A stretch of DNA of 25,763 nucleotides, taken from a virus (lineage: Duplodnaviria; Heunggongvirae; Uroviricota; Caudoviricetes). The notes under the pieces are model-generated. The model did no database searches and was not told the origin of the DNA. It saw only the letters and a list, made by a program, of their open reading frames with translations. The position numbers were made by a program, and so were the translations under genes. The stretch lies in the IMG/VR virus record IMGVR_UViG_2609459852_000021. One strand, 5' to 3'. Positions 1 through 25,763 of the stretch are shown one piece after another. Positions within the stretch are counted from its first letter, which is position 1; every line of letters begins with the position of its first letter.

Positions 1-426
1 TTAGTGCGGAAATATTTGTGTAGTGTTCTGAATGTTCTCAGTAAAGAGTAATGAATTATCAAAGGTATAGTAATACCTTTTGTTTTCGTGGATATTTGTA
101 ATCCATCTGAAAACCCCTGCTGTAGCAAGATTTTTCCTGTATTCGTAAAATGATAACTCTCCTGATTTGAATCCTTTTAAGGTGGCTTCTATAAGGCATT
201 TATTTTTTGAAAATCTTACATTTACAACCTTACCCTGTCCTTTTATTAAAACCGTATTATCGTTTTCAAGAACAAGATGAATATTCTCTGTGGCTAAATA
301 GTAAATGTAATGTGAGACATTGTGACGTTTTAGTTCAGAATAAAACCAGTGATAGTTTAAATTATTTCGCACTTTATCGAATATTTGTTTAAAAATGGCA
401 ACCTGAGCCATTGTAGTACCTTCCAT
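1..426 (-). CDS. hypothetical protein, DUF1398/YbcV-like (probable true start at 411, MAQVAIF...)
   Basis: Complete 141-aa ORF on minus strand with stop at 1-3; AT-rich codon usage unlike the lambda core; two AGV..W/Y-type segments recalled as typical of the DUF1398 family found next to cos in DLP12-like prophages. Family assignment is from memory, not a search. Confidence 0.5.
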
Positions 427-467
427 GTGATATGAGGGGGGTAGTCTGCTCGATTATCTAAATTGCT

Positions 468-701
468 TCAATCTGGTCTAACCTGTTTTCTGAGCAATTC
501 AGTAATGTCACTCTTTTCTTTGTTTGCTTCAGGCGAAACTCTTTTTTCTGAGCACAGTCTCCGGCGGCAGGCTTCAATGACCCAGGCTGAGAAATTCCCG
601 GACCCTTTTTGAACAAGAGCGATGTTAATTTGTTCAATCATTTGGTTAGGAAAGCGGATGTTGCGGGTTGTTGTTCTGCGGGTTCTGTTCTTCGTTGACA
701 T
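468..701 (-). CDS. small basic protein, DUF3950/YlcI-like, possible ribbon-helix-helix
   Basis: 77-aa minus-strand ORF with Arg/Thr-rich N-terminus (MSTKNRTRRTTTRNIRFPNQMIEQIN...); position just upstream of cos matches ylcI-like genes in lambdoid prophages. Assignment from memory. Confidence 0.45.
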   Translation of the reverse strand: MSTKNRTRRTTTRNIRFPNQMIEQINIALVQKGSGNFSAWVIEACRRRLCSEKRVSPEANKEKSDITELLRKQVRPD

Positions 702-839
702 GAGGTTGCCCTGTATTCAGTGTCGCTGATTTGTATTGTCTGAAGTTGTTTTTACGTTAGGTTGATGCAGATCAATTAATACGATACCTGCGTCATAATT
801 GATTATTTGACGTGGTTTGATGGCCTCCACGCACGTTGT

Positions 840-1089
840 GATATGTAGATGATAATCATTATCGCTTTACGGGTCCTTTCCGGTGATCCGACAGGTTACG
901 GGGCGGCGACCTCGCGGGTTTTCGCTATTTATGAAAATTTTCCGGTTTAAGGCATTTCCGTTCTTCTTCGTCGTAACTTAATGTTTTTATTTAAAATACC
1001 CCCTGAAAAGAAAGGAAACGACAGGTGCTGAAAACGAGCTTTTGGGCCTCTGTCGTTTCCTTTCTCTGTTTTTGGCCGTGGAATGAACA
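840..1089. other. cos: cos site region (cosQ-cosN-cosB); cosN 12-nt cohesive end at 901-912
   Basis: Sequence ...CGGGTCCTTTCCGGTGATCCGACAGGTTACG followed by GGGCGGCGACCTCGCGGGTTTTCGCTATTTATGAAAATTTTCCGGTTTAAGG reproduces the lambda right end joined to the left end; cosB/IHF region lies between cosN and the Nu1 start. Confidence 0.85.
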
Positions 1090-1609
1090 ATGGAAGTCAA
1101 CAAAAAGCAGCTGGCTGACATTTTCGGTGCGAGTATCCGTACCATTCAGAACTGGCAGGAACAGGGAATGCCCGTTCTGCGAGGCGGTGGCAAGGGTAAT
1201 GAGGTGCTTTATGACTCTGCCGCCGTTATAAGATGGTATGCCGAAAGGGATGCTGAAATTGAGAACGAAAAGCTGCGCCGGGAAGTTGAAGAACTGCGGC
1301 AGGCCAGCGAGACAGATCTCCAGCCAGGGACTATTGAGTACGAACGCCATCGACTTACGCGTGCGCAGGCCGACGCACAGGAGCTGAAAAATGCCAGAGA
1401 CTCCGCTGAAGTGGTGGAAACCGCATTCTGTACTTTCGTGCTGTCGCGGATCGCAGGTGAAATTGCCAGTATTCTCGACGGGATCCCCCTGTCGGTGCAG
1501 CGGCGTTTTCCGGAACTGGAAAACCGACATGTTGATTTCCTGAAACGGGATATCATCAAAGCCATGAACAAAGCAGCCGCGCTGGATGAACTGATACCGG
1601 GGTTGCTGA

Positions 1610-1635
<26 letters not shown>
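1090..1635 (+). CDS. nu1: terminase small subunit Nu1
   Basis: 181-aa ORF MEVNKKQLADIFGASIRTIQNWQEQGMPVLRGGGKGNEVLYDSAAV..., near-identical to lambda gpNu1 as recalled; directly downstream of cosB. Confidence 0.96.
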
Positions 1636-5315
<3,680 letters not shown>

Positions 5316-5336
<21 letters not shown>

Positions 5337-6636
5337 TCTCCCGCATATTGCCAGCATGGCCTTTAATGAGCCGCTGATGCTTGACCCCGCCTATGCGCGG
5401 GTTTTCTTTTGTGCGCTTGCAGGCCAGCTTGGGATCAGCCGCCTGACGGATGCGGTGTCCGGTGACAGCCTGGTTGCCGGAGAGGTACCCGCGACGCTGG
5501 CGTTATCCGGTGATGATGACGGACCACGACAGGCCCGCAGTTATCAGGTCATGAACGGCATCGCCGTGCTGCCGGTGTCCGGCACGCTGGTCAGCCGGAC
5601 GCGGGCGCTGCAGCCGTATTCGGGAATGACCGGTTACAACGGCATTATCGCCCGTCTGCAACAGGCTGCCAGGGACCCGATGGTGGACGGCATTCTGCTC
5701 GATATGGACACGCCCGGCGGAATGGTGGCAGGGGCATTTGACTGCGCTGACATCATCGCCCGTGTGCGTGACATAAAGCCGGTATGGGCGCTGGCCAATG
5801 ACATGAACTGCAGTGCAGGGCAGTTGCTTGCCAGCGCCGCCTCCCGGCGTCTGGTCACGCAGACCGCCCGGACAGGCTCCATCGGCGTCATGATGGCTCA
5901 CAGTAATTACGGTGCTGCGCTGGAGAAACAGGGCGTGGAAATCACGCTGATTTACAGCGGCAGCCATAAGGTGGATGGCAACCCCTACAGCCATCTTCCG
6001 GATGACGTCCGGGAGACACTGCAGTCCCGGATGGATGCAACCCGCCAGATGTTTGCGCAGAAGGTGTCGGCATATACCGGCCTGTCCGTGCAGGCTGTGC
6101 TGGATACCGAGGCTGCAGTGTACAGCGGTCAGGAGGCCATTGATGCCGGACTGGCTGATGAACTTGTCAACAGCACCGATGCGATCACCGTTATGCGTGA
6201 TGCACTGGATGCACGTAAATCCCGTCTCTCAGGAGGGCGAATGACCAAAGAGACTCAATCAACAACTGTTTCAGCCACTGCTTCGCAGGCTGACGTTACT
6301 GACGTGGTGCCAGCGACGGAGGGCGAAAACGCCAGCGCGGCGCAGCCGGACGTGAACGCGCAGATCACCGCTGCGGTTGCGGCAGAAAACAGCCGCATTA
6401 TGGGGATCCTCAACTGTGAGGAGGCTCACGGACGCGAAGAACAGGCCCGCGTGCTGGCAGAAACCCCCGGTATGACCGTGGAAACGGCCCGCCGCATTCT
6501 GGCCGCAGCACCACAGAGTGCACAGGCGCGCAGTGACACTGCGCTGGATCGTCTGATGCAGGGGGCACCGGCACCGCTGGCTGCAGGTAACCCGGCATCT
6601 GATGCCGTTAACGATTTGCTGAACACACCAGTGTAA
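5316..6636 (+). CDS. C: prohead protease C (S49/ClpP-like), GTG start
   Basis: In-frame match to lambda gpC starting (V/M)TAELRNLPHIASMAF; GTG at 5316 preceded by GAGGAGGAG; the listed ORF 5182-6636 is the same frame extended upstream to an earlier ATG inside B. Confidence 0.88.
6241..6636 (+). CDS. nu3: scaffolding protein Nu3, nested in-frame within the 3' end of C
   Basis: Internal ATG at 6241 (MTKETQSTTVSATASQ...) preceded by AGGAGGG; shares frame and stop with C, as recalled for lambda Nu3. Confidence 0.7.
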   Translation: MTKETQSTTVSATASQADVTDVVPATEGENASAAQPDVNAQITAAVAAENSRIMGILNCEEAHGREEQARVLAETPGMTVETARRILAAAPQSAQARSDTALDRLMQGAPAPLAAGNPASDAVNDLLNTPV

Positions 6637-6645
6637 GGGATGTTT

Positions 6646-6978
6646 ATGACGAGCAAAGAAACCTTTACCCATTACCAGCCGCTGGGCAACAGTGACCCGG
6701 CACATACGGCAACCGCGCCCGGCGGATTGAGTGCGAAAGCGCCTGCAATGACCCCGCTGATGCTGGATACCTCCACCCGTAAGCTGGTTGCGTGGGATGG
6801 CACCACCGACGGTGCTGCCGTTGGCATTCTGGCGGTTGATGCTGACCAGATCAGCACCACGCTGACGTTCTACAAGTCCGGCACGTTCCGTTATGAGGAT
6901 GTGCTCTGGCCGGAGGCTGCCAGCGACGAGACGAAAAAACGGACCGCGTTTGCCGGAACGGCAATCAGCATCGTTTAA
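6646..6978 (+). CDS. D: head decoration protein D
   Basis: [27 protein letters not shown]... matches lambda gpD; start taken at the second ATG (6646), with AAGGGA upstream. Confidence 0.95.
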
Positions 6979-6997
6979 CTTTACCATTCATCACTAA

Positions 6998-7020
6998 AGG
7001 CCGCCTGTGCGGCTTTTTTT
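6998..7020 (+). terminator. stem-loop with T-run between D and E (attenuator/terminator-like)
   Basis: AGGCCGC-CTGT-GCGGCTT stem (7 bp including one G-U) followed by TTTTTTT at 7014-7020, immediately upstream of the E start. Confidence 0.4.
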
Positions 7021-7033
7021 ACGGGATTTTTTT

Positions 7034-8059
7034 ATGTCGATGTACACAACCGCCCAGCTGCTGGCGGCAAATGAGCAGAAATTTAAGTTTGATCCGCTGT
7101 TTCTGCGTCTCTTTTTCCGTGAGAGCTATCCCTTCACTACGGAGAAAGTCTATCTCTCACAAATTCCGGGACTGGTAAACATGGCGCTGTACGTTTCGCC
7201 GATTGTTTCCGGTGAGGTTATCCGTTCCCGTGGCGGCTCCACCTCTGAATTTACGCCGGGATATGTCAAACCCAAGCATGAAGTGAATCCGCAGATGACC
7301 CTGCGTCGCCTGCCGGATGAAGATCCGCAGAATCTGGCGGACCCGGCTTACCGCCGCCGTCGCATCATCCTGCAGAACATGCGTGACGAAGAGCTGGCCA
7401 TTGCTCAGGTCGAAGAGATGCAGGCCGTTTCTGCCGTGCTCAAGGGCAAATACACCATGACCGGTGAAGCCTTCGATCCGGTTGAGGTGGATATGGGCCG
7501 CAGTGCGGCGAACAACATCACGCAGTCCGGCGGCACGGAGTGGAGCAAGCGTGACAAGTCCACGTATGACCCGACCGACGATATCGAAGCCTACGCGCTG
7601 AACGCCAGCGGCGTGGGGAATATCATCGTGTTTGATCCGAAAGGCTGGGCGCTGTTCCGTTCCTTCAAAGCCGTCAAGGAGAAGCTGGATACCCGTCGCG
7701 GCTCTCATTCCGAGCTGGAGACAGCGGTGAAAGCCCTGGGTAAAGCGGTGTCCTATAAGGGGATGTATGGCGATGTGGCCATCGTCGTGTATTCCGGACA
7801 GTACGTGGAAAACGGCGTCAAAAAGAACTTCCTGCCGGACAACACGATGGTGCTGGGTAACACTCATGCACGCGGTCTGCGCACCTATGGCTGTATTCAG
7901 GATGCGGATGCATTGAGTGAGGGTATTAATGCGTCTCCCCGTTATCCGAAAAACTGGGTGACCACCGGCGATCCGGCGCGTGAGTTCACCATGATTCAGT
8001 CAGCACCGCTGATGCTGCTGGCTGACCCTGATGAGTTCGTGTCCGTACAACTGGCGTAA
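7034..8059 (+). CDS. E: major capsid protein E
   Basis: MSMYTTAQLLAANEQKFKFDPLFLRLFFRESYPFTTEKVYL... near-identical to lambda gpE; start at ATG 7034 rather than the upstream in-frame ATG at 7007. Confidence 0.96.
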   Translation: MSMYTTAQLLAANEQKFKFDPLFLRLFFRESYPFTTEKVYLSQIPGLVNMALYVSPIVSGEVIRSRGGSTSEFTPGYVKPKHEVNPQMTLRRLPDEDPQNLADPAYRRRRIILQNMRDEELAIAQVEEMQAVSAVLKGKYTMTGEAFDPVEVDMGRSAANNITQSGGTEWSKRDKSTYDPTDDIEAYALNASGVGNIIVFDPKGWALFRSFKAVKEKLDTRRGSHSELETAVKALGKAVSYKGMYGDVAIVVYSGQYVENGVKKNFLPDNTMVLGNTHARGLRTYGCIQDADALSEGINASPRYPKNWVTTGDPAREFTMIQSAPLMLLADPDEFVSVQLA

Positions 8060-8100
8060 TCATGGCCCTTCGGGGCCATTGTTTCTCTGTGGAGGAGTCC

Positions 8101-8499
8101 ATGACGAAAGATGAACTGATTGCCCGTCTCCGCTCGCTGGGTGAACAACTGAACCGTGATATCAGCCTGACGGGGACGAAAGAAGAACTGGCGCTCCGTG
8201 TGGCAGAGCTGGAAGAGGAGCTTGATGACACGGATGAAACTGCCGGTCAGGACACCCCTCTCAGCCGGGAAAATGTGCTGACCGGACATGAAAATGAGGT
8301 GGGATCAGCGCAGCCGGATACCGTGATTCTGGATACGTCTGAACTGGTCACGGTCGTGGCACTGGTGAAGCTGCATACTGATGCACTTCACGCCACGCGG
8401 GATGAACCTGTGGCATTTGTGCTGCCGGGAACGGCGTTTCGTGTCTCTGCCGGTGTGGCAGCCGAAATGACAGAGCGCGGCCTGGCCAGAATGCAATAA
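8101..8499 (+). CDS. FI: DNA packaging/head completion protein FI
   Basis: MTKDELIARLRSLGEQLNRD... matches lambda gpFI; RBS GGAGGAG upstream of ATG 8101. Confidence 0.9.
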   Translation: MTKDELIARLRSLGEQLNRDISLTGTKEELALRVAELEEELDDTDETAGQDTPLSRENVLTGHENEVGSAQPDTVILDTSELVTVVALVKLHTDALHATRDEPVAFVLPGTAFRVSAGVAAEMTERGLARMQ

Positions 8500-8510
8500 C
8501 GGGAGGCGCT

Positions 8511-8864
8511 GTGGCTGATTTCGATAACCTGTTCGATGCTGCCATTGCCCGCGCCGATGAAACGATACGCGGGTACATGGGAACGTCAGCCACCATTACA
8601 TCCGGTGAGCAGTCCGGTGCTGTGATACGTGGTGTTTTTGATGACCCTGAAAATATCAGCTATGCCGGACAGGGCGTGCGCGTTGAAGGCTCCAGCCCGT
8701 CCCTGTTTGTCCGGACTGATGAGGTGCGGCAGCTGCGGCGTGGAGACACGCTGACCATCGGTGAGGAAAATTTCTGGGTAGATCGGGTTTCGCCGGATGA
8801 TGGCGGAAGTTGTCATCTCTGGCTTGGACGGGGCGTACCGCCTGCCGTTAACCGTCGCCGCTGA
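8511..8864 (+). CDS. FII: head-tail connector protein FII
   Basis: 117-aa ORF (GTG start) MADFDNLFDAAIARADETIRGYMG... matching lambda gpFII. Confidence 0.93.
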   Translation: MADFDNLFDAAIARADETIRGYMGTSATITSGEQSGAVIRGVFDDPENISYAGQGVRVEGSSPSLFVRTDEVRQLRRGDTLTIGEENFWVDRVSPDDGGSCHLWLGRGVPPAVNRRR

Positions 8865-8875
8865 AAGGGGGATGT

Positions 8876-9454
8876 ATGGCCATAAAAGGTCTTGAGCAGG
8901 CCGTTGAAAACCTAAGCCGTATCAGCAAAACGGCGGTGCCTGGTGCCGCCGCAATGGCCATTAACCGCGTTGCTTCATCCGCGATATCGCAGTCTGCGTC
9001 ACAGGTTGCCCGTGAGACAAAGGTACGCCGGAAACTGGTAAAGGAAAGGGCCAGGCTGAAAAGGGCCACGGTCAAAAATCCGCAGGCCAGAATCAAAGTT
9101 AACCGGGGGGATTTGCCCGTAATAAAGCTGGGTAACGCGCGGATTGTCCTGTCCCGACGCAGGCGTCGTAAAAAGGGGCAGCGTTCAGCCCTGAAAGGTG
9201 GCGGCAGCGTGCTTGTGGTGGGAAACCGTCGTATTCCCGGCGCGTTTATTCAGCAACTGAAAAATGGCCGCTGGCATGTCATGCAGCGTGTGGCCGGGAA
9301 AAACCGTTACCCCATTGATGTGGTGAAAATTCCGATGGCGGTGCCGCTGACCACGGCGTTTAAACAGAATATTGAGCGGATACGGCGTGAGCGCCTTCCG
9401 AAAGAGCTGGGCTATGCGCTGCAGCATCAACTGAGGATGGTAATAAAGCGATGA
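8876..9454 (+). CDS. Z: tail completion protein Z
   Basis: 192-aa ORF matching lambda gpZ. Confidence 0.94.
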   Translation: MAIKGLEQAVENLSRISKTAVPGAAAMAINRVASSAISQSASQVARETKVRRKLVKERARLKRATVKNPQARIKVNRGDLPVIKLGNARIVLSRRRRRKKGQRSALKGGGSVLVVGNRRIPGAFIQQLKNGRWHVMQRVAGKNRYPIDVVKIPMAVPLTTAFKQNIERIRRERLPKELGYALQHQLRMVIKR

Positions 9455-9846
9455 AACATACTGAACTCCGTGCAGCCGTACTGGATGCACTGGAGAAGCA
9501 TGACACCGGGGCGACGTTTTTTGATGGTCGCCCCGCTGTTTTTGATGAGGCGGATTTTCCGGCAGTTGCCGTTTATCTCACCGGCGCTGAATACACGGGC
9601 GAAGAGCTGGACAGCGATACCTGGCAGGCGGAGCTGCATATTGAAGTTTTCCTGCCTGCTCAGGTGCCGGATTCAGAGCTGGATTCGTGGATGGAGTCCC
9701 GGATTTATCCGGTGATGAGCGATATCCCGGCACTGTCAGATTTGATCACCAGTATGGTGGCCAGTGGCTATGACTACCGGCGCGACGATGATGCGGGCCT
9801 GTGGAGTTCAGCCGATCTGACTTATGTCATTACCTATGAAATGTGA
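9451..9846 (+). CDS. U: tail terminator protein U
   Basis: 131-aa ORF matching lambda gpU; ATGA overlap with Z. Confidence 0.95.
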
Positions 9847-9853
9847 GGACGCT

Positions 9854-10594
9854 ATGCCTGTACCAAATCCAACAATGCCGGTGAAAGGGGCCGGGACCAC
9901 ACTGTGGGTTTATAAGGGGAACGGTGACCCTTATGCGAACCCGCTTTCAGACGTTGACTGGTCGCGTCTGGCTAAAGTTAAAGACCTGACGCCCGGCGAA
10001 CTGACCGCTGAGTCCTATGACGACAGCTATCTCGATGATGAGGATGCGGACTGGACTGCGACCGGGCAGGGGCAGAAATCTGCCGGAGATACCAGCTTCA
10101 CGCTGGCGTGGATGCCCGGAGAGCAGGGGCAGCAGGCGCTGCTGGCGTGGTTTAATGAAGGCGATACCCGTGCCTATAAAATCCGCTTCCCGAACGGCAC
10201 GGTCGATGTGTTCCGTGGCTGGGTCAGCAGTATCGGTAAGGCGGTGACGGCGAAGGAAGTGATCACCCGCACGGTGAAAGTCACCAATGTGGGACGTCCG
10301 TCGATGGCAGAAGATCGCAGCATGGTAACAGCGGCAACCGGCATGACCGTGACGCCTGCCAGCACCTCGGTGGTGAAAGGGCAGAGCACCACGCTGACCG
10401 TGGCCTTCCAGCCGGAGGGCGTAACCGACAAGAGCTTTCGTGCGGTGTCTGCGGATAAAACAAAAGCCACCGTGTCGGTCAGTGGTATGACCATCACTGT
10501 GAAAGGCGTCGCTGCAGGTAAGGTCAACATTCCGGTTGTATCCGGTAATGGTGAACTTGCTGCGGTTGCAGAAATCAACGTCACCGCCAGTTAA
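9854..10594 (+). CDS. V: major tail tube protein V (with C-terminal Ig-like domain)
   Basis: [22 protein letters not shown]... matches lambda gpV; start at ATG 9854 rather than the upstream in-frame ATG at 9824. Confidence 0.95.
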
Positions 10595-10609
10595 TCCGGA
10601 GAGTCAGCG

Positions 10610-11032
10610 ATGTTCCTGAAAACCGAATCATTTGAACATAACGGTGTGACCGTCACGCTTTCTGAACTGTCAGCCCTGCAGCGTATTGAGCATCTTGCCT
10701 GGTTGAAAGAGCAGGAAAAAAAGGCTGAATCCAGTGGCAACCTGCAGGTGTCTGTAGAGGATCTTATCAGAGGCGGGGCGTTTCTGGTGGCGATGTCCCT
10801 GTGGCATAACCATCCGCAGAAGACGCAGATGCCGTCCATGAATGAAGCCATTAAACAGATTGAGCAGGAAGTGCTTACCACCTGGCCCACGGAGGCAATT
10901 TCTCAGGCTGAAAACGTGGTGTACCGGCTGTCCGGAATGTCTGAGTTTGTGGTGAATAATGCCCCTGAACAGGCAGAGGACGCCGGGCCTGCAGAGCCTG
11001 TTTCTGCGGGAAAGTGTTCGACGGTGAGCTGA
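10610..11032 (+). CDS. G: tail assembly chaperone G
   Basis: 140-aa ORF matching lambda gpG except for a short diverged internal patch. Confidence 0.93.
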   Translation: MFLKTESFEHNGVTVTLSELSALQRIEHLAWLKEQEKKAESSGNLQVSVEDLIRGGAFLVAMSLWHNHPQKTQMPSMNEAIKQIEQEVLTTWPTEAISQAENVVYRLSGMSEFVVNNAPEQAEDAGPAEPVSAGKCSTVS

Positions 11033-11448
11033 GTTTTGCCCTGAAACTGGCGCGCGAGATGGGGCGACCCGACTGGCGCGCCATGCTTGCCGGGATGTCA
11101 TCCACGGAGTATGCCGACTGGCACCGCTTTTACAGTACCCATTATTTTCATGATGTTCTGCTGGATATGCACTTTTCCGGGCTGACGTACACCGTGCTCA
11201 GCCTGTTTTTCAGCGATCCGGATATGCATCCGCTGGATTTCAGTCTGCTGAACCGGCGCGAGGCTGACGAAGAGCCTGAAGATGATGTGCTGATGCAGAA
11301 AGCGGCAGGGCTTGCCGGAGGTGTCCGCTTTGGCCCGGACGGGAATGAAGTTATCCCTACTTCCCCGGATGTGGCGGACATGACGGAGGATGACGTAATG
11401 CTGATGACAGTATCAGAAGGGATCGCAGGAGGAGTCCGGTATGGCTGA
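10610..11448 (+). CDS. T: tail assembly chaperone G-T fusion (made by -1 frameshift at 11008-11014)
   Basis: The -1 frame downstream of the slippery site encodes ...FDGELSFALKLAREMGRPDWRAMLAGMSSTEYADW..., matching lambda gpT; it has no independent start with an RBS. Confidence 0.85.
11008..11014 (+). other. programmed -1 ribosomal frameshift slippery heptamer G GGA AAG (G to G-T)
   Basis: GGGAAAG lies in the G zero frame as G.GGA.AAG seven codons before the G stop; the -1 frame continues open to 11448. Confidence 0.85.
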
Positions 11449-14002
11449 ACCGGTAGGCGATCTGGTCGTTGATTTGAGTCTGGATGCGGCCAGATTTGAC
11501 GAGCAGATGGCCAGAGTCAGGCGTCATTTTTCCGGTACGGAAAGTGATGCGAAAAAAACAGCGGCAGTCGTTGAACAGTCGCTGAGCCGACAGGCGCTGG
11601 CTGCACAGAAAGCGGGGATTTCCGTCGGGCAGTATAAAGCCGCCATGCGTATGCTGCCTGCACAGTTCACCGACGTGGCCACGCAGCTTGCAGGCGGGCA
11701 AAGTCCGTGGCTGATCCTGCTGCAACAGGGGGGGCAGGTGAAGGACTCCTTCGGCGGGATGATCCCCATGTTCAGGGGGCTTGCCGGTGCGATCACCCTG
11801 CCGATGGTGGGGGCCACCTCGCTGGCGGTGGCGACCGGTGCGCTGGCGTATGCCTGGTATCAGGGCAACTCAACCCTGTCCGATTTCAACAAAACGCTGG
11901 TCCTTTCCGGCAATCAGGCGGGACTGACGGCAGATCGTATGCTGGTCCTGTCCAGAGCCGGGCAGGCGGCAGGGCTGACGTTTAACCAGACCAGCGAGTC
12001 ACTCAGCGCACTGGTTAAGGCGGGGGTAAGCGGTGAGGCTCAGATTGCGTCCATCAGCCAGAGTGTGGCGCGTTTCTCCTCTGCATCCGGTGTGGAGGTG
12101 GACAAGGTCGCTGAAGCCTTCGGGAAGCTGACCACAGACCCGACGTCGGGGTTGACGGCGATGGCACGCCAGTTCCATAACGTGACGGCGGAGCAGATTG
12201 CGTATGTTGCTCAGTTGCAGCGTTCCGGCGATGAAGCCGGGGCATTGCAGGCGGCGAACGAGGCCGCAACGAAAGGGTTTGATGACCAGACCCGACGCCT
12301 GAAAGAGAACATGGGCACGCTGGAAACCTGGGCAGACAGGACAGCACGAGCATTCAAATCCATGTGGGATGCGGTGCTGGATATTGGTCGTCCTGATACC
12401 GCTCAGGAGATGCTGATTAAGGCAGAGGCTGCGTTTAAGAAAGCAGACGACATCTGGAATCTGCGCAAGGATGATTATTTTGTTAACGATGAAGCGCGGG
12501 CGCGTTACTGGGATGATCGTGAAAAGGCCCGTCTTGCGCTTGAAGCCGCCCGAAAGAAGGCTGAACAGCAGAGTCAACAGGACAAAAATGCGCAGCAGCA
12601 GAGCGATACCGAAGCGTCACGGCTGAAATATACCGAAGAGGCGCAGAAGGCTTACGAACGGCTGCAGACACCGCTGGAGAAATATACCGCCCGTCAGGAA
12701 GAACTGAACAAGGCACTGAAAGACGGGAAAATCCTGCAGGCGGATTACAACACGCTGATGGCGGCGGCGAAAAAGGATTATGAAGCGACGCTGAAAAAGC
12801 CGAAACAGTCCGGCGTGAAGGTGTCTGCGGGCGATCGTCAGGAAGACAGTGCTCATGCTGCCCTGCTGACGCTTCAGGCAGAACTCCGGACGCTGGAGAA
12901 GCATGCCGGAGCGAATGAGAAAATCAGCCAGCAGCGCCGGGATTTGTGGAAGGCGGAGAGTCAGTTCGCGGTACTGGAGGAGGCGGCGCAACGTCGCCAG
13001 CTGTCTGCACAGGAGAAATCCCTGCTGGCGCATAAAGATGAGACGCTGGAGTACAAACGCCAGCTGGCTGCACTTGGCGACAAGGTTACGTATCAGGAGC
13101 GCCTGAACGCGCTGGCGCAGCAGGCGGATAAATTCGCACAGCAGCAACGGGCAAAACGGGCCGCTATTGATGCGAAAAGCCGGGGGCTGACTGACCGGCA
13201 GGCAGAACGGGAAGCCACGGAACAGCGCCTGAAGGAACAGTATGGCGATAATCCTCTGGCGCTGAATAACGTCATGTCAGAGCAGAAAAAGACCTGGGCG
13301 GCTGAAGACCTGCTTCGCGGGAACTGGATGGCAGGCCTCAGGTCCGGCTGGAGCGAGTGGAAAGAGAGTGCCACGGACAGTATGTCGCAGGTTAAAAGTG
13401 CTGCCACGCAGACCTTTGATGGTATTGCGCAGAATATGGCGGCGATGCTGACCGGCAGTGAACAGAACTGGCGCAGCTTCACCCGTTCCGTGCTGTCCAT
13501 GATGACAGAAATGCTGCTTAAGCAGGCAATGGTGGGGATTGTCGGGAGTATCGGCAGCGCTATTGGCGGGGCTGTTGGTGGCGGCGCATCCGCGTCAGGC
13601 GGTACAGCCATTCAGGCCGCTGCGGCGAAATTCCATTTTGCAACCGGAGGATTTACGGGAACCGGCGGCAAATATGAGCCAGCGGGGATTGTTCACCGTG
13701 GTGAATTTGTCTTCACGAAGGAGGCAACCAGCCGGATTGGCGTGGGGAATCTTTACCGGCTGATGCGCGGCTATGCCACCGGCGGTTATGTCGGTACACC
13801 GGGCAGCATGGCGGACAGTCGGTCGCAGGCGTCCGGGACGTTTGAGCAGAATAACCATGTGGTGATTAACAACGACGGCACGAACGGTCAGATAGGGCCA
13901 CAGGCGCTGAAGGCTGTGTATGACGTAGCCCGTAAGGCGGCAATGGATGTTGTGACCGGGCAGATGCGTGATGGTGGTCTGTTCTCCGGAGGTGGACGAT
14001 GA
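11441..14002 (+). CDS. H: tail tape measure protein H
   Basis: 853-aa ORF, same length as and near-identical to lambda gpH. Confidence 0.96.
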   Translation: MAEPVGDLVVDLSLDAARFDEQMARVRRHFSGTESDAKKTAAVVEQSLSRQALAAQKAGISVGQYKAAMRMLPAQFTDVATQLAGGQSPWLILLQQGGQVKDSFGGMIPMFRGLAGAITLPMVGATSLAVATGALAYAWYQGNSTLSDFNKTLVLSGNQAGLTADRMLVLSRAGQAAGLTFNQTSESLSALVKAGVSGEAQIASISQSVARFSSASGVEVDKVAEAFGKLTTDPTSGLTAMARQFHNVTAEQIAYVAQLQRSGDEAGALQAANEAATKGFDDQTRRLKENMGTLETWADRTARAFKSMWDAVLDIGRPDTAQEMLIKAEAAFKKADDIWNLRKDDYFVNDEARARYWDDREKARLALEAARKKAEQQSQQDKNAQQQSDTEASRLKYTEEAQKAYERLQTPLEKYTARQEELNKALKDGKILQADYNTLMAAAKKDYEATLKKPKQSGVKVSAGDRQEDSAHAALLTLQAELRTLEKHAGANEKISQQRRDLWKAESQFAVLEEAAQRRQLSAQEKSLLAHKDETLEYKRQLAALGDKVTYQERLNALAQQADKFAQQQRAKRAAIDAKSRGLTDRQAEREATEQRLKEQYGDNPLALNNVMSEQKKTWAAEDLLRGNWMAGLRSGWSEWKESATDSMSQVKSAATQTFDGIAQNMAAMLTGSEQNWRSFTRSVLSMMTEMLLKQAMVGIVGSIGSAIGGAVGGGASASGGTAIQAAAAKFHFATGGFTGTGGKYEPAGIVHRGEFVFTKEATSRIGVGNLYRLMRGYATGGYVGTPGSMADSRSQASGTFEQNNHVVINNDGTNGQIGPQALKAVYDVARKAAMDVVTGQMRDGGLFSGGGR

Positions 14003-14328
14003 AAACCTTCCGCTGGAAAGTGAAACCCGGTATGGATGTGGCTTCGGCCCCTTCTGTAAGAAAGGTGCGCTTTGGTGATGGCTATTCCCAGCGTGCGCCT
14101 GCCGGGCTGAACGCCAACCTGAAAACGTACAGCGTGACGCTGTCTGTCCCCCGTGAGGAGGCCACGGCGCTGGAGTCGTTTCTGGCTGAGCACGGGGGCT
14201 GGAAGGCCTTTCTGTGGACGCCGCCTTATGGTTACAGGCAGATAAAGGTGACCTGCGCAAAATGGTCGTCGCAGGTCAGTATGTTGCGTGTTGAGTTCAG
14301 CGCAGAGTTTAAACAGGTGGTGAACTGA
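13999..14328 (+). CDS. M: tail tip protein M
   Basis: 109-aa ORF MKTFRWKVKPGMDVAS... matching lambda gpM; ATGA overlap with H. Confidence 0.95.
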   Translation: MKTFRWKVKPGMDVASAPSVRKVRFGDGYSQRAPAGLNANLKTYSVTLSVPREEATALESFLAEHGGWKAFLWTPPYGYRQIKVTCAKWSSQVSMLRVEFSAEFKQVVN

Positions 14329-15026
14329 TGCAGGATATCCGGCAGGAAACACTGAATGAATGCACCCGTGCGGAGCAGTCGGCCAGCGTGGTGCTCTGGG
14401 AAATCGATCTGACAGAGGTTGGTGGAGAACGTTATTTTTTCTGTAATGAGCAGAACGAAAAAGGTGAGCCGGTCACCTGGCAGGGGCGGCAGTATCAGGC
14501 GTATCCCATTCAGGGGAGTGGTTTTGAACTGAATGGCAAAGGCACCAGTACGCGCCCCACGCTGACGGTTTCTAACCTGTACGGAATGGTCACCGGGATG
14601 GCGGAAGATCTGCAGAGTCTGGTCGGCGGAACGGTGGTCAGGCGTAAGGTTTACGCCCGTTTTCTGGATGCGGTGAACTTCGTCAACGGAAACAGAGACG
14701 CCGATCCGGAGCAGGAGGTGATCAGCCGCTGGCGCATTGAGCAGTGCAGCGAACTGAGCGCGGTGAGTGCCTCTTTTGTACTGTCCACGCCGACGGAAAC
14801 GGACGGCGCTGTTTTTCCGGGACGTATCATGCTGGCCAACACCTGCACCTGGACCTATCGCGGCGATGAGTGCGGTTATCACGGTCCGGCGGTCGCGGAT
14901 GAATATGACCAGCCAACGTCCGATATCACGAAGGATAAATGCAGCAAATGCCTGAGCGGTTGTAAGTTCCGCAATAACGTCGGCAACTTTGGCGGCTTCC
15001 TTTCCATTAACAAACTTTCGCAGTAA
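14328..15026 (+). CDS. L: tail tip protein L
   Basis: 232-aa ORF matching lambda gpL; TGATG overlap with M. Confidence 0.95.
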   Translation: MQDIRQETLNECTRAEQSASVVLWEIDLTEVGGERYFFCNEQNEKGEPVTWQGRQYQAYPIQGSGFELNGKGTSTRPTLTVSNLYGMVTGMAEDLQSLVGGTVVRRKVYARFLDAVNFVNGNRDADPEQEVISRWRIEQCSELSAVSASFVLSTPTETDGAVFPGRIMLANTCTWTYRGDECGYHGPAVADEYDQPTSDITKDKCSKCLSGCKFRNNVGNFGGFLSINKLSQ

Positions 15027-15031
15027 ATCCC

Positions 15032-15775
15032 ATGACACAGACAGAATCAGCGATTCTGGCGCACGCCCGGCGATGTGCGCCAGCGGAGTCGTGCGGCTTC
15101 GTGGTAAGCACGCCGGAGGGGGAAAGATATTTCCCCTGCGTGAATATCTCCGGTGAGCCGGAGGATTATTTCCGGATGGCTCCGGAAGACTGGCTGCAGG
15201 CAGAAATGCAGGGTGAGATTGTGGCGCTGGTCCACAGCCACCCCGGTGGTCTGCCCTGGCTGAGTGAGGCCGACCGGCGGCTGCAGGTGCAGAGTGATTT
15301 GCCGTGGTGGCTGGTCTGCCGGGGGACGATTCATAAGTTCCGCTGTGTGCCGCATCTCACCGGGCGGCGCTTTGAGCACGGGGTGACGGACTGTTACACG
15401 CTGTTCCGGGATGCTTACCATCTGGCGGGGATTGAGATGCCGGATTTTCATCGTGAGGATGACTGGTGGCGTAACGGTCAGAATCTCTATCTGGATAATC
15501 TGGAGGCCACAGGGCTGTATCAGGTGCCGCTGTCAGCGGCGCAGCCGGGCGATGTGCTGCTGTGCTGTTTTGGTTCATCGGTGCCGAATCATGCCGCCAT
15601 TTACTGTGGTGACGGCGAGCTGCTGCACCATATTCCTGAACAACTGAGCAAACGAGAGAGGTATACCGACAAATGGCAGCGACGCACACACTCCCTCTGG
15701 CGTCACCGGGCATGGCACGCATCTGCCTTTACGGGGATTTACAACGATTTGGCCGCCGCATCGACCTTCGTGTGA
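15032..15775 (+). CDS. K: tail tip assembly protein K (JAB/MPN metalloprotease-like plus NlpC/P60-like domains)
   Basis: 247-aa ORF matching lambda gpK; JAMM motif H-S-H-x7-S-x2-D visible in HSHPGGLPWLSEAD; Cys/His candidates for an NlpC/P60 fold downstream. The classic lambda annotation starts at an internal Met about 48 codons in. Confidence 0.9.
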   Translation: MTQTESAILAHARRCAPAESCGFVVSTPEGERYFPCVNISGEPEDYFRMAPEDWLQAEMQGEIVALVHSHPGGLPWLSEADRRLQVQSDLPWWLVCRGTIHKFRCVPHLTGRRFEHGVTDCYTLFRDAYHLAGIEMPDFHREDDWWRNGQNLYLDNLEATGLYQVPLSAAQPGDVLLCCFGSSVPNHAAIYCGDGELLHHIPEQLSKRERYTDKWQRRTHSLWRHRAWHASAFTGIYNDLAAASTFV

Positions 15776-16345
15776 AAACGGGGGCTGAAGCCATCCGGGC
15801 GCTGGCCACACAGCTCCCTTCGTTTCGTCAGAAACTGAGCGACGGCTGGTATCAGGTACGCATTTCCGGGCGTGATGTCAGGCGAAACCGGATTAACGGC
15901 GCAGTTACATGAGGCTCTGCCTGACGGCGCTGTGATTCATATCGTTCCCAGAGTCGCCGGGGCCAAGTCAGGGGGCGTATTCCAGATTGTTCTGGGGGCT
16001 GCCGCCATTGCCGGATCATTCTTTACTGCCGGAGCCACCCTTGCAGCATGGGGGGCAGCCATTGGGGCCGGTGGTATGACCGGCATTCTGTTTTCTCTCG
16101 GTGCCAGTATGGTGCTCGGTGGTGTGGCGCAGATGCTGGCACCGAAAGCCAGAACTCCCCGCACACAGACAACGGATAACGGTAAGCAGAACACCTATTT
16201 CTCCTCACTGGATAACATGGTTGCCCAGGGCAATGTTCTGCCTGTTCTGTACGGTGAAATGCGCGTGGGGTCGCGGGTGGCTTCTCAGGAGATCAGCACG
16301 GCAGACGAAGGGGATGGTGGTCAGGTTGTGGTGATTGGTCGCTGA
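15673..16345 (+). pseudogene. I: tail tip assembly protein I, split by an apparent +1 frameshift (ORFs 15673-15912 and 15872-16345)
   Basis: Two overlapping ORFs in adjacent frames each match one part of lambda gpI (N-terminal ubiquitin-like part MAATHTLPLASPGMARICLYGD...; C-terminal part ...GLTAQLHEALPDGAVIHIVPRVAGAKSGG...); total span is 673 nt against 672 nt expected. Could be a real mutation or a sequencing error. Confidence 0.6.
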
Positions 16346-16405
16346 TGCAAAATGTTTTATGTGAAACCGCCTGCGGGCGGTTTTGTCGTTTATGGAGCGT
16401 GACGA

Positions 16406-19400
16406 ATGGGTAAAGGCAGCAGTAAGGGGCATACCCCGCGCGAAGCGAAGGACAACCTGAAGTCCACGCAGTTGCTGAGTGTGATCGATGCCATCAGCGA
16501 AGGGCCGGTTGAAGGTCCGGTGGATGGATTAAAAAGCGTGCTGCTGAACAGTACGCCGGTGCTGGACACTGAGGGGAATACCAACATCTCCGGTGTCACG
16601 GTGGTGTTCCGGGCAGGTGAGCAGGAGCAGACACCGCCGGAGGGGTTTGAATCCTCCGGCTCCGAGACGGTGCTGGGTACGGAAGTGAAATATGACACGC
16701 CGATCACCCGCACCATCACGTCGGCAAACATCGACCGTCTGCGCTTTACCTTCGGTGTGCAGGCACTGGTGGAAACCACCTCAAAGGGTGACAGGAATCC
16801 GTCGGAAGTCCGCCTGCTGGTTCAGATACAACGTAACGGTGGCTGGGTGACGGAAAAAGACATCACCATTAAGGGCAAAACCACCTCGCAGTATCTGGCC
16901 TCGGTGGTGGTGGATAACCTGCCGCCGCGCCCGTTTAATATCCGGATGCGCAGGATGACGCCGGACAGCACCACAGACCAGCTGCAGAACAAAACGCTCT
17001 GGTCGTCATACACCGAAATCATCGATGTGAAACAGTGCTACCCGAACACGGCACTGGTCGGCGTGCAGGTGGATTCGGAGCAGTTCGGCAGCCAGCAGGT
17101 GAGCCGTAATTATCATCTGCGCGGGCGCATTCTGCAGGTGCCGTCGAACTATAACCCGCAGACGCGGCAATACAGCGGTATCTGGGACGGAACGTTTAAA
17201 CCGGCATACAGCAACAACATGGCCTGGTGTCTGTGGGATATGCTGACCCACCCGCGCTACGGCATGGGGAAACGTCTTGGTGCGGCGGATGTGGACAAAT
17301 GGGCGCTGTATGTCATCGGCCAGTATTGCGATCAGTCAGTGCCGGATGGCTTTGGTGGCACGGAGCCGCGCATCACCTGTAATGCCTGGCTGACCACACA
17401 GCGTAAGGCGTGGGATGTTCTCAGTGATTTCTGCTCGGCGATGCGCTGTATGCCGGTATGGAACGGGCAGACGCTGACGTTCGTGCAGGACCGGCCGTCG
17501 GATAAGGTGTGGACCTATAACCGCAGTAATGTGGTGATGCCGGATGATGGCGCGCCGTTCCGCTACAGTTTCAGCGCCCTGAAGGACCGCCATAATGCCG
17601 TTGAGGTGAACTGGACTGACCCGGATAACGGCTGGGAAACGGCAACAGAGCTTGTGGAGGACACGCAGGCCATTGCCCGTTATGGTCGTAATGTCACGAA
17701 GATGGATGCCTTTGGCTGTACCAGCCGGGGGCAGGCACACCGCGCCGGGCTGTGGCTGATTAAAACGGAGCTGCTGGAAACGCAGACCGTGGACTTCAGC
17801 GTGGGCGCAGAAGGGCTTCGCCATGTACCGGGCGATGTTATTGAAATCTGTGATGATGACTATGCCGGTATCAGCACCGGTGGTCGTGTGCTGGCGGTGA
17901 GCAGCCAGACCCGGACGCTGACGCTCGACCGTGAAATCACGCTGCCATCCTCTGGCACCACGCTGATAAGCCTGGTTGACGGAAGTGGCAATCCGGTCAG
18001 CGTGCAGGTCCAGTCCGTCACCGACGGCGTGAAGGTGAAAGTGAGCCGGGTTCCTGACGGCGTTGCAGAATACAGCGTGTGGGGGCTGAAGTTGCCGACG
18101 TTGCGCCAGCGCCTGTTCCGCTGTGTGAGTATCCGTGAGAACGACGACGGCACGTATGCCATCACCGCCGTGCAGCATGTACCGGAAAAAGAAGCCATCG
18201 TGGATAACGGGGCGCACTTTGACGGCGACCAGAGTGGCACGGTGAATGGTGTCACGCCGCCAGCGGTGCAGCACCTGGCCGCAGAAGTCACTGCAGACAG
18301 CGGGGAATATCAGGTGCTGGCGCGATGGGACACACCGAAGGTGGTGAAGGGCGTGAGCTTCCTGCTCCGTCTGACCGTAACAGCGGACGACGGCAGTGAG
18401 CTGCTGGTCAGCACGGCCCGGACGACGGAAACCACATACCGCTTCAGGCAACTGGCGCTGGGGCGTTACACGCTGACGGTCCGGGCGGTAAATGCGTGGG
18501 GGCAGCAGGGCGATCCGGCATCGGTATCGTTCCGGATTGCGGCACCGGCAGCGCCTGTCACTATTGAACTGATACCAGGGTATTTTCAGATAACAGCGGT
18601 CCCGAAACTGGCTGTATATGACCCGACGGTGCAGTTTGAGTTCTGGTTCTCGGAAAAGCGGATTATCGATATCAGGCAGGTTGAAACCAGCGCGCGTTAT
18701 CTTGGTACGGCGCTGTACTGGATAGCCGCCAGTAGCAATATTAAGCCGGGTTATGATTATTACTTTTATATCCGCAGCGTGAACACCGTTGGTAAATCGG
18801 CATTTGTGGAGGCCGTTGGTCGGGCGAGCGATGATGCGGAAGGTTATCTGAATTTTTATAAAGGGTTGATCAATAAAACGCATCTCGGCAAGGAACTGCT
18901 GGAAAACTTTGAGCTGACGGAAGATAACGCCAGCAAACTGGAGGAGTTTTCGAAAGAGTGGAAGGACGCCAACGATAAATGGAATGCCATGTGGGGCGTC
19001 AAAATTGAGCAGACCAAAGACGGCAAACATTATGTCGCGGGGCTTGGCCTCAGCATGGAGGATACGGAGGAAGGCAAACTGAGCCAGTTCCTGGTTGCCG
19101 CTAACCGTATCGCGTTTATTGACCCGGCAAACGGGAATGAAACGCCGATGTTTGTGGCGCAGGGCAACCAGATATTCATGAACGACGTGTTCCTGAAGCG
19201 CCTGACGGCCCCCACCATTACCAGCGGCGGTAATCCTCCGGCATTTTCCCTGACACCGGACGGGCGGCTGACGGCGAAAAATGCCGATATCAGCGGTAAC
19301 GTGAATGCGAACTCCGGGACGCTCAACAACGTCACGATTAACGAGAACTGCCGGGTTCTGGGAAAACTGTCCGCGAACCAGATTGAAGGCGATCTCGTTA

Positions 19401-19801
19401 AAACAGTGGGCAAAGCTTTCCCCCGTGACTCCCGGGCACCGGAGCGGTGGCCATCAGGGACCATTACCGTCAGGGTTTATGACGATCAGCCGTTTGACCG
19501 GCAAATTGTTATTCCGGCTGTGGCATTCAGTGGCGCTAAGCATGAGAGAGAGCATACTGATATTTACTCCTCATGCCGTCTGATAGTGCGGAAAAACGGT
19601 GCTGAAATTTATAACCGTACCGCGCTGGATAATACGCTGATTTACAGTGGCGTTATTGATATGCCTGCCGGTCACGGTCACATGACACTGGAGTTTTCGG
19701 TGTCAGCATGGCTGGTAAATGGCTGGTATCCCACAGCAAGTATCAGCGATTTGCTGGTTGTTGTGATGAAGAAAGCCACTGCAGGCATCACGATTAGCTG
19801 A
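16406..19801 (+). CDS. J: central tail fibre / host specificity protein J with non-lambda C-terminal receptor-binding region
   Basis: 1131-aa ORF near-identical to lambda gpJ for roughly the first 980 residues; the last ~150 residues (from about nt 19350) are clearly homologous but strongly diverged. Confidence 0.95.
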
Positions 19802-19820
19802 ATTTTATAACCCAGATACG

Positions 19821-19844
19821 GGCACCAGAAATGGTGCCTTTTTT
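19821..19844 (+). terminator. rho-independent terminator downstream of J
   Basis: GGCACC-AGAAAT-GGTGCC hairpin followed by TTTTTT. Confidence 0.6.
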
Positions 19845-19868
19845 ATTGCAGAAAAGCGAGAGGTAATT

Positions 19869-20468
19869 ATGCGTAAATTATGTGCTGTTATTCTGTCCGC
19901 AGTAGTCTGGCTGGTTGCCGCTGGTACGCCAGCGAGCGCAGCAGAGCATCAGTCCACACTAAGCGCCGGGTATCTTCAGACTCATACTGATATGCCAGGC
20001 AGTGATGACCTGAAGGGCATTAACGTGAAATACCGTTATGAATTTACGGACACGCTGGGGCTGGTGACGTCATTCAGTTATGCCAATGCCAAAGATGAGC
20101 AAAAAACGCATTACAGCGATACCCGCTGGCATGAAGATTCAGTGCGTAACCGCTGGTTCAGCATGATGGCGGGGCCATCTGTACGCGTGAATGAATGGTT
20201 CAGTGCTTATGCGATGGCAGGTGTGGCTTACAGCCGTGTTTCGACGTTCTCCGGGGATTATCTCCGCGTAACTGACAACAAGGGGAAAACGCACGATGTG
20301 CTGACCGGAAGTGATGACGATCGCCACAGCAACACGTCTCTGGCGTGGGGAGCTGGCGTGCAGTTTAACCCGACCGAATCCGTGGCCATTGATATTGCTT
20401 ATGAAGGCTCCGGCAGTGGCGACTGGCGCACTGACGGTTTCATCGTGGGTGTCGGTTATAAGTTCTGA
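19869..20468 (+). CDS. lom: outer membrane protein Lom (Ail/Lom family)
   Basis: 199-aa ORF with a signal peptide (MRKLCAVILSAVVWLVAAGTPASA) and C-terminal ...GFIVGVGYKF, matching lambda Lom; bracketed by terminator hairpins. Confidence 0.9.
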   Translation: MRKLCAVILSAVVWLVAAGTPASAAEHQSTLSAGYLQTHTDMPGSDDLKGINVKYRYEFTDTLGLVTSFSYANAKDEQKTHYSDTRWHEDSVRNRWFSMMAGPSVRVNEWFSAYAMAGVAYSRVSTFSGDYLRVTDNKGKTHDVLTGSDDDRHSNTSLAWGAGVQFNPTESVAIDIAYEGSGSGDWRTDGFIVGVGYKF

Positions 20469-20494
20469 TTAGCCAGGTAACACAGTGTTATGAC

Positions 20495-20521
20495 AGCCCG
20501 CCGGTTCAGGCGGGCTTTTTT
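20495..20521 (+). terminator. rho-independent terminator downstream of lom
   Basis: AGCCCGCC-GGTTCA-GGCGGGCT 8-bp stem followed by TTTTTT. Confidence 0.65.
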
Positions 20522-20532
20522 GTGGAGTGGAT

Positions 20533-22911
20533 ATGGCAGCAGTAAAAATCTCAGGTGTGCTGAAAGATGGTGCGGGAAAACCAATACAGAACTGCACTAT
20601 TCAACTGAAGGCAAAGCGTAACAGCACCACGGTACTGGTGAACACGGTGGCCTCTGAAAATCCGGATGAAGCCGGGCGTTACAGCATGGACGTTGAGTAT
20701 GGTCAGTACAGCGTCATCCTGTGGATTGAGGGTTCTCAGCCATCACATGTTGGGACCATTACCGTCTATGAAGGTTCCAGTCCGGGGACGCTGAATGATT
20801 TTCTCGGTGCCATGACGGAAGATGATGTCATGCCGGAGGCATTGCGCCGTTTTCAGGCAATGGTGGAAGAAGCGGCACGCAACGCCGAAGCCGCCTCTCA
20901 GAGCGCAGCGGCGGCAAAGAAATCCGAAACTGCAGCGGCATCATCGAAGAACGCGGCGAAAACCTCAGAAACGAATGCAGCTAATAGTGCACAGGCGGCA
21001 GCGACCTCAAAGACTGCATCGGCAAACTCCGCGACAGCAGCCAAAAAATCAGAAACCAACGCGAAAAATAGCGAGACAGCCGCAAAGACGAGCGAAACCA
21101 ACGCAAAGTCCAGCCAGACGGCAGCGAAAACCAGCGAAACGAATACCAAAGCCAGTGAAACTGCGGCGAAAAACAGCCAGGATGCAGCGGCCCAAAGCGA
21201 GAGTGCCGCAGCTGGTTCTGCAAGTGCGGCGGCTTCTTCTGCCACTGCATCAGCCAACAGTCAAAAAGCTGCAAAAACCAGCGAAACTAACGCAAAGTCC
21301 AGCCAGACGGCAGCGAAGACCAGCGAAACGAATGCCAAAGCCAGCGAAACTGCGGCGAAAAACAGTCAGGATGCAGCAGCCCAAAGCGAGAGTGCTGCAG
21401 CTGGTTCTGCAAGCGCGGCGGCTGCTTCTGCCACTGCATCAGCCAACAGTCAAAAAGCAGCAAAAACCAGTGAAACCAATGCAAAGACAAGCGAGACTGC
21501 AGCGGCGAACTCGGCGAAAGCATCGGCAGCAAGCCAGACAGCAGCTAAAGCAAGTGAAGACGCAGCCAGAGAGTATGCAAGTCAGGCAGCAGAGCCGTAT
21601 AAATATGTCTTACAGCCACTGCCTGATGTGTGGATACCATTTAACGATTCACTGGATATGATTACGGGCTTTTCGCCATCTTATAAAAAGATTGTTATTG
21701 GTGACGACGAAATAACGATGCCTGGTGACAAGGTGGTTAAGTTTAAACGCGCATCAAAAGCAACTTACATTAATAAATCTGGTGTGCTGACAGAGGCTAC
21801 CATTGACGAGCCACGATTTGAACGTGATGGCCTGCTTATTGAGGGGCAAAGAACGAACTTCTTCCCGAACAGTACAGACCCTTCGAAGTGGAATAAGTCA
21901 ACTTCACTGGACGTTACAGAAACAGGCACAGATAGTTTCGGTTTTAATTATGGCCGGTTTGTCGTACAGGATTCGATTGTTGGTACAAGTAAAGCGCATA
22001 CCATTATCGGACTGTATTCGAGTACCGGAGGGGTTGATACTTCAGGGGACGAAAAGTATGTAACTATATCCTGTCGGGTAAAAAGTGAAGTTGATAATAT
22101 CGACGTTCGTATTTTATTTGAACATTATGATGGGGAGGTAAGGACATCAATAGGAACAGCAAGCCTGAACCTTACCACCCGCATAATTAGCAAGACAGGT
22201 CAGACAAGCCGTGTTACAGCAAGGTCTGTTAAGGATGATGCAACTGGCTGGATATTTTTTGAGGCTACATTAAAAGCAGATACAACAGAAAATACGGTTG
22301 GTGGTTTCGTCCAGTATTCTCCGGATACAGGTCAGATGGTGGCATCAGGGGATTGTCTCGATGTAACCACTCCCCAGATTGAGGCTGGTACAGGCGCATC
22401 ATCTTTTATTGTTACGGGGGCTGCACCGGTAACGCGGGCAAGCGATATAGTTACAGTCCCAATTAAGAATAATCTTTATAATCTACCTTTTACGGTTCTT
22501 TGTGAGGTACATAAGAACTGGTATAAAACGCCAAATGCAGCACCGCGTGTTTTTGATACCGGCGGTCATCAAACCGGAGCGGCTATTATTCTTGGCTTCG
22601 GTTCTTCAGCAGATTACGACGGATTTCCTTATTGCGATATTGGTGGGGCTAACAGGCGGATAAACGAAAATGCATCGCTTGAAAAAATGGTTATGGGGAT
22701 GCGTGTAAAGTCAGATCAGTCTACATGCGCAGTAAGTAACGGGCGTATATCCAGCGAAACAAAAACCACATGGTCCTGTATTCAGAACTCCGCAATTATC
22801 CGTATTGGAGGCCAGACTACAGCCGGTTTACGCCATTTATTTGGTCATGTCAGGAATTTCAGAATATGGCACAAGGCATTGACTGATGCTCAGGTGGGGG
22901 AGTTAATCTAA
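20533..22911 (+). CDS. stf: side tail fibre protein (lambda Stf-like N-terminus, Ala/Ser/Thr-rich repeat shaft, non-lambda C-terminal receptor-binding region)
   Basis: N-terminus MAAVKISGVLKDGAGKPIQNCTIQLKA... matches lambda Stf; shaft built of SETNAK/TAAKTSE-type repeats; the C-terminal ~430 aa lacks the His-rich lambda tip and ends ...FRIWHKALTDAQVGELI (possibly a LamG/ConA-like jelly roll). Start at ATG 20533; an in-frame GTG lies at 20527. Confidence 0.88.
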   Translation: MAAVKISGVLKDGAGKPIQNCTIQLKAKRNSTTVLVNTVASENPDEAGRYSMDVEYGQYSVILWIEGSQPSHVGTITVYEGSSPGTLNDFLGAMTEDDVMPEALRRFQAMVEEAARNAEAASQSAAAAKKSETAAASSKNAAKTSETNAANSAQAAATSKTASANSATAAKKSETNAKNSETAAKTSETNAKSSQTAAKTSETNTKASETAAKNSQDAAAQSESAAAGSASAAASSATASANSQKAAKTSETNAKSSQTAAKTSETNAKASETAAKNSQDAAAQSESAAAGSASAAAASATASANSQKAAKTSETNAKTSETAAANSAKASAASQTAAKASEDAAREYASQAAEPYKYVLQPLPDVWIPFNDSLDMITGFSPSYKKIVIGDDEITMPGDKVVKFKRASKATYINKSGVLTEATIDEPRFERDGLLIEGQRTNFFPNSTDPSKWNKSTSLDVTETGTDSFGFNYGRFVVQDSIVGTSKAHTIIGLYSSTGGVDTSGDEKYVTISCRVKSEVDNIDVRILFEHYDGEVRTSIGTASLNLTTRIISKTGQTSRVTARSVKDDATGWIFFEATLKADTTENTVGGFVQYSPDTGQMVASGDCLDVTTPQIEAGTGASSFIVTGAAPVTRASDIVTVPIKNNLYNLPFTVLCEVHKNWYKTPNAAPRVFDTGGHQTGAAIILGFGSSADYDGFPYCDIGGANRRINENASLEKMVMGMRVKSDQSTCAVSNGRISSETKTTWSCIQNSAIIRIGGQTTAGLRHLFGHVRNFRIWHKALTDAQVGELI
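21085..21462 (+). repeat. perfect-frame tandem duplication, 2 x 189 bp (63 aa), inside stf; partial third unit to about 21490
   Basis: Units starting at 21085 and 21274 are near-identical at nucleotide level and encode KTSETNAKSSQTAAKTSETN(T/A)KASETAAKNSQDAAAQSESAAAGSASAAA(S/A)SATASANSQKAA twice. Confidence 0.85.
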
Positions 22912-23192
22912 TGAAAGATTTAACACTCAAATTTGTCGACAGGGCCGACTTTTCGGCCTTTATGGAGAGCATTGGCTATTATGATGACGAGTCGATGCAG
23001 GATGATATTCTTATTGACGTGATAGGTAATGTGTACAAAGAAACCGGAGAACTTACTGAAGATGGCGAGCCGGTATGTGTTAAGGAGGACGGATATTTTG
23101 TAAGCGTGCGCATCATTAATGATGCAAAAAAATCGTCAATATTCGATAAATACGCGATTGTTGTTGAGCATCAACTTCGTGGCTGGATGTGA
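22911..23192 (+). CDS. hypothetical acidic protein, 93 aa (possible tail-fibre chaperone or accessory protein)
   Basis: ATG overlaps the stf stop by 1 nt (TAATG); about 20 Asp/Glu against 10 Lys/Arg; no family recognised. Confidence 0.55.
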   Translation: MKDLTLKFVDRADFSAFMESIGYYDDESMQDDILIDVIGNVYKETGELTEDGEPVCVKEDGYFVSVRIINDAKKSSIFDKYAIVVEHQLRGWM

Positions 23193-23201
23193 GGGAGACA
23201 A

Positions 23202-23906
23202 ATGGCTACATCGACAGTAATTCCTGATGACATCAAAACGCTAAAGGGAGATGTCAGTAAAGCCAAGGAAGATATTTCCTCAATTAACGGAAAAGTATCA
23301 ACGCTTCAGACTGATATGACCAGTGCAAAGCAGGATATCAGCTCCAGATACACAAAAACTGAAGTTGATAATAAGCTGAAAAACAAACTGGAAGTGAACG
23401 CTCTGGAAAGCGGTCGTTATGGTGGAGATTTTTACCCGCTGACTGGCCGTGAAGCGTTTTATTTGTGGGGATTGGGCACGACTACAGCGGCGGCAAACCT
23501 TTATCTTAATCCTGACTCCGCAATTTCGTCTGTACTGCGGTCAACATCGTCTATCCGCTATAAAGATTCAGTAGAGACAATAGATTCAGAGCACGCCGAT
23601 CTCATTTTCAGGATGCGCCCTGTGTGGTACAGGTCGCAATGCGAAAATGACAGGCGTGACTGGGGATTCTACGGATTGATTGCCGAGGAAGTAGGAGAAA
23701 TTGCCCCTCAGTTTGTACACTGGCGACCAGCTAACGAGAATGATGCTCCTGAAGCTATTTCCAGCAATGGCCTTGTTGCCGAAGGTGTAATGTACGAACG
23801 TCTGGTTGTTCCACTGATTCACCATATCCAGAAACTGACTGAAAGAGTTGATGAACTTGAGTCAGAATTAAAGCTGTTATCAACTTCCCGAAGCGATATC
23901 GGATAA
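23202..23906 (+). CDS. small tail-fibre-like protein with C-terminal intramolecular chaperone (peptidase S74-like) domain
   Basis: RBS GAGGGAG; N-terminal heptad/coiled-coil segment (DIKTLKGDVSKAKEDISSINGKVSTLQTDMTSAKQDISS); C-terminal half carries S-x-x-R-x-K (SSIRYK), RPVWYR, GFYGLIAEEVGEIAPQFV, GVMYERLVVPLIHHIQKL and a terminal coiled coil, which I recall as the endosialidase/T5 pb1 chaperone-domain signature. Confidence 0.6.
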   Translation: MATSTVIPDDIKTLKGDVSKAKEDISSINGKVSTLQTDMTSAKQDISSRYTKTEVDNKLKNKLEVNALESGRYGGDFYPLTGREAFYLWGLGTTTAAANLYLNPDSAISSVLRSTSSIRYKDSVETIDSEHADLIFRMRPVWYRSQCENDRRDWGFYGLIAEEVGEIAPQFVHWRPANENDAPEAISSNGLVAEGVMYERLVVPLIHHIQKLTERVDELESELKLLSTSRSDIG

Positions 23907-23916
23907 AGGAGGAGTA

Positions 23917-24210
23917 ATGGATATAAGCCCCTTACTTCATGCACTTTGTGCTGTGGCTGCGCAGACACTGGTTGGTCTTTTTACCGGAAACTGGGCTTAC
24001 GGAGCGATAGCCGGTTGTGCGTTCTTCATTGCGCGTGAACACACCCAGGCAGAATATCGCTGGATTGAAATGTTCGGGCATGGCAAGCGAATGAATATGC
24101 CGTGGTGGGGCGGTTTTGATCCGCGCGCGTGGGATGTGGCAAGCCTGATGGATTTTGCTGTGCCGGTGGTGGCGTGTCTGCTGGTCTGGCTGTTGGTTAA
24201 TCGTGGGTGA
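23917..24210 (+). CDS. small membrane protein, 97 aa, about 3 predicted TM helices
   Basis: Strong RBS AGGAGG; hydrophobic segments PLLHALCAVAAQTLVGLFTG, AYGAIAGCAFFIA and FAVPVVACLLVWLLV; no family recognised. Confidence 0.5.
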   Translation: MDISPLLHALCAVAAQTLVGLFTGNWAYGAIAGCAFFIAREHTQAEYRWIEMFGHGKRMNMPWWGGFDPRAWDVASLMDFAVPVVACLLVWLLVNRG

Positions 24211-24220
24211 AAAAAGGTGA

Positions 24221-24349
24221 GCTGTATATGCAACGGAGGAAGAAACCTCGTTGCGGGAAGCCTGGAAGAAGTATCGGGTGTTGCTGAACCGTGTTGATAC
24301 ATCAACTGCACCTGATATTGAGCGGCCTGTGAACCCTGTCAGGGAGTAA
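24221..24349 (+). pseudogene. tfa: 3' remnant of a tail fibre assembly gene (tfa), no start codon
   Basis: Frame opens directly after a TGA and encodes ...[39 protein letters not shown], the conserved C-terminus of lambda-family Tfa proteins. Confidence 0.6.
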
Positions 24350-24363
24350 TCATTGGGATTATG

Positions 24364-24396
24364 CCGCAGCACGTCTTAAGCAAGAACGTGCTGCGG
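24364..24396. terminator. 10-bp stem-loop between the tfa remnant and the 3' end of the methyltransferase gene (possible bidirectional terminator)
   Basis: CCGCAGCACG-(13-nt loop)-CGTGCTGCGG; a T-run (TATTTTTT) follows about 10 nt downstream on the + strand, so the terminator call is weak. Confidence 0.35.
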
Positions 24397-24403
24397 TTGG
24401 ATG

Positions 24404-25072
24404 CTATTTTTTCCCTGAAGCGGAAAACATTACTACAGTACCTTGAACCTTGGTTTTAACATTCTCGAAATGCTCTGAGAGTATATGTGTTAAGCCTTCT
24501 TCGGAATCTTTTGTGTTTGAAAAGATGCCTTTCTGATTGTAAATGCGCATCAGTTTTTGACCGAAGCTATTGTGCACAACTCCATCGCCAAGAATTGTGG
24601 CTCCGTATAGAGTTCCATCGTCAGTTAAGGCCTGCGCCGCATTGCGTATTACACAGCTTTTTGTAGATATATTTCCAGGCAGGCAGTGAAGAAGGTAAAA
24701 CATGGAAATGGAATCAAATTGACCATGTAACGTCGCGGGATAAGGTTCAAAAACATCATGGCTAATTTTATGTTTAATTTTTGATTCCCCAGCCCTTGTA
24801 GATGCCGCGTTCAGGCTAGCTTCGTTCAAATCCATTAAAGATATCAGACTACTCTCAGGTACGTGAGTAAGGTAAAACCCAGTTCCAACACCAATATCCA
24901 GATGGTTGTTACCTAAATGTTCCAGAAAGTGTGGAAGAAGGTGTTCCTTTGTAGGACATCCCCATGCAAGCCGATTTGATACTCCCAAAACCCACCAGTC
25001 ATAAAGCTTTAGGGTAAGTGGTGTGTAAATTTTAGCCCCATCATCTGTGTTTTTTTTCATTAATTTCACCAT
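24404..25072 (-). CDS. class I SAM-dependent methyltransferase, substrate unknown (probable start at 25060, MKKNTDD...)
   Basis: Minus-strand ORF with Rossmann motif I LDIGVGTGFY, an acidic post-I strand (SLMDLNEAS) and FDSISMFYLLHCLP; no DPPY/NPPY or Pro-Cys motif, so it is unlikely to be a DNA methyltransferase; AT-rich. Confidence 0.75.
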   Translation of the reverse strand: MVKLMKKNTDDGAKIYTPLTLKLYDWWVLGVSNRLAWGCPTKEHLLPHFLEHLGNNHLDIGVGTGFYLTHVPESSLISLMDLNEASLNAASTRAGESKIKHKISHDVFEPYPATLHGQFDSISMFYLLHCLPGNISTKSCVIRNAAQALTDDGTLYGATILGDGVVHNSFGQKLMRIYNQKGIFSNTKDSEEGLTHILSEHFENVKTKVQGTVVMFSASGKK

Positions 25073-25091
25073 GTTATAGTTTTATTTGTGA

Positions 25092-25120
25092 ATTAAATCA
25101 ATTACGGCGATGAATTACAA
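25092..25120 (-). promoter_or_regulatory. putative sigma70-like promoter for the methyltransferase gene
   Basis: On the minus strand: TTGTAA, 17-nt spacer, TTTAAT, about 20 nt upstream of the ATG at 25060; judged by eye only. Confidence 0.25.
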
Positions 25121-25128
25121 GGGGTTAA

Positions 25129-25398
25129 ATGCTGCCGCAGCATAGCGATATTGAAATAGCCTGGTATGCTTCGATACAGCAGGAGCCGAATGGCTGGAAG
25201 ACCGTCACCACACAGTTCTACATCCAGGAATTCAGTGAGCATATTGTGCCACTTCAGGATGCTGTAGATCTGGAGATCGCAACGGAGGAAGAAAACTCGT
25301 TGCTGGAAGCCTAGAGGAAGTATCGGGTGTTGCTGAACCGTGTTGATACATCAACTGCACCTGATATTGAGTGGCCTGCAAATCCTGTCAGGGAGTAA
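25129..25398 (+). pseudogene. tfa: truncated tfa-like gene with in-frame amber codon at 25312-25314
   Basis: Encodes [91 protein letters not shown]; the amber codon falls where Tfa homologues have Trp (TGG); the frame opens immediately after a TAA, so the N-terminus is much shorter than in the 194-aa lambda Tfa. Confidence 0.55.
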
Positions 25399-25448
25399 TC
25401 ATTGGGATTATGCCGCAGACACGTCGTATGCAGGAACGTGCTGCGGTT
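25262..25448 (+). repeat. direct repeat copy 2 (tfa 3' end plus downstream hairpin)
   Basis: About 90% identical to 24215-24398; includes an imperfect hairpin at 25413-25446. Confidence 0.8.
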
Positions 25449-25514
25449 AGTTTGTGAGCTTTCGATAGTGCGAGTATTGAATGATTTCCAGCCGTTACCG
25501 ATTTTACGTGCTAA

Positions 25515-25763
25515 TTAGTGAACAAACCACTCGTCAGCAGACTCCCAGGTATCTTTCAGAGTTTCCTGAACAAAAGTTTTAGCTGAATCTTTATCGGCGG
25601 TGCGCGTAACAGAAAGGCCATCGTTGCTGGTGGCTTTTACGATCACCTCTACATCGTCATAACGTTTACTGATGCGTCGGGTTAATTCTTCCTTTAACGC
25701 ATCCACAGCACCGGTTGGCATTTTAGTCATTTTTTCTTTGGCTATGCAGATTTCAATACGCAT
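25515..25763 (-). CDS. DinI-like protein
   Basis: 82-aa minus-strand [40 protein letters not shown]...[15 protein letters not shown] resembling the DinI family; start codon sits at the last three bases of the window, so the upstream region is not visible. Confidence 0.8.

Follow-up and report, generated by a model that had tools for sequence, protein, structure and literature searches.

The window, a 25,763-nt stretch of DNA (virus record IMGVR_UViG_2609459852_000021), contained the lambda late operon from Nu1 through the side tail fibre genes. Open reading frame (ORF) sizes were 181 aa for Nu1, 641 for A, 533 for B, 853 for H, 109 for M, 232 for L, 247 for K, 1131 for J, and 794 for stf, all as in lambda. 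By this measure, the neighboring core genes are intact, in agreement with the first-pass annotation, and no gene besides I was disrupted within 25.7 kb. As in lambda, I was located between K and J (16406–19801). NCBI contig JONE01000097.1 (44.9 kb; GCA_000711605.1), from the draft WGS assembly of Escherichia coli 5-366-08_S1_C3, encoded an identical K protein and had the I region of the window without any difference. On the source contig, the gene caller had annotated only a 137-aa piece of I, with no recorded Pfam match. Phage records beginning at cos aligned from window position 901, which assigns the first ~900 nt to the opposite end of the phage map, in keeping with a prophage that is integrated or circularly joined. 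A minus-strand ORF (1–426) reached the window edge.

Gene I was covered by two overlapping ORFs in adjacent frames, across a span one nucleotide longer than expected, and both of these first-pass observations held. The span was 673 nt in two frames, whereas lambda (J02459), the closest E. coli allele (97.6%; E. coli O166:H15 JNE070796), phage PhiR46_1, and all best matches listed from phage and E. coli collections each spanned 672 nt. All close relatives carried I as one frame, a single uninterrupted ORF of ~223 codons that the window did not have. Removing one base restored a 672-nt, 223-codon ORF (...ISGRDAGETGLTAQLHEAL...). The product of I in lambda, gpI (TAPI, tail tip assembly protein I; Pfam PF06805 Lambda_tail_I; PDB 8iyk, 9e7m), was 97% identical to the window protein over residues 1–69 and 72–223, and its ubiquitin-like domain, linker, and plug were all recognizable; the window gene differed in being split after codon 69 by one extra base and in having codons 63–72 of a second allele type, class B, described below.

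The first ORF (ORF1) encoded gpI residues 1–69, the N-terminal ~60% of the ubiquitin-like domain, with two substitutions relative to lambda, followed by 10 out-of-frame residues (RRNRINGAVT) and a TGA stop. The second (ORF2) was 97% identical to gpI 72–223 over its residues 6–157. It carried the remainder of the ubiquitin-like domain (last helix, last strand, and AGAKSGG), a hydrophobic linker rich in Gly and Ala, and, at the C terminus, the plug domain (gpI 135–223). Both ORFs matched the ubiquitin-like profile PF06805 above its cut-off of 23.8 bits, at 57.7 bits for ORF1 and 27.8 bits for ORF2. Upstream, the K frame ran for 247 codons, and the first 104 residues of its product matched Prok-JAB; the classic lambda K annotation (199 aa, J02459) begins downstream of this start and cuts into the JAB domain.

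Table 1. Coordinates of the features at the I locus (window positions)
Feature	Position	Strand	Description
K	15032–15775	+	247 aa, intact; peptidase domains JAB and NlpC/P60; overlaps I start
I-5' ORF (ORF1)	15673–15912	+	79 aa, frame 1; from the ORF list and PF06805 profile 2–54
Class-B tract	15859–15890	+	31-mer CGCATTTCCGGGCGTGATGCAGGCGAAACCG of intact class-B I (L132) plus one extra T
I-3' ORF (ORF2)	15872–16345	+	157 aa, frame 2 (+1); PF06805 profile 54–83
GUC_AGG_C	15877–15883	+	Sole candidate +1 shift site: rare AGG in A site, overlapping GGC
Extra base	15878	+	T counted against class B: GATG[T]CAGG

Two frameshifts familiar from lambda provide a comparison within the same region. The programmed −1 frameshift of G/GT belongs to the same operon as I and was intact in the window, with the slippery heptamer GGGAAAG conserved at 11008–11014 in the overlap of the G (10610–11032) and T (11014–11448) ORFs. 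That site is conserved, slippery, and −1, whereas the I break is none of these. For stf, the gene is dispensable for plaque formation on laboratory hosts, while I is an essential tail gene. In the window, stf (20527–22911) was a single 794-aa ORF without the frameshift of laboratory lambda. The laboratory stf frameshift resembles the I break in being unprogrammed and in affecting a lambda tail-region gene (PMC10721106).

Position of the break within gpI

The first-pass annotation had placed the break just after the N-terminal ubiquitin-like domain, a placement that the domain boundaries contradict. The PF06805 domain corresponds to lambda gpI residues 14–97 and is itself split in the window at profile position 54 of 83. 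Since the break follows residue 69 and the domain extends to 97, the gene is divided inside the ubiquitin-like domain, ahead of its last beta-strand, and not at the junction with the C-terminal part. ORF2 encodes this last strand together with the conserved C-terminal glycines. For a class-A relative, AlphaFold modeling of the first 116 residues, with modest confidence (pLDDT 61), predicted a beta-grasp fold with strands at 15–19, 30–32, and 60–64, a helix at 74–78, and a last strand at 87–92 (VIHIVP; lambda numbering). This model puts the break in the loop ahead of the last helix and last beta-strand and leaves the AGAKSGG segment after that strand disordered. In Foldseek searches, the model aligned with SAMP1, MoaD, CysO, and ThiS over 84–98 columns.

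Previous work describes the domain as ending at a conserved C-terminal glycine followed by a Gly-rich linker, and predicts that the JAB peptidase of K cleaves at this domain end or linker (Iyer et al. 2006, PMC1779556). K is accordingly a predicted processing peptidase for the gpI ubiquitin-like domain. In cryo-EM structures of lambda and Ur-lambda, gpI 134/135–223 is a trimer plugging the lumen of the tail tip; it binds gpJ through beta-sheet augmentation and keeps hold of the gpH C-terminus, while the N-terminal part of gpI is unresolved in the virion (PMC10721106, PMC12617516). The deposited models 8iyk and 9e7m cover gpI 133/135–223. The whole structural part of gpI was encoded by ORF2, downstream of the frameshift.

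A class-B tract in a class-A gene

Two common families of I alleles were visible among protein matches in a short-peptide search. Class A is lambda-type and reads IAGRDVSTSGLTAQLHETLPDG, whereas class B reads I[A/S]GRD[A/T]GE[T/N]ELSARLNEPLANG, with the tract region ...ISGRDAGETELSARL.... All proteins returned by this search were 128 aa or shorter, so it does not show how often I is broken rather than intact. Residues 66–85 of gpI, comprising the loop and helix after the third ubiquitin-like strand, were hypervariable, while the flanking WYQVRIAG and GAVIHIVPR were nearly invariant. Intermediate combinations in this segment (DVSEVGLTAQLHEAL, DVNETSLSARLHEPLPDG, and DVTADTLTTSLHDPLPPG) also occurred among database matches.

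Relative to the nearest class-A allele, differences in the window I gene were clustered far beyond chance, with eight substitutions and one indel in 27 nt versus seven differences in the other ~645 nt. This cluster corresponded to a class-B tract (Table 1; the window reads GATGTCAGGCGAAACCGGATTA within 15850–15900). The 31-mer CGCATTTCCGGGCGTGATGCAGGCGAAACCG matched exactly an intact class-B I gene, L132 (IMG/VR UViG_2690316233_000019; ...ISGRDAGETELSARLNEPLANG...), which is identical to window 15859–15890 once T15878 is removed. The class-B DNA of two further loci, L127 and L128, also matched the window through the patch. B-specific markers were present at 15861, 15865, 15872–15873, 15879–15881, and 15884–15887, flanked by class-A markers at 15858 and 15891, and the tract is 26–31 nt long. 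Without T15878, the gene was 672 nt and in frame (...RISGRDAGETGLTAQLHEAL...), and its informative sites read as 10 of class A (gene positions 81–186), then 11 of class B (189–214), and then class A only from position 218. The gene is a mosaic in which a run of donor-specific markers lies between recipient-specific markers on both sides, and outside the tract it differs from class-B alleles in being class A everywhere.

The alignment proposed in the first-pass annotation did locate the extra base, although not as a lone stray nucleotide in otherwise lambda-like sequence: it sits inside the 26–31-nt tract from the other allele family. The extra base is T15878 when class B serves as the reference and a G at 15881/15882 (GTCAG[G]C) when class A does. 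The best nucleotide alignment of class A with class B contains two compensating one-base loops, GATG-T-CAG-.-C versus GATG-.-CAG-G-C, and the window has both loop bases, which leaves a net +1. The extra base was outside any homopolymer. The AGG CGA (15880–15885) and GTG ATG (15872–15877) pointed out earlier are both present, and they result from the class-B tract being read out of frame; class B itself also has CGTGATG.

We found the hybrid only in its source. A blastn search of 5,426 complete E. coli genomes did not find the hybrid right junction (best match 90% over 81 nt), nor did exact and degenerate pattern scans of IMG/VR, JGI metagenomes, and GTDB species representatives. An in-frame A/B hybrid precursor (GAAACCGGNTTAACGGCGCAG) was likewise not found in IMG/VR, JGI metagenomes, or GTDB representatives; three pattern matches to it were unrelated chance DNA. 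Exact-protein look-ups of ORF1 and ORF2 (157 and 156 aa) gave no record, and a literature search with the strain name 5-366-08_S1_C3 returned nothing. The allele is private to the E. coli 5-366-08_S1_C3 assembly (JONE01000097.1).

Two apparent further examples were rejected. The 137-aa product, seen on 17 contigs, seemed to represent a widespread broken allele, but only the source contig carries the patch. Among the contigs inspected for this product, four had intact I genes shortened by the gene caller, two had different 1-nt deletions, and the remaining three had a stop codon, a rearrangement, and a run of Ns. A second candidate, P0076 (79 aa, ending ...RINGAVT like ORF1), was discarded because its contig has L, K, and I all in fragments, a probable result of sequencing errors.

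Apart from this case, broken copies of I are not uncommon among E. coli prophages. Two others had 1-nt deletions (L136, L138), and one had a stop codon (L142). Many truncated I forms were found on megabase contigs, and some of these are sequencing errors (e.g., L143). In L127, one nucleotide was lost where class-B-like sequence yields to class-A sequence in the GCNGCN-rich linker, which suggests, from the sequences compared, that out-of-register exchange between allele families may recur. This frameshift falls in alignment A3 columns 225–235, within a GCNGCN repeat, where class-B ...GGGTGCGGCG meets class-A CCATTGCCGG.... Both L127 (1501–2072; Logan SRR17825305) and L128 (1501–2042; E. coli CP049198.1) had I split in the Gly/Ala-rich linker, into 101 + 89 aa and 87 + 102 aa, respectively, further downstream than the window break and past the ubiquitin-like domain. 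In L127, the TGA of the first ORF overlapped the Met135 ATG (ATGA), about where virion-modeled gpI (134/135–223) begins; in L128, K was also without its JAB domain. Forms of 87 aa headed clusters of 64 and 101 member sequences, so linker splits are widespread.

Probable origin and consequences of the lesion

We infer that the lesion probably arose by short-patch recombination between co-resident lambdoid I alleles, which would have left a net +1 and inactivated I. The window covers the late genes of a lambda-like prophage in E. coli 5-366-08_S1_C3, in which a class-A I would have received a 26–31-nt class-B tract with one extra base in its middle, through short-patch recombination or patchy heteroduplex repair between two I alleles. 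Retention of both loop bases at the A/B mismatch would account for the net +1. E. coli genomes typically hold several lambdoid I alleles. The number of places with I-like sequence in an E. coli genome had a median of 2 and reached 12, so donors are plentiful, and a class-B I allele with CGCATTTCCGGGCGTGATGCAGGCGAAACCGA in the same genome would be both the donor and a potential helper. We note that a tract this short, with strongly diverged sequence directly at its right edge, is unusual for RecA-type exchange. The sequence is described equally well by an earlier in-frame A/B hybrid that gained a single T, although no such hybrid was found in any collection searched.

Under short-patch recombination, translation from the I start would end at the TGA at 15910–15912 and yield a 79-aa fragment without the last beta-grasp strand, and the tail-tip plug part (gpI 135–223) would not be made in useful amounts. 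The prophage would be tail-defective unless another prophage provides gpI. A leaky phenotype is conceivable, since only three gpI copies are modeled per virion. Among the three options raised initially (sequencing error, inactivating mutation in a defective prophage, and separate translation of the two parts), an inactivating mutation is the best supported, and the sequencing or assembly error persists as a rival in the form of a mixed consensus.

In that rival, which we regard as possible but doubtful, the strain carries both class-A and class-B prophages, I is in truth an intact class-A gene of 672 nt, and reads from the class-B prophage, anchored in the identical upstream sequence, contaminated the consensus or the polishing of the class-A copy over the first ~30 nt of the diverged block, with both insertion columns kept. 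The underlying reads would then contain a mixture of GATGTCAGCACGTCCGG and GATGCAGGCGAAACCGA. Several features are consistent with such an artifact: the source is a draft WGS assembly, the tract starts where strong A/B divergence starts, the allele was seen in no other dataset, and the retention of both gap columns is expected of a mixed pile-up consensus. Error-derived broken I genes also exist publicly, as in L143, where L, K, and I are all fragmented on a 4.9-Mb contig. However, the absence of any other disrupted gene in 25.7 kb indicates a low indel error rate for this assembly, and the extra base does not fall in a homopolymer. A mixed consensus should also produce patchy class-B sequence over the whole ~200-nt diverged block, whereas all informative sites were class A from gene position 218. 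Furthermore, k-mer-based assemblers cannot invent a junction missing from the reads, and the same contig was reported in two samples, although these are possibly not independent. Taken together, we judge a real lesion likelier than an artifact.

The other question is whether the split gene could still be expressed, either by a +1 shift at GUC_AGG_C, giving a 223-aa gpI (...GRDV-GETGLTAQ...) with the trans-frame peptide DVGETGLTAQLHEALPDGAVIHIVPR, or by re-initiation once ribosomes have terminated at 15912, with GTG 15872 or ATG 15875 as the start, in which case the C-terminal part would be made as a separate polypeptide. We consider this unlikely. In favor of expression, AGG_C forms the A-site half of CUU_AGG_C, the Ty1 site, at which +1 shifting is driven by the slow decoding of AGG together with an abundant Gly-tRNA for GGC (PMC5009743), and the window has the same arrangement of a slow AGG in the A site overlapping GGC. 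AGG and the CGA that follows are rare in the phage genes of the window (4.5 and 3.4 per 1000 codons). A shift anywhere within 15839–15909 would yield a full-length product, everything of gpI seen in the virion is encoded by ORF2, and, since gpI is modeled as a trimer with only three copies per tail, expression of a few per cent might suffice.

Other features of a programmed site were nevertheless missing. GUC in the P site would have to shift to UCA, for which no re-pairing is possible (rule per PMC5009743), and no Shine-Dalgarno-like stimulator was seen near the site at the spacing of prfB. Compared with programmed +1 sites (Ty1 CUU_AGG_C, Ty3 GCG_AGU_U, and prfB CUU_UGA_C), the window site is without a slippery P-site codon, a stimulator, or conservation: the two-frame arrangement recurred in none of the collections searched (the 5,426 E. 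coli genomes, IMG/VR, JGI metagenomes, and GTDB representatives), and I is a single ORF in thousands of cases. The site arose by accident at the mosaic junction, where the class-B tract is read out of frame.

As for re-initiation, the earlier suggestion that the two parts are translated as separate polypeptides received no positive support. Predicted anti-Shine-Dalgarno pairing at the ORF2 starts was weak (−3.8 kcal/mol for GTG 15872 and −2.8 kcal/mol for ATG 15875) compared with the I start (−9.3 kcal/mol) and many tail genes (−7 to −11 kcal/mol). The ORF1 stop lies 35–40 nt downstream of the ORF2 starts, so that ORF2 showed neither a ribosome-binding site of its own nor tight stop/start coupling. 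A separate ORF2 product would contain only a fragment of the beta-grasp fold. With no good ribosome-binding site for ORF2 and no slippery P-site codon, functional expression is improbable and would be possible only as leakiness. Further downstream, the ATG of gpI Met135 (16076–16078), preceded by GGGGCCGGTGGT, marks the start of the cryo-EM-resolved part. Its anti-Shine-Dalgarno pairing (−6.0 kcal/mol) was better than that of either ORF2 start, and the +1-frame TGA overlaps it (ATGA). This ATG is a candidate internal start for the plug domain.

Still less probable is that the lesion is tolerated, with a low level of +1 shifting at GUC_AGG_C (Ty3-like, with no P-site slip) or of ORF2 re-initiation being sufficient for three gpI per virion. 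The least credible origin is a local template switch at a quasi-palindrome, in which the change was copied from an inverted repeat within I rather than from another allele: an imperfect repeat does exist (15822–15832, GTTTCGTCAGA; 15878–15888, TCAGGCGAAAC; 82% complementary), but it covers at most GCGAAAC and not the linked changes at 15861, 15865, and 15872–15873, it is also present in intact class-B alleles, and the patch has no second copy elsewhere in the window, so we rejected it in favor of the one exact class-B 31-mer, which explains all changes including GCGAAAC.

Implications for the I locus

Whether by short-patch recombination or by assembly error, the locus is an ordinary frameshift pseudogene or an artifact in an essential tail gene. 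It is neither a new genetic arrangement nor a novel route to the protein. The best annotation for I here is a frameshifted pseudogene or a mark for resequencing, and the prophage is predicted to be tail-defective; in itself, this has little significance beyond annotation. The comparison of alleles points to the loop that follows beta-strand three in the ubiquitin-like domain of gpI as the hypervariable, mosaic part of I, and out-of-register A/B exchange, at this loop and at the L127 linker, could plausibly produce I pseudogenes repeatedly. If the lesion were tolerated, an intact, covalently attached ubiquitin-like domain would not be strictly required for lambda tail assembly. A viable allele of this type would inform on the role of the gpI ubiquitin-like domain and on its predicted cleavage by the JAB peptidase of K.

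Follow-up and report, generated by a model that had tools for sequence, protein, structure and literature searches.

A lambda-type J protein in an Escherichia coli prophage carries a common, non-lambda tip that most likely recognises OmpC

In a study of 1207 natural homologues of J, the host specificity protein of lambda-type phages, the specificity region was placed at residues 960-1132 (Maddamsetti et al.; PMC6646904). A J gene that follows that of lambda over most of its length and departs from it in this region raises two questions, which receptor the protein is likely to use and how it came by its C-terminus. Such a gene is found in the window analysed here, a stretch of 25,763 nt to which all positions refer and in which all of the features named below lie on the + strand. 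The window comes from a lambda-like E. coli prophage and covers its late region, with the head and tail genes. A prophage in E. coli O166:H15 JNE21-003 matches bases 1-25000 at 99.0%; in that strain, an integrase gene and dusA are found just past the region equivalent to the end of the window. The order of the tail genes (...H-M-L-K-I-J-lom-stf) agrees with the lambda annotation, with the frame of gene I interrupted: this gene, upstream of J, appears to be frameshifted (around 15870-15895), and the prophage may for this reason not build tails at all.

Gene J (16406..19801), which codes for the tail tip attachment and host specificity protein, is an intact open reading frame of 1131 aa. Its Pfam domains, Phage-tail_3, FNIII-A_GpJ, Ig_J, Ig_J_second, Phage_Tail_Tip and Ig_GpJ_C, are all in the lambda order. 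The last of these (PF12421), the C-terminal receptor-binding domain of J, covers residues 1001-1131 (nt 19406-19798; E 6.7e-37) and scores 127 bits, where the cutoff is 26.2. Residues 1-935 (16406..19210) form a lambda-type body, with the hub domains, FNIII, the helical shaft and the beta-prism fibre; residues 983-1131 (19352..19798) form the hypervariable receptor-binding domain, hereafter the tip. The preliminary description of this DNA had J as lambda-like and then as homologous but strongly diverged at its C-terminus, and had quoted from it a peptide that we find, letter for letter, in the translation of J. The description is accurate: identity to lambda J is 939/982 (95.6%) over residues 1-982 and 61/150 (40.7%) over residues 983-1131, and the match to PF12421 establishes the homology of the diverged part. 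The tail does not, therefore, become near-identical to that of lambda once properly aligned. Nor is it the LamB-using lambda allele as judged by identity to lambda residues 983-1132, which is 41% for the protein and about 55% for the DNA. At the nucleotide level, bases 1-2933 of J are 94.6% identical to lambda; the megablast alignment ends at J base 2933 (19338) against lambda (J02459) and at base 2945 (19350) against phage 434. In windows of 100 nt, identity to lambda is 0.80-1.00 up to 19305, 0.62 for 19306-19405 and 0.50-0.60 thereafter. Within J, nucleotide identity falls from about 95% to about 55%, a drop far beyond chance.

To judge by its sequence, the tip is the allele that Lambda_2G7b and VT1-Sakai share with many E. 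coli prophages, Shiga-toxin ones among them. The last 502 nt of J are 99.6% identical to those of Lambda_2G7b (LR595866) and 97.2% identical to VT1-Sakai, to the PPompW prophages and to many Stx1a/Stx2a phages. At the protein level, identity over residues 983-1131 is 100% to 2G7b and 99% to VT1-Sakai, whose tip is the O157 prophage allele, followed by phage 21 (phi21; 63%), A8/2H10 (58%), lambda (41%) and 434 (39%). When the sequenced phages were grouped by protein identity to a 167-residue query (J residues 965-1131), 56 records, at 94% identity or above, fell into the tip class of this J; the other classes are those of phage 21 (66% identity to this tip), BP-4795/1717/2H10 (62%), lambda (45.5%) and 434/mEp460 (44-46%). 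Natural diversity at this end of J has been noted before: four J clusters were found among the lambda isolates of Mathieu et al. (2020), and for the J of 2G7b, Andrews and Fields reported >97% identity to lambda in the N-terminal 982 residues, falling to 40-60% in the last ~150. The tip allele is thus already known; it has also been characterised experimentally (see below) and is extremely common. Tip DNA at least 80% identical to that of this J is present in 3372 of the 5426 complete E. coli genomes (62%), and at least 95% identical in about 1890 records, with 100% identity in many. Lambda's own tip DNA is found in 98 of the same 5426 genomes (<2%), always at 99% identity or above, and the five carriers listed are laboratory or DE3-type strains. 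By these counts, it is lambda's allele that is rare and this "non-lambda" one that is ordinary.

How the tip came to be joined to a lambda-type body can be read from the sites that tell the haplotypes apart. The preliminary description had proposed a recombination junction near 19350. Recombination is upheld, both by a jump in synonymous divergence and by the presence of the same tip on the VT1-Sakai backbone; the position is not, and the informative sites move the junction to 19211..19230 (codons 936-942), in an ...ITSGGNP... stretch, where a lambda-type haplotype gives way to that of 2G7b/VT1-Sakai. At the informative sites up to 19210, J agrees with lambda, 434 and 2H10 and departs from 2G7b, VT1-Sakai and phage 21, 19210 being the last site at which J has the lambda state and differs from 2G7b/VT1; the first site with the opposite pattern is 19231. 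From 19231 on, J equals 2G7b at every variable site, and between 19231 and 19351 the sole difference from VT1-Sakai is at 19351, against more than 20 differences from lambda, mostly synonymous. The linker formed by residues 942-982 (19231..19351), conserved as protein, therefore already belongs to the foreign module by its haplotype. These sites support a crossover about 130 nt upstream of 19350, a position that is merely the onset of protein divergence, where amino-acid constraint ends within an already foreign segment. Upstream of 19210, Lambda_2G7b itself carries a J of a different haplotype (e.g., 0.83 identity in 19172-19201). Compared with the present J, that of VT1-Sakai shows at least 97% identity from 19202 onwards and about 60% immediately before it; the occurrence of the same tip on this divergent backbone indicates cassette-like movement of the tip from one J backbone to another. 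The tips of tail fibres are subject to diversifying selection, and it could be argued that an originally lambda-like tip diverged in place, under fast positive selection and with no recombination at all. We regard this as extremely improbable: dS relative to lambda is 0.11 for residues 1-500 and 0.22 for residues 501-935, is already 0.73 in the conserved linker (residues 936-982, where dN is 0.054) and reaches a saturated 2.6 in the tip (residues 983-1131), for which dN/dS is 0.23. Moreover, the identical tip is found on unrelated backbones, and as 100% identical DNA in many genomes. The dS profile thus leads us to reject positive selection in place as the cause of the divergence, and the supported explanation is that homologous recombination, with its crossover in the conserved linker, brought the tip into a lambda-type J.

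The exchanged segment does not stop at the end of J. Between 19802 and about 20374, identity to lambda stays at 0.32-0.74; it returns to 0.86-0.92 at 20375-20524, and identity to 2G7b, which has the same lom and downstream block (98-100%), is 0.98-1.00 throughout. Relative to lambda, the swapped block is therefore about 1.15 kb long, includes lom and has its right edge at about 20375. This extension through lom, like the commonness of the tip allele and the rarity of lambda's, goes beyond what the preliminary description had reported. The lom gene (19869..20468), for an Ail/Lom outer-membrane protein of 199 aa (Pfam Ail_Lom, E 1.7e-127), sits within the same non-lambda block as the J tip. Between J and lom, a consensus scan picked out a terminator-like hairpin with a T-run (19820..19849), a pattern match with 8 pairs (5 G-C) and a 4-nt loop followed by TTTTTATT; terminators are annotated at the same place, 3' of J, in phages 21 and 434.

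The receptor of a tip of this type has been examined directly. In the work of Brödel et al. (Nature 2024; PMC11338833), lambda J was continued after residue 964 by J tips taken from natural prophages. This fusion point falls in the stretch of identity in the linker, and two of the resulting chimeras, A8 and 1A2, use OmpC. In gpJ 1A2, as in the present J, a lambda-type body is joined to the tip within the same conserved linker; the junction in J is natural and lies at codons 936-942, whereas that of 1A2 was engineered at residue 964. The supplementary sequences of 1A2 and A8, given as DNA, were compared with J by a frameshift-tolerant alignment. Over the last 190 residues, of which 8 positions were unreadable in a 1A2 sequence that was machine-read from a PDF with frameshift errors, 176 of the 182 readable residues are identical between J and 1A2; for A8, which has the same tip as phage 2H10, the figure is 123/180. 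The clear differences from 1A2 are R1048K and G1106N only, both of them the VT1-Sakai states, and since 1A2 and VT1-Sakai differ from J at the same two residues, 1A2 is a VT1-Sakai-type allele. The present tip is thus nearly identical to one that has been tested by experiment, with two substitutions relative to VT1-Sakai.

The 1A2 chimera was assayed in MG1655 lacking both lamB and ompC and supplied with ompC variants from a plasmid (PMC11338833). At the top MOI, delivery was 76-99% with 20 of 23 natural OmpC variants, according to the source data, and 0.9-2% with variants G1, G2 and G40; the G1 figures are identical to those of the OmpC-MG1655 panel, i.e., 1A2 does not use the OmpC of K-12. 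With wild-type MG1655, which makes LamB, 1A2 delivers to 5% of the cells only, at an MOI of 50 (PMC11338833). Our reading of the receptor data draws on Extended Data Fig. 1 of that study and on its main text; in the source data of Extended Data Fig. 2, the 1A2 and A8 values of panel B reappear in panel C, and the EDL933 result was not taken from there. These experiments concern 1A2; on the strength of the two-residue distance to it, we consider it probable that the J tip binds the trimeric porin OmpC instead of LamB. The suggestion in the preliminary description that the phage uses a different receptor accordingly gains in weight, the tip being so close to one whose dependence on OmpC is experimental.

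The wider family places bounds on such an argument. As a 198-residue query, the C-terminal part of J matches solved structures over the whole query length, the best being A8 gpJ (PDB 9wca, E 9.4e-81), followed by lambda J on LamB (8xcj, E 5.5e-60; 8iyk, E 2.9e-59; see also 8xck), which has a homologous Ig-like C-terminal domain (E ~1e-59). Both 9wca and 9wcb contain A8 gpJ from residue 713 onwards; in 9wcb it is accompanied by three OmpC chains, and a J tip of this family has thus been solved along with an OmpC trimer. From its identity to these solved tips (58% to A8, 41% to lambda), the J tip is predicted to adopt the trimeric Ig-like fold with four receptor-contact loops. In its alignment, indels occur and variability peaks at lambda positions 1012, 1048-1049, 1077-1078 and 1107, which are the four hotspots of variability and indels that Maddamsetti et al. 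hypothesised to be surface loops (PMC6646904). A8, although of the same domain family, differs from this tip by indels at the 1012 and 1048 hotspots as well as by its low identity over 983-1131, and it uses OmpC, that of K-12 included, with a spectrum of OmpC variants unlike that of 1A2 (PMC11338833). Lambda, in turn, has LamB and not OmpC as its receptor. Phage 21 (OL657228) has a J of the same family, with the same linker haplotype as the present J and a divergent body; its tip is 81% identical to that of A8, yet it has LamB as native receptor, OmpC and OmpF becoming usable through mutation. Phage 21 is therefore ruled out as a native user of OmpC, the papers giving LamB as its native receptor, and a similarity of some 60-80% between lambda-type J tips cannot predict the receptor. 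Two preprints do not add to this: the alignment in a 2026 study of receptor prediction, for GpJ of the Drexlerviridae type, does not contain the C-terminal domain of lambda GpJ, and the SNIPE preprint names PhiR47.1 and PhiR55.1 and gives no receptor for them.

The example of phage 21 is also a point in favour of a tip that still acts on LamB or a LamB variant, as those of lambda and phage 21 do, and differs in fine specificity only, an option raised in the preliminary description: phage 21 is LamB-native, and its tip is nearer to this one (63%) than is lambda's (41%). Against this stand the 5% delivery of the near-identical 1A2 to LamB-making MG1655 at an MOI of 50, and the fact that 1A2 works in the lamB ompC double deletion given a suitable ompC; we hold continued use of LamB to be very unlikely. 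The two residues that separate this tip from 1A2 pose a finer question. R1048 (codon 19547..19549; K in VT1-Sakai and 1A2) and G1106 (codon 19721..19723; N in both), the latter by its alignment with lambda D1107, fall in J specificity hotspots, those at lambda 1048-1049 and 1107, and lambda residue 1107 is one of two that are universally required for the gain of function from LamB to OmpF (PMC6646904). In the J family, a single substitution or a handful of them can be enough to alter the porin that is used, as with phage 21, which is natively on LamB and gains OmpC by a single mutation. Moreover, 2G7b, the tip of which is identical to the present one, was plaque-isolated on MG1655 hsdR or on E. 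coli C, whereas 1A2 fails on K-12 OmpC; the supplement of Mathieu et al. does not state the indicator strain on which 2G7b was grown. This contrast may mean that the set of OmpC variants used by 2G7b is somewhat different or, alternatively, that this phage was isolated on strain C. PhiR55_1, compared at the level of its tip DNA only (97% identical), is recorded on E. coli C, and strain C could thus be the isolation host of 2G7b too. In addition, R/K is a conservative exchange, and nothing indicates a non-porin receptor. That the R1048/G1106 variant is functionally unlike 1A2 and VT1-Sakai, and might widen or shift the range of accepted OmpC variants, e.g., to those of the K-12 or C type that are closed to 1A2, is a tentative idea that we doubt, and one that would make R1048/G1106 a natural two-residue specificity switch; that these residues move specificity away from that of 1A2 altogether, to another subset of OmpC (again, e.g., K-12 or C type) or to a porin such as OmpF, seems to us less likely still.

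With OmpC as the most probable receptor, the way in which binding would lead to DNA release can be modelled on lambda, for which J-LamB structures and an opening mechanism are available (PMC11101478). The three Ig-like domains of the trimeric tip would push four bottom loops into the outer vestibule of the porin trimer, whereupon the base of the tip would spread. A twist would then pass up the beta-prism and the helical shaft to the FNIII and hub domains, which would open; the gpI plug would loosen, the tube open and the DNA exit. Since the parts of J that relay the signal share 95.6% identity with those of lambda, the opening machinery would be the same, and docking of the tip into the OmpC trimer is most likely what would trigger tail opening of the lambda type.

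For annotation, the central tail fibre of the prophage is to be read as carrying an OmpC-type tip and not a LamB-type one. Knowledge of how phages recognise their receptors is unchanged by the J tip described here, an allele that is already present in engineered delivery particles directed against O157 (gpJ-1A2; preprint 10.1101/2025.02.28.640725). The exact crossover, together with the extent of the swapped block (tip and lom), makes a small addition to what is known of how such cassettes move. With DNA at least 80% identical to this tip in 62% of the complete E. coli genomes and the LamB tip of lambda in <2%, it is laboratory lambda that is the odd one out.

The J-lom spacer and lom, which follow the tail-tip gene J, occupy positions 19802-20524 of the window (lom itself 19869-20468), and lom, like the J tip, is present as a non-lambda allele; its product is a 199-residue protein of the Ail/Lom family. 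Identity of the spacer and lom to lambda is 0.32-0.74 until about position 20375, versus 98-100% to Escherichia phage Lambda_2G7b (2G7b). It is the lambda lom that is the divergent one, relative to those of phages 434, 2H10 and VT1-Sakai.

The side tail fibre locus (20527-24210) is also unlike that of lambda, and is annotated with the same arrangement in 2G7b and in the prophage of the E. coli O166:H15 genome JNE21-003. It codes for a 794-residue Stf with a prophage tail-fibre N-terminal domain, followed by ORFs of 93, 234 and 97 aa, the second of which carries a Peptidase_S74 intramolecular-chaperone domain. A gene for a class I SAM-dependent methyltransferase lies on the minus strand (24404-25072), amid remnants of tail-fibre-assembly genes; it is probably a moron, and both 2G7b and JNE21-003 have the same gene.

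The VT1-Sakai J gene that bears the tested tip allele (AP000400, 530-4002) is annotated as two truncated CDSs, split by a mutation, so the copy in O157 Sakai is itself defective. In the Source Data for Extended Data Fig. 2 of the delivery study (PMC11338833), the numbers for the OmpC-using gpJ chimeras 1A2 and A8 in panel C (OmpC-EDL933) are those of panel B (OmpC-MG1655). The panel C figures are at odds with the main text of that paper, and the repeated values seem to stem from a copying mistake in the file as deposited.

Directly upstream of J, the tail assembly gene I (15673-16345) appears to be frameshifted in the window. Its lambda-like N-terminus starts at the ATG at 15673 and runs to a stop near 15910, and the remainder of the gene, up to 16345, is in the +1 frame. 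The lesion (about 15878-15892) consists of a 1-nt insertion with clustered substitutions: the window reads GTCAGGCGAAACCGG where lambda, 2G7b and the closest genome read GTCA-GCACGTCCGG. Since this 81-nt patch had no match at ≥95% among the 5426 complete E. coli genomes searched, the lesion is either a private mutation or a sequencing error. If it is a private mutation, the prophage has probably lost the ability to build tails.

Follow-up and report, generated by a model that had tools for sequence, protein, structure and literature searches.

Three Small Genes Downstream of a Re-Tipped Side Tail Fibre in a Lambdoid Prophage: Probable Separately Exchanged Modules

Organization of the Locus

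The stretch of DNA analysed here (the window; 25,763 nt) contains the distal part of a late (tail) operon, which belongs to a lambdoid prophage integrated beside dusA. Three plus-strand open reading frames of 93, 234, and 97 aa lie downstream of stf, the side tail fibre gene, and are listed with associated features in Table 1. Direct reading shows that the TAA stop of stf overlaps the ATG of the 93-aa gene by one base, and that gaps of 9 and 10 nt separate the 93-aa from the 234-aa gene and the 234-aa from the 97-aa gene, respectively. Shine-Dalgarno-like sequences occur 8 nt upstream of the first start (GGGGGAG), 4 nt upstream of the second (GGGAG), and 4 nt upstream of the third (AAGGAGG). 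A scan from stf to the end of the 97-aa gene found no promoter-like site on the plus strand, and stf and the three small genes apparently form one transcription unit. All three frames are intact and conserved across many genomes, with median dN/dS values of 0.28 (93-aa), 0.29 (234-aa), and 0.33 (97-aa); they are therefore genuine genes under purifying selection rather than chance ORFs.

The small genes occupy the position usually held by tfa, of which only a 3′ stump persists; in an identical E. coli genome, PGAP classes this stump as a partial pseudogene. The hairpin beyond the stump may mark where the late transcript ends. It went unreported by a terminator scan because its loop is too long, while a second copy at 25429–25445 was picked up.

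An earlier note on this DNA had described the three genes with their junctions and ribosome-binding sites, their place in lieu of tfa behind a re-tipped and horizontally altered fibre, and the acidic, coiled-coil plus intramolecular-chaperone, and membrane character of their respective products; all of this is borne out by the data given here. Its description of the whole block and the stf tip as AT-rich holds for the tip and the first two small genes (44%, 41%, and 45% GC, respectively), but not for the 97-aa gene (55%); the corresponding values for J and the stf shaft are 57% and 54%.

Table 1. Features of the distal tail operon, with positions in the window.
Feature	Coordinates	Strand	Basis or remark
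stf, side tail fibre, 794 aa	20527..22911	+	Pfam PF08400, E 9e-64; PHROG 1419 "tail protein", full-length match
Lectin-type fibre tip	21835..22911	+	NCBIfam NF048003, 69 bits (cut-off 36); PDB 6tb9, E 8.7e-6
93-aa acidic alpha/beta protein	22911..23192	+	PHROG 1361, E 7e-45
234-aa putative short distal ("branch") fibre	23202..23906	+	PF13884; DT57C LtfA C-terminus; PHROG 3299 / 4563
N-terminal putative docking motif MATSTVIPDDIKTLKG, consensus MxTxTxIPxDIxxLK	23202..23249	+	Common to otherwise unrelated distal fibres
S74 chaperone region	23544..23906	+	Predicted self-cleavage before Ser115; Lys120 partner (TSSIRYK)
97-aa three-helix inner-membrane protein	23917..24210	+	PHROG 1443, E 4e-57
tfa 3′ remnant, last 39 codons	24230..24349	+	Translation; PGAP "tail fiber assembly protein, incomplete, missing N-terminus"
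11-bp GC-rich hairpin	24363..24396	.	Read directly; between tfa stump and convergent methyltransferase gene

The Side Tail Fibre and Its Tip

The stf product joins a lambda-type tail attachment domain (PF08400; aa 5–134) to a shaft of Ala/Ser/Thr-rich repeats and a replaced tip (aa ~370–794). Similarity to relatives changes at ~21820–21963, 22398, and ~22800, such that the N-terminus and shaft share 92–94% nucleotide identity with their counterparts and the tips only 41–45%. Horizontal exchange of the tip region is supported by an 864-nt stretch shared with the virulent Nonagvirus ESCO3 at 93% identity.

Residues 437–638 of the tip resemble the head spike fibre of the gene transfer agent RcGTA (PDB 6tb9). 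The C-terminal part is LamG/galectin-like, as is the homologous fibre of IrisVonRoten (a "galectin-like domain" according to BASEL), and closes with a conserved motif, RHLFGHxRNxRIWHKxLTDxQ, that is kept across all tip classes. Neither a Tfa nor an intramolecular chaperone (IMC) domain was found in stf. This lectin-type tip would replace the Tfa-dependent tip of lambda.

The 93-aa Protein

The product of the first small gene is acidic (pI 4.31; 20 D+E vs. 10 K+R) and belongs to PHROG 1361, a family of unknown function. It had no match in Pfam, NCBIfam, or PADLOC, and no specific fold match was found for its structural model (pLDDT 82). Homologs lie directly 3′ of fibres with a lectin-type tip in 181 phage records from at least six lineages, including lambdoids, Drexlerviridae, Dhillonvirus, Queuovirinae, T5-like, and rV5-like phages; the tip family itself occurs in 205 phage records, with a matching taxonomic breakdown. 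Fusion of the 93-aa family to another protein was never seen. The gene is present in 988 of 5426 complete E. coli genomes. A pair of rV5-like alleles shows the association within one fibre: JeffSchatz gp26 and rV5 gp41 are 91% identical over 1049 aa, but in rV5 the fibre terminates in a K1F-type chaperone with no small gene behind it, while the JeffSchatz allele has the lectin-type tip followed by the small gene.

From this distribution, we propose that the 93-aa protein serves the lectin-type tip family as its dedicated partner. Most likely it fills the role of Tfa or of a cis-acting chaperone: it would do for the lectin-type tip what Tfa does for the tip of lambda, as the counterpart of the C-terminal IMC in T5- and K1F-type tips. 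It could do so as a trans-acting assembly factor or as a small subunit retained on the tip, and it may also give a docking platform for a second fibre.

It is possible, though doubtful, that the protein is instead a structural joint on the stf tip that holds the N-terminal peptide of a distal fibre, much like the hinge gp35 between the proximal and distal half-fibres of T4, with gene order mirroring physical order. Against such a joint, the 93-aa gene is retained without any distal fibre in phage 21, PhiR49_2, and JeffSchatz, and all tip classes conserve the stf C-terminus, which hence is not partner-specific. Moreover, linkage alone allows adjacent genes to be inherited together, and the 93-aa gene is itself mosaic. 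The roles of joint and chaperone are not mutually exclusive and can coexist.

Among the matches listed, a distal fibre always occurs together with the small protein, a pattern that an adaptor role fits as well as a chaperone role.

The 97-aa Membrane Protein

The last gene of the block encodes a hydrophobic protein (GRAVY +0.5) with a confident model (pLDDT 95) of three long helices at residues 4–23, 26–53, and 74–96. Its family, PHROG 1443, is also of unknown function, and the family alignment has 19 invariant columns, mostly polar. Searches of Pfam, NCBIfam, and PADLOC returned no match, nor was similarity to the Cor, Llp, Sie, or Imm families found. Members follow the tailspike gene in P22-like JEP4, tfa in Halomonas phiHAP-1, and gpJ in a Comamonas prophage, while others stand alone or beside ligA or other housekeeping genes in Aeromonas and alphaproteobacteria. 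The gene is present in 1906 of 5426 complete E. coli genomes, and at 45 of 45 lambdoid loci versus none of five virulent phages that share the tip and the 93-aa gene.

The 97-aa protein belongs to a widespread cellular proteobacterial family and is predicted to lie outside the fibre. Temperate phages would have captured a gene of this family and placed it after the last receptor-binding gene. We regard its product as a probable moron-type envelope or exclusion factor, which would act on the host envelope (superinfection exclusion or progeny protection) rather than in virion assembly. Expression in the lysogen, as required by classical exclusion, is unsupported because a promoter scan detected no promoter belonging to the gene itself.

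The same missing promoter would suit a protein that serves the lytic cycle rather than the exclusion of other phages, for example by modulating lysis or by blocking the synthesis or export of a glycan receptor so that virions escape trapping on debris. In phages of three morphotypes, genes of the family show translational coupling to late receptor-binding genes (JEP4 and phiHAP-1 have a 4-nt overlap, this prophage the 10-nt gap), and the invariant polar residues H8, R40, E41, E46, Y47, and R58 suggest a specific target or catalytic site. A lytic function nevertheless seems rather unlikely, as virulent phages with the same fibres face the same problem yet are without the gene, chromosomal non-phage copies exist, and the protein is unlike holins, spanins, and known receptor blockers.

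The 234-aa Protein

Four parts can be assigned to the product of the middle gene: a putative docking peptide (aa 1–16), a coiled coil (~10–65), a small head (~66–114), and an S74 chaperone (115–234). Residues 10–65 have weak matches to coiled-coil families, and residues 116–172 match Pfam Peptidase_S74 with 27.1 bits (cut-off 22). The best PDB match is the C-terminus of DT57C LtfA (PDB 8hqz), and the protein aligns with the last 240 positions of PHROG 3299 and the first 32 of PHROG 4563. Stand-alone homologs with 57–61% identity occur in ~45 Drexlerviridae. The TSSIRYK sequence at the predicted cleavage site is aligned to TSGIEYK of LtfA and contains what we take to be the Ser-x4-Lys dyad of the S74 family. 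A conserved S74 cleavage motif has been described (PMC4728585).

The N-terminal peptide is shared well beyond these homologs. It is found in ESCO3, 2G7b, IrisVonRoten gp24, tunus gp83, and KarlBarth gp30, heads unrelated fibres of 234, 245, 346, 351, and 574 aa, and is ≥75% identical in 72 of 72 close loci, whatever the type of fibre body. Viral contigs, mostly E. coli prophages, offered at least 115 testable sites, and among the matches listed the motif lay directly 3′ of a 93-aa homolog at 115 of 115.

From these features, we read the 234-aa protein as a short distal ("branch") fibre, apparently interchangeable with unrelated 346–574-aa fibres having the same N-terminus. There is precedent both for branched fibres with N-terminal docking segments (PMC4728585) and, in IrisVonRoten, for a proximal fibre paired with an IMC-bearing distal fibre (PMC11990801). 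The conserved 16-residue peptide would dock the fibre to the stf tip or to the 93-aa protein, and would be followed by a trimeric coiled coil and a head of roughly 50 residues; the S74 domain would fold the trimer and then cleave itself off before Ser115.

Two observations count against a fibre: at 114 residues, the mature product would be a remarkably short receptor-binding protein, and BASEL annotates Drexlerviridae homologs as "putative lateral tail fiber chaperone".

That annotation, carried by the KarlJaspers and PeterMerian homologs, points to a trans-acting chaperone instead of a virion fibre: its S74 domain would aid trimerisation of stf, which is without Tfa or an IMC; the 114 aa before the cleavage site are also without a recognisable receptor-binding domain. 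We consider this improbable. S74 domains work in cis on the preceding polypeptide (PMC4728585, and as is generally known), the same N-terminal peptide is found on 346–574-aa proteins with clear receptor-binding domains, the T-shaped Gp24 of IrisVonRoten among them, and stf tips of the same family in phage 21 and JeffSchatz function without a 234-aa-like gene.

Assortment of the Three Genes

The whole block is present in 229 of 5426 complete E. coli genomes and in the isolated phages PhiR49_1 and IdasGreatGrand. Across 82 loci, the Spearman correlation between 93-aa identity and tip identity is ~0; where the 93-aa proteins are ≥85% identical, the tips are <60% identical in 40 loci and ≥90% identical in 37. 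An unrelated 346-aa fibre replaces the 234-aa gene in about one third of close relatives, and phage 21 is missing that gene altogether. The arrangement is thus common and largely without co-variation with the tip.

We favour, with a probability of roughly 55%, the reading that the block consists of three common, separately swapped parts rather than one new adhesin system. The end of the tail operon would then comprise three exchangeable modules: the tip with the 93-aa gene, the 234-aa fibre, and the 97-aa membrane protein. The earlier note had seen a single horizontally acquired, co-adapted accessory set with perhaps an undescribed mechanism, a view that agrees with the tight coupling, the recurrence of the full block, and the low GC of the tip, 93-aa, and 234-aa genes, but is very unlikely and largely refuted by the survey, as the three genes assort independently, do not co-vary with the tip, and include a 97-aa gene that differs in GC and has a phage-independent distribution. 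Nor are the 93-aa and 97-aa proteins unplaceable, as had been suggested, since both fall into PHROG families, though neither family is characterised and no specific structural relative of either protein was found. Multi-protein lateral fibres as such are already known (DT57C, BASEL).

Comparison with Known Systems

Several exclusion or conversion genes end tail operons, including Cor of phi80 and N15, Llp of T5, HK97 gp15, and SieA/gtrABC of P22. The 97-aa gene resembles these in the small size and membrane location of its product and its place beside receptor-binding genes in a temperate phage. It differs in having no sequence similarity to any of them, no detected promoter of its own, and chromosomal non-phage family members.

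In T4, the order of genes 34, 35, 36, and 37 is the physical order of their products, and the gene for a small non-fibrous protein lies between those for the proximal and distal fibres. The likeness to the present locus is one of analogy only, as there is no similarity in sequence or fold and the 93-aa protein also occurs without a distal fibre.

With lambda Stf/Tfa, the prophage shares the PF08400 attachment domain, a position after J and lom, and a remnant of tfa, whereas its tip is replaced and intact Tfa is missing; none of the three small proteins matched tail-fibre-assembly families. The K1F endosialidase and the L-shaped fibre protein pb1 of T5 share with the 234-aa protein a C-terminal PF13884 domain (above cut-off here) and the Ser...Lys motif at its start. 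However, only 114 aa precede this domain in the 234-aa protein, which is unusually little, and the protein has a gene of its own rather than forming the end of a long fibre.

Closer parallels come from branched lateral tail fibres. In LtfA/LtfB of T5-like DT57C and DT571/2 (Golomidova 2016, PMC4728585; Ayala 2023, PMC10713586), a primary fibre bears a second one through the latter's conserved N-terminal segment, and C-terminal S74 chaperones occur in both systems. Unlike stf, LtfA carries an IMC itself, and its internal docking region is related to phiEco32 gp14. No small gene is described between the two fibres, and the docking peptides fall into different families.

In T5-like IrisVonRoten (Bas32), a proximal fibre (Gp22), a small protein (Gp23), and a T-shaped distal fibre (Gp24) are encoded in succession (Humolli et al. 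2025, PMC11990801), although Gp23 is not discussed in that paper. Its tail-attachment N-terminus is T5-type rather than lambda-type, its distal fibre has 574 aa and two receptor-binding domains as opposed to 234 aa and none recognisable, and the 97-aa gene is missing. Nonetheless, the gene order is the same and the parts are homologous: the proximal fibre tip is 63–75% identical to the stf tip of this prophage, the 92-aa gene product shares 36% identity with the 93-aa protein, and the distal fibre begins with MVTKTVIPTDITKLK and ends in an intramolecular chaperone.

Layout and setting of the block

The three small genes lie 3′ of a 794-aa lambda-type side tail fibre gene (stf), exactly where the earlier note had placed them, and the features of the region are collected in the table. 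The raw sequence also bears out the junctions as first described. One base is common to the stf stop and the start of the 93-aa gene (TAATG), gaps of 9 and 10 nt follow, and a Shine-Dalgarno-like run stands ahead of all three starts. A 3′ stump of the tail fibre assembly gene (tfa), consisting of its last 39 codons, is indeed found downstream. This stump is the only Tfa-like sequence among the block, and none of the 93-, 234- or 97-aa proteins matched a tail-fibre-assembly family in Pfam, NCBIfam or PHROGs. The description of the block as AT-rich holds for the replaced C-terminal part, or tip, of stf (44% GC) and for the genes of 93 aa (41%) and 234 aa (45%); the 97-aa gene, at 55%, is an exception. 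All three are taken to be genes under purifying selection, since their median dN/dS values against relatives are 0.28 (93-aa), 0.29 (234-aa) and 0.33 (97-aa).

Table. Features at the right end of the prophage (window coordinates unless a locus is named)
Feature	Coordinates	Strand	Basis or remark
Terminator-like hairpin between lom and stf	20495-20516		8 bp, 7 GC, then T run
stf, 794 aa	20527-22911	+	ORF call
Internal direct repeats of stf shaft	21048-21504		units of ~190-250 nt
93-aa gene	22911-23192	+	ORF call
234-aa gene	23202-23906	+	ORF call
97-aa gene	23917-24210	+	ORF call
tfa 3′ remnant, last 39 codons	24230-24349		Tfa-like
Direct repeat (tfa 3′ end and its hairpin)	24230-24398 / 25279-25448		140 nt at 94% plus 29 nt at 90%
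Class I SAM-dependent methyltransferase gene	24404-25072	-	convergent
Second, frameshifted tfa fragment	~25129-25398		second repeat copy belongs to it
dinI-like gene and integrase beside dusA	25515-25763; 7426-9649 of locus L001		prophage end

A crude consensus scan of positions 20300-25763 found no plus-strand sigma-70-like sites. None therefore lies between stf and the 97-aa stop codon, and on this evidence the four genes appear to be transcribed together as a late unit. The strong hairpin between lom and stf means that late transcription must read through it to reach these genes.

A region identical to the window is found in E. coli chromosomes, where it forms the right end of a lambdoid prophage. 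The gene order there is J, lom, stf, the three genes, the tfa remnant, the convergent methyltransferase gene, a second tfa fragment, a dinI-like gene, integrase and dusA. Since the integrase adjoins dusA, this locus is taken to be the integration site of the element, as it is in E. coli O166:H15 and strains related to it. The methyltransferase gene is flanked by the direct repeats of the tfa end, the second of which belongs to a longer tfa fragment, and its insertion as a moron seems to have duplicated the tfa end. Phage 2G7b is arranged likewise.

The window is a lambdoid representative of a known architecture, and the arrangement is very common. With a 2-kb query across the block and a coverage of 80% or more as the threshold, the block occurred in 229 of 5426 complete E. 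coli genomes. Counted singly, the 93-aa gene was found in 988 of these genomes and the 97-aa gene, of which a genome may have up to seven copies, in 1906. All three genes are also carried by isolated lambdoid phages, for example PhiR49_1 and IdasGreatGrand.

The side tail fibre and exchange of its parts

The stf protein begins with a tail-attachment N-terminal domain (residues 5-134; PF08400, E 9e-64). Residues 437-638 match NCBIfam NF048003, a fibre domain like the GTA head spike, at 69.2 bits (cut-off 36), and the tip matches the solved RcGTA head spike fibre (PDB 6tb9, E 8.7e-6). The tip family, in which a LamG/galectin-like end comes after a domain like the GTA head-spike fibre, is present in 205 phage records, distributed over taxa in the same way as the 93-aa protein. 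The Ala/Ser/Thr-rich shaft carries internal direct repeats that encode SETNAK/AAKTSE-type peptide units. These repeats appear as off-diagonal blastn matches in every relative, and shaft length could change through unequal recombination between them.

Comparison with relatives places breaks at ~21820-21963, 22398, ~22800, ~23245-23261 and ~23905. The resulting segments are the N-terminal part of stf with its shaft, a tip in two pieces, a conserved junction that runs from the stf end through the 93-aa gene into the distal fibre gene (its first 15-20 codons), the remaining body of that fibre, and finally the 97-aa gene together with the tfa stump. Positions 22398-23261 match positions 4967-5830 of the virulent Nonagvirus ESCO3 over 864 nt at 93% identity. 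Within this stretch are ~170 codons from the 3′ end of stf, the whole 93-aa gene and the opening 20 codons of the next fibre gene. The match indicates that temperate and virulent phages have recently traded fibre parts.

The blastn boundaries suggested a co-adapted junction module made up of the stf C-terminus, the 93-aa gene and the distal N-terminus, and this idea was rejected. Every tip class retains a C-terminal motif of stf, and the 93-aa gene has a mosaic make-up of its own, so recombination at conserved sequence explains the pattern equally well.

The 93-aa protein

The 93-aa protein is acidic, as the earlier note had it, with a computed pI of 4.3. That note could place neither this protein nor the 97-aa protein in any family. 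A family does exist for each, although both are uncharacterised: PHROG 1361 covers the 93-aa protein at full length (residues 1-93 on profile positions 1-92 of 92, E 7.4e-45), and PHROG 1443 covers residues 1-96 of the 97-aa protein on profile positions 1-96 of 97 (E 4e-57). No match to the 93-aa protein was found in Pfam, NCBIfam or PADLOC. Its model is a generic alpha/beta sandwich (pLDDT 82) with no informative structural neighbour.

Homologs with 33-88% identity occur in 181 phage records, always directly 3′ of a lateral or side tail fibre gene and usually overlapping it. The lineages concerned are lambdoids (including phage 21), Drexlerviridae, Dhillonvirus, Queuovirinae, T5-like and rV5-like phages, and the upstream fibres belong to the same tip family in all those examined. 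A search of 1.84 billion proteins showed that the family is small (68 clusters at 50% identity) and returned no natural fusions of the 93-aa domain to fibres. Long matches in that search were considered as fusions and rejected as weak matches to acidic repeat proteins. A recurrent 97-residue form of this protein (variants P0272-P0276), in which the C-terminal ~20 residues differ (…SISLVYVSAAGPFGCHSPVATG), is probably a common frameshift or deletion allele; one of its clusters is on 96 contigs.

The tip and the 93-aa gene behave as a cassette. JeffSchatz gp26 and rV5 gp41 are 91% identical over 1049 residues, and their difference is confined to the C-terminus. The rV5 allele has a K1F-type intramolecular chaperone end without the small gene, and the JeffSchatz allele has the stf-type tip together with the small gene. 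As rV5 lacks this gene, the proteomics of its virions does not bear on whether the small protein is structural. Across lineages, the accessory follows the tip type, be it a cis chaperone, Tfa or the 93-aa protein. It is mainly for this reason that the 93-aa protein is read as a functional replacement of Tfa, and this part of the earlier idea survives.

At a finer scale, the identity of 93-aa proteins and that of their tips are not correlated (Spearman ~0, 82 loci), and no co-variation of the 93-aa protein with the stf tip was found for the last 30, 31-150 or 150-400 residues. Small proteins that are 95-98% identical are found behind tips that are 41-45% identical, and in PhiR49_2 the tip is 81-86% identical and the small protein 39% identical.

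The 234-aa protein

The coiled-coil-like N-terminus and chaperone domain first reported for the 234-aa protein are both present. Its C-terminal half is a Peptidase_S74 domain that scores over the Pfam cut-off (PF13884, 27.1 bits, cut-off 22; residues 116-172 on profile positions 1-57 of 58). The residues T114-S115-S-I-R-Y-K120 align with TSGIEYK of DT57C LtfA, the best PDB match, and from this alignment self-cleavage is predicted before Ser115. The Ser nucleophile (S115) would stand at the cleavage site with a Lys (K120) five residues downstream, a Ser/Lys dyad spacing that we take from endoNF.

The 16 residues at its N-terminus, MATSTVIPDDIKTLKG, also open other proteins whose genes lie 3′ of 93-aa homologs and which are otherwise unrelated. 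The motif MxTxTxIPxDIxxLK is common to proteins of 234, 245, 346, 351 and 574 aa in five lineages. Its carriers include the 346/351-aa fibres of E. coli prophages, 2G7b and ESCO3, the 574-aa T-shaped Gp24 of IrisVonRoten, tunus gp83 and KarlBarth gp30. In all 72 close relatives the distal-fibre N-terminus is at least 75% identical, and the body is either of the 234-aa type or of an unrelated 346-aa type. A pattern scan of viral contigs gave at least 116 sites with an N-terminus of this kind; among the matches listed, every testable site (115 of 115) lies 9-12 nt 3′ of a 93-aa homolog.

When interchangeable fibres share a conserved N-terminal segment, this is the mark of a docking peptide, as argued for LtfB of DT57C (PMC4728585) and modelled for the proximal and T-shaped fibres of IrisVonRoten. 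The 234-aa protein is on that account read as a minimal distal or branch fibre. Its gene is a second fibre gene downstream of stf, without a tail-attachment domain and with the shared N-terminal segment, and its product would attach to stf in the virion.

A less likely reading, in keeping with the BASEL annotation, is that the 234-aa protein is a chaperone acting in trans. Against this, S74 domains work in cis, on their own polypeptide, and in phage 21 and JeffSchatz the tip functions although no 234-aa gene is present. A match to PHROG 3299 positions 1147-1384 of 1385 suggested that the ORF is the leftover 3′ end of a long fibre gene, which was rejected because stand-alone homologs of 200-245 aa (57-61% identity) exist in ~45 virulent Drexlerviridae and because of its low dN/dS.

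The 97-aa protein

The 97-aa protein is hydrophobic and is modelled as three long helices (pLDDT 95), in agreement with its first reading as a membrane protein. Its family comprises 585 clusters at 90% identity, every one named hypothetical. Nineteen columns are invariant and mostly polar, including H8, R40, E41, Q44, E46, Y47 and R58; the invariant His, Glu and Arg residues may form a small catalytic or metal-binding site. Two minus-strand ORFs over the gene (23932-24372 and 23997-24311) were disregarded, as the plus-strand product is a deeply conserved family.

The gene is independent of fibre type. Directly upstream of it is the small gene in phage 21 and PhiR49_2, and gpJ precedes it in a Comamonas prophage; it overlaps the stop of the tailspike gene in the P22-like JEP4 and that of tfa in the Halomonas myovirus phiHAP-1. 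In Aeromonas a family member is a lone chromosomal gene, and in sphingomonads and other alphaproteobacteria the gene adjoins ligA and other housekeeping genes. Among the alphaproteobacterial loci (L245, L261, L276, L278 and others of L244-L278), the gene immediately upstream is in several cases that of NAD-dependent DNA ligase (4 of 40 neighbours) or another housekeeping gene, which hints at a conserved cellular role. The gene is present in 45 of 45 lambdoid loci with enough downstream sequence, whereas five virulent phages that share the tip and the small gene all lack it. These contexts and this distribution point to a cellular membrane-protein family captured by temperate phages rather than a fibre accessory. 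From position and distribution, the best guess is an envelope-directed, moron-type role in exclusion or progeny protection; searches of Pfam, NCBIfam and PADLOC gave no match to described exclusion or defence families, and the crude consensus scan detected no promoter of its own, from which the repressed prophage would express it. As a side observation, phage rV5 encodes an 88-aa protein annotated as a membrane protein (gp29; 1938-2204 of locus L283) between tail fibre genes gp30 and gp28.

Interpretation and significance

The earlier note had taken the three genes for a horizontally acquired adhesin module with its own accessory factors. The Tfa-replacement role of the 93-aa protein is retained from that proposal, but a single co-adapted module is not, given the lack of fine co-variation with the tip and the independence of the 97-aa gene from fibre type. 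A common arrangement without tip co-variation, named beforehand as counting against the claim, is largely what was found (229 of 5426 genomes; Spearman ~0).

Neither the 93-aa nor the 97-aa family has a described role; no paper addressing either was found, including in the literature on chimeric lambda Stf engineering and exclusion proteins. We tentatively propose, with a probability of roughly one in three (0.35) for the two parts jointly, that the 93-aa family, shared by at least six coliphage lineages, is a hitherto unrecognised kind of trans-acting tail-fibre factor specific to lectin-type tips, serving as a chaperone, as a docking platform or as both, and that, independently of this, the 97-aa family is a novel inner-membrane effector of host origin, coupled to receptor-binding genes by temperate phages of several morphotypes, that excludes rivals or protects progeny.

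Side and lateral tail fibres set which strains a phage reaches, and they are swapped in the engineering of phages and delivery particles. If the 93-aa protein is needed for assembly of lectin-type tips or for carriage of a second fibre, then tip transplants onto lambda-type particles must bring the 93-aa gene, which would give those who engineer host range a practical rule. Roughly one complete E. coli genome in three has the 97-aa family, and multiple copies are frequent. Should the protein change the envelope or prevent superinfection, natural E. coli would owe part of its phage resistance to a very widespread gene that has so far gone unnoticed. At present, the main message is the free exchange of fibre parts between temperate and virulent phages.

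Comparison with known multi-protein fibres

Lateral fibres made of several proteins are established in DT57C, and the BASEL papers on coliphages note fibres of one, two or more proteins. The T5-like IrisVonRoten (Bas32) of that collection has a homologous three-gene layout, with Gp22 as proximal fibre, Gp23 as small protein and Gp24 as distal fibre. This layout has been partly modelled, including docking of the proximal and T-shaped fibres (Humolli et al. 2025, PMC11990801).

What the first reader, a model, noticed from the sequence alone, without database searches (positions are those of the whole stretch)
23202..23906. Stand-alone mini-fibre carrying an autoproteolytic chaperone domain
Chaperone domains of this type normally sit at the C-terminus of large tailspikes and L-shaped fibres, are trimerisation-dependent and are cleaved off at a Ser-Lys dyad. 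Here the same signature (SSIRYK, then RPVWYR, GFYGLIAEEVGEIAPQFV, VMYERLVVPLIHHIQKL) makes up the C-terminal half of a 234-aa protein whose mature part would be only about 115 aa. That is either an unusually small trimeric fibre or whisker, or a 5'-deleted remnant of a larger fibre gene that has kept a start codon and RBS.
Basis: partly seen in the sequence, partly recalled or inferred. Interest (0 to 1): 0.6.

Follow-up and report, generated by a model that had tools for sequence, protein, structure and literature searches.

The report
Minimal distal subunit of side tail fibre
This small gene in an E. coli lambda-like prophage is real, intact and conserved, and is most likely the short outer piece of a two-protein side tail fibre that folds with a self-cleaving chaperone domain; it is an ordinary member of a known fibre design, odd only in having no recognisable receptor-binding domain.

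Summary
The ORF at 23202-23906 encodes 234 aa. Residues 116-234 match Peptidase_S74 above Pfam's cut-off, and the Ser116/Lys121 dyad is invariant in 30 homologues.

It is not a decaying remnant. dN/dS is 0.17, about 95% of sampled copies are intact, and 740 of 5426 complete E. coli genomes carry a copy covering at least 80% of the gene. Full-length homologues of 221-231 aa occur in virulent Drexlerviridae.

It is also not truly stand-alone. It is the third gene of a cassette: Stf-type proximal fibre, a 93-aa protein, then a distal fibre. The cassette is shared by lambdoid, Drexlerviridae, Nonagvirus, Dhillonvirus and T5-like phages. In phage IrisVonRoten the homologous trio is Gp22-Gp23-Gp24, and Gp24 has been modelled as a distal fibre attached to Gp22. 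Gp24 starts with the same motif (MVTKTVIPTDITKLK) as this protein (MATSTVIPDDIKTLK).

Alleles at this position are 234, 346-351 and 574-580 aa, or absent in phage 21. The 234-aa allele keeps only four parts:
- the N-terminal adaptor
- a heptad coiled coil of about 36 aa
- a tip of about 50 aa
- the chaperone domain

Best reading: an RBD-less minimal distal fibre subunit. Cleavage, trimer formation and docking are all inferred, not shown. I rate it a new member of a known kind, of modest interest.

The parts
20527..22911 (+). Side tail fibre (Stf), 794 aa. This is the proximal fibre of the cassette, built from a phage_tail_N anchor, Ala/Ser/Thr-rich repeats and a C-terminal region of about 530 aa ending in a LamG/galectin-like segment.
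   Evidence: Pfam phage_tail_N E=9e-64. The first ~94 aa match solved tail fibre chain 9e7m_Ta at E=1.5e-46. Laminin_G_3 matches weakly at the extreme C-terminus (E=0.0019, below cut-off). Residues 133-794 are 52.6% identical to IrisVonRoten Gp22, and the protein is 45-54% identical to Drexlerviridae lateral tail fibres over the last ~530 aa.
22911..23192 (+). A 93-aa acidic protein (pI 4.3) of unknown role that always follows this Stf type. It may be an Stf assembly factor or a junction protein.
   Evidence: phrog_1361 E=7e-45, with no Pfam, NCBIfam or PDB match. Homologues lie directly after a tail-fibre gene in 181 phage records from lambdoid, Drexlerviridae, Dhillonvirus, Nonagvirus, T5-like and rV5-like phages. 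It is 36% identical to IrisVonRoten Gp23. The AF2 model was unusable (pLDDT 42).
23191..23197 (+). Shine-Dalgarno sequence GAGGGAG of the 234-aa gene, overlapping the stop codon of the 93-aa gene.
   Evidence: Read from the sequence. The 9-nt intergenic gap is identical in 84 of the 86 sequences examined (85 fetched loci plus the window); the clear exceptions are the two Drexlerviridae loci, with gaps of 2 and 12 nt. No promoter-like or terminator-like site lies between stf and the 97-aa gene.
23202..23261 (+). N-terminal adaptor (codons 1-20, MATSTVIPDDIKTLKGDVSK), shared by all distal-fibre alleles of this cassette.
   Evidence: Nucleotide similarity to the 346/351-aa alleles of Tritos and ESCO3 runs through the Stf 3' end and the 93-aa gene, stops at 23245 (Tritos) or 23261 (ESCO3), and in Tritos resumes at 23916. 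The same motif starts IrisVonRoten Gp24, SIA3lw_44, JenP2 gp, PhiR11_1 and KarlBarth gp30.
23232..23339 (+). Predicted coiled-coil stalk (codons 11-46).
   Evidence: Eleven consecutive a/d heptad positions are hydrophobic: I11 L14 V18 A21 I25 I28 V32 L35 M39 A42 I46. AF2 predicts helix 9-47 with pLDDT 73-82. In-frame indels among homologues are 7, 14 or 21 aa. There is a weak match to the P22 gp26 trimeric needle (E=0.027).
23349..23546 (+). Fibre-repeat-like motif YTKTEVDNKL plus a small tip (codons 50-115). Codons ~85-115 form the generic pre-cleavage segment that travels with S74 domains.
   Evidence: Homology to the C-termini of long fibres (539-1243 aa, 50-59% identity) starts at residues 26-50. 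Most of the 3677 S74 relatives align from residue ~84-93 onward. T93, T94, N99, R113, S114 and T115 are invariant or nearly so. dN/dS is 0.14. The segment is not modelled in the monomer (pLDDT <50).
23547..23564 (+). SSIRYK: candidate autoproteolytic dyad of Ser116 (nucleophile) and Lys121, with the scissile bond Thr115|Ser116.
   Evidence: S116, S117 and K121 are invariant in 30 homologues. The Pfam S74 match starts at residue 116. The site aligns with SGIEYK of DT57C LtfA (8hqz_d) and with the MyRF ICA domain.
23547..23906 (+). Intramolecular chaperone / Peptidase_S74 domain (residues 116-234) with a C-terminal helix, followed by the stop codon.
   Evidence: Pfam PF13884 at 27.1 bits against a cut-off of 22. 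AF2 pLDDT is 70-88 over ~125-232, with helix 198-232. Foldseek against the PDB ranks MyRF ICA domain 7dc3 first (E=6e-4, prob 1.0), then the phage chaperone structures 3gud and 3gw6 (E 0.3-0.5).
23917..24210 (+). A 97-aa predicted membrane protein. It forms the conserved downstream flank of the variable distal-fibre slot and is probably not part of the fibre.
   Evidence: phrog_1443 E=4e-57. It is 98% identical to phage 21 CPT_21_24, annotated 'putative membrane protein', which in phage 21 directly follows the 92-aa gene with no distal fibre in between.

Best explanation
The 234-aa protein is the distal subunit of a two-protein side (lateral) tail fibre, in its most reduced form.

Proposed sequence of events:
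1. It is co-transcribed with stf and the 93-aa gene from the late operon.
2. Three chains are brought into register by the C-terminal S74 chaperone domain. This nucleates folding of the short beta-rich tip (residues ~63-115) and the trimeric coiled coil (residues 11-46).
3. Ser116, assisted by Lys121, then cuts the Thr115|Ser116 bond and releases the 13.7-kDa chaperone.
4. The mature 3 x 12.5-kDa needle docks through its conserved N-terminal adaptor (MATSTVIPDDIKTLK...) onto the distal end of the Stf trimer, next to the Stf C-terminal lectin-like domains, possibly with the 93-aa protein.
5. It then forms the outermost tip of the fibre.

Shown here: domain identity, invariance of the dyad, intactness and purifying selection, the cassette structure, the shared adaptor, and homology to IrisVonRoten Gp22-Gp23-Gp24.

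Inferred: trimerisation, cleavage, docking on Stf, presence in the virion, and any receptor contact.
For: (1) S74 domain. It scores above the curated cut-off and the Ser/Lys dyad is invariant. The predicted fold is closest to solved autoprocessing chaperone domains.

(2) Fixed position. In all 79 IMG/VR loci with a close 93-aa gene where downstream sequence is available, the next gene starts 9 nt later with MA[T/I]STVIP (one further locus ends too early to judge). There are 49 intact short-type and 22 intact long-type (346 aa) copies, and both types carry S74.

(3) Allele boundaries. Swaps are bounded by codon ~15-20 and the stop codon, so the adaptor is inherited with the Stf C-terminus and the 93-aa gene, not with the variable part.

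(4) Spread across phage families. The three genes co-occur in lambdoid prophages, Drexlerviridae (KarlJaspers, PeterMerian), Nonagvirus (ESCO3, JenP2), Dhillonvirus and T5-like phages. Only the N-terminal virion anchor of the large fibre changes with phage family, while the small protein's N-terminus stays the same. This argues that it docks on a cassette partner rather than on the virion body.

(5) Published model. IrisVonRoten Gp22 is 52.6% identical to this Stf, and Gp24 begins MVTKTVIPTDITKLK. AlphaFold-Multimer models place Gp24 as a distal fibre attached to proximal fibre Gp22, which has a C-terminal galectin-like domain (PMC11990801). Genetic precedent: DT57C LtfB attaches to the virion via LtfA, and both carry pfam13884 (PMC4728585).

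(6) The same module at fibre ends. The YTKTEV + tip + chaperone module ends single-polypeptide lambdoid side tail fibres that carry phage_tail_N (P0181 of 958 aa, P0183 of 735 aa; 58-59% identity).

(7) Selection and coiled coil. dN/dS is 0.17. The heptad register is clean and indels come in multiples of 7 aa.
Against: There is no experimental evidence for cleavage, trimer formation, virion incorporation or docking for this protein or any close homologue.

The monomer AF2 model is poor (mean pLDDT 61, and <50 for residues 55-124). No multimer prediction could be run.

The mature part has no recognisable receptor-binding domain, and its tip is as conserved as the chaperone (dN/dS 0.14, pN 0.026). 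The middle domain of the 346-aa allele has pN 0.10. That conservation is atypical for a host-range determinant.

Phage 21 and lambda recombinants carry Stf and the 92-aa gene without any distal-fibre gene, so the subunit is dispensable for at least some Stf of this class.

BASEL annotators labelled the Drexlerviridae homologue 'putative lateral tail fiber chaperone'. The role of the 93-aa protein is unknown.
Confidence: 0.63

Rival explanations
1. Trans-acting assembly chaperone. The protein is not a virion component. Its S74 domain and coiled coil transiently help the Stf (which has neither Tfa nor a cis chaperone domain) to trimerise, and it is then discarded.
For: The Drexlerviridae homologues are annotated 'putative lateral tail fiber chaperone'. 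The cassette encodes no Tfa-type chaperone and the Stf has no S74 domain. The mature part lacks an RBD and is strongly conserved.
Against: The cleavage dyad is invariant. That makes sense only if the N-terminal part is released as a product.

The same slot and the same adaptor carry alleles with large extra domains (346, 351, 574 and 580 aa), one of which is modelled as a distal fibre (PMC11990801).

The identical module works in cis at the end of long fibres.

Phage 21 keeps Stf and the 92-aa gene without this gene, so this Stf class does not generally need it to fold.
Confidence: 0.15
2. Independent mini-fibre or whisker. A separate short trimeric needle attaches directly to the tail or neck, independently of Stf, in the manner of T4 fibritin.
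For: It is a short coiled coil with a C-terminal trimerisation device. There is weak similarity to the P22 gp26 needle (E=0.027).
Against: Its N-terminus is conserved across phage families with different tails (lambdoid, T1-like, 9g-like, T5-like, Dhillonvirus). It always follows the same Stf C-terminal type and the 93-aa gene. A direct virion anchor would be expected to co-vary with the phage family, as the N-terminus of the large fibre does.
Confidence: 0.1
3. RBD-deleted but tolerated stub. The gene is a recent internal deletion or recombinant of a longer distal fibre. It merely caps the docking site and contributes nothing to adsorption.
For: It has no RBD. The slot can be empty (phage 21). 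The C-terminal 185 aa look like the end of long fibres joined to the adaptor.
Against: Its age and spread argue against a neutral stub:
- 55-60% identical full-length homologues exist in virulent Drexlerviridae.
- 23 distinct nucleotide alleles give dN/dS 0.17, including in the mature part.
- 740 E. coli genomes carry a copy covering at least 80% of the gene.
Confidence: 0.08
4. Decaying 5'-deleted pseudogene remnant of a large fibre gene.
For: PHROG 3299 aligns the whole protein to positions 1147-1384 of a 1385-position profile.
Against: Purifying selection, a conserved start codon, RBS and length, intactness in about 95% of copies, and presence in viable phages.
Confidence: 0.02

Closest known systems
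IrisVonRoten (Bas32, Tequintavirus) lateral tail fibre Gp22-Gp23-Gp24 (PMC11990801)
   Same: The gene order is the same: proximal fibre, a ~92-aa protein, then a distal fibre with a C-terminal S74 chaperone.

The window Stf is 52.6% identical to Gp22 over residues 133-794, and both end in ...RHLFGH(V/I)RNFRIWHK.LTD. The 93-aa protein is 36% identical to Gp23. Gp24 begins MVTKTVIPTDITKLK, compared with MATSTVIPDDIKTLK here.
   Different: Gp24 is 574 aa and carries two predicted receptor-binding domains (gp12-like and T5-like), giving a T-shaped fibre. The window protein is 234 aa, with only a coiled coil and a ~50-aa tip between the adaptor and the chaperone. The virion anchor of the proximal fibre also differs: phage_tail_N here, T5-type there.
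DT57C / DT571/2 branched L-shaped tail fibres LtfA + LtfB (PMC4728585, PMC10713586)
   Same: It is a two-protein lateral fibre in which the second protein reaches the virion only through the first, by way of a conserved N-terminal segment. Both proteins end in pfam13884. The best PDB sequence match of the window protein is LtfA chain 8hqz_d (E=8.5e-6).
   Different: LtfB is a large O-antigen-binding protein attached as a side branch to LtfA, and LtfA itself carries a chaperone domain. No 93-aa homologue or shared adaptor motif was shown for DT57C here.
Endosialidase / T5 pb1 / GA-1 gp12 C-terminal intramolecular chaperone domain (Peptidase_S74; PDB 3gw6, 3gud) and the MyRF ICA domain (7dc3)
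   Same: There is a profile match. The Ser-x4-Lys dyad sits at the domain start, the domain is C-terminal, a terminal helix is predicted, and the fold matches.
   Different: In those proteins the domain ends large tailspikes or fibres (or a eukaryotic transcription factor) and templates a long triple beta-helix. Here it makes up half of a 26-kDa protein, and the segment it would template is about 30-50 residues plus a coiled coil.
346-351-aa allele at the same slot (phages Tritos, 2G7b, HannyBb, PhiR11_1, ESCO3, JenP2)
   Same: The flanks, the 9-nt spacing, the first 15-20 residues and the C-terminal S74 domain are the same (E=4.8e-14).
   Different: It carries a middle domain of about 190 aa that is much more divergent between copies (pN 0.10, against 0.03 for the mini allele's mature part).
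Single-polypeptide lambdoid side tail fibres ending in the same module (P0181 of 958 aa, P0183 of 735 aa)
   Same: They have a phage_tail_N anchor and a C-terminal YTKTEV + tip + S74 module that is 58-59% identical to residues ~50-234.
   Different: The module is fused to the fibre shaft. There is no adaptor, no 93-aa gene was shown, and there is no LamG-like Stf end.

Membership tests
Peptidase_S74 / intramolecular chaperone (IMC) domain | Profile match above the curated threshold | tested here: met
   PF13884 at 27.1 bits against a gathering score of 22, E=5.2e-6, residues 116-172 covering profile positions 1-57 of 58. There are 3677 relatives at E<=1e-3 in an exhaustive search.
Peptidase_S74 / intramolecular chaperone (IMC) domain | Catalytic Ser with Lys five residues downstream, at the N-terminal edge of the domain | tested here: met
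   S116 and K121 (SSIRYK) are invariant in 30 homologues down to 29% identity. The +5 spacing in endosialidase is from my own knowledge.
Peptidase_S74 / intramolecular chaperone (IMC) domain | Located at the extreme C-terminus, preceded by a fibre or spike segment that it helps fold | tested here: met
   The domain spans 116-234 of 234 residues. The conserved pre-cleavage segment 85-115 travels with the domain in thousands of proteins.
Peptidase_S74 / intramolecular chaperone (IMC) domain | IMC fold (helix-rich domain with a long C-terminal helix) | tested here: inconclusive
   The AF2 monomer has pLDDT 70-88 for ~125-232 and predicts helix 198-232. Foldseek gives MyRF ICA 7dc3 at E=6e-4 and prob 1.0, but the phage IMCs 3gud and 3gw6 only at E 0.3-0.5, with high rmsd.
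Peptidase_S74 / intramolecular chaperone (IMC) domain | Trimerisation-dependent self-cleavage that releases the domain | not testable with these tools
   This needs expression, SDS-PAGE and mass spectrometry, and S116A/K121A mutants.
Two-protein lateral/side tail fibre of the IrisVonRoten Gp22-Gp23-Gp24 type | Homologous proximal fibre immediately upstream | tested here: met
   The Stf is 52.6% identical to Gp22 over 743 aligned positions and the extreme C-terminus is conserved.
Two-protein lateral/side tail fibre of the IrisVonRoten Gp22-Gp23-Gp24 type | A ~92-aa protein lies between the two fibre genes | tested here: met
   The 93-aa protein is 36% identical to Gp23 (E=3e-22).
Two-protein lateral/side tail fibre of the IrisVonRoten Gp22-Gp23-Gp24 type | Distal-fibre N-terminal adaptor motif M-[AV]-T-x-T-x-I-P-x-D-I-x-x-L-K | tested here: met
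   MATSTVIPDDIKTLK here, compared with MVTKTVIPTDITKLK in Gp24 and SIA3lw_44, MVTKTIIPTDITTLK in JenP2, MVTKTNIPADITALK in KarlBarth and MATVTVIPSDITKLK in PeterMerian.
Two-protein lateral/side tail fibre of the IrisVonRoten Gp22-Gp23-Gp24 type | Receptor-binding domain(s) in the distal subunit | tested here: not met
   No domain other than S74 was found. Only about 50 non-generic residues lie between the coiled coil and the chaperone-linked segment. The protein is therefore filed as a reduced member and not as a T-shaped fibre.
Two-protein lateral/side tail fibre of the IrisVonRoten Gp22-Gp23-Gp24 type | Physical attachment of the distal subunit to the proximal fibre in the virion | not testable with these tools
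   Only monomer prediction was available. In the literature this attachment is itself an AlphaFold-Multimer model (PMC11990801).
Tfa-type tail fibre assembly chaperone | Sequence or profile similarity to Tfa / gp38 / Mu-type assembly proteins | tested here: not met
   Neither the 234-aa nor the 93-aa protein has a Pfam, NCBIfam or PHROG match to tail fibre assembly families.

The most novel reading that the evidence does not exclude
The RBD-less mini subunit is not a receptor binder. It would instead be a regulatory or structural cap of the Stf. Its chaperone-driven trimer could plug the distal docking site and so set the geometry or exposure of the three C-terminal lectin-like Stf domains. 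It could also nucleate the Stf distal end in trans. On this reading, phages switch between 'no tip', 'blunt tip' and 'RBD tip' states by cassette exchange. That would be an intramolecular chaperone domain put to intermolecular, architectural use.
Probability: 0.12. Interest if true: 0.55.

Novelty: new member of a known kind. Interest (0 to 1): 0.3.

Why it matters
The finding sharpens annotation of a gene found in roughly one in seven complete E. coli genomes and in many therapeutic-type coliphages (Drexlerviridae, Nonagvirus, T5-like). Databases currently give it three conflicting labels.

It also defines a portable three-gene fibre cassette. A ~15-residue adaptor marks the exchange point for distal fibre modules, which is useful for host-range engineering and for predicting receptor-binding proteins.

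The minimal allele, at 26 kDa and 12.5 kDa after cleavage, would be a convenient small model for studying S74 chaperone-driven trimer folding and fibre-to-fibre docking.

None of this overturns current understanding of tail fibres.

Tried and rejected
(1) Structure of the 93-aa protein. AF2 with a shallow alignment (18 sequences, 81-92% identity) gave pLDDT 42. The model was unusable and no fold search was run on it.

(2) AF2 monomer of the target. It was informative only for helix 9-47 and the chaperone domain. Residues 55-124 were <50 pLDDT, so the tip fold remains unknown. No multimer tool was available.

(3) PDB sequence searches. The 93-aa protein and the Stf C-terminal half gave nothing meaningful.

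(4) NCBIfam. No family matched the 234-, 93- or 97-aa proteins.

(5) Literature. No paper testing this small protein was found. Searches on the phage names PhiR49/ECOR13, on 'chaperone of endosialidase' with mass spectrometry, and in the KanT1 Drexlerviridae paper gave nothing specific.

(6) The PHROG 3299 hit to positions 1147-1384 of 1385. It first suggested a truncated long fibre. I rejected that reading because the big-database searches found no long protein covering residues 1-25, and the selection and conservation data speak against a remnant.

(7) One call failed on an out-of-frame coordinate and was repeated in frame.
Full report
**Setting**

The window is the late region of an E. coli lambda-like prophage, running from terminase through tail genes, J and lom. 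After lom come five genes:
- a 794-aa side tail fibre (Stf) at 20527-22911
- a 93-aa ORF at 22911-23192
- the 234-aa target at 23202-23906
- a 97-aa membrane-like ORF at 23917-24210
- a minus-strand methyltransferase at 24404-25072

The target is 100% identical at the nucleotide level to genes in several complete E. coli genomes. A copy covering at least 80% of it occurs in 740 of 5426 genomes, where PGAP calls it 'tail fiber domain-containing protein'.

**Observation**

Pfam Peptidase_S74 matches residues 116-172 above the curated cut-off (27.1 against 22 bits). In a 30-sequence alignment reaching down to 29% identity, S116, S117 and K121 are invariant, together with the RPVWYRS and GLIAEE blocks.

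An exhaustive phmmer search found 3677 relatives. Most align from query residue ~85 onward, at the C-terminal end of longer proteins. The AF2 monomer model is weak overall (pLDDT 61) but reasonable for the chaperone domain. Its best PDB matches are the MyRF autoprocessing domain (E=6e-4), followed by the phage chaperone structures 3gud and 3gw6.

The predicted scissile bond is T115|S116, which would give fragments of 12.5 and 13.7 kDa.

**Remnant or real gene?**

I fetched 80 IMG/VR loci through the neighbouring 93-aa gene. In all 79 with sequence downstream, the next gene starts 9 nt after the stop codon with MA[T/I]STVIP.... The complete ORFs comprise 49 intact short-type copies (227-234 aa), 22 intact long-type copies (345-346 aa) and 4 truncated ones.

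Twenty-three distinct nucleotide alleles of the 234-aa form give these dN/dS values:

| Region | dN/dS |
|---|---|
| Whole gene | 0.17 |
| Mature part, 1-115 | 0.21 |
| Coiled coil, 1-65 | 0.28 |
| Tip, 66-115 | 0.14 |
| Chaperone, 116-234 | 0.13 |

The gene is full length in isolated phages PhiR49_1 and IdasGreatGrand. Virulent Drexlerviridae carry 221-231-aa homologues that are 55-60% identical over the whole length. The '5'-deleted remnant' reading is therefore rejected.

**Not stand-alone: a three-gene cassette**

The last ~530 aa of Stf, the 93-aa protein and the small protein are co-conserved between the lambdoid prophage and Drexlerviridae, at 45-54%, 46-51% and 57-59% identity respectively. 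The same arrangement occurs in Nonagvirus ESCO3 and JenP2. Only the N-terminal virion anchor of the large fibre changes with phage family.

At the nucleotide level, similarity to phages carrying a 346/351-aa gene in the same slot runs through the Stf 3' end and the 93-aa gene. It stops at codon 15-20 of the small gene, and in Tritos it resumes exactly at the next gene. The first ~15-20 residues are therefore inherited with the upstream partners, and everything after them is an exchangeable module.

The 93-aa family is present in 181 phage records, always directly after a tail-fibre gene. These include T5-like, Dhillonvirus and rV5-like phages.

**Link to a described system**

In T5-like phage IrisVonRoten the homologous trio is Gp22, Gp23 and Gp24:
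- Gp22 (796 aa) is 52.6% identical to this Stf.
- Gp23 (92 aa) is 36% identical to the 93-aa protein.
- Gp24 (574 aa) has a C-terminal S74 domain and begins MVTKTVIPTDITKLK.

The BASEL 2025 paper (PMC11990801) models Gp24 as a 'T-shaped' distal fibre with two receptor-binding domains. In that model it attaches to the proximal fibre Gp22, whose C-terminus carries a galectin-like domain. This fits the weak Laminin_G_3 signal at the end of the window Stf.

The earlier DT57C work (PMC4728585, PMC10713586) showed genetically that a second chaperone-bearing fibre protein can reach the virion only through the first.

The same adaptor also heads SIA3lw_44 (580 aa), JenP2 (348 aa), PhiR11_1 (346 aa) and KarlBarth gp30, which has a non-S74 C-terminal part. 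Phage 21 has Stf, the 92-aa gene and then directly the 97-aa membrane protein (98% identical to the window's), so the slot can be empty.

**Anatomy of the 234-aa allele**

- **Residues 1-10:** adaptor.
- **Residues 11-46:** eleven consecutive hydrophobic a/d heptad positions, predicted helical with pLDDT 73-82. Homologues differ here by indels of 7, 14 or 21 residues.
- **Residues 50-59 (YTKTEVDNKL):** homology begins here, or at residue 26 in one case, to the C-termini of long fibres of 539-1243 aa at 50-59% identity. These include lambdoid Stf proteins with a phage_tail_N anchor, P0181 and P0183.
- **Residues ~85-115:** the generic pre-cleavage segment that accompanies S74 domains.
- **Residues 116-234:** the chaperone domain.

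No room is left for a dedicated receptor-binding domain. The mature part also varies little between copies (pN 0.03). The middle domain of the 346-aa allele has pN 0.10.

**Mechanism proposed (inferred)**

The chaperone domain brings three chains into register and nucleates the tip and the coiled coil. Ser116/Lys121 then release the chaperone. The mature 3 x 12.5-kDa needle docks through its adaptor on the distal end of the Stf trimer and forms a blunt outer tip. The Stf lectin-like domains may provide most of the glycan contact.

I put this at about 0.63. The rivals are:

| Rival | Confidence | Main evidence against |
|---|---|---|
| Trans-acting Stf chaperone (as BASEL annotated) | 0.15 | Invariant cleavage dyad; RBD-bearing alleles in the same slot; phage 21 lacks the gene |
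| Independent whisker | 0.10 | Cross-family conservation of the N-terminus |
| Tolerated RBD-less stub | 0.08 | Age, spread and purifying selection |
| Pseudogene | 0.02 | Selection and intactness data |

**Verdict**

However, the protein is one subunit of a known type of composite lateral tail fibre, and the family is already labelled, inconsistently, in databases. It is a new, minimal member of a known kind, of modest interest (0.3). The most interesting open point is what an RBD-less distal tip is for.

Noticed in passing
window 24230-24369 and 25279-25418: A 140-nt direct repeat (94% identical) brackets the minus-strand SAM-methyltransferase gene at 24404-25072 (YbcY-like, phrog_2132). It looks like a moron-type insertion between duplicated target sequence. 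Tritos matches both repeat copies to a single locus region, 5799-5900.
   Followed up: partly
window 20822-21660 (inside stf): The Stf has a long internal tandem duplication of Ala/Ser/Thr-rich units (AAKTSETNAKSSQTAAKTSETNAKASETAAKNSQDAAAQSESAAAGSA...). It is visible in the translation and as offset self-similar blastn hits. Copy number probably sets the length of the fibre shaft.
   Followed up: no
locus L090 (phage 21, OL657228) 1944-4585: Phage 21 has the same Stf class, a 92-aa gene (51% identical) and the same 97-aa membrane protein (98% identical), but no distal-fibre gene in between. Lambda_ev recombinants also carry a 92-aa homologue and the 97-aa gene in this region; their slot was not inspected. 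The slot therefore shows presence/absence polymorphism.
   Followed up: partly
locus L091 (KarlBarth, Dhillonvirus) 3270-4149: gp30 (98 aa) starts with the same adaptor, MVTKTNIPADITALK, but continues into a non-S74 C-terminal part that is annotated as two overlapping ORFs (gp30 and gp31). This could be a frameshift or a genuinely split distal fibre.
   Followed up: no
window 22911-23192: A 93-aa acidic protein (pI 4.3) with no family assignment anywhere follows a lateral tail fibre gene in 181 phage records across at least six phage groups. It is a widespread, uncharacterised fibre accessory protein. Structure prediction failed.
   Followed up: partly
window 23917-24210: A 97-aa protein with predicted transmembrane segments (phrog_1443) is conserved at 96-98% nucleotide or protein identity downstream of the fibre slot in many lambda-like phages, whichever fibre allele is present. 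It may be a lysogenic-conversion or exclusion gene.
   Followed up: no
window 20495-20516: A strong GC-rich hairpin followed by a T-run lies between lom and stf. It is terminator-like, with 8 pairs of which 7 are GC. Phage 21 has an annotated terminator at the equivalent place after J.
   Followed up: no
window 25515-25763, minus strand: An 82-aa ORF ([11 protein letters not shown]...DEWFVH) runs to the very end of the window on the minus strand; from memory it resembles DinI-like DNA-damage-inducible proteins. PhiR47_1 has a gene annotated 'DNA damage-inducible protein' at a similar position.
   Followed up: no

What the first reader, a model, noticed from the sequence alone, without database searches (positions are those of the whole stretch)
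23917..24210. Small membrane protein encoded directly after the adhesin genes: candidate receptor-masking exclusion factor
Phages often place a small envelope protein that blocks their own receptor next to the receptor-binding gene (Cor-like and Llp-like factors). This 97-aa protein with about three TM helices has a strong RBS and sits in that position, downstream of a fibre with a replaced tip.
Basis: inference. Interest (0 to 1): 0.5.

Follow-up and report, generated by a model that had tools for sequence, protein, structure and literature searches.

The report
Conserved small phage inner-membrane cargo protein
The 97-residue gene is real and belongs to a widespread, uncharacterised family of three-helix inner-membrane proteins that phages carry behind their tail-fibre or tailspike genes, but it lacks the defining features of the outer-membrane receptor-masking lipoproteins (Cor, Llp) and its function is still unknown.

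Summary
Window 23917-24210 (+) is a 97-aa gene with a strong Shine-Dalgarno site. Its AlphaFold2 model has three confident hydrophobic helices. It follows the side-tail-fibre module of an E. coli lambdoid prophage integrated at dusA.

It belongs to PHROG 1443, which has no known function. It has no Pfam, NCBIfam, PADLOC or PDB relative. The family is large, and the gene is found in 2068 of 5426 complete E. coli genomes.

The Cor/Llp-like receptor-mask reading is not supported, for four reasons:
- There is no lipoprotein signal.
- A near-identical copy sits behind divergent fibre tips, and clearly related copies (75-89% identical to one another) sit behind mostly unrelated tailspikes.
- Homologues at 44-65% identity are stand-alone chromosomal genes in Aeromonas, Leclercia, Silvania and Sphingomonadales.
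- The central REHTQAEYRW...MPWWGGF motif is almost invariant, which suggests a conserved host partner rather than a phage-specific one.

Published LF82 RNA-seq shows the prophage copies silent in LB. Two of the three copies are induced in DMEM and macrophages, independently of the late genes.

The best guess is a mobile cargo protein acting at the inner membrane on a conserved envelope component, possibly reducing secondary infection. This is inferred, not shown. Interest is modest.

The parts
23906..23912 (+). Shine-Dalgarno AAGGAGG, overlapping the stop codon of the upstream gene and 4 nt before the ATG
   Evidence: Read directly from the sequence. Homology to phage 21 starts at 23905, so the ribosome-binding site travels with the gene.
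23917..24210 (+). Coding sequence of the 97-aa membrane protein (PHROG 1443 family; RefSeq WP_032239071.1)
   Evidence: ORF. PHROG 1443 match, E 4e-57, positions 1-96 of 97. 585 homologues. dN/dS 0.12-0.42. RefSeq annotation.
23926..23985 (+). Helix 1 (residues 4-23), hydrophobic; invariant H8 and Q16, with invariant D2 just before it
   Evidence: AlphaFold2 model, pLDDT 93; invariant columns.
23992..24075 (+). Helix 2 (residues 26-53): a hydrophobic half (26-39), then an amphipathic half carrying the invariant R40-E41-(H42)-x-Q44-A45-E46-Y47-R48-W49
24076..24135 (+). Interfacial loop (residues 54-73) with R58 and the motif M61-P62-W-W-G65-G66-F67-D-x-R-x-W72
   Evidence: The loop carries on average 5.65 K+R across 186 homologues.
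24136..24204 (+). Helix 3 (residues 74-96), hydrophobic from F80, with invariant D79 at its start. It exists in several alternative sequence versions among relatives.
   Evidence: translated sequences.
20527..22911 (+). Context: side tail fibre (794 aa) with a lambda-type N-terminus and a non-lambda tip
   Evidence: Pfam phage_tail_N, E 9e-64. NCBIfam GTA_spike_fiber domain at 437-638, E 6e-19.
22911..23192 (+). Context: 93-aa acidic protein (PHROG 1361, unknown function) that accompanies this fibre tip
   Evidence: 51% identical to the phage 21 counterpart.
23202..23906 (+). Context: 234-aa tail-fibre-domain protein with a Peptidase_S74 intramolecular-chaperone domain; absent from the phage 21 arrangement
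   Evidence: Pfam PF13884, E 5e-6. Matches positions 1147-1384 of the 1385-position PHROG 3299 profile. The same 234-aa ORF is present in L008 and on plasmid ESBL242.
24230..24349 (+). Context: 3' remnant of a tail-fibre-assembly (tfa) gene, which travels with the 97-aa gene in phage 21 as well
   Evidence: RefSeq pseudogene 'tail fiber assembly protein, missing N-terminus'. Homology to phage 21 extends to 24286.

Best explanation
**What is shown.** The gene encodes a small integral membrane protein of about 97 residues, predicted as three helices. It belongs to an uncharacterised but strongly conserved family. The gene is a mobile accessory (cargo) gene that usually rides at the 3' end of tail-fibre or tailspike modules. 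It is exchanged as a cassette with sharp joints at its own ribosome-binding site.

**What is inferred.** The protein sits in the cytoplasmic membrane. It works through the nearly invariant polar and aromatic surface formed by D2, H8, R40-E41-H42, E46, R48, R58, the MPWWGGF loop and D79, all placed at one membrane interface. That surface binds, or acts on, a conserved host envelope component. Candidates are a lipid-linked precursor or a conserved inner-membrane machine, not a phage-specific or outer-membrane receptor.

**What is speculative.** For the phage, the pay-off is most plausibly an envelope change in the lysogen or infected cell that lowers the success of secondary infection. This would act at the envelope-crossing step, not by masking the receptor.
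For: **Predicted structure.** The AlphaFold2 model has pLDDT 93 and three helices.

**Family and conservation.**
- It is a member of PHROG 1443.
- There are 450 clusters at 50% identity, and the 150 best representatives are all 58-146 aa.
- Twenty columns are invariant in 51 homologues down to 57% identity.
- dN/dS is 0.12-0.42.

**Cassette behaviour.**
- Homology to phage 21 begins at 23905, which is the ribosome-binding site. Homology to Gally begins at 23842.
- The same protein lies behind divergent fibre tips and behind mostly unrelated tailspikes.
- It also occurs on an IncFIB plasmid that carries phage tail genes, and on a second plasmid among ead/Ea22-like and phd/doc genes.
- 2068 of 5426 E. 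coli genomes carry it, with a median of 2 copies.

**A conserved host target is suggested.**
- Homologues at 44-65% identity are stand-alone chromosomal genes with conserved non-phage neighbours.
- In Aeromonas these are pirin, a RIO1 kinase and lipid A acyltransferases.
- In Leclercia they are a Peptidase_M3 protein, a MetE-like protein and an ABC transporter. In Silvania they are a porin and PFOR.
- In Sphingomonadales they are LigA, PNPase and DAHP synthase.

**Expression outside the late operon (LF82 RNA-seq, PMC9928086 S1/S4 tables; values are log2(fpkm+5)).**
- GALLYPH_17 rises from 3.8-4.5 in LB to 7.9-8.7 in macrophages, while the Gally portal and terminase stay near 3-3.7.
- PERCE_24 rises to 5.6-6.4, while gene J stays at 3.3-3.6.
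- In Gally a terminator-like hairpin lies between the tailspike and the gene.
Against: **No functional test exists.** Every mechanistic step beyond 'conserved membrane protein, mobile cargo' is inference.

**Topology is unresolved.**
- The positive-inside rule puts the conserved loop in the cytoplasm, because most K+R residues lie in that loop.
- The phage 21 annotation instead reports a TMHMM two-helix N-in/C-in model, which puts the loop in the periplasm.

**Expression in lysogens is weak or absent in some cases.**
- The gene is at background in LB in all three LF82 prophages.
- The Tritos copy, whose stf-93aa-fibre ORF-X order (with a 346-aa rather than 234-aa fibre ORF) is closest to the window's, stays flat in every condition. 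Cross-mapping with the near-identical Perceval copy may blur this.
- In the window there is no promoter-like site between the fibre and the gene. Here it may be expressed only with the late genes.

[quoted passage not shown] This family is unusually conserved.

Confidence: 0.35

Rival explanations
1. The protein is a host-physiology cargo gene unrelated to phage exclusion. It would be a cellular-type small membrane protein, for example for metal or ion handling, membrane homeostasis or stress tolerance. Phages picked it up, and it benefits the lysogen under particular conditions such as life inside macrophages.
For: - Stand-alone chromosomal orthologues lie in conserved non-phage loci in Aeromonas, Leclercia, Silvania and Sphingomonadales.
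- Conservation across bacterial classes is very high.
- The Gally and Perceval copies are induced in DMEM and macrophages but are silent in LB.
- The gene lies next to the sitABCD metal-uptake genes in phage 21 and Perceval.
- The invariant H8, E41, E46, D2 and D79 and the near-invariant H42 are metal-ligand-type residues.
- On a plasmid carrying phd/doc the gene lies among ead/Ea22-like accessory genes, not tail genes.
Against: - The recurrent position directly behind receptor-binding-protein genes in unrelated phage lineages would then reflect only the usual cargo slot at the end of the late operon.
- Homologues occur in large Aeromonas phages of about 235 kb, whose lifestyle I did not check. 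If these are lytic, lysogen fitness is irrelevant there.
- Many prophage-end genes rise in macrophages in the same data set, so the induction is not specific.
Confidence: 0.3
2. The protein has a lytic-cycle function. It would be made late with the tail genes and act in lysis timing or control, or in a membrane-associated step of particle maturation or release.
For: - In the window the gene is packed tightly in the late operon, with no promoter or terminator between it and the fibre genes.
- In HZ41 and HEMP4 the longest ORF (first in-frame start) overlaps the tailspike stop codon.
- In Comamonas prophages it overlaps by 4 nt a downstream 125-aa gene that I read as holin-like, and lysozyme-like genes follow in related loci. 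These assignments come from my reading of the sequences only.
- In EC.W1-9 an annotated holin, endolysin and endopeptidase follow two genes downstream.
- In Aeromonas phage 62AhydR11PP it overlaps a 173-aa ORF with hydrophobic stretches, again by my own reading.
- It is silent in LB lysogens.
- It is present in Aeromonas phages of about 235 kb.
Against: - Chromosomal orphan copies have no lysis genes nearby.
- In lambdoid and P22-like phages the lysis cassette lies elsewhere in the genome.
- The Gally copy sits behind a terminator-like hairpin and is transcribed while the late genes are silent.
- There is no match to any holin family in Pfam or PHROGs.
- The protein lacks the charged C-terminal tail typical of class I holins, and the 36-residue conserved loop is unlike a holin. 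This comparison rests on my own knowledge.
Confidence: 0.15
3. The protein is a surface-polysaccharide (seroconversion-type) accessory. It would interfere with, or redirect, a step of O-antigen, capsule or ECA assembly that uses an undecaprenyl-linked intermediate. It would thus alter a glycan receptor in general, not one protein receptor.
For: - In P22-like phages it occupies the slot between tailspike and integrase. In phage 611R6 it sits with an OafA/YrhL O-acetylase.
- It is repeatedly associated with glycan-degrading tailspikes: pectate-lyase folds in EC.W1-9 and in a Desulfovibrio prophage, and a Leclercia tailspike.
- An interfacial polar and aromatic motif would suit binding a lipid-linked head group.
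- Small hydrophobic phage proteins that inhibit O-antigen polymerase are known in phages epsilon15 and D3. This is from my own knowledge, not tested here.
Against: - There is no similarity to GtrA, acyltransferases or any glycan-pathway family.
- It also follows lambdoid side tail fibres and a Comamonas gpJ.
- It is present in Sphingomonadales, which lack classical LPS (my own knowledge).
- No glycan genes are consistently adjacent in chromosomal loci. The lipid A acyltransferases near the Aeromonas copy are two genes away and on the opposite strand.
Confidence: 0.12
4. One reading: a Cor/Llp-like factor that masks the phage's own outer-membrane receptor.
For: The gene lies next to the adhesin genes. 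The same is true of llp, which is adjacent to and downstream of the pb5 gene in T5 (PMC9586334).
Against: - There is no lipoprotein signal or lipobox, C11 is not conserved, and three membrane helices are predicted.
- It has no hit to any annotated exclusion family in PHROGs or Pfam.
- The same protein is paired with divergent or unrelated receptor-binding proteins.
- Chromosomal non-phage orthologues exist.
Confidence: 0.03

Closest known systems
T5 Llp and the Cor lipoproteins of T1/phi80-type phages (superinfection exclusion by blocking FhuA)
   Same: It is a small protein encoded next to the receptor-binding-protein gene. It is an accessory gene, not a structural one.
   Different: - Llp and Cor are small lipoproteins that bind FhuA and are specific for that receptor (PMC9586334).
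- This protein has no lipoprotein signal and is predicted to be three membrane helices.
- It is not tied to any one receptor-binding protein.
- It has chromosomal orthologues.
Inner-membrane injection blockers: P22 SieA; also HK97 gp15 and T4 Imm (the last two from my own knowledge)
   Same: It is a small phage-encoded protein predicted to sit in the inner membrane. It is encoded in or near the virion-gene region. It could act on the envelope-crossing step, not on adsorption.
   Different: - It matches no annotated exclusion family in PHROGs, Pfam or PADLOC.
[quoted passage not shown]
- This family is 44-65% identical across bacterial classes. It occurs in lambdoid and P22-like phages and on plasmids carrying phage genes, as well as in bacterial chromosomes.
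Lysogenic-conversion genes between tailspike and integrase in P22-like phages (gtrABC, oac/OafA); small O-antigen-polymerase inhibitors of epsilon15 and D3 (my own knowledge)
   Same: It has the same genomic slot in Gally and 611R6, where it lies beside an OafA acetylase. It is a small hydrophobic protein.
   Different: It has no homology to GtrA, B or C or to acyltransferases. It is not confined to O-antigen-specific phages, and no effect on glycans is known.
PHROG 1443 / PHROG 34165 (phage protein families of unknown function); phage 21 gene CPT_21_24 'putative membrane protein'
   Same: This is the same family: E 4e-57 over the full length, and 97.9% identity to the phage 21 protein.
   Different: Nothing differs. 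This is the family the gene belongs to, and it carries no functional information.
N-terminal membrane hairpin of the sensor kinase PhoR (Pfam PF11808)
   Same: There is a weak resemblance over residues 7-62: a tight two-helix membrane hairpin followed by a Trp-rich charged segment. 13 of 51 members give sub-threshold hits.
   Different: The best E-value is 0.039 and the score is 14 bits against a cut-off of 27. This is not homology in any demonstrable sense, and there is no kinase domain.

Membership tests
Cor / Llp exclusion lipoproteins | N-terminal lipoprotein signal peptide with a lipobox cysteine | tested here: not met
   The N-terminus is MDISPLLHALC. There is no basic N-region, and the residues before C11 are H-A-L, which is not a lipobox by the consensus I know. 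C11 is not among the invariant or near-invariant columns and is replaced in many homologues. The invariant D2, H8 and Q16 in helix 1 argue that it is retained, not cleaved.
Cor / Llp exclusion lipoproteins | Small soluble lipid-anchored protein that acts on the outer-membrane receptor FhuA | tested here: not met
   AlphaFold2 gives three hydrophobic helices with pLDDT 93. The features of Llp are taken from PMC9586334.
Cor / Llp exclusion lipoproteins | Paired with one receptor specificity (the cognate receptor-binding protein) | tested here: not met
   The protein is 98% identical between the window and phage 21. Their fibres are 44% identical overall and the 93/92-aa neighbours 51%. Copies 75-89% identical sit behind mostly unrelated tailspike bodies.
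Cor / Llp exclusion lipoproteins | Encoded adjacent to the receptor-binding-protein gene | tested here: met
Cor / Llp exclusion lipoproteins | Expression blocks adsorption or infection by the cognate phage | not testable with these tools
   This needs plasmid expression with adsorption and plating assays.
Inner-membrane injection blockers (P22 SieA, HK97 gp15, T4 Imm) | Sequence or profile similarity to one of these families | tested here: not met
   The PHROGs scan hits only families 1443 and 34165, both of unknown function. Pfam, NCBIfam and PADLOC give nothing above threshold. This is an indirect test: no pairwise comparison with the individual proteins was run.
Inner-membrane injection blockers (P22 SieA, HK97 gp15, T4 Imm) | Integral inner-membrane location | tested here: inconclusive
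   The location is predicted only, from three hydrophobic helices. The topology predictions conflict.
Inner-membrane injection blockers (P22 SieA, HK97 gp15, T4 Imm) | Expressed from the prophage, or early in infection | tested here: inconclusive
   In LF82 RNA-seq all three copies are at background in LB. Two of the three are induced in DMEM and macrophages independently of the late genes, and the Tritos copy stays flat. No promoter-like site was found upstream in the window.
Inner-membrane injection blockers (P22 SieA, HK97 gp15, T4 Imm) | Blocks DNA entry without affecting adsorption | not testable with these tools
   This needs potassium-efflux or DNA-entry assays.
PHROG 1443 (unknown function) | Full-length match to the family profile | tested here: met
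   E 4e-57, residues 1-96 against profile positions 1-96 of 97.
Seroconversion genes (GtrA/B/C, Oac/OafA) | Homology to GtrA-like flippase, glycosyltransferase or acyltransferase families | tested here: not met
   No Pfam or NCBIfam hit for the query or for any of the 51 members.
Seroconversion genes (GtrA/B/C, Oac/OafA) | Located between tailspike and integrase/att in P22-like phages | tested here: met
   This holds for Gally and 611R6, which are relatives and not the window itself.
Holins (class I, three membrane helices) | Match to a holin family; adjacent endolysin; charged C-terminal tail | tested here: not met
   There is no holin hit. No endolysin lies nearby in the window. The C-terminus is only N-R-G. 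Some relatives do lie next to lysis genes (annotated; by my reading).

The most novel reading that the evidence does not exclude
The family is a previously unrecognised, enzyme-like or ligand-binding inner-membrane module of cellular origin. Phages of several morphotypes carry it next to their adhesin genes in order to reprogramme a universal envelope step. That step could be the handling of a lipid-linked precursor, or a conserved inner-membrane machine used during genome entry. The result would be broad protection against secondary infection that does not depend on the receptor. With copies in 38% of complete E. coli genomes, it would be one of the commonest unrecognised phage-resistance determinants.
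Probability: 0.15. Interest if true: 0.7.

Novelty: new variant of a known kind. Interest (0 to 1): 0.33.

Why it matters
**If it alters phage susceptibility or envelope make-up.** It would be a very common determinant. It is present in 2068 of 5426 complete E. coli genomes, often in several copies. It also occurs on plasmids carrying phage genes and in other Proteobacteria. That is relevant to host-range prediction and phage therapy. It would also be an unusual case of a cellular membrane protein recruited by phages.

**If it is simply a host-fitness cargo gene.** It adds one more uncharacterised prophage cargo gene. It is still a well-defined target:
- it is small;
- it has a sharply defined invariant motif;
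- chromosomal orthologues are available for genetics.

**As it stands.** It is an ordinary 'conserved hypothetical membrane protein'. The specific Cor/Llp idea can be set aside.

Tried and rejected
**Family scans.**
- Pfam and NCBIfam scans of the query gave nothing above threshold. So did a Pfam scan of all 51 aligned members. The only hint is a sub-threshold PhoR N-terminal hit.
- PADLOC gave no hit.
- A PDB sequence profile search gave no hit even at E = 10.

**Fold searches.**
- Foldseek against viral structures gave nothing at E <= 0.001.
- The afdb50 library was unavailable.

**Cor/Llp membership.** Rejected on the lipobox, the predicted fold and the lack of receptor specificity.

**A general link to Peptidase_S74 fibres.**
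- The gene follows S74-containing fibres in the window, L008, L009, the ESBL242 plasmid and a Desulfovibrio prophage.
- The HC6 fibre ends in what I read as an S74-type domain, and Gally keeps a 75-nt remnant of the S74 gene's 3' end.
- A home-made S74 profile found it upstream in only 3 of the genome loci. I therefore treat this as shared ancestry of one recombining module, not as a functional rule.

**The Tai tail-assembly-inhibition systems** (PMC11364771). Checked and unrelated; that paper does not mention transmembrane proteins at all.

**Source names.** All members are called 'hypothetical protein'. The exception is one Aeromonas UniRef entry named 'Prolipoprotein diacylglyceryl transferase'. 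I regard this as a mis-annotation, because Lgt is about three times longer and I see no similarity.

**Literature searches.** They found no functional study of this family.

**Model coordinates.** I inferred the spatial clustering of the invariant residues only from the helix register.
Full report
**Setting.** The window is the right arm of a lambdoid prophage of Escherichia coli. The 1.7-kb stretch 22800-24500 is 100% identical to part of the chromosome of strain 10035776-3. There the gene order is:
- J, lom and the side tail fibre;
- a 93-aa ORF and a 234-aa 'tail fiber domain-containing protein';
- the 97-aa ORF;
- a truncated tail-fibre-assembly pseudogene;
- a class I SAM methyltransferase on the opposite strand;
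- a second tfa fragment, a DinI-like gene and the integrase, next to dusA.

**The observation.**
- The ORF at 23917-24210 (+) encodes 97 aa.
- AAGGAGG at 23906-23912 overlaps the stop codon of the upstream gene.
- Hydrophobic stretches lie at about 5-23, 26-39 and 80-94.
- AlphaFold2 with 51 homologues gives a confident model, with mean pLDDT 93 and pTM 0.75. It has helices 4-23, 26-53 and 74-96 and a structured loop at 54-73.
- The gene is real. It matches PHROG 1443 over its full length at E = 4e-57.
- It has 585 homologues among 90% clusters and 450 clusters at 50% identity. The 150 best representatives are all 58-146 aa.
- dN/dS against ten relatives is 0.12-0.42.
M61, P62, G65, G66 and F67 are invariant.
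- R40, E41, Q44, A45, E46, Y47, R48, W49, R58, W72, D79, D2, H8, Q16 and G29 are also invariant in 51 sequences that go down to 57% identity.

**What it is not.**
- No Pfam, NCBIfam, PADLOC or PDB relative was found.
- Fold searches return only generic helical bundles.
- The Cor/Llp comparison fails on the features that define those proteins. Llp and Cor are small lipoproteins that act on FhuA (PMC9586334).
- This protein has an acidic N-terminus without a lipobox, and the one early cysteine is not conserved. Helix 1 carries invariant polar residues, so it is unlikely to be a cleaved signal.
- The phage 21 annotators recorded 'SignalP 29 aa; TMHMM 2 TMDs N-in C-in' for the 98% identical protein.
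- Counting K+R over 186 homologues puts nearly all positive charge in the 40-75 loop: 5.65 per protein, against 0.06 in the helix 1-2 turn. By the positive-inside rule this would put the loop and the N-terminus in the cytoplasm. The topology is therefore unresolved.

**Genomic behaviour in phages.**
- In phage 21, in lambda-like phages from infant gut and in LF82's Perceval, the order is stf, a 92-aa ORF, then the gene.
- In the window, in Tritos, in Escherichia sp. E1V33 and on an IncFIB plasmid that carries phage tail genes, an extra fibre-domain ORF of 234 or 346 aa lies between the 93-aa ORF and the gene. The 234-aa versions carry the S74 domain.
- In P22-like phages (Gally, HZ41, HEMP4, EC.W1-9, 611R6) it follows the tailspike. 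In Gally and 611R6 it lies just before the integrase. In 611R6 it lies beside an OafA O-acetylase.
- It also follows a Leclercia tailspike, a Desulfovibrio pectate-lyase/S74 tailspike and a 2520-aa Comamonas gpJ.
- The joints are sharp. Homology to phage 21 starts at the ribosome-binding site (23905) and runs into the tfa remnant (to 24286). Homology to Gally starts 75 nt upstream, inside the 3' end of the S74 gene.
- The position is not obligatory. On an E. albertii plasmid carrying phd/doc it sits among ead/Ea22-like genes. In Aeromonas phages of about 235 kb an 87-aa homologue follows a gene annotated as DNA helicase/terminase. In HC6-type siphophages only a decayed remnant is left.

**Not tied to a receptor.**
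- The protein is 98% identical between the window and phage 21.
- The two fibres are only 44% identical overall, roughly 55% over the C-terminal tip by my reading of the alignment. The 93/92-aa companions are 51% identical.
- Among five P22-like phages the protein is 75-89% identical, while most tailspike pairs share only the N-terminal region (the Pfam Head_binding domain in Gally) or nothing.
- A factor that masks the phage's own receptor should track the adhesin. This one does not.

**Not confined to phages.**
- A scan of one genome per species found 70 loci in Escherichia, Aeromonas, Leclercia, Silvania, Comamonas, Pantoea, Acidovorax, Sphingomonadales, Halomonas and Desulfovibrio.
- Five Aeromonas loci from four named species (A. 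rivipollensis, A. aquatica, A. taiwanensis and two A. media strains) share the context pirin, the gene, a RIO1-type kinase and two lipid A acyltransferases. No phage genes lie within 8 kb in the one locus with called genes and Pfam labels.
- Five Leclercia genomes share a downstream MetE-like protein and an ABC transporter after the gene; in three of them a Peptidase_M3 homologue lies upstream. Three Silvania genomes place the gene near a porin and pyruvate:flavodoxin oxidoreductase.
- Sphingomonadales copies lie next to ligA, pnp, DAHP synthase or AMP nucleosidase.
- These copies are 44-65% identical to the E. coli prophage protein and keep the invariant motif. That is unusually high for a phage accessory protein. 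[quoted passage not shown]
- This pattern points to a conserved cellular ligand or partner.

**Expression.**
- In the window there is no promoter-like or terminator-like site between the fibre and the gene.
- In Gally a strong terminator-like hairpin follows the tailspike, about 190 nt before the gene.
- Strain LF82 carries three homologues: GALLYPH_17, PERCE_24 and TRITO_22.
- Published RNA-seq (PMC9928086, tables S1 and S4) shows all three at background in overnight LB. None was called a moron, meaning a prophage gene expressed autonomously in the lysogen.
- In DMEM and inside macrophages GALLYPH_17 rises to log2 6.0-8.7, while the Gally portal and terminase stay near 3-3.7.
- PERCE_24 rises to 5.6-6.4 in macrophages, together with the fibre and the 92-aa gene, while J stays at 3.3-3.6.
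- TRITO_22 stays flat, although the two genes upstream of it rise to 6.4-8.3. Cross-mapping between near-identical copies may affect these numbers.
- So expression from the prophage is conditional and not universal.

**Interpretation.**
- Shown: this is a conserved, purifying-selected, three-helix membrane protein gene. It behaves as a mobile cassette, usually at the end of adhesin modules, and it has chromosomal orthologues.
- Inferred: the protein sits in the inner membrane and acts through a conserved polar and aromatic surface at one membrane interface on a conserved host component.
- Speculative: the benefit is reduced secondary infection at the envelope-crossing step (my estimate about 0.35).
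- The rivals are a host-physiology cargo function unrelated to phages (0.30), a late lytic-cycle role (0.15), a glycan or seroconversion accessory (0.12) and the original receptor-mask idea (0.03).

**Novelty and interest.**
- The sequence is already in the databases as a hypothetical or putative membrane protein and as PHROG 1443. Nothing about the locus is anomalous.
- The scale of the family is worth noting. It is present in 2068 of 5426 complete E. coli genomes, with a median of two copies and up to eight. It occurs on 40 plasmid records and is conserved across bacterial classes.
- It is a reasonable target for a simple expression and phage-panel experiment, but it is not a surprising finding. 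I score interest at 0.33.

Noticed in passing
window 23202-23906: A 234-aa 'tail fiber domain-containing protein' matches only the last ~240 positions of a 1385-position fibre family profile (PHROG 3299) and carries a Peptidase_S74 chaperone domain. It is kept as an intact 234-aa ORF in Escherichia sp. E1V33 (L008), in a contig labelled Collinsella MAG (L009) and on plasmid ESBL242 (L082). A 346-aa variant replaces it in L007 and in LF82's Tritos. It could be a functional mini-fibre or a tolerated remnant.
   Followed up: partly
window 24230-24398 and 25279-25448: A direct repeat of about 170 nt (94% and 90% identity in two pieces) flanks the SAM methyltransferase gene (24404-25072, minus strand). 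Both copies are 3' remnants of tail-fibre-assembly genes and are annotated as pseudogenes in RefSeq. This suggests the methyltransferase was inserted as a cassette by recombination within tfa.
   Followed up: partly
LF82 prophages Perceval and Tritos (PMC9928086, tables S1/S4); equivalent to window 20527-23906: The side-tail-fibre gene, the 92/93-aa gene and the Tritos 346-aa tail-fibre ORF are induced 8- to 40-fold inside macrophages. J, the tape-measure gene and the head genes of the same prophages stay at background. This implies a promoter independent of the late promoter somewhere at or upstream of stf.
   Followed up: partly
window 20527-22911 (residues ~105-350 and 437-638 of the fibre): The fibre shaft is a long, internally repetitive Ala/Ser/Thr/Lys-rich segment (AAKTSETNAK...-type repeats). 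The tip matches the NCBIfam 'GTA_spike_fiber' head-spike-fibre domain at E 6e-19.
   Followed up: no
L078 (Escherichia phage HC6) 4965-5162: HC6-type siphophages (also Salmonella phage ST1UNAM and phage PBM-2) keep only a decayed, unannotated remnant of the gene (…ANIPWWGGFDWRAWDLPSLLD). It lies directly after an 859-aa fibre that ends in what I read as an S74-type domain.
   Followed up: partly
L083 (E. albertii plasmid p2RM9973) 4480-4785: On this ~102-kb plasmid, which carries phd/doc, the homologue lies among ead/Ea22-like, DUF551 and DUF4752 accessory genes, not next to tail genes. The link to the adhesin is therefore not obligatory.
   Followed up: no
window 24136-24204 and homologues in L002, L003, L079-L082: The third helix occurs in at least four alternative sequence versions (…FAVPVVACLLVWLLVNRG, …FSFPIIGCLLVWILAS, …FVVPVTVCFCVYFSI, …FAIPLLACTLLYIFI). 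They are combined with different N-terminal variants, which suggests recombination inside the conserved core of the gene.
   Followed up: no
Aeromonas homologue P0276 (cluster of P0089): One UniRef entry names this 102-aa protein 'Prolipoprotein diacylglyceryl transferase'. All other sources say 'hypothetical protein'. It is probably a propagated mis-annotation.
   Followed up: no
window 23932-24372, minus strand: A 146-aa antisense ORF, longer than the real gene, overlaps it completely. The homologues and the purifying selection found here support the plus-strand frame. The antisense ORF itself was not searched.
   Followed up: partly
L001 (phage 21) 6386-9835 and LF82 Perceval: In phage 21 and Perceval the gene is immediately followed, on the opposite strand, by the sitABCD iron/manganese uptake operon. 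That operon is expressed in the lysogen.
   Followed up: no

Follow-up and report, generated by a model that had tools for sequence, protein, structure and literature searches.

Organization of the locus

The window, that is, the whole stretch of 25,763 nucleotides analysed, carries near its right end a methyltransferase gene enclosed between two remnants of the tail fibre assembly gene tfa, with a tail-fibre module on one side and a dinI-like gene on the other. The features are as follows.

22911-24210, + strand: Tfa-independent tail-fibre module (Pfam and PHROG matches), comprising the next three features
22911-23192, + strand: ORF of 93 aa
23202-23906, + strand: fibre segment of 234 aa with a Peptidase_S74 intramolecular chaperone (Pfam/PHROG)
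23917-24210, + strand: ORF of 97 aa (phrog_1443); its hydrophobic sequence alone suggests a membrane protein
24230-24398, + strand: repeat copy A, corresponding to tfaD of DLP12 (repeat search, alignment, Pfam, folding); last 39 tfa codons at 24230-24346, stop codon TAA at 24347-24349, hairpin stem at 24363-24396
24404-25072, - strand: class I SAM-dependent methyltransferase (Pfam Methyltransf_12/23/25), orthologue of K-12 ybcY
25073-25155, - strand: native upstream region of the methyltransferase, 35% GC, shared with locus L005, where copy B is absent
25129-25314, + strand: chimeric ORF of the tfaX type, a foreign N-terminus of 31 codons (25129-25221, with segment 'x' at 25156-25221) joined to tfa codons and ending in TAG at 25312-25314
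25222-25398, + strand: full tfa homology of the second remnant, that is, the last 58 codons and the stop codon
25279-25448, + strand: repeat copy B, with a weaker hairpin (stem at about 25412-25446)
25515-25763, - strand: dinI-like gene (Pfam DinI), the right neighbour in occupied and empty sites alike

Further downstream in the source genome, the dinI-like gene is followed by an integrase gene, and then by dusA.

Two start-less tfa remnants form direct repeats

An earlier note on this DNA had described two repeats of about 185 bp, about 90% identical and in the same orientation. The orientation stands, but length and identity are corrected here: the copies measure 169 and 170 nt, and their global alignment gives 158 matches over 170 columns (92.9%). 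The repeat search recovered them in two parts separated by a single 1-nt indel, 24230-24369 against 25279-25418 (140 nt, 94%) and 24370-24398 against 25420-25448 (29 nt, 90%). Spacing between the copies is 1049-1050 nt, and their GC content is 51-52%, for 54.1% in the window. No inverted repeats were found by this search over positions 20000-25763.

Both repeats are composed of 39 tfa codons followed by a hairpin, in line with the last ~40 codons and downstream hairpin of the earlier description. Folding energies were -28.5 kcal/mol (z -5.2) for hairpin A and -24.1 kcal/mol (z -2.3) for hairpin B. The conserved C-terminal domain Caudo_TAP (PF02413) is present in both: copy A matches profile positions 95-130 of 131 (E 1.2e-13), and copy B positions 75-105 and 107-130 (E 1e-10 for the part past the stop codon). 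A complete tfa ORF with its N-terminal fibre-binding domain (about 190 aa) is absent, since 39 and 58 tfa codons are left. PGAP annotates copy A as 'tail fiber assembly protein, missing N-terminus', and 25222-25398 as a pseudogene with 'internal stop; missing N-terminus'. The earlier proposal of one start-less remnant and one truncated tfa with a stop codon needs a correction: the authentic tfa start is missing from both pieces. The second seems to have a start because an unrelated N-terminus has been fused onto it.

A methyltransferase of probable chromosomal origin

The methyltransferase gene is oppositely oriented and AT-rich, as had been noticed, with 40.7% GC. Translation probably begins at the ATG at 25060, for a protein of 218 aa; the alignment to phrog_2132 starts at residue 5. 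Pfam profiles Methyltransf_12/23/25/11 score above cut-offs, and 35 homologues keep without exception the glycine-rich SAM motif D55-x-G57-x-G59-T60-G61, which reads DIGVGTG in the window protein. An AlphaFold model (pLDDT 91.3) predicts a class I, Rossmann-like fold of the small-molecule or lipid type. The best Foldseek matches (probability 1.0, TM 0.56-0.66, 13-21% identity) were phosphatidylethanolamine N-methyltransferase, juvenile hormone acid methyltransferase, phosphoethanolamine methyltransferases and natural-product methyltransferases. A DNA methylase or restriction-modification cargo was considered and rejected, as the Pfam domains are only of the generic small-molecule type and the structural matches are likewise non-DNA enzymes.

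In Salmonella, Enterobacter and Yersinia, homologues with 56-65% identity stand by themselves on the chromosome, with no phage genes nearby. Two traits of morons, as Hendrix and Juhala use the term, are found in ybcY: a deviant base composition, and interposition between neighbours that are contiguous elsewhere, the order tfa'–hairpin–dinI being uninterrupted in loci L007-L009 and in phage PhiR49_2. The gene is probably a moron of bacterial chromosomal origin.

Upstream of the gene, the hexamers TTGATT-17-TATAAC (25101..25073) are those given for the K-12 ybcY promoter, an assignment that derives from in vitro SELEX data in K-12, where an RpoD site flagged 'HNS' (H-NS) lies between ybcY and tfaX (PMC3946193). 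A consensus scan revealed no strong promoter upstream of the methyltransferase, and scanning for promoters and terminators was uninformative here. The hairpin at the 3' end of the gene is stable on either strand, with a U-run behind it on the + strand only. Expression in the lysogen could proceed from this putative H-NS-bound σ70 promoter of its own, the substrate being presumably a small molecule or a lipid.

The second remnant is a decaying chimera

By blastn against the full-length tfa of L002, L005 and L011, the tfa homology of the second remnant begins at 25222. The N-terminal 35 aa of the chimeric ORF have homologues in phage Ayreon (75%) and in Klebsiella phages (54%), and match phrog_3893. 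A PGAP annotation from strain Y5 placed a minus-strand dinI fragment at 25147-25242; no convincing similarity to the DinI of the window was seen in any frame. It is the + strand N-terminus at 25129-25221 that has homologues, in other phages.

The tfaX ORF was intact in three of seven sampled lineages, one of them a viable phage, and the remaining ones carried four different inactivating lesions, which argues against a conserved function of tfaX. We conclude that tfaX is a decaying chimeric relic. It seems very doubtful that, in some lineages, tfaX acts as a decoy poisoning the tail-fibre assembly of competing lambdoid phages, or that YbcY drives lysogenic conversion, or both. The decoy idea was suggested by the conserved Tfa oligomerisation domain placed on a foreign N-terminus and by the σ70 site divergent from ybcY. 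Lysogenic conversion, if true, would mean that YbcY methylates an envelope lipid or a small molecule, in linkage with the tail-fibre region.

Copy B also bears the trace of a conversion. Compared to copy B of its nearest relative, L006, it has 11 SNPs within the patch 25295-25338, and no difference over the 103 nt of 25346-25448. Copies A and B of the window are not each other's closest relatives.

The unit is the DLP12 module of K-12

Window positions 24230-25375 align with positions 5832-6975 of L002, the tfaD–ybcY–tfaX locus of the DLP12 prophage of K-12, over 1146 nt at 96.7% identity. The earlier suggestion that a cargo gene had been trapped in the window prophage is not borne out: the unit is an old and widely shared module. 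Order and orientation are equal in both, with a tfa remnant (+), the methyltransferase (-) and the chimeric tfa remnant (+); the full K-12 order is tfa', the minus-strand methyltransferase with its frameshift, a tfa' interrupted by an internal stop, appY and ompT. The x/tfa junction (25221/25222) is identical, tfaX has lost one and the same Trp codon, to TAG in the window and to TGA in K-12, and DLP12 also possesses ybcV–ylcI–nohD, as does the left end of the window.

The two differ in several respects. The DLP12 remnant sits at argU beside appY and ompT, whereas the window prophage lies at dusA with a complete late-gene set. The methyltransferase is intact in the window and frameshifted in K-12. 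Copy A is reduced to 39 codons behind another upstream module, while tfaD of K-12 has 438 nt. In the window, copy B retains the hairpin at its 3' end and leads into dinI, where K-12 has appY. The arrangement as such is not new: it has been annotated in K-12 for decades, and the two DLP12 fragments of the C-terminal third of tfa were noted, and recombined with λ by Red, by Poteete et al. (2004, PMC545071).

Occupied and empty sites

Of 5426 complete E. coli genomes, 3948 have the methyltransferase together with its upstream flank. Among 60 records sampled at even steps, both tfa copies were present in 33 (about 55%), the hairpin and copy B only in 8, copy A only in 5, and tfa alone in 14. Two viable phages carry the unit, PhiR26_1 with a full tfa–YbcY–tfa', and 2G7b with a copy A truncated as in the window. 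At L005 and L011, which are of the DLP12 type, the methyltransferase lies directly behind a full-length, functional tfa. Matches to the tfa 3' end were obtained in 5374 of the 5426 genomes at a median of 5 places, with a query that included dinI and other flanking sequence; the repeat unit alone, used as query, matched 4925 genomes at a median of 3 places each. The tfa gene of λ is 88% identical to each of the two copies.

As anticipated, related prophages offer occupied as well as empty sites, with left and right flanks in common, and on this point the earlier interpretation stands. Empty sites (L007-L009 and phage PhiR49_2) consist of the same fibre module, tfa' of 39 codons, the hairpin and dinI, without the methyltransferase. 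Among genomes with this left flank, the site was empty in about 43 and occupied in about 207. On both sides, the flanks of the empty sites are 96.5-96.7% identical to the window. The closest empty sites (96.5-96.9%) belong to prophages at the yecD attachment site, not at dusA. Their single copy has an A-type hairpin through 'GGATG', joined straight to the dinI flank. The A-type hairpin is the common allele, so that the diagnostic SNPs of this copy are indecisive as to the direction of the 1050-bp indel, insertion or deletion.

The junction between the tail-fibre module and tfa' is fixed at 24229/24230, with identical sequence in L006-L010 and L012, and it is found in the empty sites too. Copy A was probably cut down to 39 codons by a separate event, the replacement of stf-tfa at 24229/24230 by the fibre module with the S74 chaperone.

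Several breakpoints lie in the tfa 3' end

A breakpoint map was drawn from 11 sampled loci and from row samples out of the 5426 genomes. The shared module has left ends at 24230 and 24358, and right ends at 25353, 25375/6 and 25470, inside copy B or about 20 nt past it, as well as beyond 25763; where copy B is absent, the right end is at 25155. The view that the conserved tfa 3' end served as a recombination anchor is supported by these breakpoints within the tfa 3' end and hairpin, by the conversion patch, by the existence of both occupied and empty sites, and by the λ Red experiment of 2004. The anchor should be taken as shared homology rather than as a special site, since De Paepe et al. 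(2014, PMC3945230), who showed that relaxed homologous recombination, dependent on Redβ, exchanges stf/tfa DNA between λ and the prophages Rac and Qin, found no recombination hotspot inside the λ–Rac stf/tfa homology.

Origin of the repeats

How did the methyltransferase come to be bracketed by two tfa remnants? A collapsed or duplicated repeat in the assembly, which would have undone the whole observation, is ruled out: the unbroken 1864-nt stretch was found in 9 independent complete genomes with at least 99.5% identity, and the unit is also present in K-12 MG1655 and in sequenced phage isolates. According to the strong version of the earlier note, the cargo was captured in the window prophage, and the direct repeats now excise it, RecA- or Red-mediated crossovers between copies A and B yielding the empty sites. 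Repeats in direct orientation, with 92.9% identity over 169/170 nt, empty sites sharing both flanks, and tfa patches that are proven recombination substrates (PMC545071) would all fit. In principle the repeats allow excision, but the search found no derivative with a recent deletion: none of the empty sites is a close relative of the window, and the best ones (96.5-96.9%, at yecD) are not simple A×B products. Moreover, the unit is old, present as a whole in K-12 and thousands of genomes and stably kept by viable phages, and, starting from a window-like ancestor, the A×B crossover would have to fall within roughly the final 12 nt of the repeat. We therefore consider this scenario unlikely.

A tandem doubling of the tfa 3' end within the lineage, with later insertion of the methyltransferase in between, is suggested by the common orientation and high identity of the copies, and is nevertheless highly improbable. 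Copy B is longer by 57 nt of tfa and fused to a foreign N-terminus, copies A and B of L006 differ at 10/67 and 7/103 positions, fixed copy-specific SNPs distinguish A and B in other genomes, and the raised A/B identity of the window is due to the local conversion patch. In L005 and in genomes of the E2348/69 type, furthermore, the methyltransferase follows a full-length tfa without any second copy. There is next to no chance that a site-specific system is at work, be it a fibre switch of the Gin/Cin/Pin type or an integron-like cassette ended by repeats. Its location in the tail-fibre region, home of known invertible segments, speaks for it; however, the repeats are direct, without inverted repeats in 20000-25763, no invertase or recombinase gene adjoins them (the sole integrase being the dusA-specific phage integrase), no gix-like crossover site was detected with up to 3 mismatches, and breakpoints are scattered rather than fixed. 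In all likelihood, the repeats are scars of module exchange, and not parts of a dedicated mobile cassette.

A proposed history

The order of events given here is the one we infer from a set of observations, namely the anatomy, the identity with DLP12, the distribution, the occupied and empty sites, the breakpoints and the conversion patch. According to PMC9608196, which cites North 2019, the N-terminal domain of Tfa binds the fibre and is variable, and its C-terminal domain is conserved. Lambdoid tfa genes combine a variable 5' part, for the fibre-binding domain, with a 3' third whose nucleotide sequence is highly conserved; this third codes for the C-terminal oligomerisation domain, and a conserved hairpin follows it. 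As this patch of some 170-230 bp occurs several times per E. coli genome, it would be a natural right-hand crossover point in swaps of fibre modules, which may proceed by homologous recombination of the RecA or Red/RecT type.

In phages of the DLP12 type, ybcY sits in convergent orientation just behind tfa and its hairpin, the tfaX fossil travelling on its other side. The window itself contains, at dusA, an intact late region related to that of DLP12, in which the stf-tfa upstream would have been replaced by a fibre module with its own S74 chaperone, leaving the 39 codons of copy A. Copy B corresponds to the tfaX fossil. Its 3' portion, together with the hairpin and the dinI flank, resembles a native junction of tfa with dinI, and another tfa copy probably patch-converted its 5' portion.

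Relation to other systems and significance

Invertible tail-fibre segments are known in Mu (G), P1 (C), e14 (P) and p15B (Min). They resemble the present locus by their duplicated tfa and stf 3' ends in the tail-fibre region, but have inverted crossover sites, an adjacent serine invertase and a host-range switch, in contrast with the direct repeats, missing invertase and dead tfa fragments of the window. The tail-fibre and b regions of lambdoid phages also house morons, such as lom and bor of λ, the effector loci that follow the tail-fibre genes of EHEC prophages, and the sopE cassette of Salmonella phages. Like these, ybcY is an autonomous, compositionally deviant gene inserted between two genes that adjoin each other in related phages, at the classic place for cargo, between the tail fibres and the attachment/integration end. 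The cargo differs here, being a small-molecule-type methyltransferase and no known virulence or exclusion factor, and it is flanked by two homologous tfa remnants. A further parallel is the mosaicism between λ and defective prophages (PMC3945230), where the same genes, with diverged homology of 88-96%, are the crossover substrate; that study measured stf/tfa exchange with Rac and Qin, whereas its DLP12 substrate was cos/terminase, not tfaD/tfaX. In the literature searched, nothing specific turned up that had already described cargo between tfa remnants outright, or exchangeable effector loci.

As a discovery, the locus carries little weight, given that the K-12 annotation is decades old and that the two tfa fragments already served as recombination substrates in the work of 2004. 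For ybcY, a gene carried by about 73% of the complete E. coli genomes, the consequence is that it should be read as a methyltransferase of the small-molecule type, and not as a DNA methyltransferase. For annotation, the lesson is that tfa fragments beside cargo genes are mosaic joints. The locus is a worked example of a conserved domain-coding patch, the 3' third of tfa with its hairpin, acting as a common crossover point, which lets lambdoid prophages reshuffle tail-fibre modules together with the adjoining cargo, and leaves stacked gene remnants behind.

Anatomy of the repeats

A repeat search found two direct repeats in the window and, over 20000-25763, no inverted repeats. Together with the fibre genes upstream, the region is organised as follows:

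22911-24210, tail-fibre module with three ORFs (93 aa, 234 aa and 97 aa)
24230-24398, copy A of the repeat
24404-25072, minus strand, class I SAM methyltransferase gene between copies A and B, 222 aa as annotated
25279-25448, copy B of the repeat

In the search, a 1-nt indel splits the repeat into a 140-nt pair (94% identity) and a 29-nt pair (90%); global alignment of the two copies gives 158 matches over 170 columns, that is, 92.9%. Each copy comprises the last 39 codons of the tail-fibre-assembly gene (tfa), both match positions 95-130 of the 131 in the Pfam Caudo_TAP profile, and each has a GC-rich hairpin 3' of the stop codon (A, -28.5 kcal/mol, z -5.2; B, -24.1 kcal/mol, z -2.3). The layout described in an earlier note, namely direct repeats made of tfa 3' ends and hairpins around an AT-rich, reverse-strand methyltransferase gene, is correct apart from its numbers: repeats of about 185 nt and about 90% identity had been reported, whereas they measure 169 and 170 nt and are 93% identical. 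That note had also counted a single start-less tfa remnant. Copy A is indeed start-less, but so is the second piece, in which tfa homology starts only at 25222 by sequence comparison; its apparent start at 25129 is part of an unrelated 31-codon N-terminus. The real tfa start is absent from both pieces.

In the tail-fibre module, the 93-aa ORF corresponds to phrog_1361, the 234-aa fibre end carries a Peptidase_S74 intramolecular chaperone, and the 97-aa ORF, which corresponds to phrog_1443, may encode a membrane protein, to judge by its hydrophobicity. The junction of this module with the 39-codon tfa remnant (24229/24230) is identical in every locus that has the module, occupied or empty (that is, with or without the methyltransferase gene). 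Replacement of stf-tfa by the S74-chaperone fibre module would have been a separate event, which shortened copy A. In the stf gene itself (20527-22911), a 189-nt stretch is duplicated in tandem (21067-21255 and 21256-21444, 91%), and 20900-21530 holds families of 21/42-nt-spaced repeats encoding an Ala/Ser/Thr/Lys-rich stretch.

A DLP12 module in a different prophage

E. coli strain 10035776-3 contains the window with 100% identity, and in its genome an integrase gene and dusA come after dinI. The window spans a λ-like prophage's late region, which extends from Nu1/A to J, lom and stf, and its first part (1-1625) shares synteny with the DLP12 remnant of K-12 (L002 3038-5233), with ybcV-like DUF1398, ylcI-like and nohD-like small terminase genes. 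DLP12 itself seems to have undergone a deletion in K-12 that brought a terminase fragment directly next to tfaD.

In K-12, the gene order is nohD - terminase fragment - tfaD (a tfa fragment) - ybcY - tfaX - appY - ompT; ybcY is a frameshifted methyltransferase gene on the minus strand, and tfaX a tfa fragment with an internal stop. Given this order, and 96.7% identity over 1146 nt between the K-12 locus and window 24230-25375, the unit is the DLP12 tfaD-ybcY-tfaX module, here in a different prophage with complete late genes. The arrangement is therefore already known: this long-annotated module is in most E. coli genomes. The methyltransferase gene with its upstream flank (24399-25278) was found in 3948 of 5426 complete E. 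coli genomes, K-12 MG1655 among them.

Distribution was assessed on 60 of the 4939 matching records, taken at even steps. Both tfa remnants surrounded the methyltransferase gene in 33 records; 8 had only the hairpin upstream, together with copy B (O157:H7 type), 5 had copy A without copy B (E2348/69 and 40EC type), and 14 had tfa only. The unit is also present in isolated, viable phages: PhiR26_1, with the order J-lom-stf-full-length tfa-'YbcY'-tfa'-hydrolase-ompT, and 2G7b, in which copy A is truncated exactly as it is here. In O157:H7 FRIK2069 (L003 2295-5674), extra cargo lies between a full-length tfa and ybcY (a manganese catalase gene, two ferritin-like (yciE/yciF-like) genes and a general-stress gene), and tfaX is followed by an inserted IS66 element.

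Empty sites and recombination at the tfa 3' end

Comparison with related prophages, called for in the earlier note, revealed empty as well as occupied sites. The query was a synthetic join of the left flank and copy A to the right flank beyond copy B. It matched in one unbroken piece, at full length, in 5 genomes, and in about 38 others whose upstream fibre differs; the occupied form with the window's left flank was found in about 207 genomes. Annotated empty sites, which occur in prophages adjoining yecD and in phage PhiR49_2, read fibre module-tfa' (39 codons)-hairpin-dinI, with no methyltransferase gene. They could have arisen by deletion between copies A and B. However, they are only 96.5 to 96.9% identical to the window and have a different attachment site, and their single tfa copy has an A-type hairpin directly abutting the dinI flank. 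We conclude that they are not simple recent deletions of a window-like locus. A near-identical derivative with a 1050-bp deletion was not found among the genomes matching the query. Neither was the cargo trapped in this prophage, as had been proposed: DLP12-type phages carry the methyltransferase gene directly after a complete tfa (L005, L011), so that it needs no second tfa copy.

The proposal that the tfa 3' end acts as a recombination anchor is supported by these empty sites and by several other observations. In locus alignments, the segment that other loci share repeatedly stops inside the repeats or close to them: its left-hand limit is 24230 or 24358, and its right-hand limit 25155 (where copy B is absent), 25353, 25375/6, 25470 or outside the window. 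Copy B has also been patch-converted in 25295-25338. Its closest relative, the copy B of L006, is identical at 103 of 103 positions in 25346-25448, and the 11 differences between the two are clustered in the patch. There, the window resembles generic tfa alleles (3 to 4 differences from empty-site copies and copy A), whereas all other copy B sequences have a common, distinct tfaX-type pattern. The patch lifts A-B identity in the window lineage from about 90% to 93%. Moreover, the tfa 3' patch belongs to the dispersed repeats: 5374 of 5426 genomes, at a median of 5 places, matched a query that included it (23900-25763), and λ tfa matches both copies at 88%. Experimentally, Red-mediated recombinants have been recovered at the DLP12 tfa fragments (Poteete et al., PMC545071), and λ exchanges with the Rac and Qin stf/tfa regions in a Redβ-dependent manner (De Paepe et al. 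2014, PMC3945230). The N-terminal, fibre-binding domain of Tfa is described as variable and its C-terminal domain as conserved (PMC9608196), which would account for conservation being confined to the 3' third.

Decay of tfaX

The foreign N-terminus of tfaX (25129-25221) matches phrog_3893. Phage Ayreon has a homologue (75%) immediately 3' of a tfa remnant (L021 3001-3096), and Klebsiella phages have others (54%). In some genomes, PGAP instead annotates the opposite strand of this piece of 66 to 93 nt, as a fragment of DinI or of a hypothetical protein.

Judging from its alleles, tfaX is decaying. The same Trp codon is changed from TGG to TAG in the window (25312-25314) and to TGA in K-12; the reading frame is shifted at codon 12 in strain Y5, and 7 nt are deleted in phage 2G7b. 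The gene is intact in three other lineages, each with a different 3' end. That two nonsense changes hit one codon may mean no more than that a single base change turns a Trp codon into a stop. A functional role, with tfaX as a decoy or YbcY in lysogenic conversion, seems very improbable.

Origin of the methyltransferase gene

The AlphaFold model of the methyltransferase (pLDDT 91) predicts a fold of generic small-molecule or lipid type. Its structural matches are phosphatidylethanolamine N-methyltransferase, juvenile-hormone acid methyltransferase, and phosphoethanolamine and natural-product methyltransferases (TM 0.56 to 0.66, identity 13 to 21%); the fold is not that of a DNA methylase. Sequence matches to UbiG and JHAMT were marginal.

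Between ybcY and tfaX of K-12, an RpoD site that carries the flag 'HNS' was mapped by genomic SELEX (PMC3946193). The reported hexamers, TTGATT-17-TATAAC, are present in the window at 25101..25073, and the annotated start (ATG 25072) abuts the -10 hexamer (25078..25073). Given this position, the true start is probably ATG 25060, with a very short leader. The resulting 218 aa are the usual length in the YbcY family, and alignment to the PHROG profile begins at residue 5.

The GC content of the gene is 40.7%, compared to 54.1% for the window. In Salmonella, Enterobacter and Yersinia, homologues of YbcY with 56 to 65% identity (L013-L020) are encoded by single genes on the chromosome, at lineage-specific positions and with no phage neighbours. 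E. coli ybcY therefore looks like a captured bacterial gene, and this suggests that YbcY belongs to a bacterial gene family that was sampled once by an E. coli phage.
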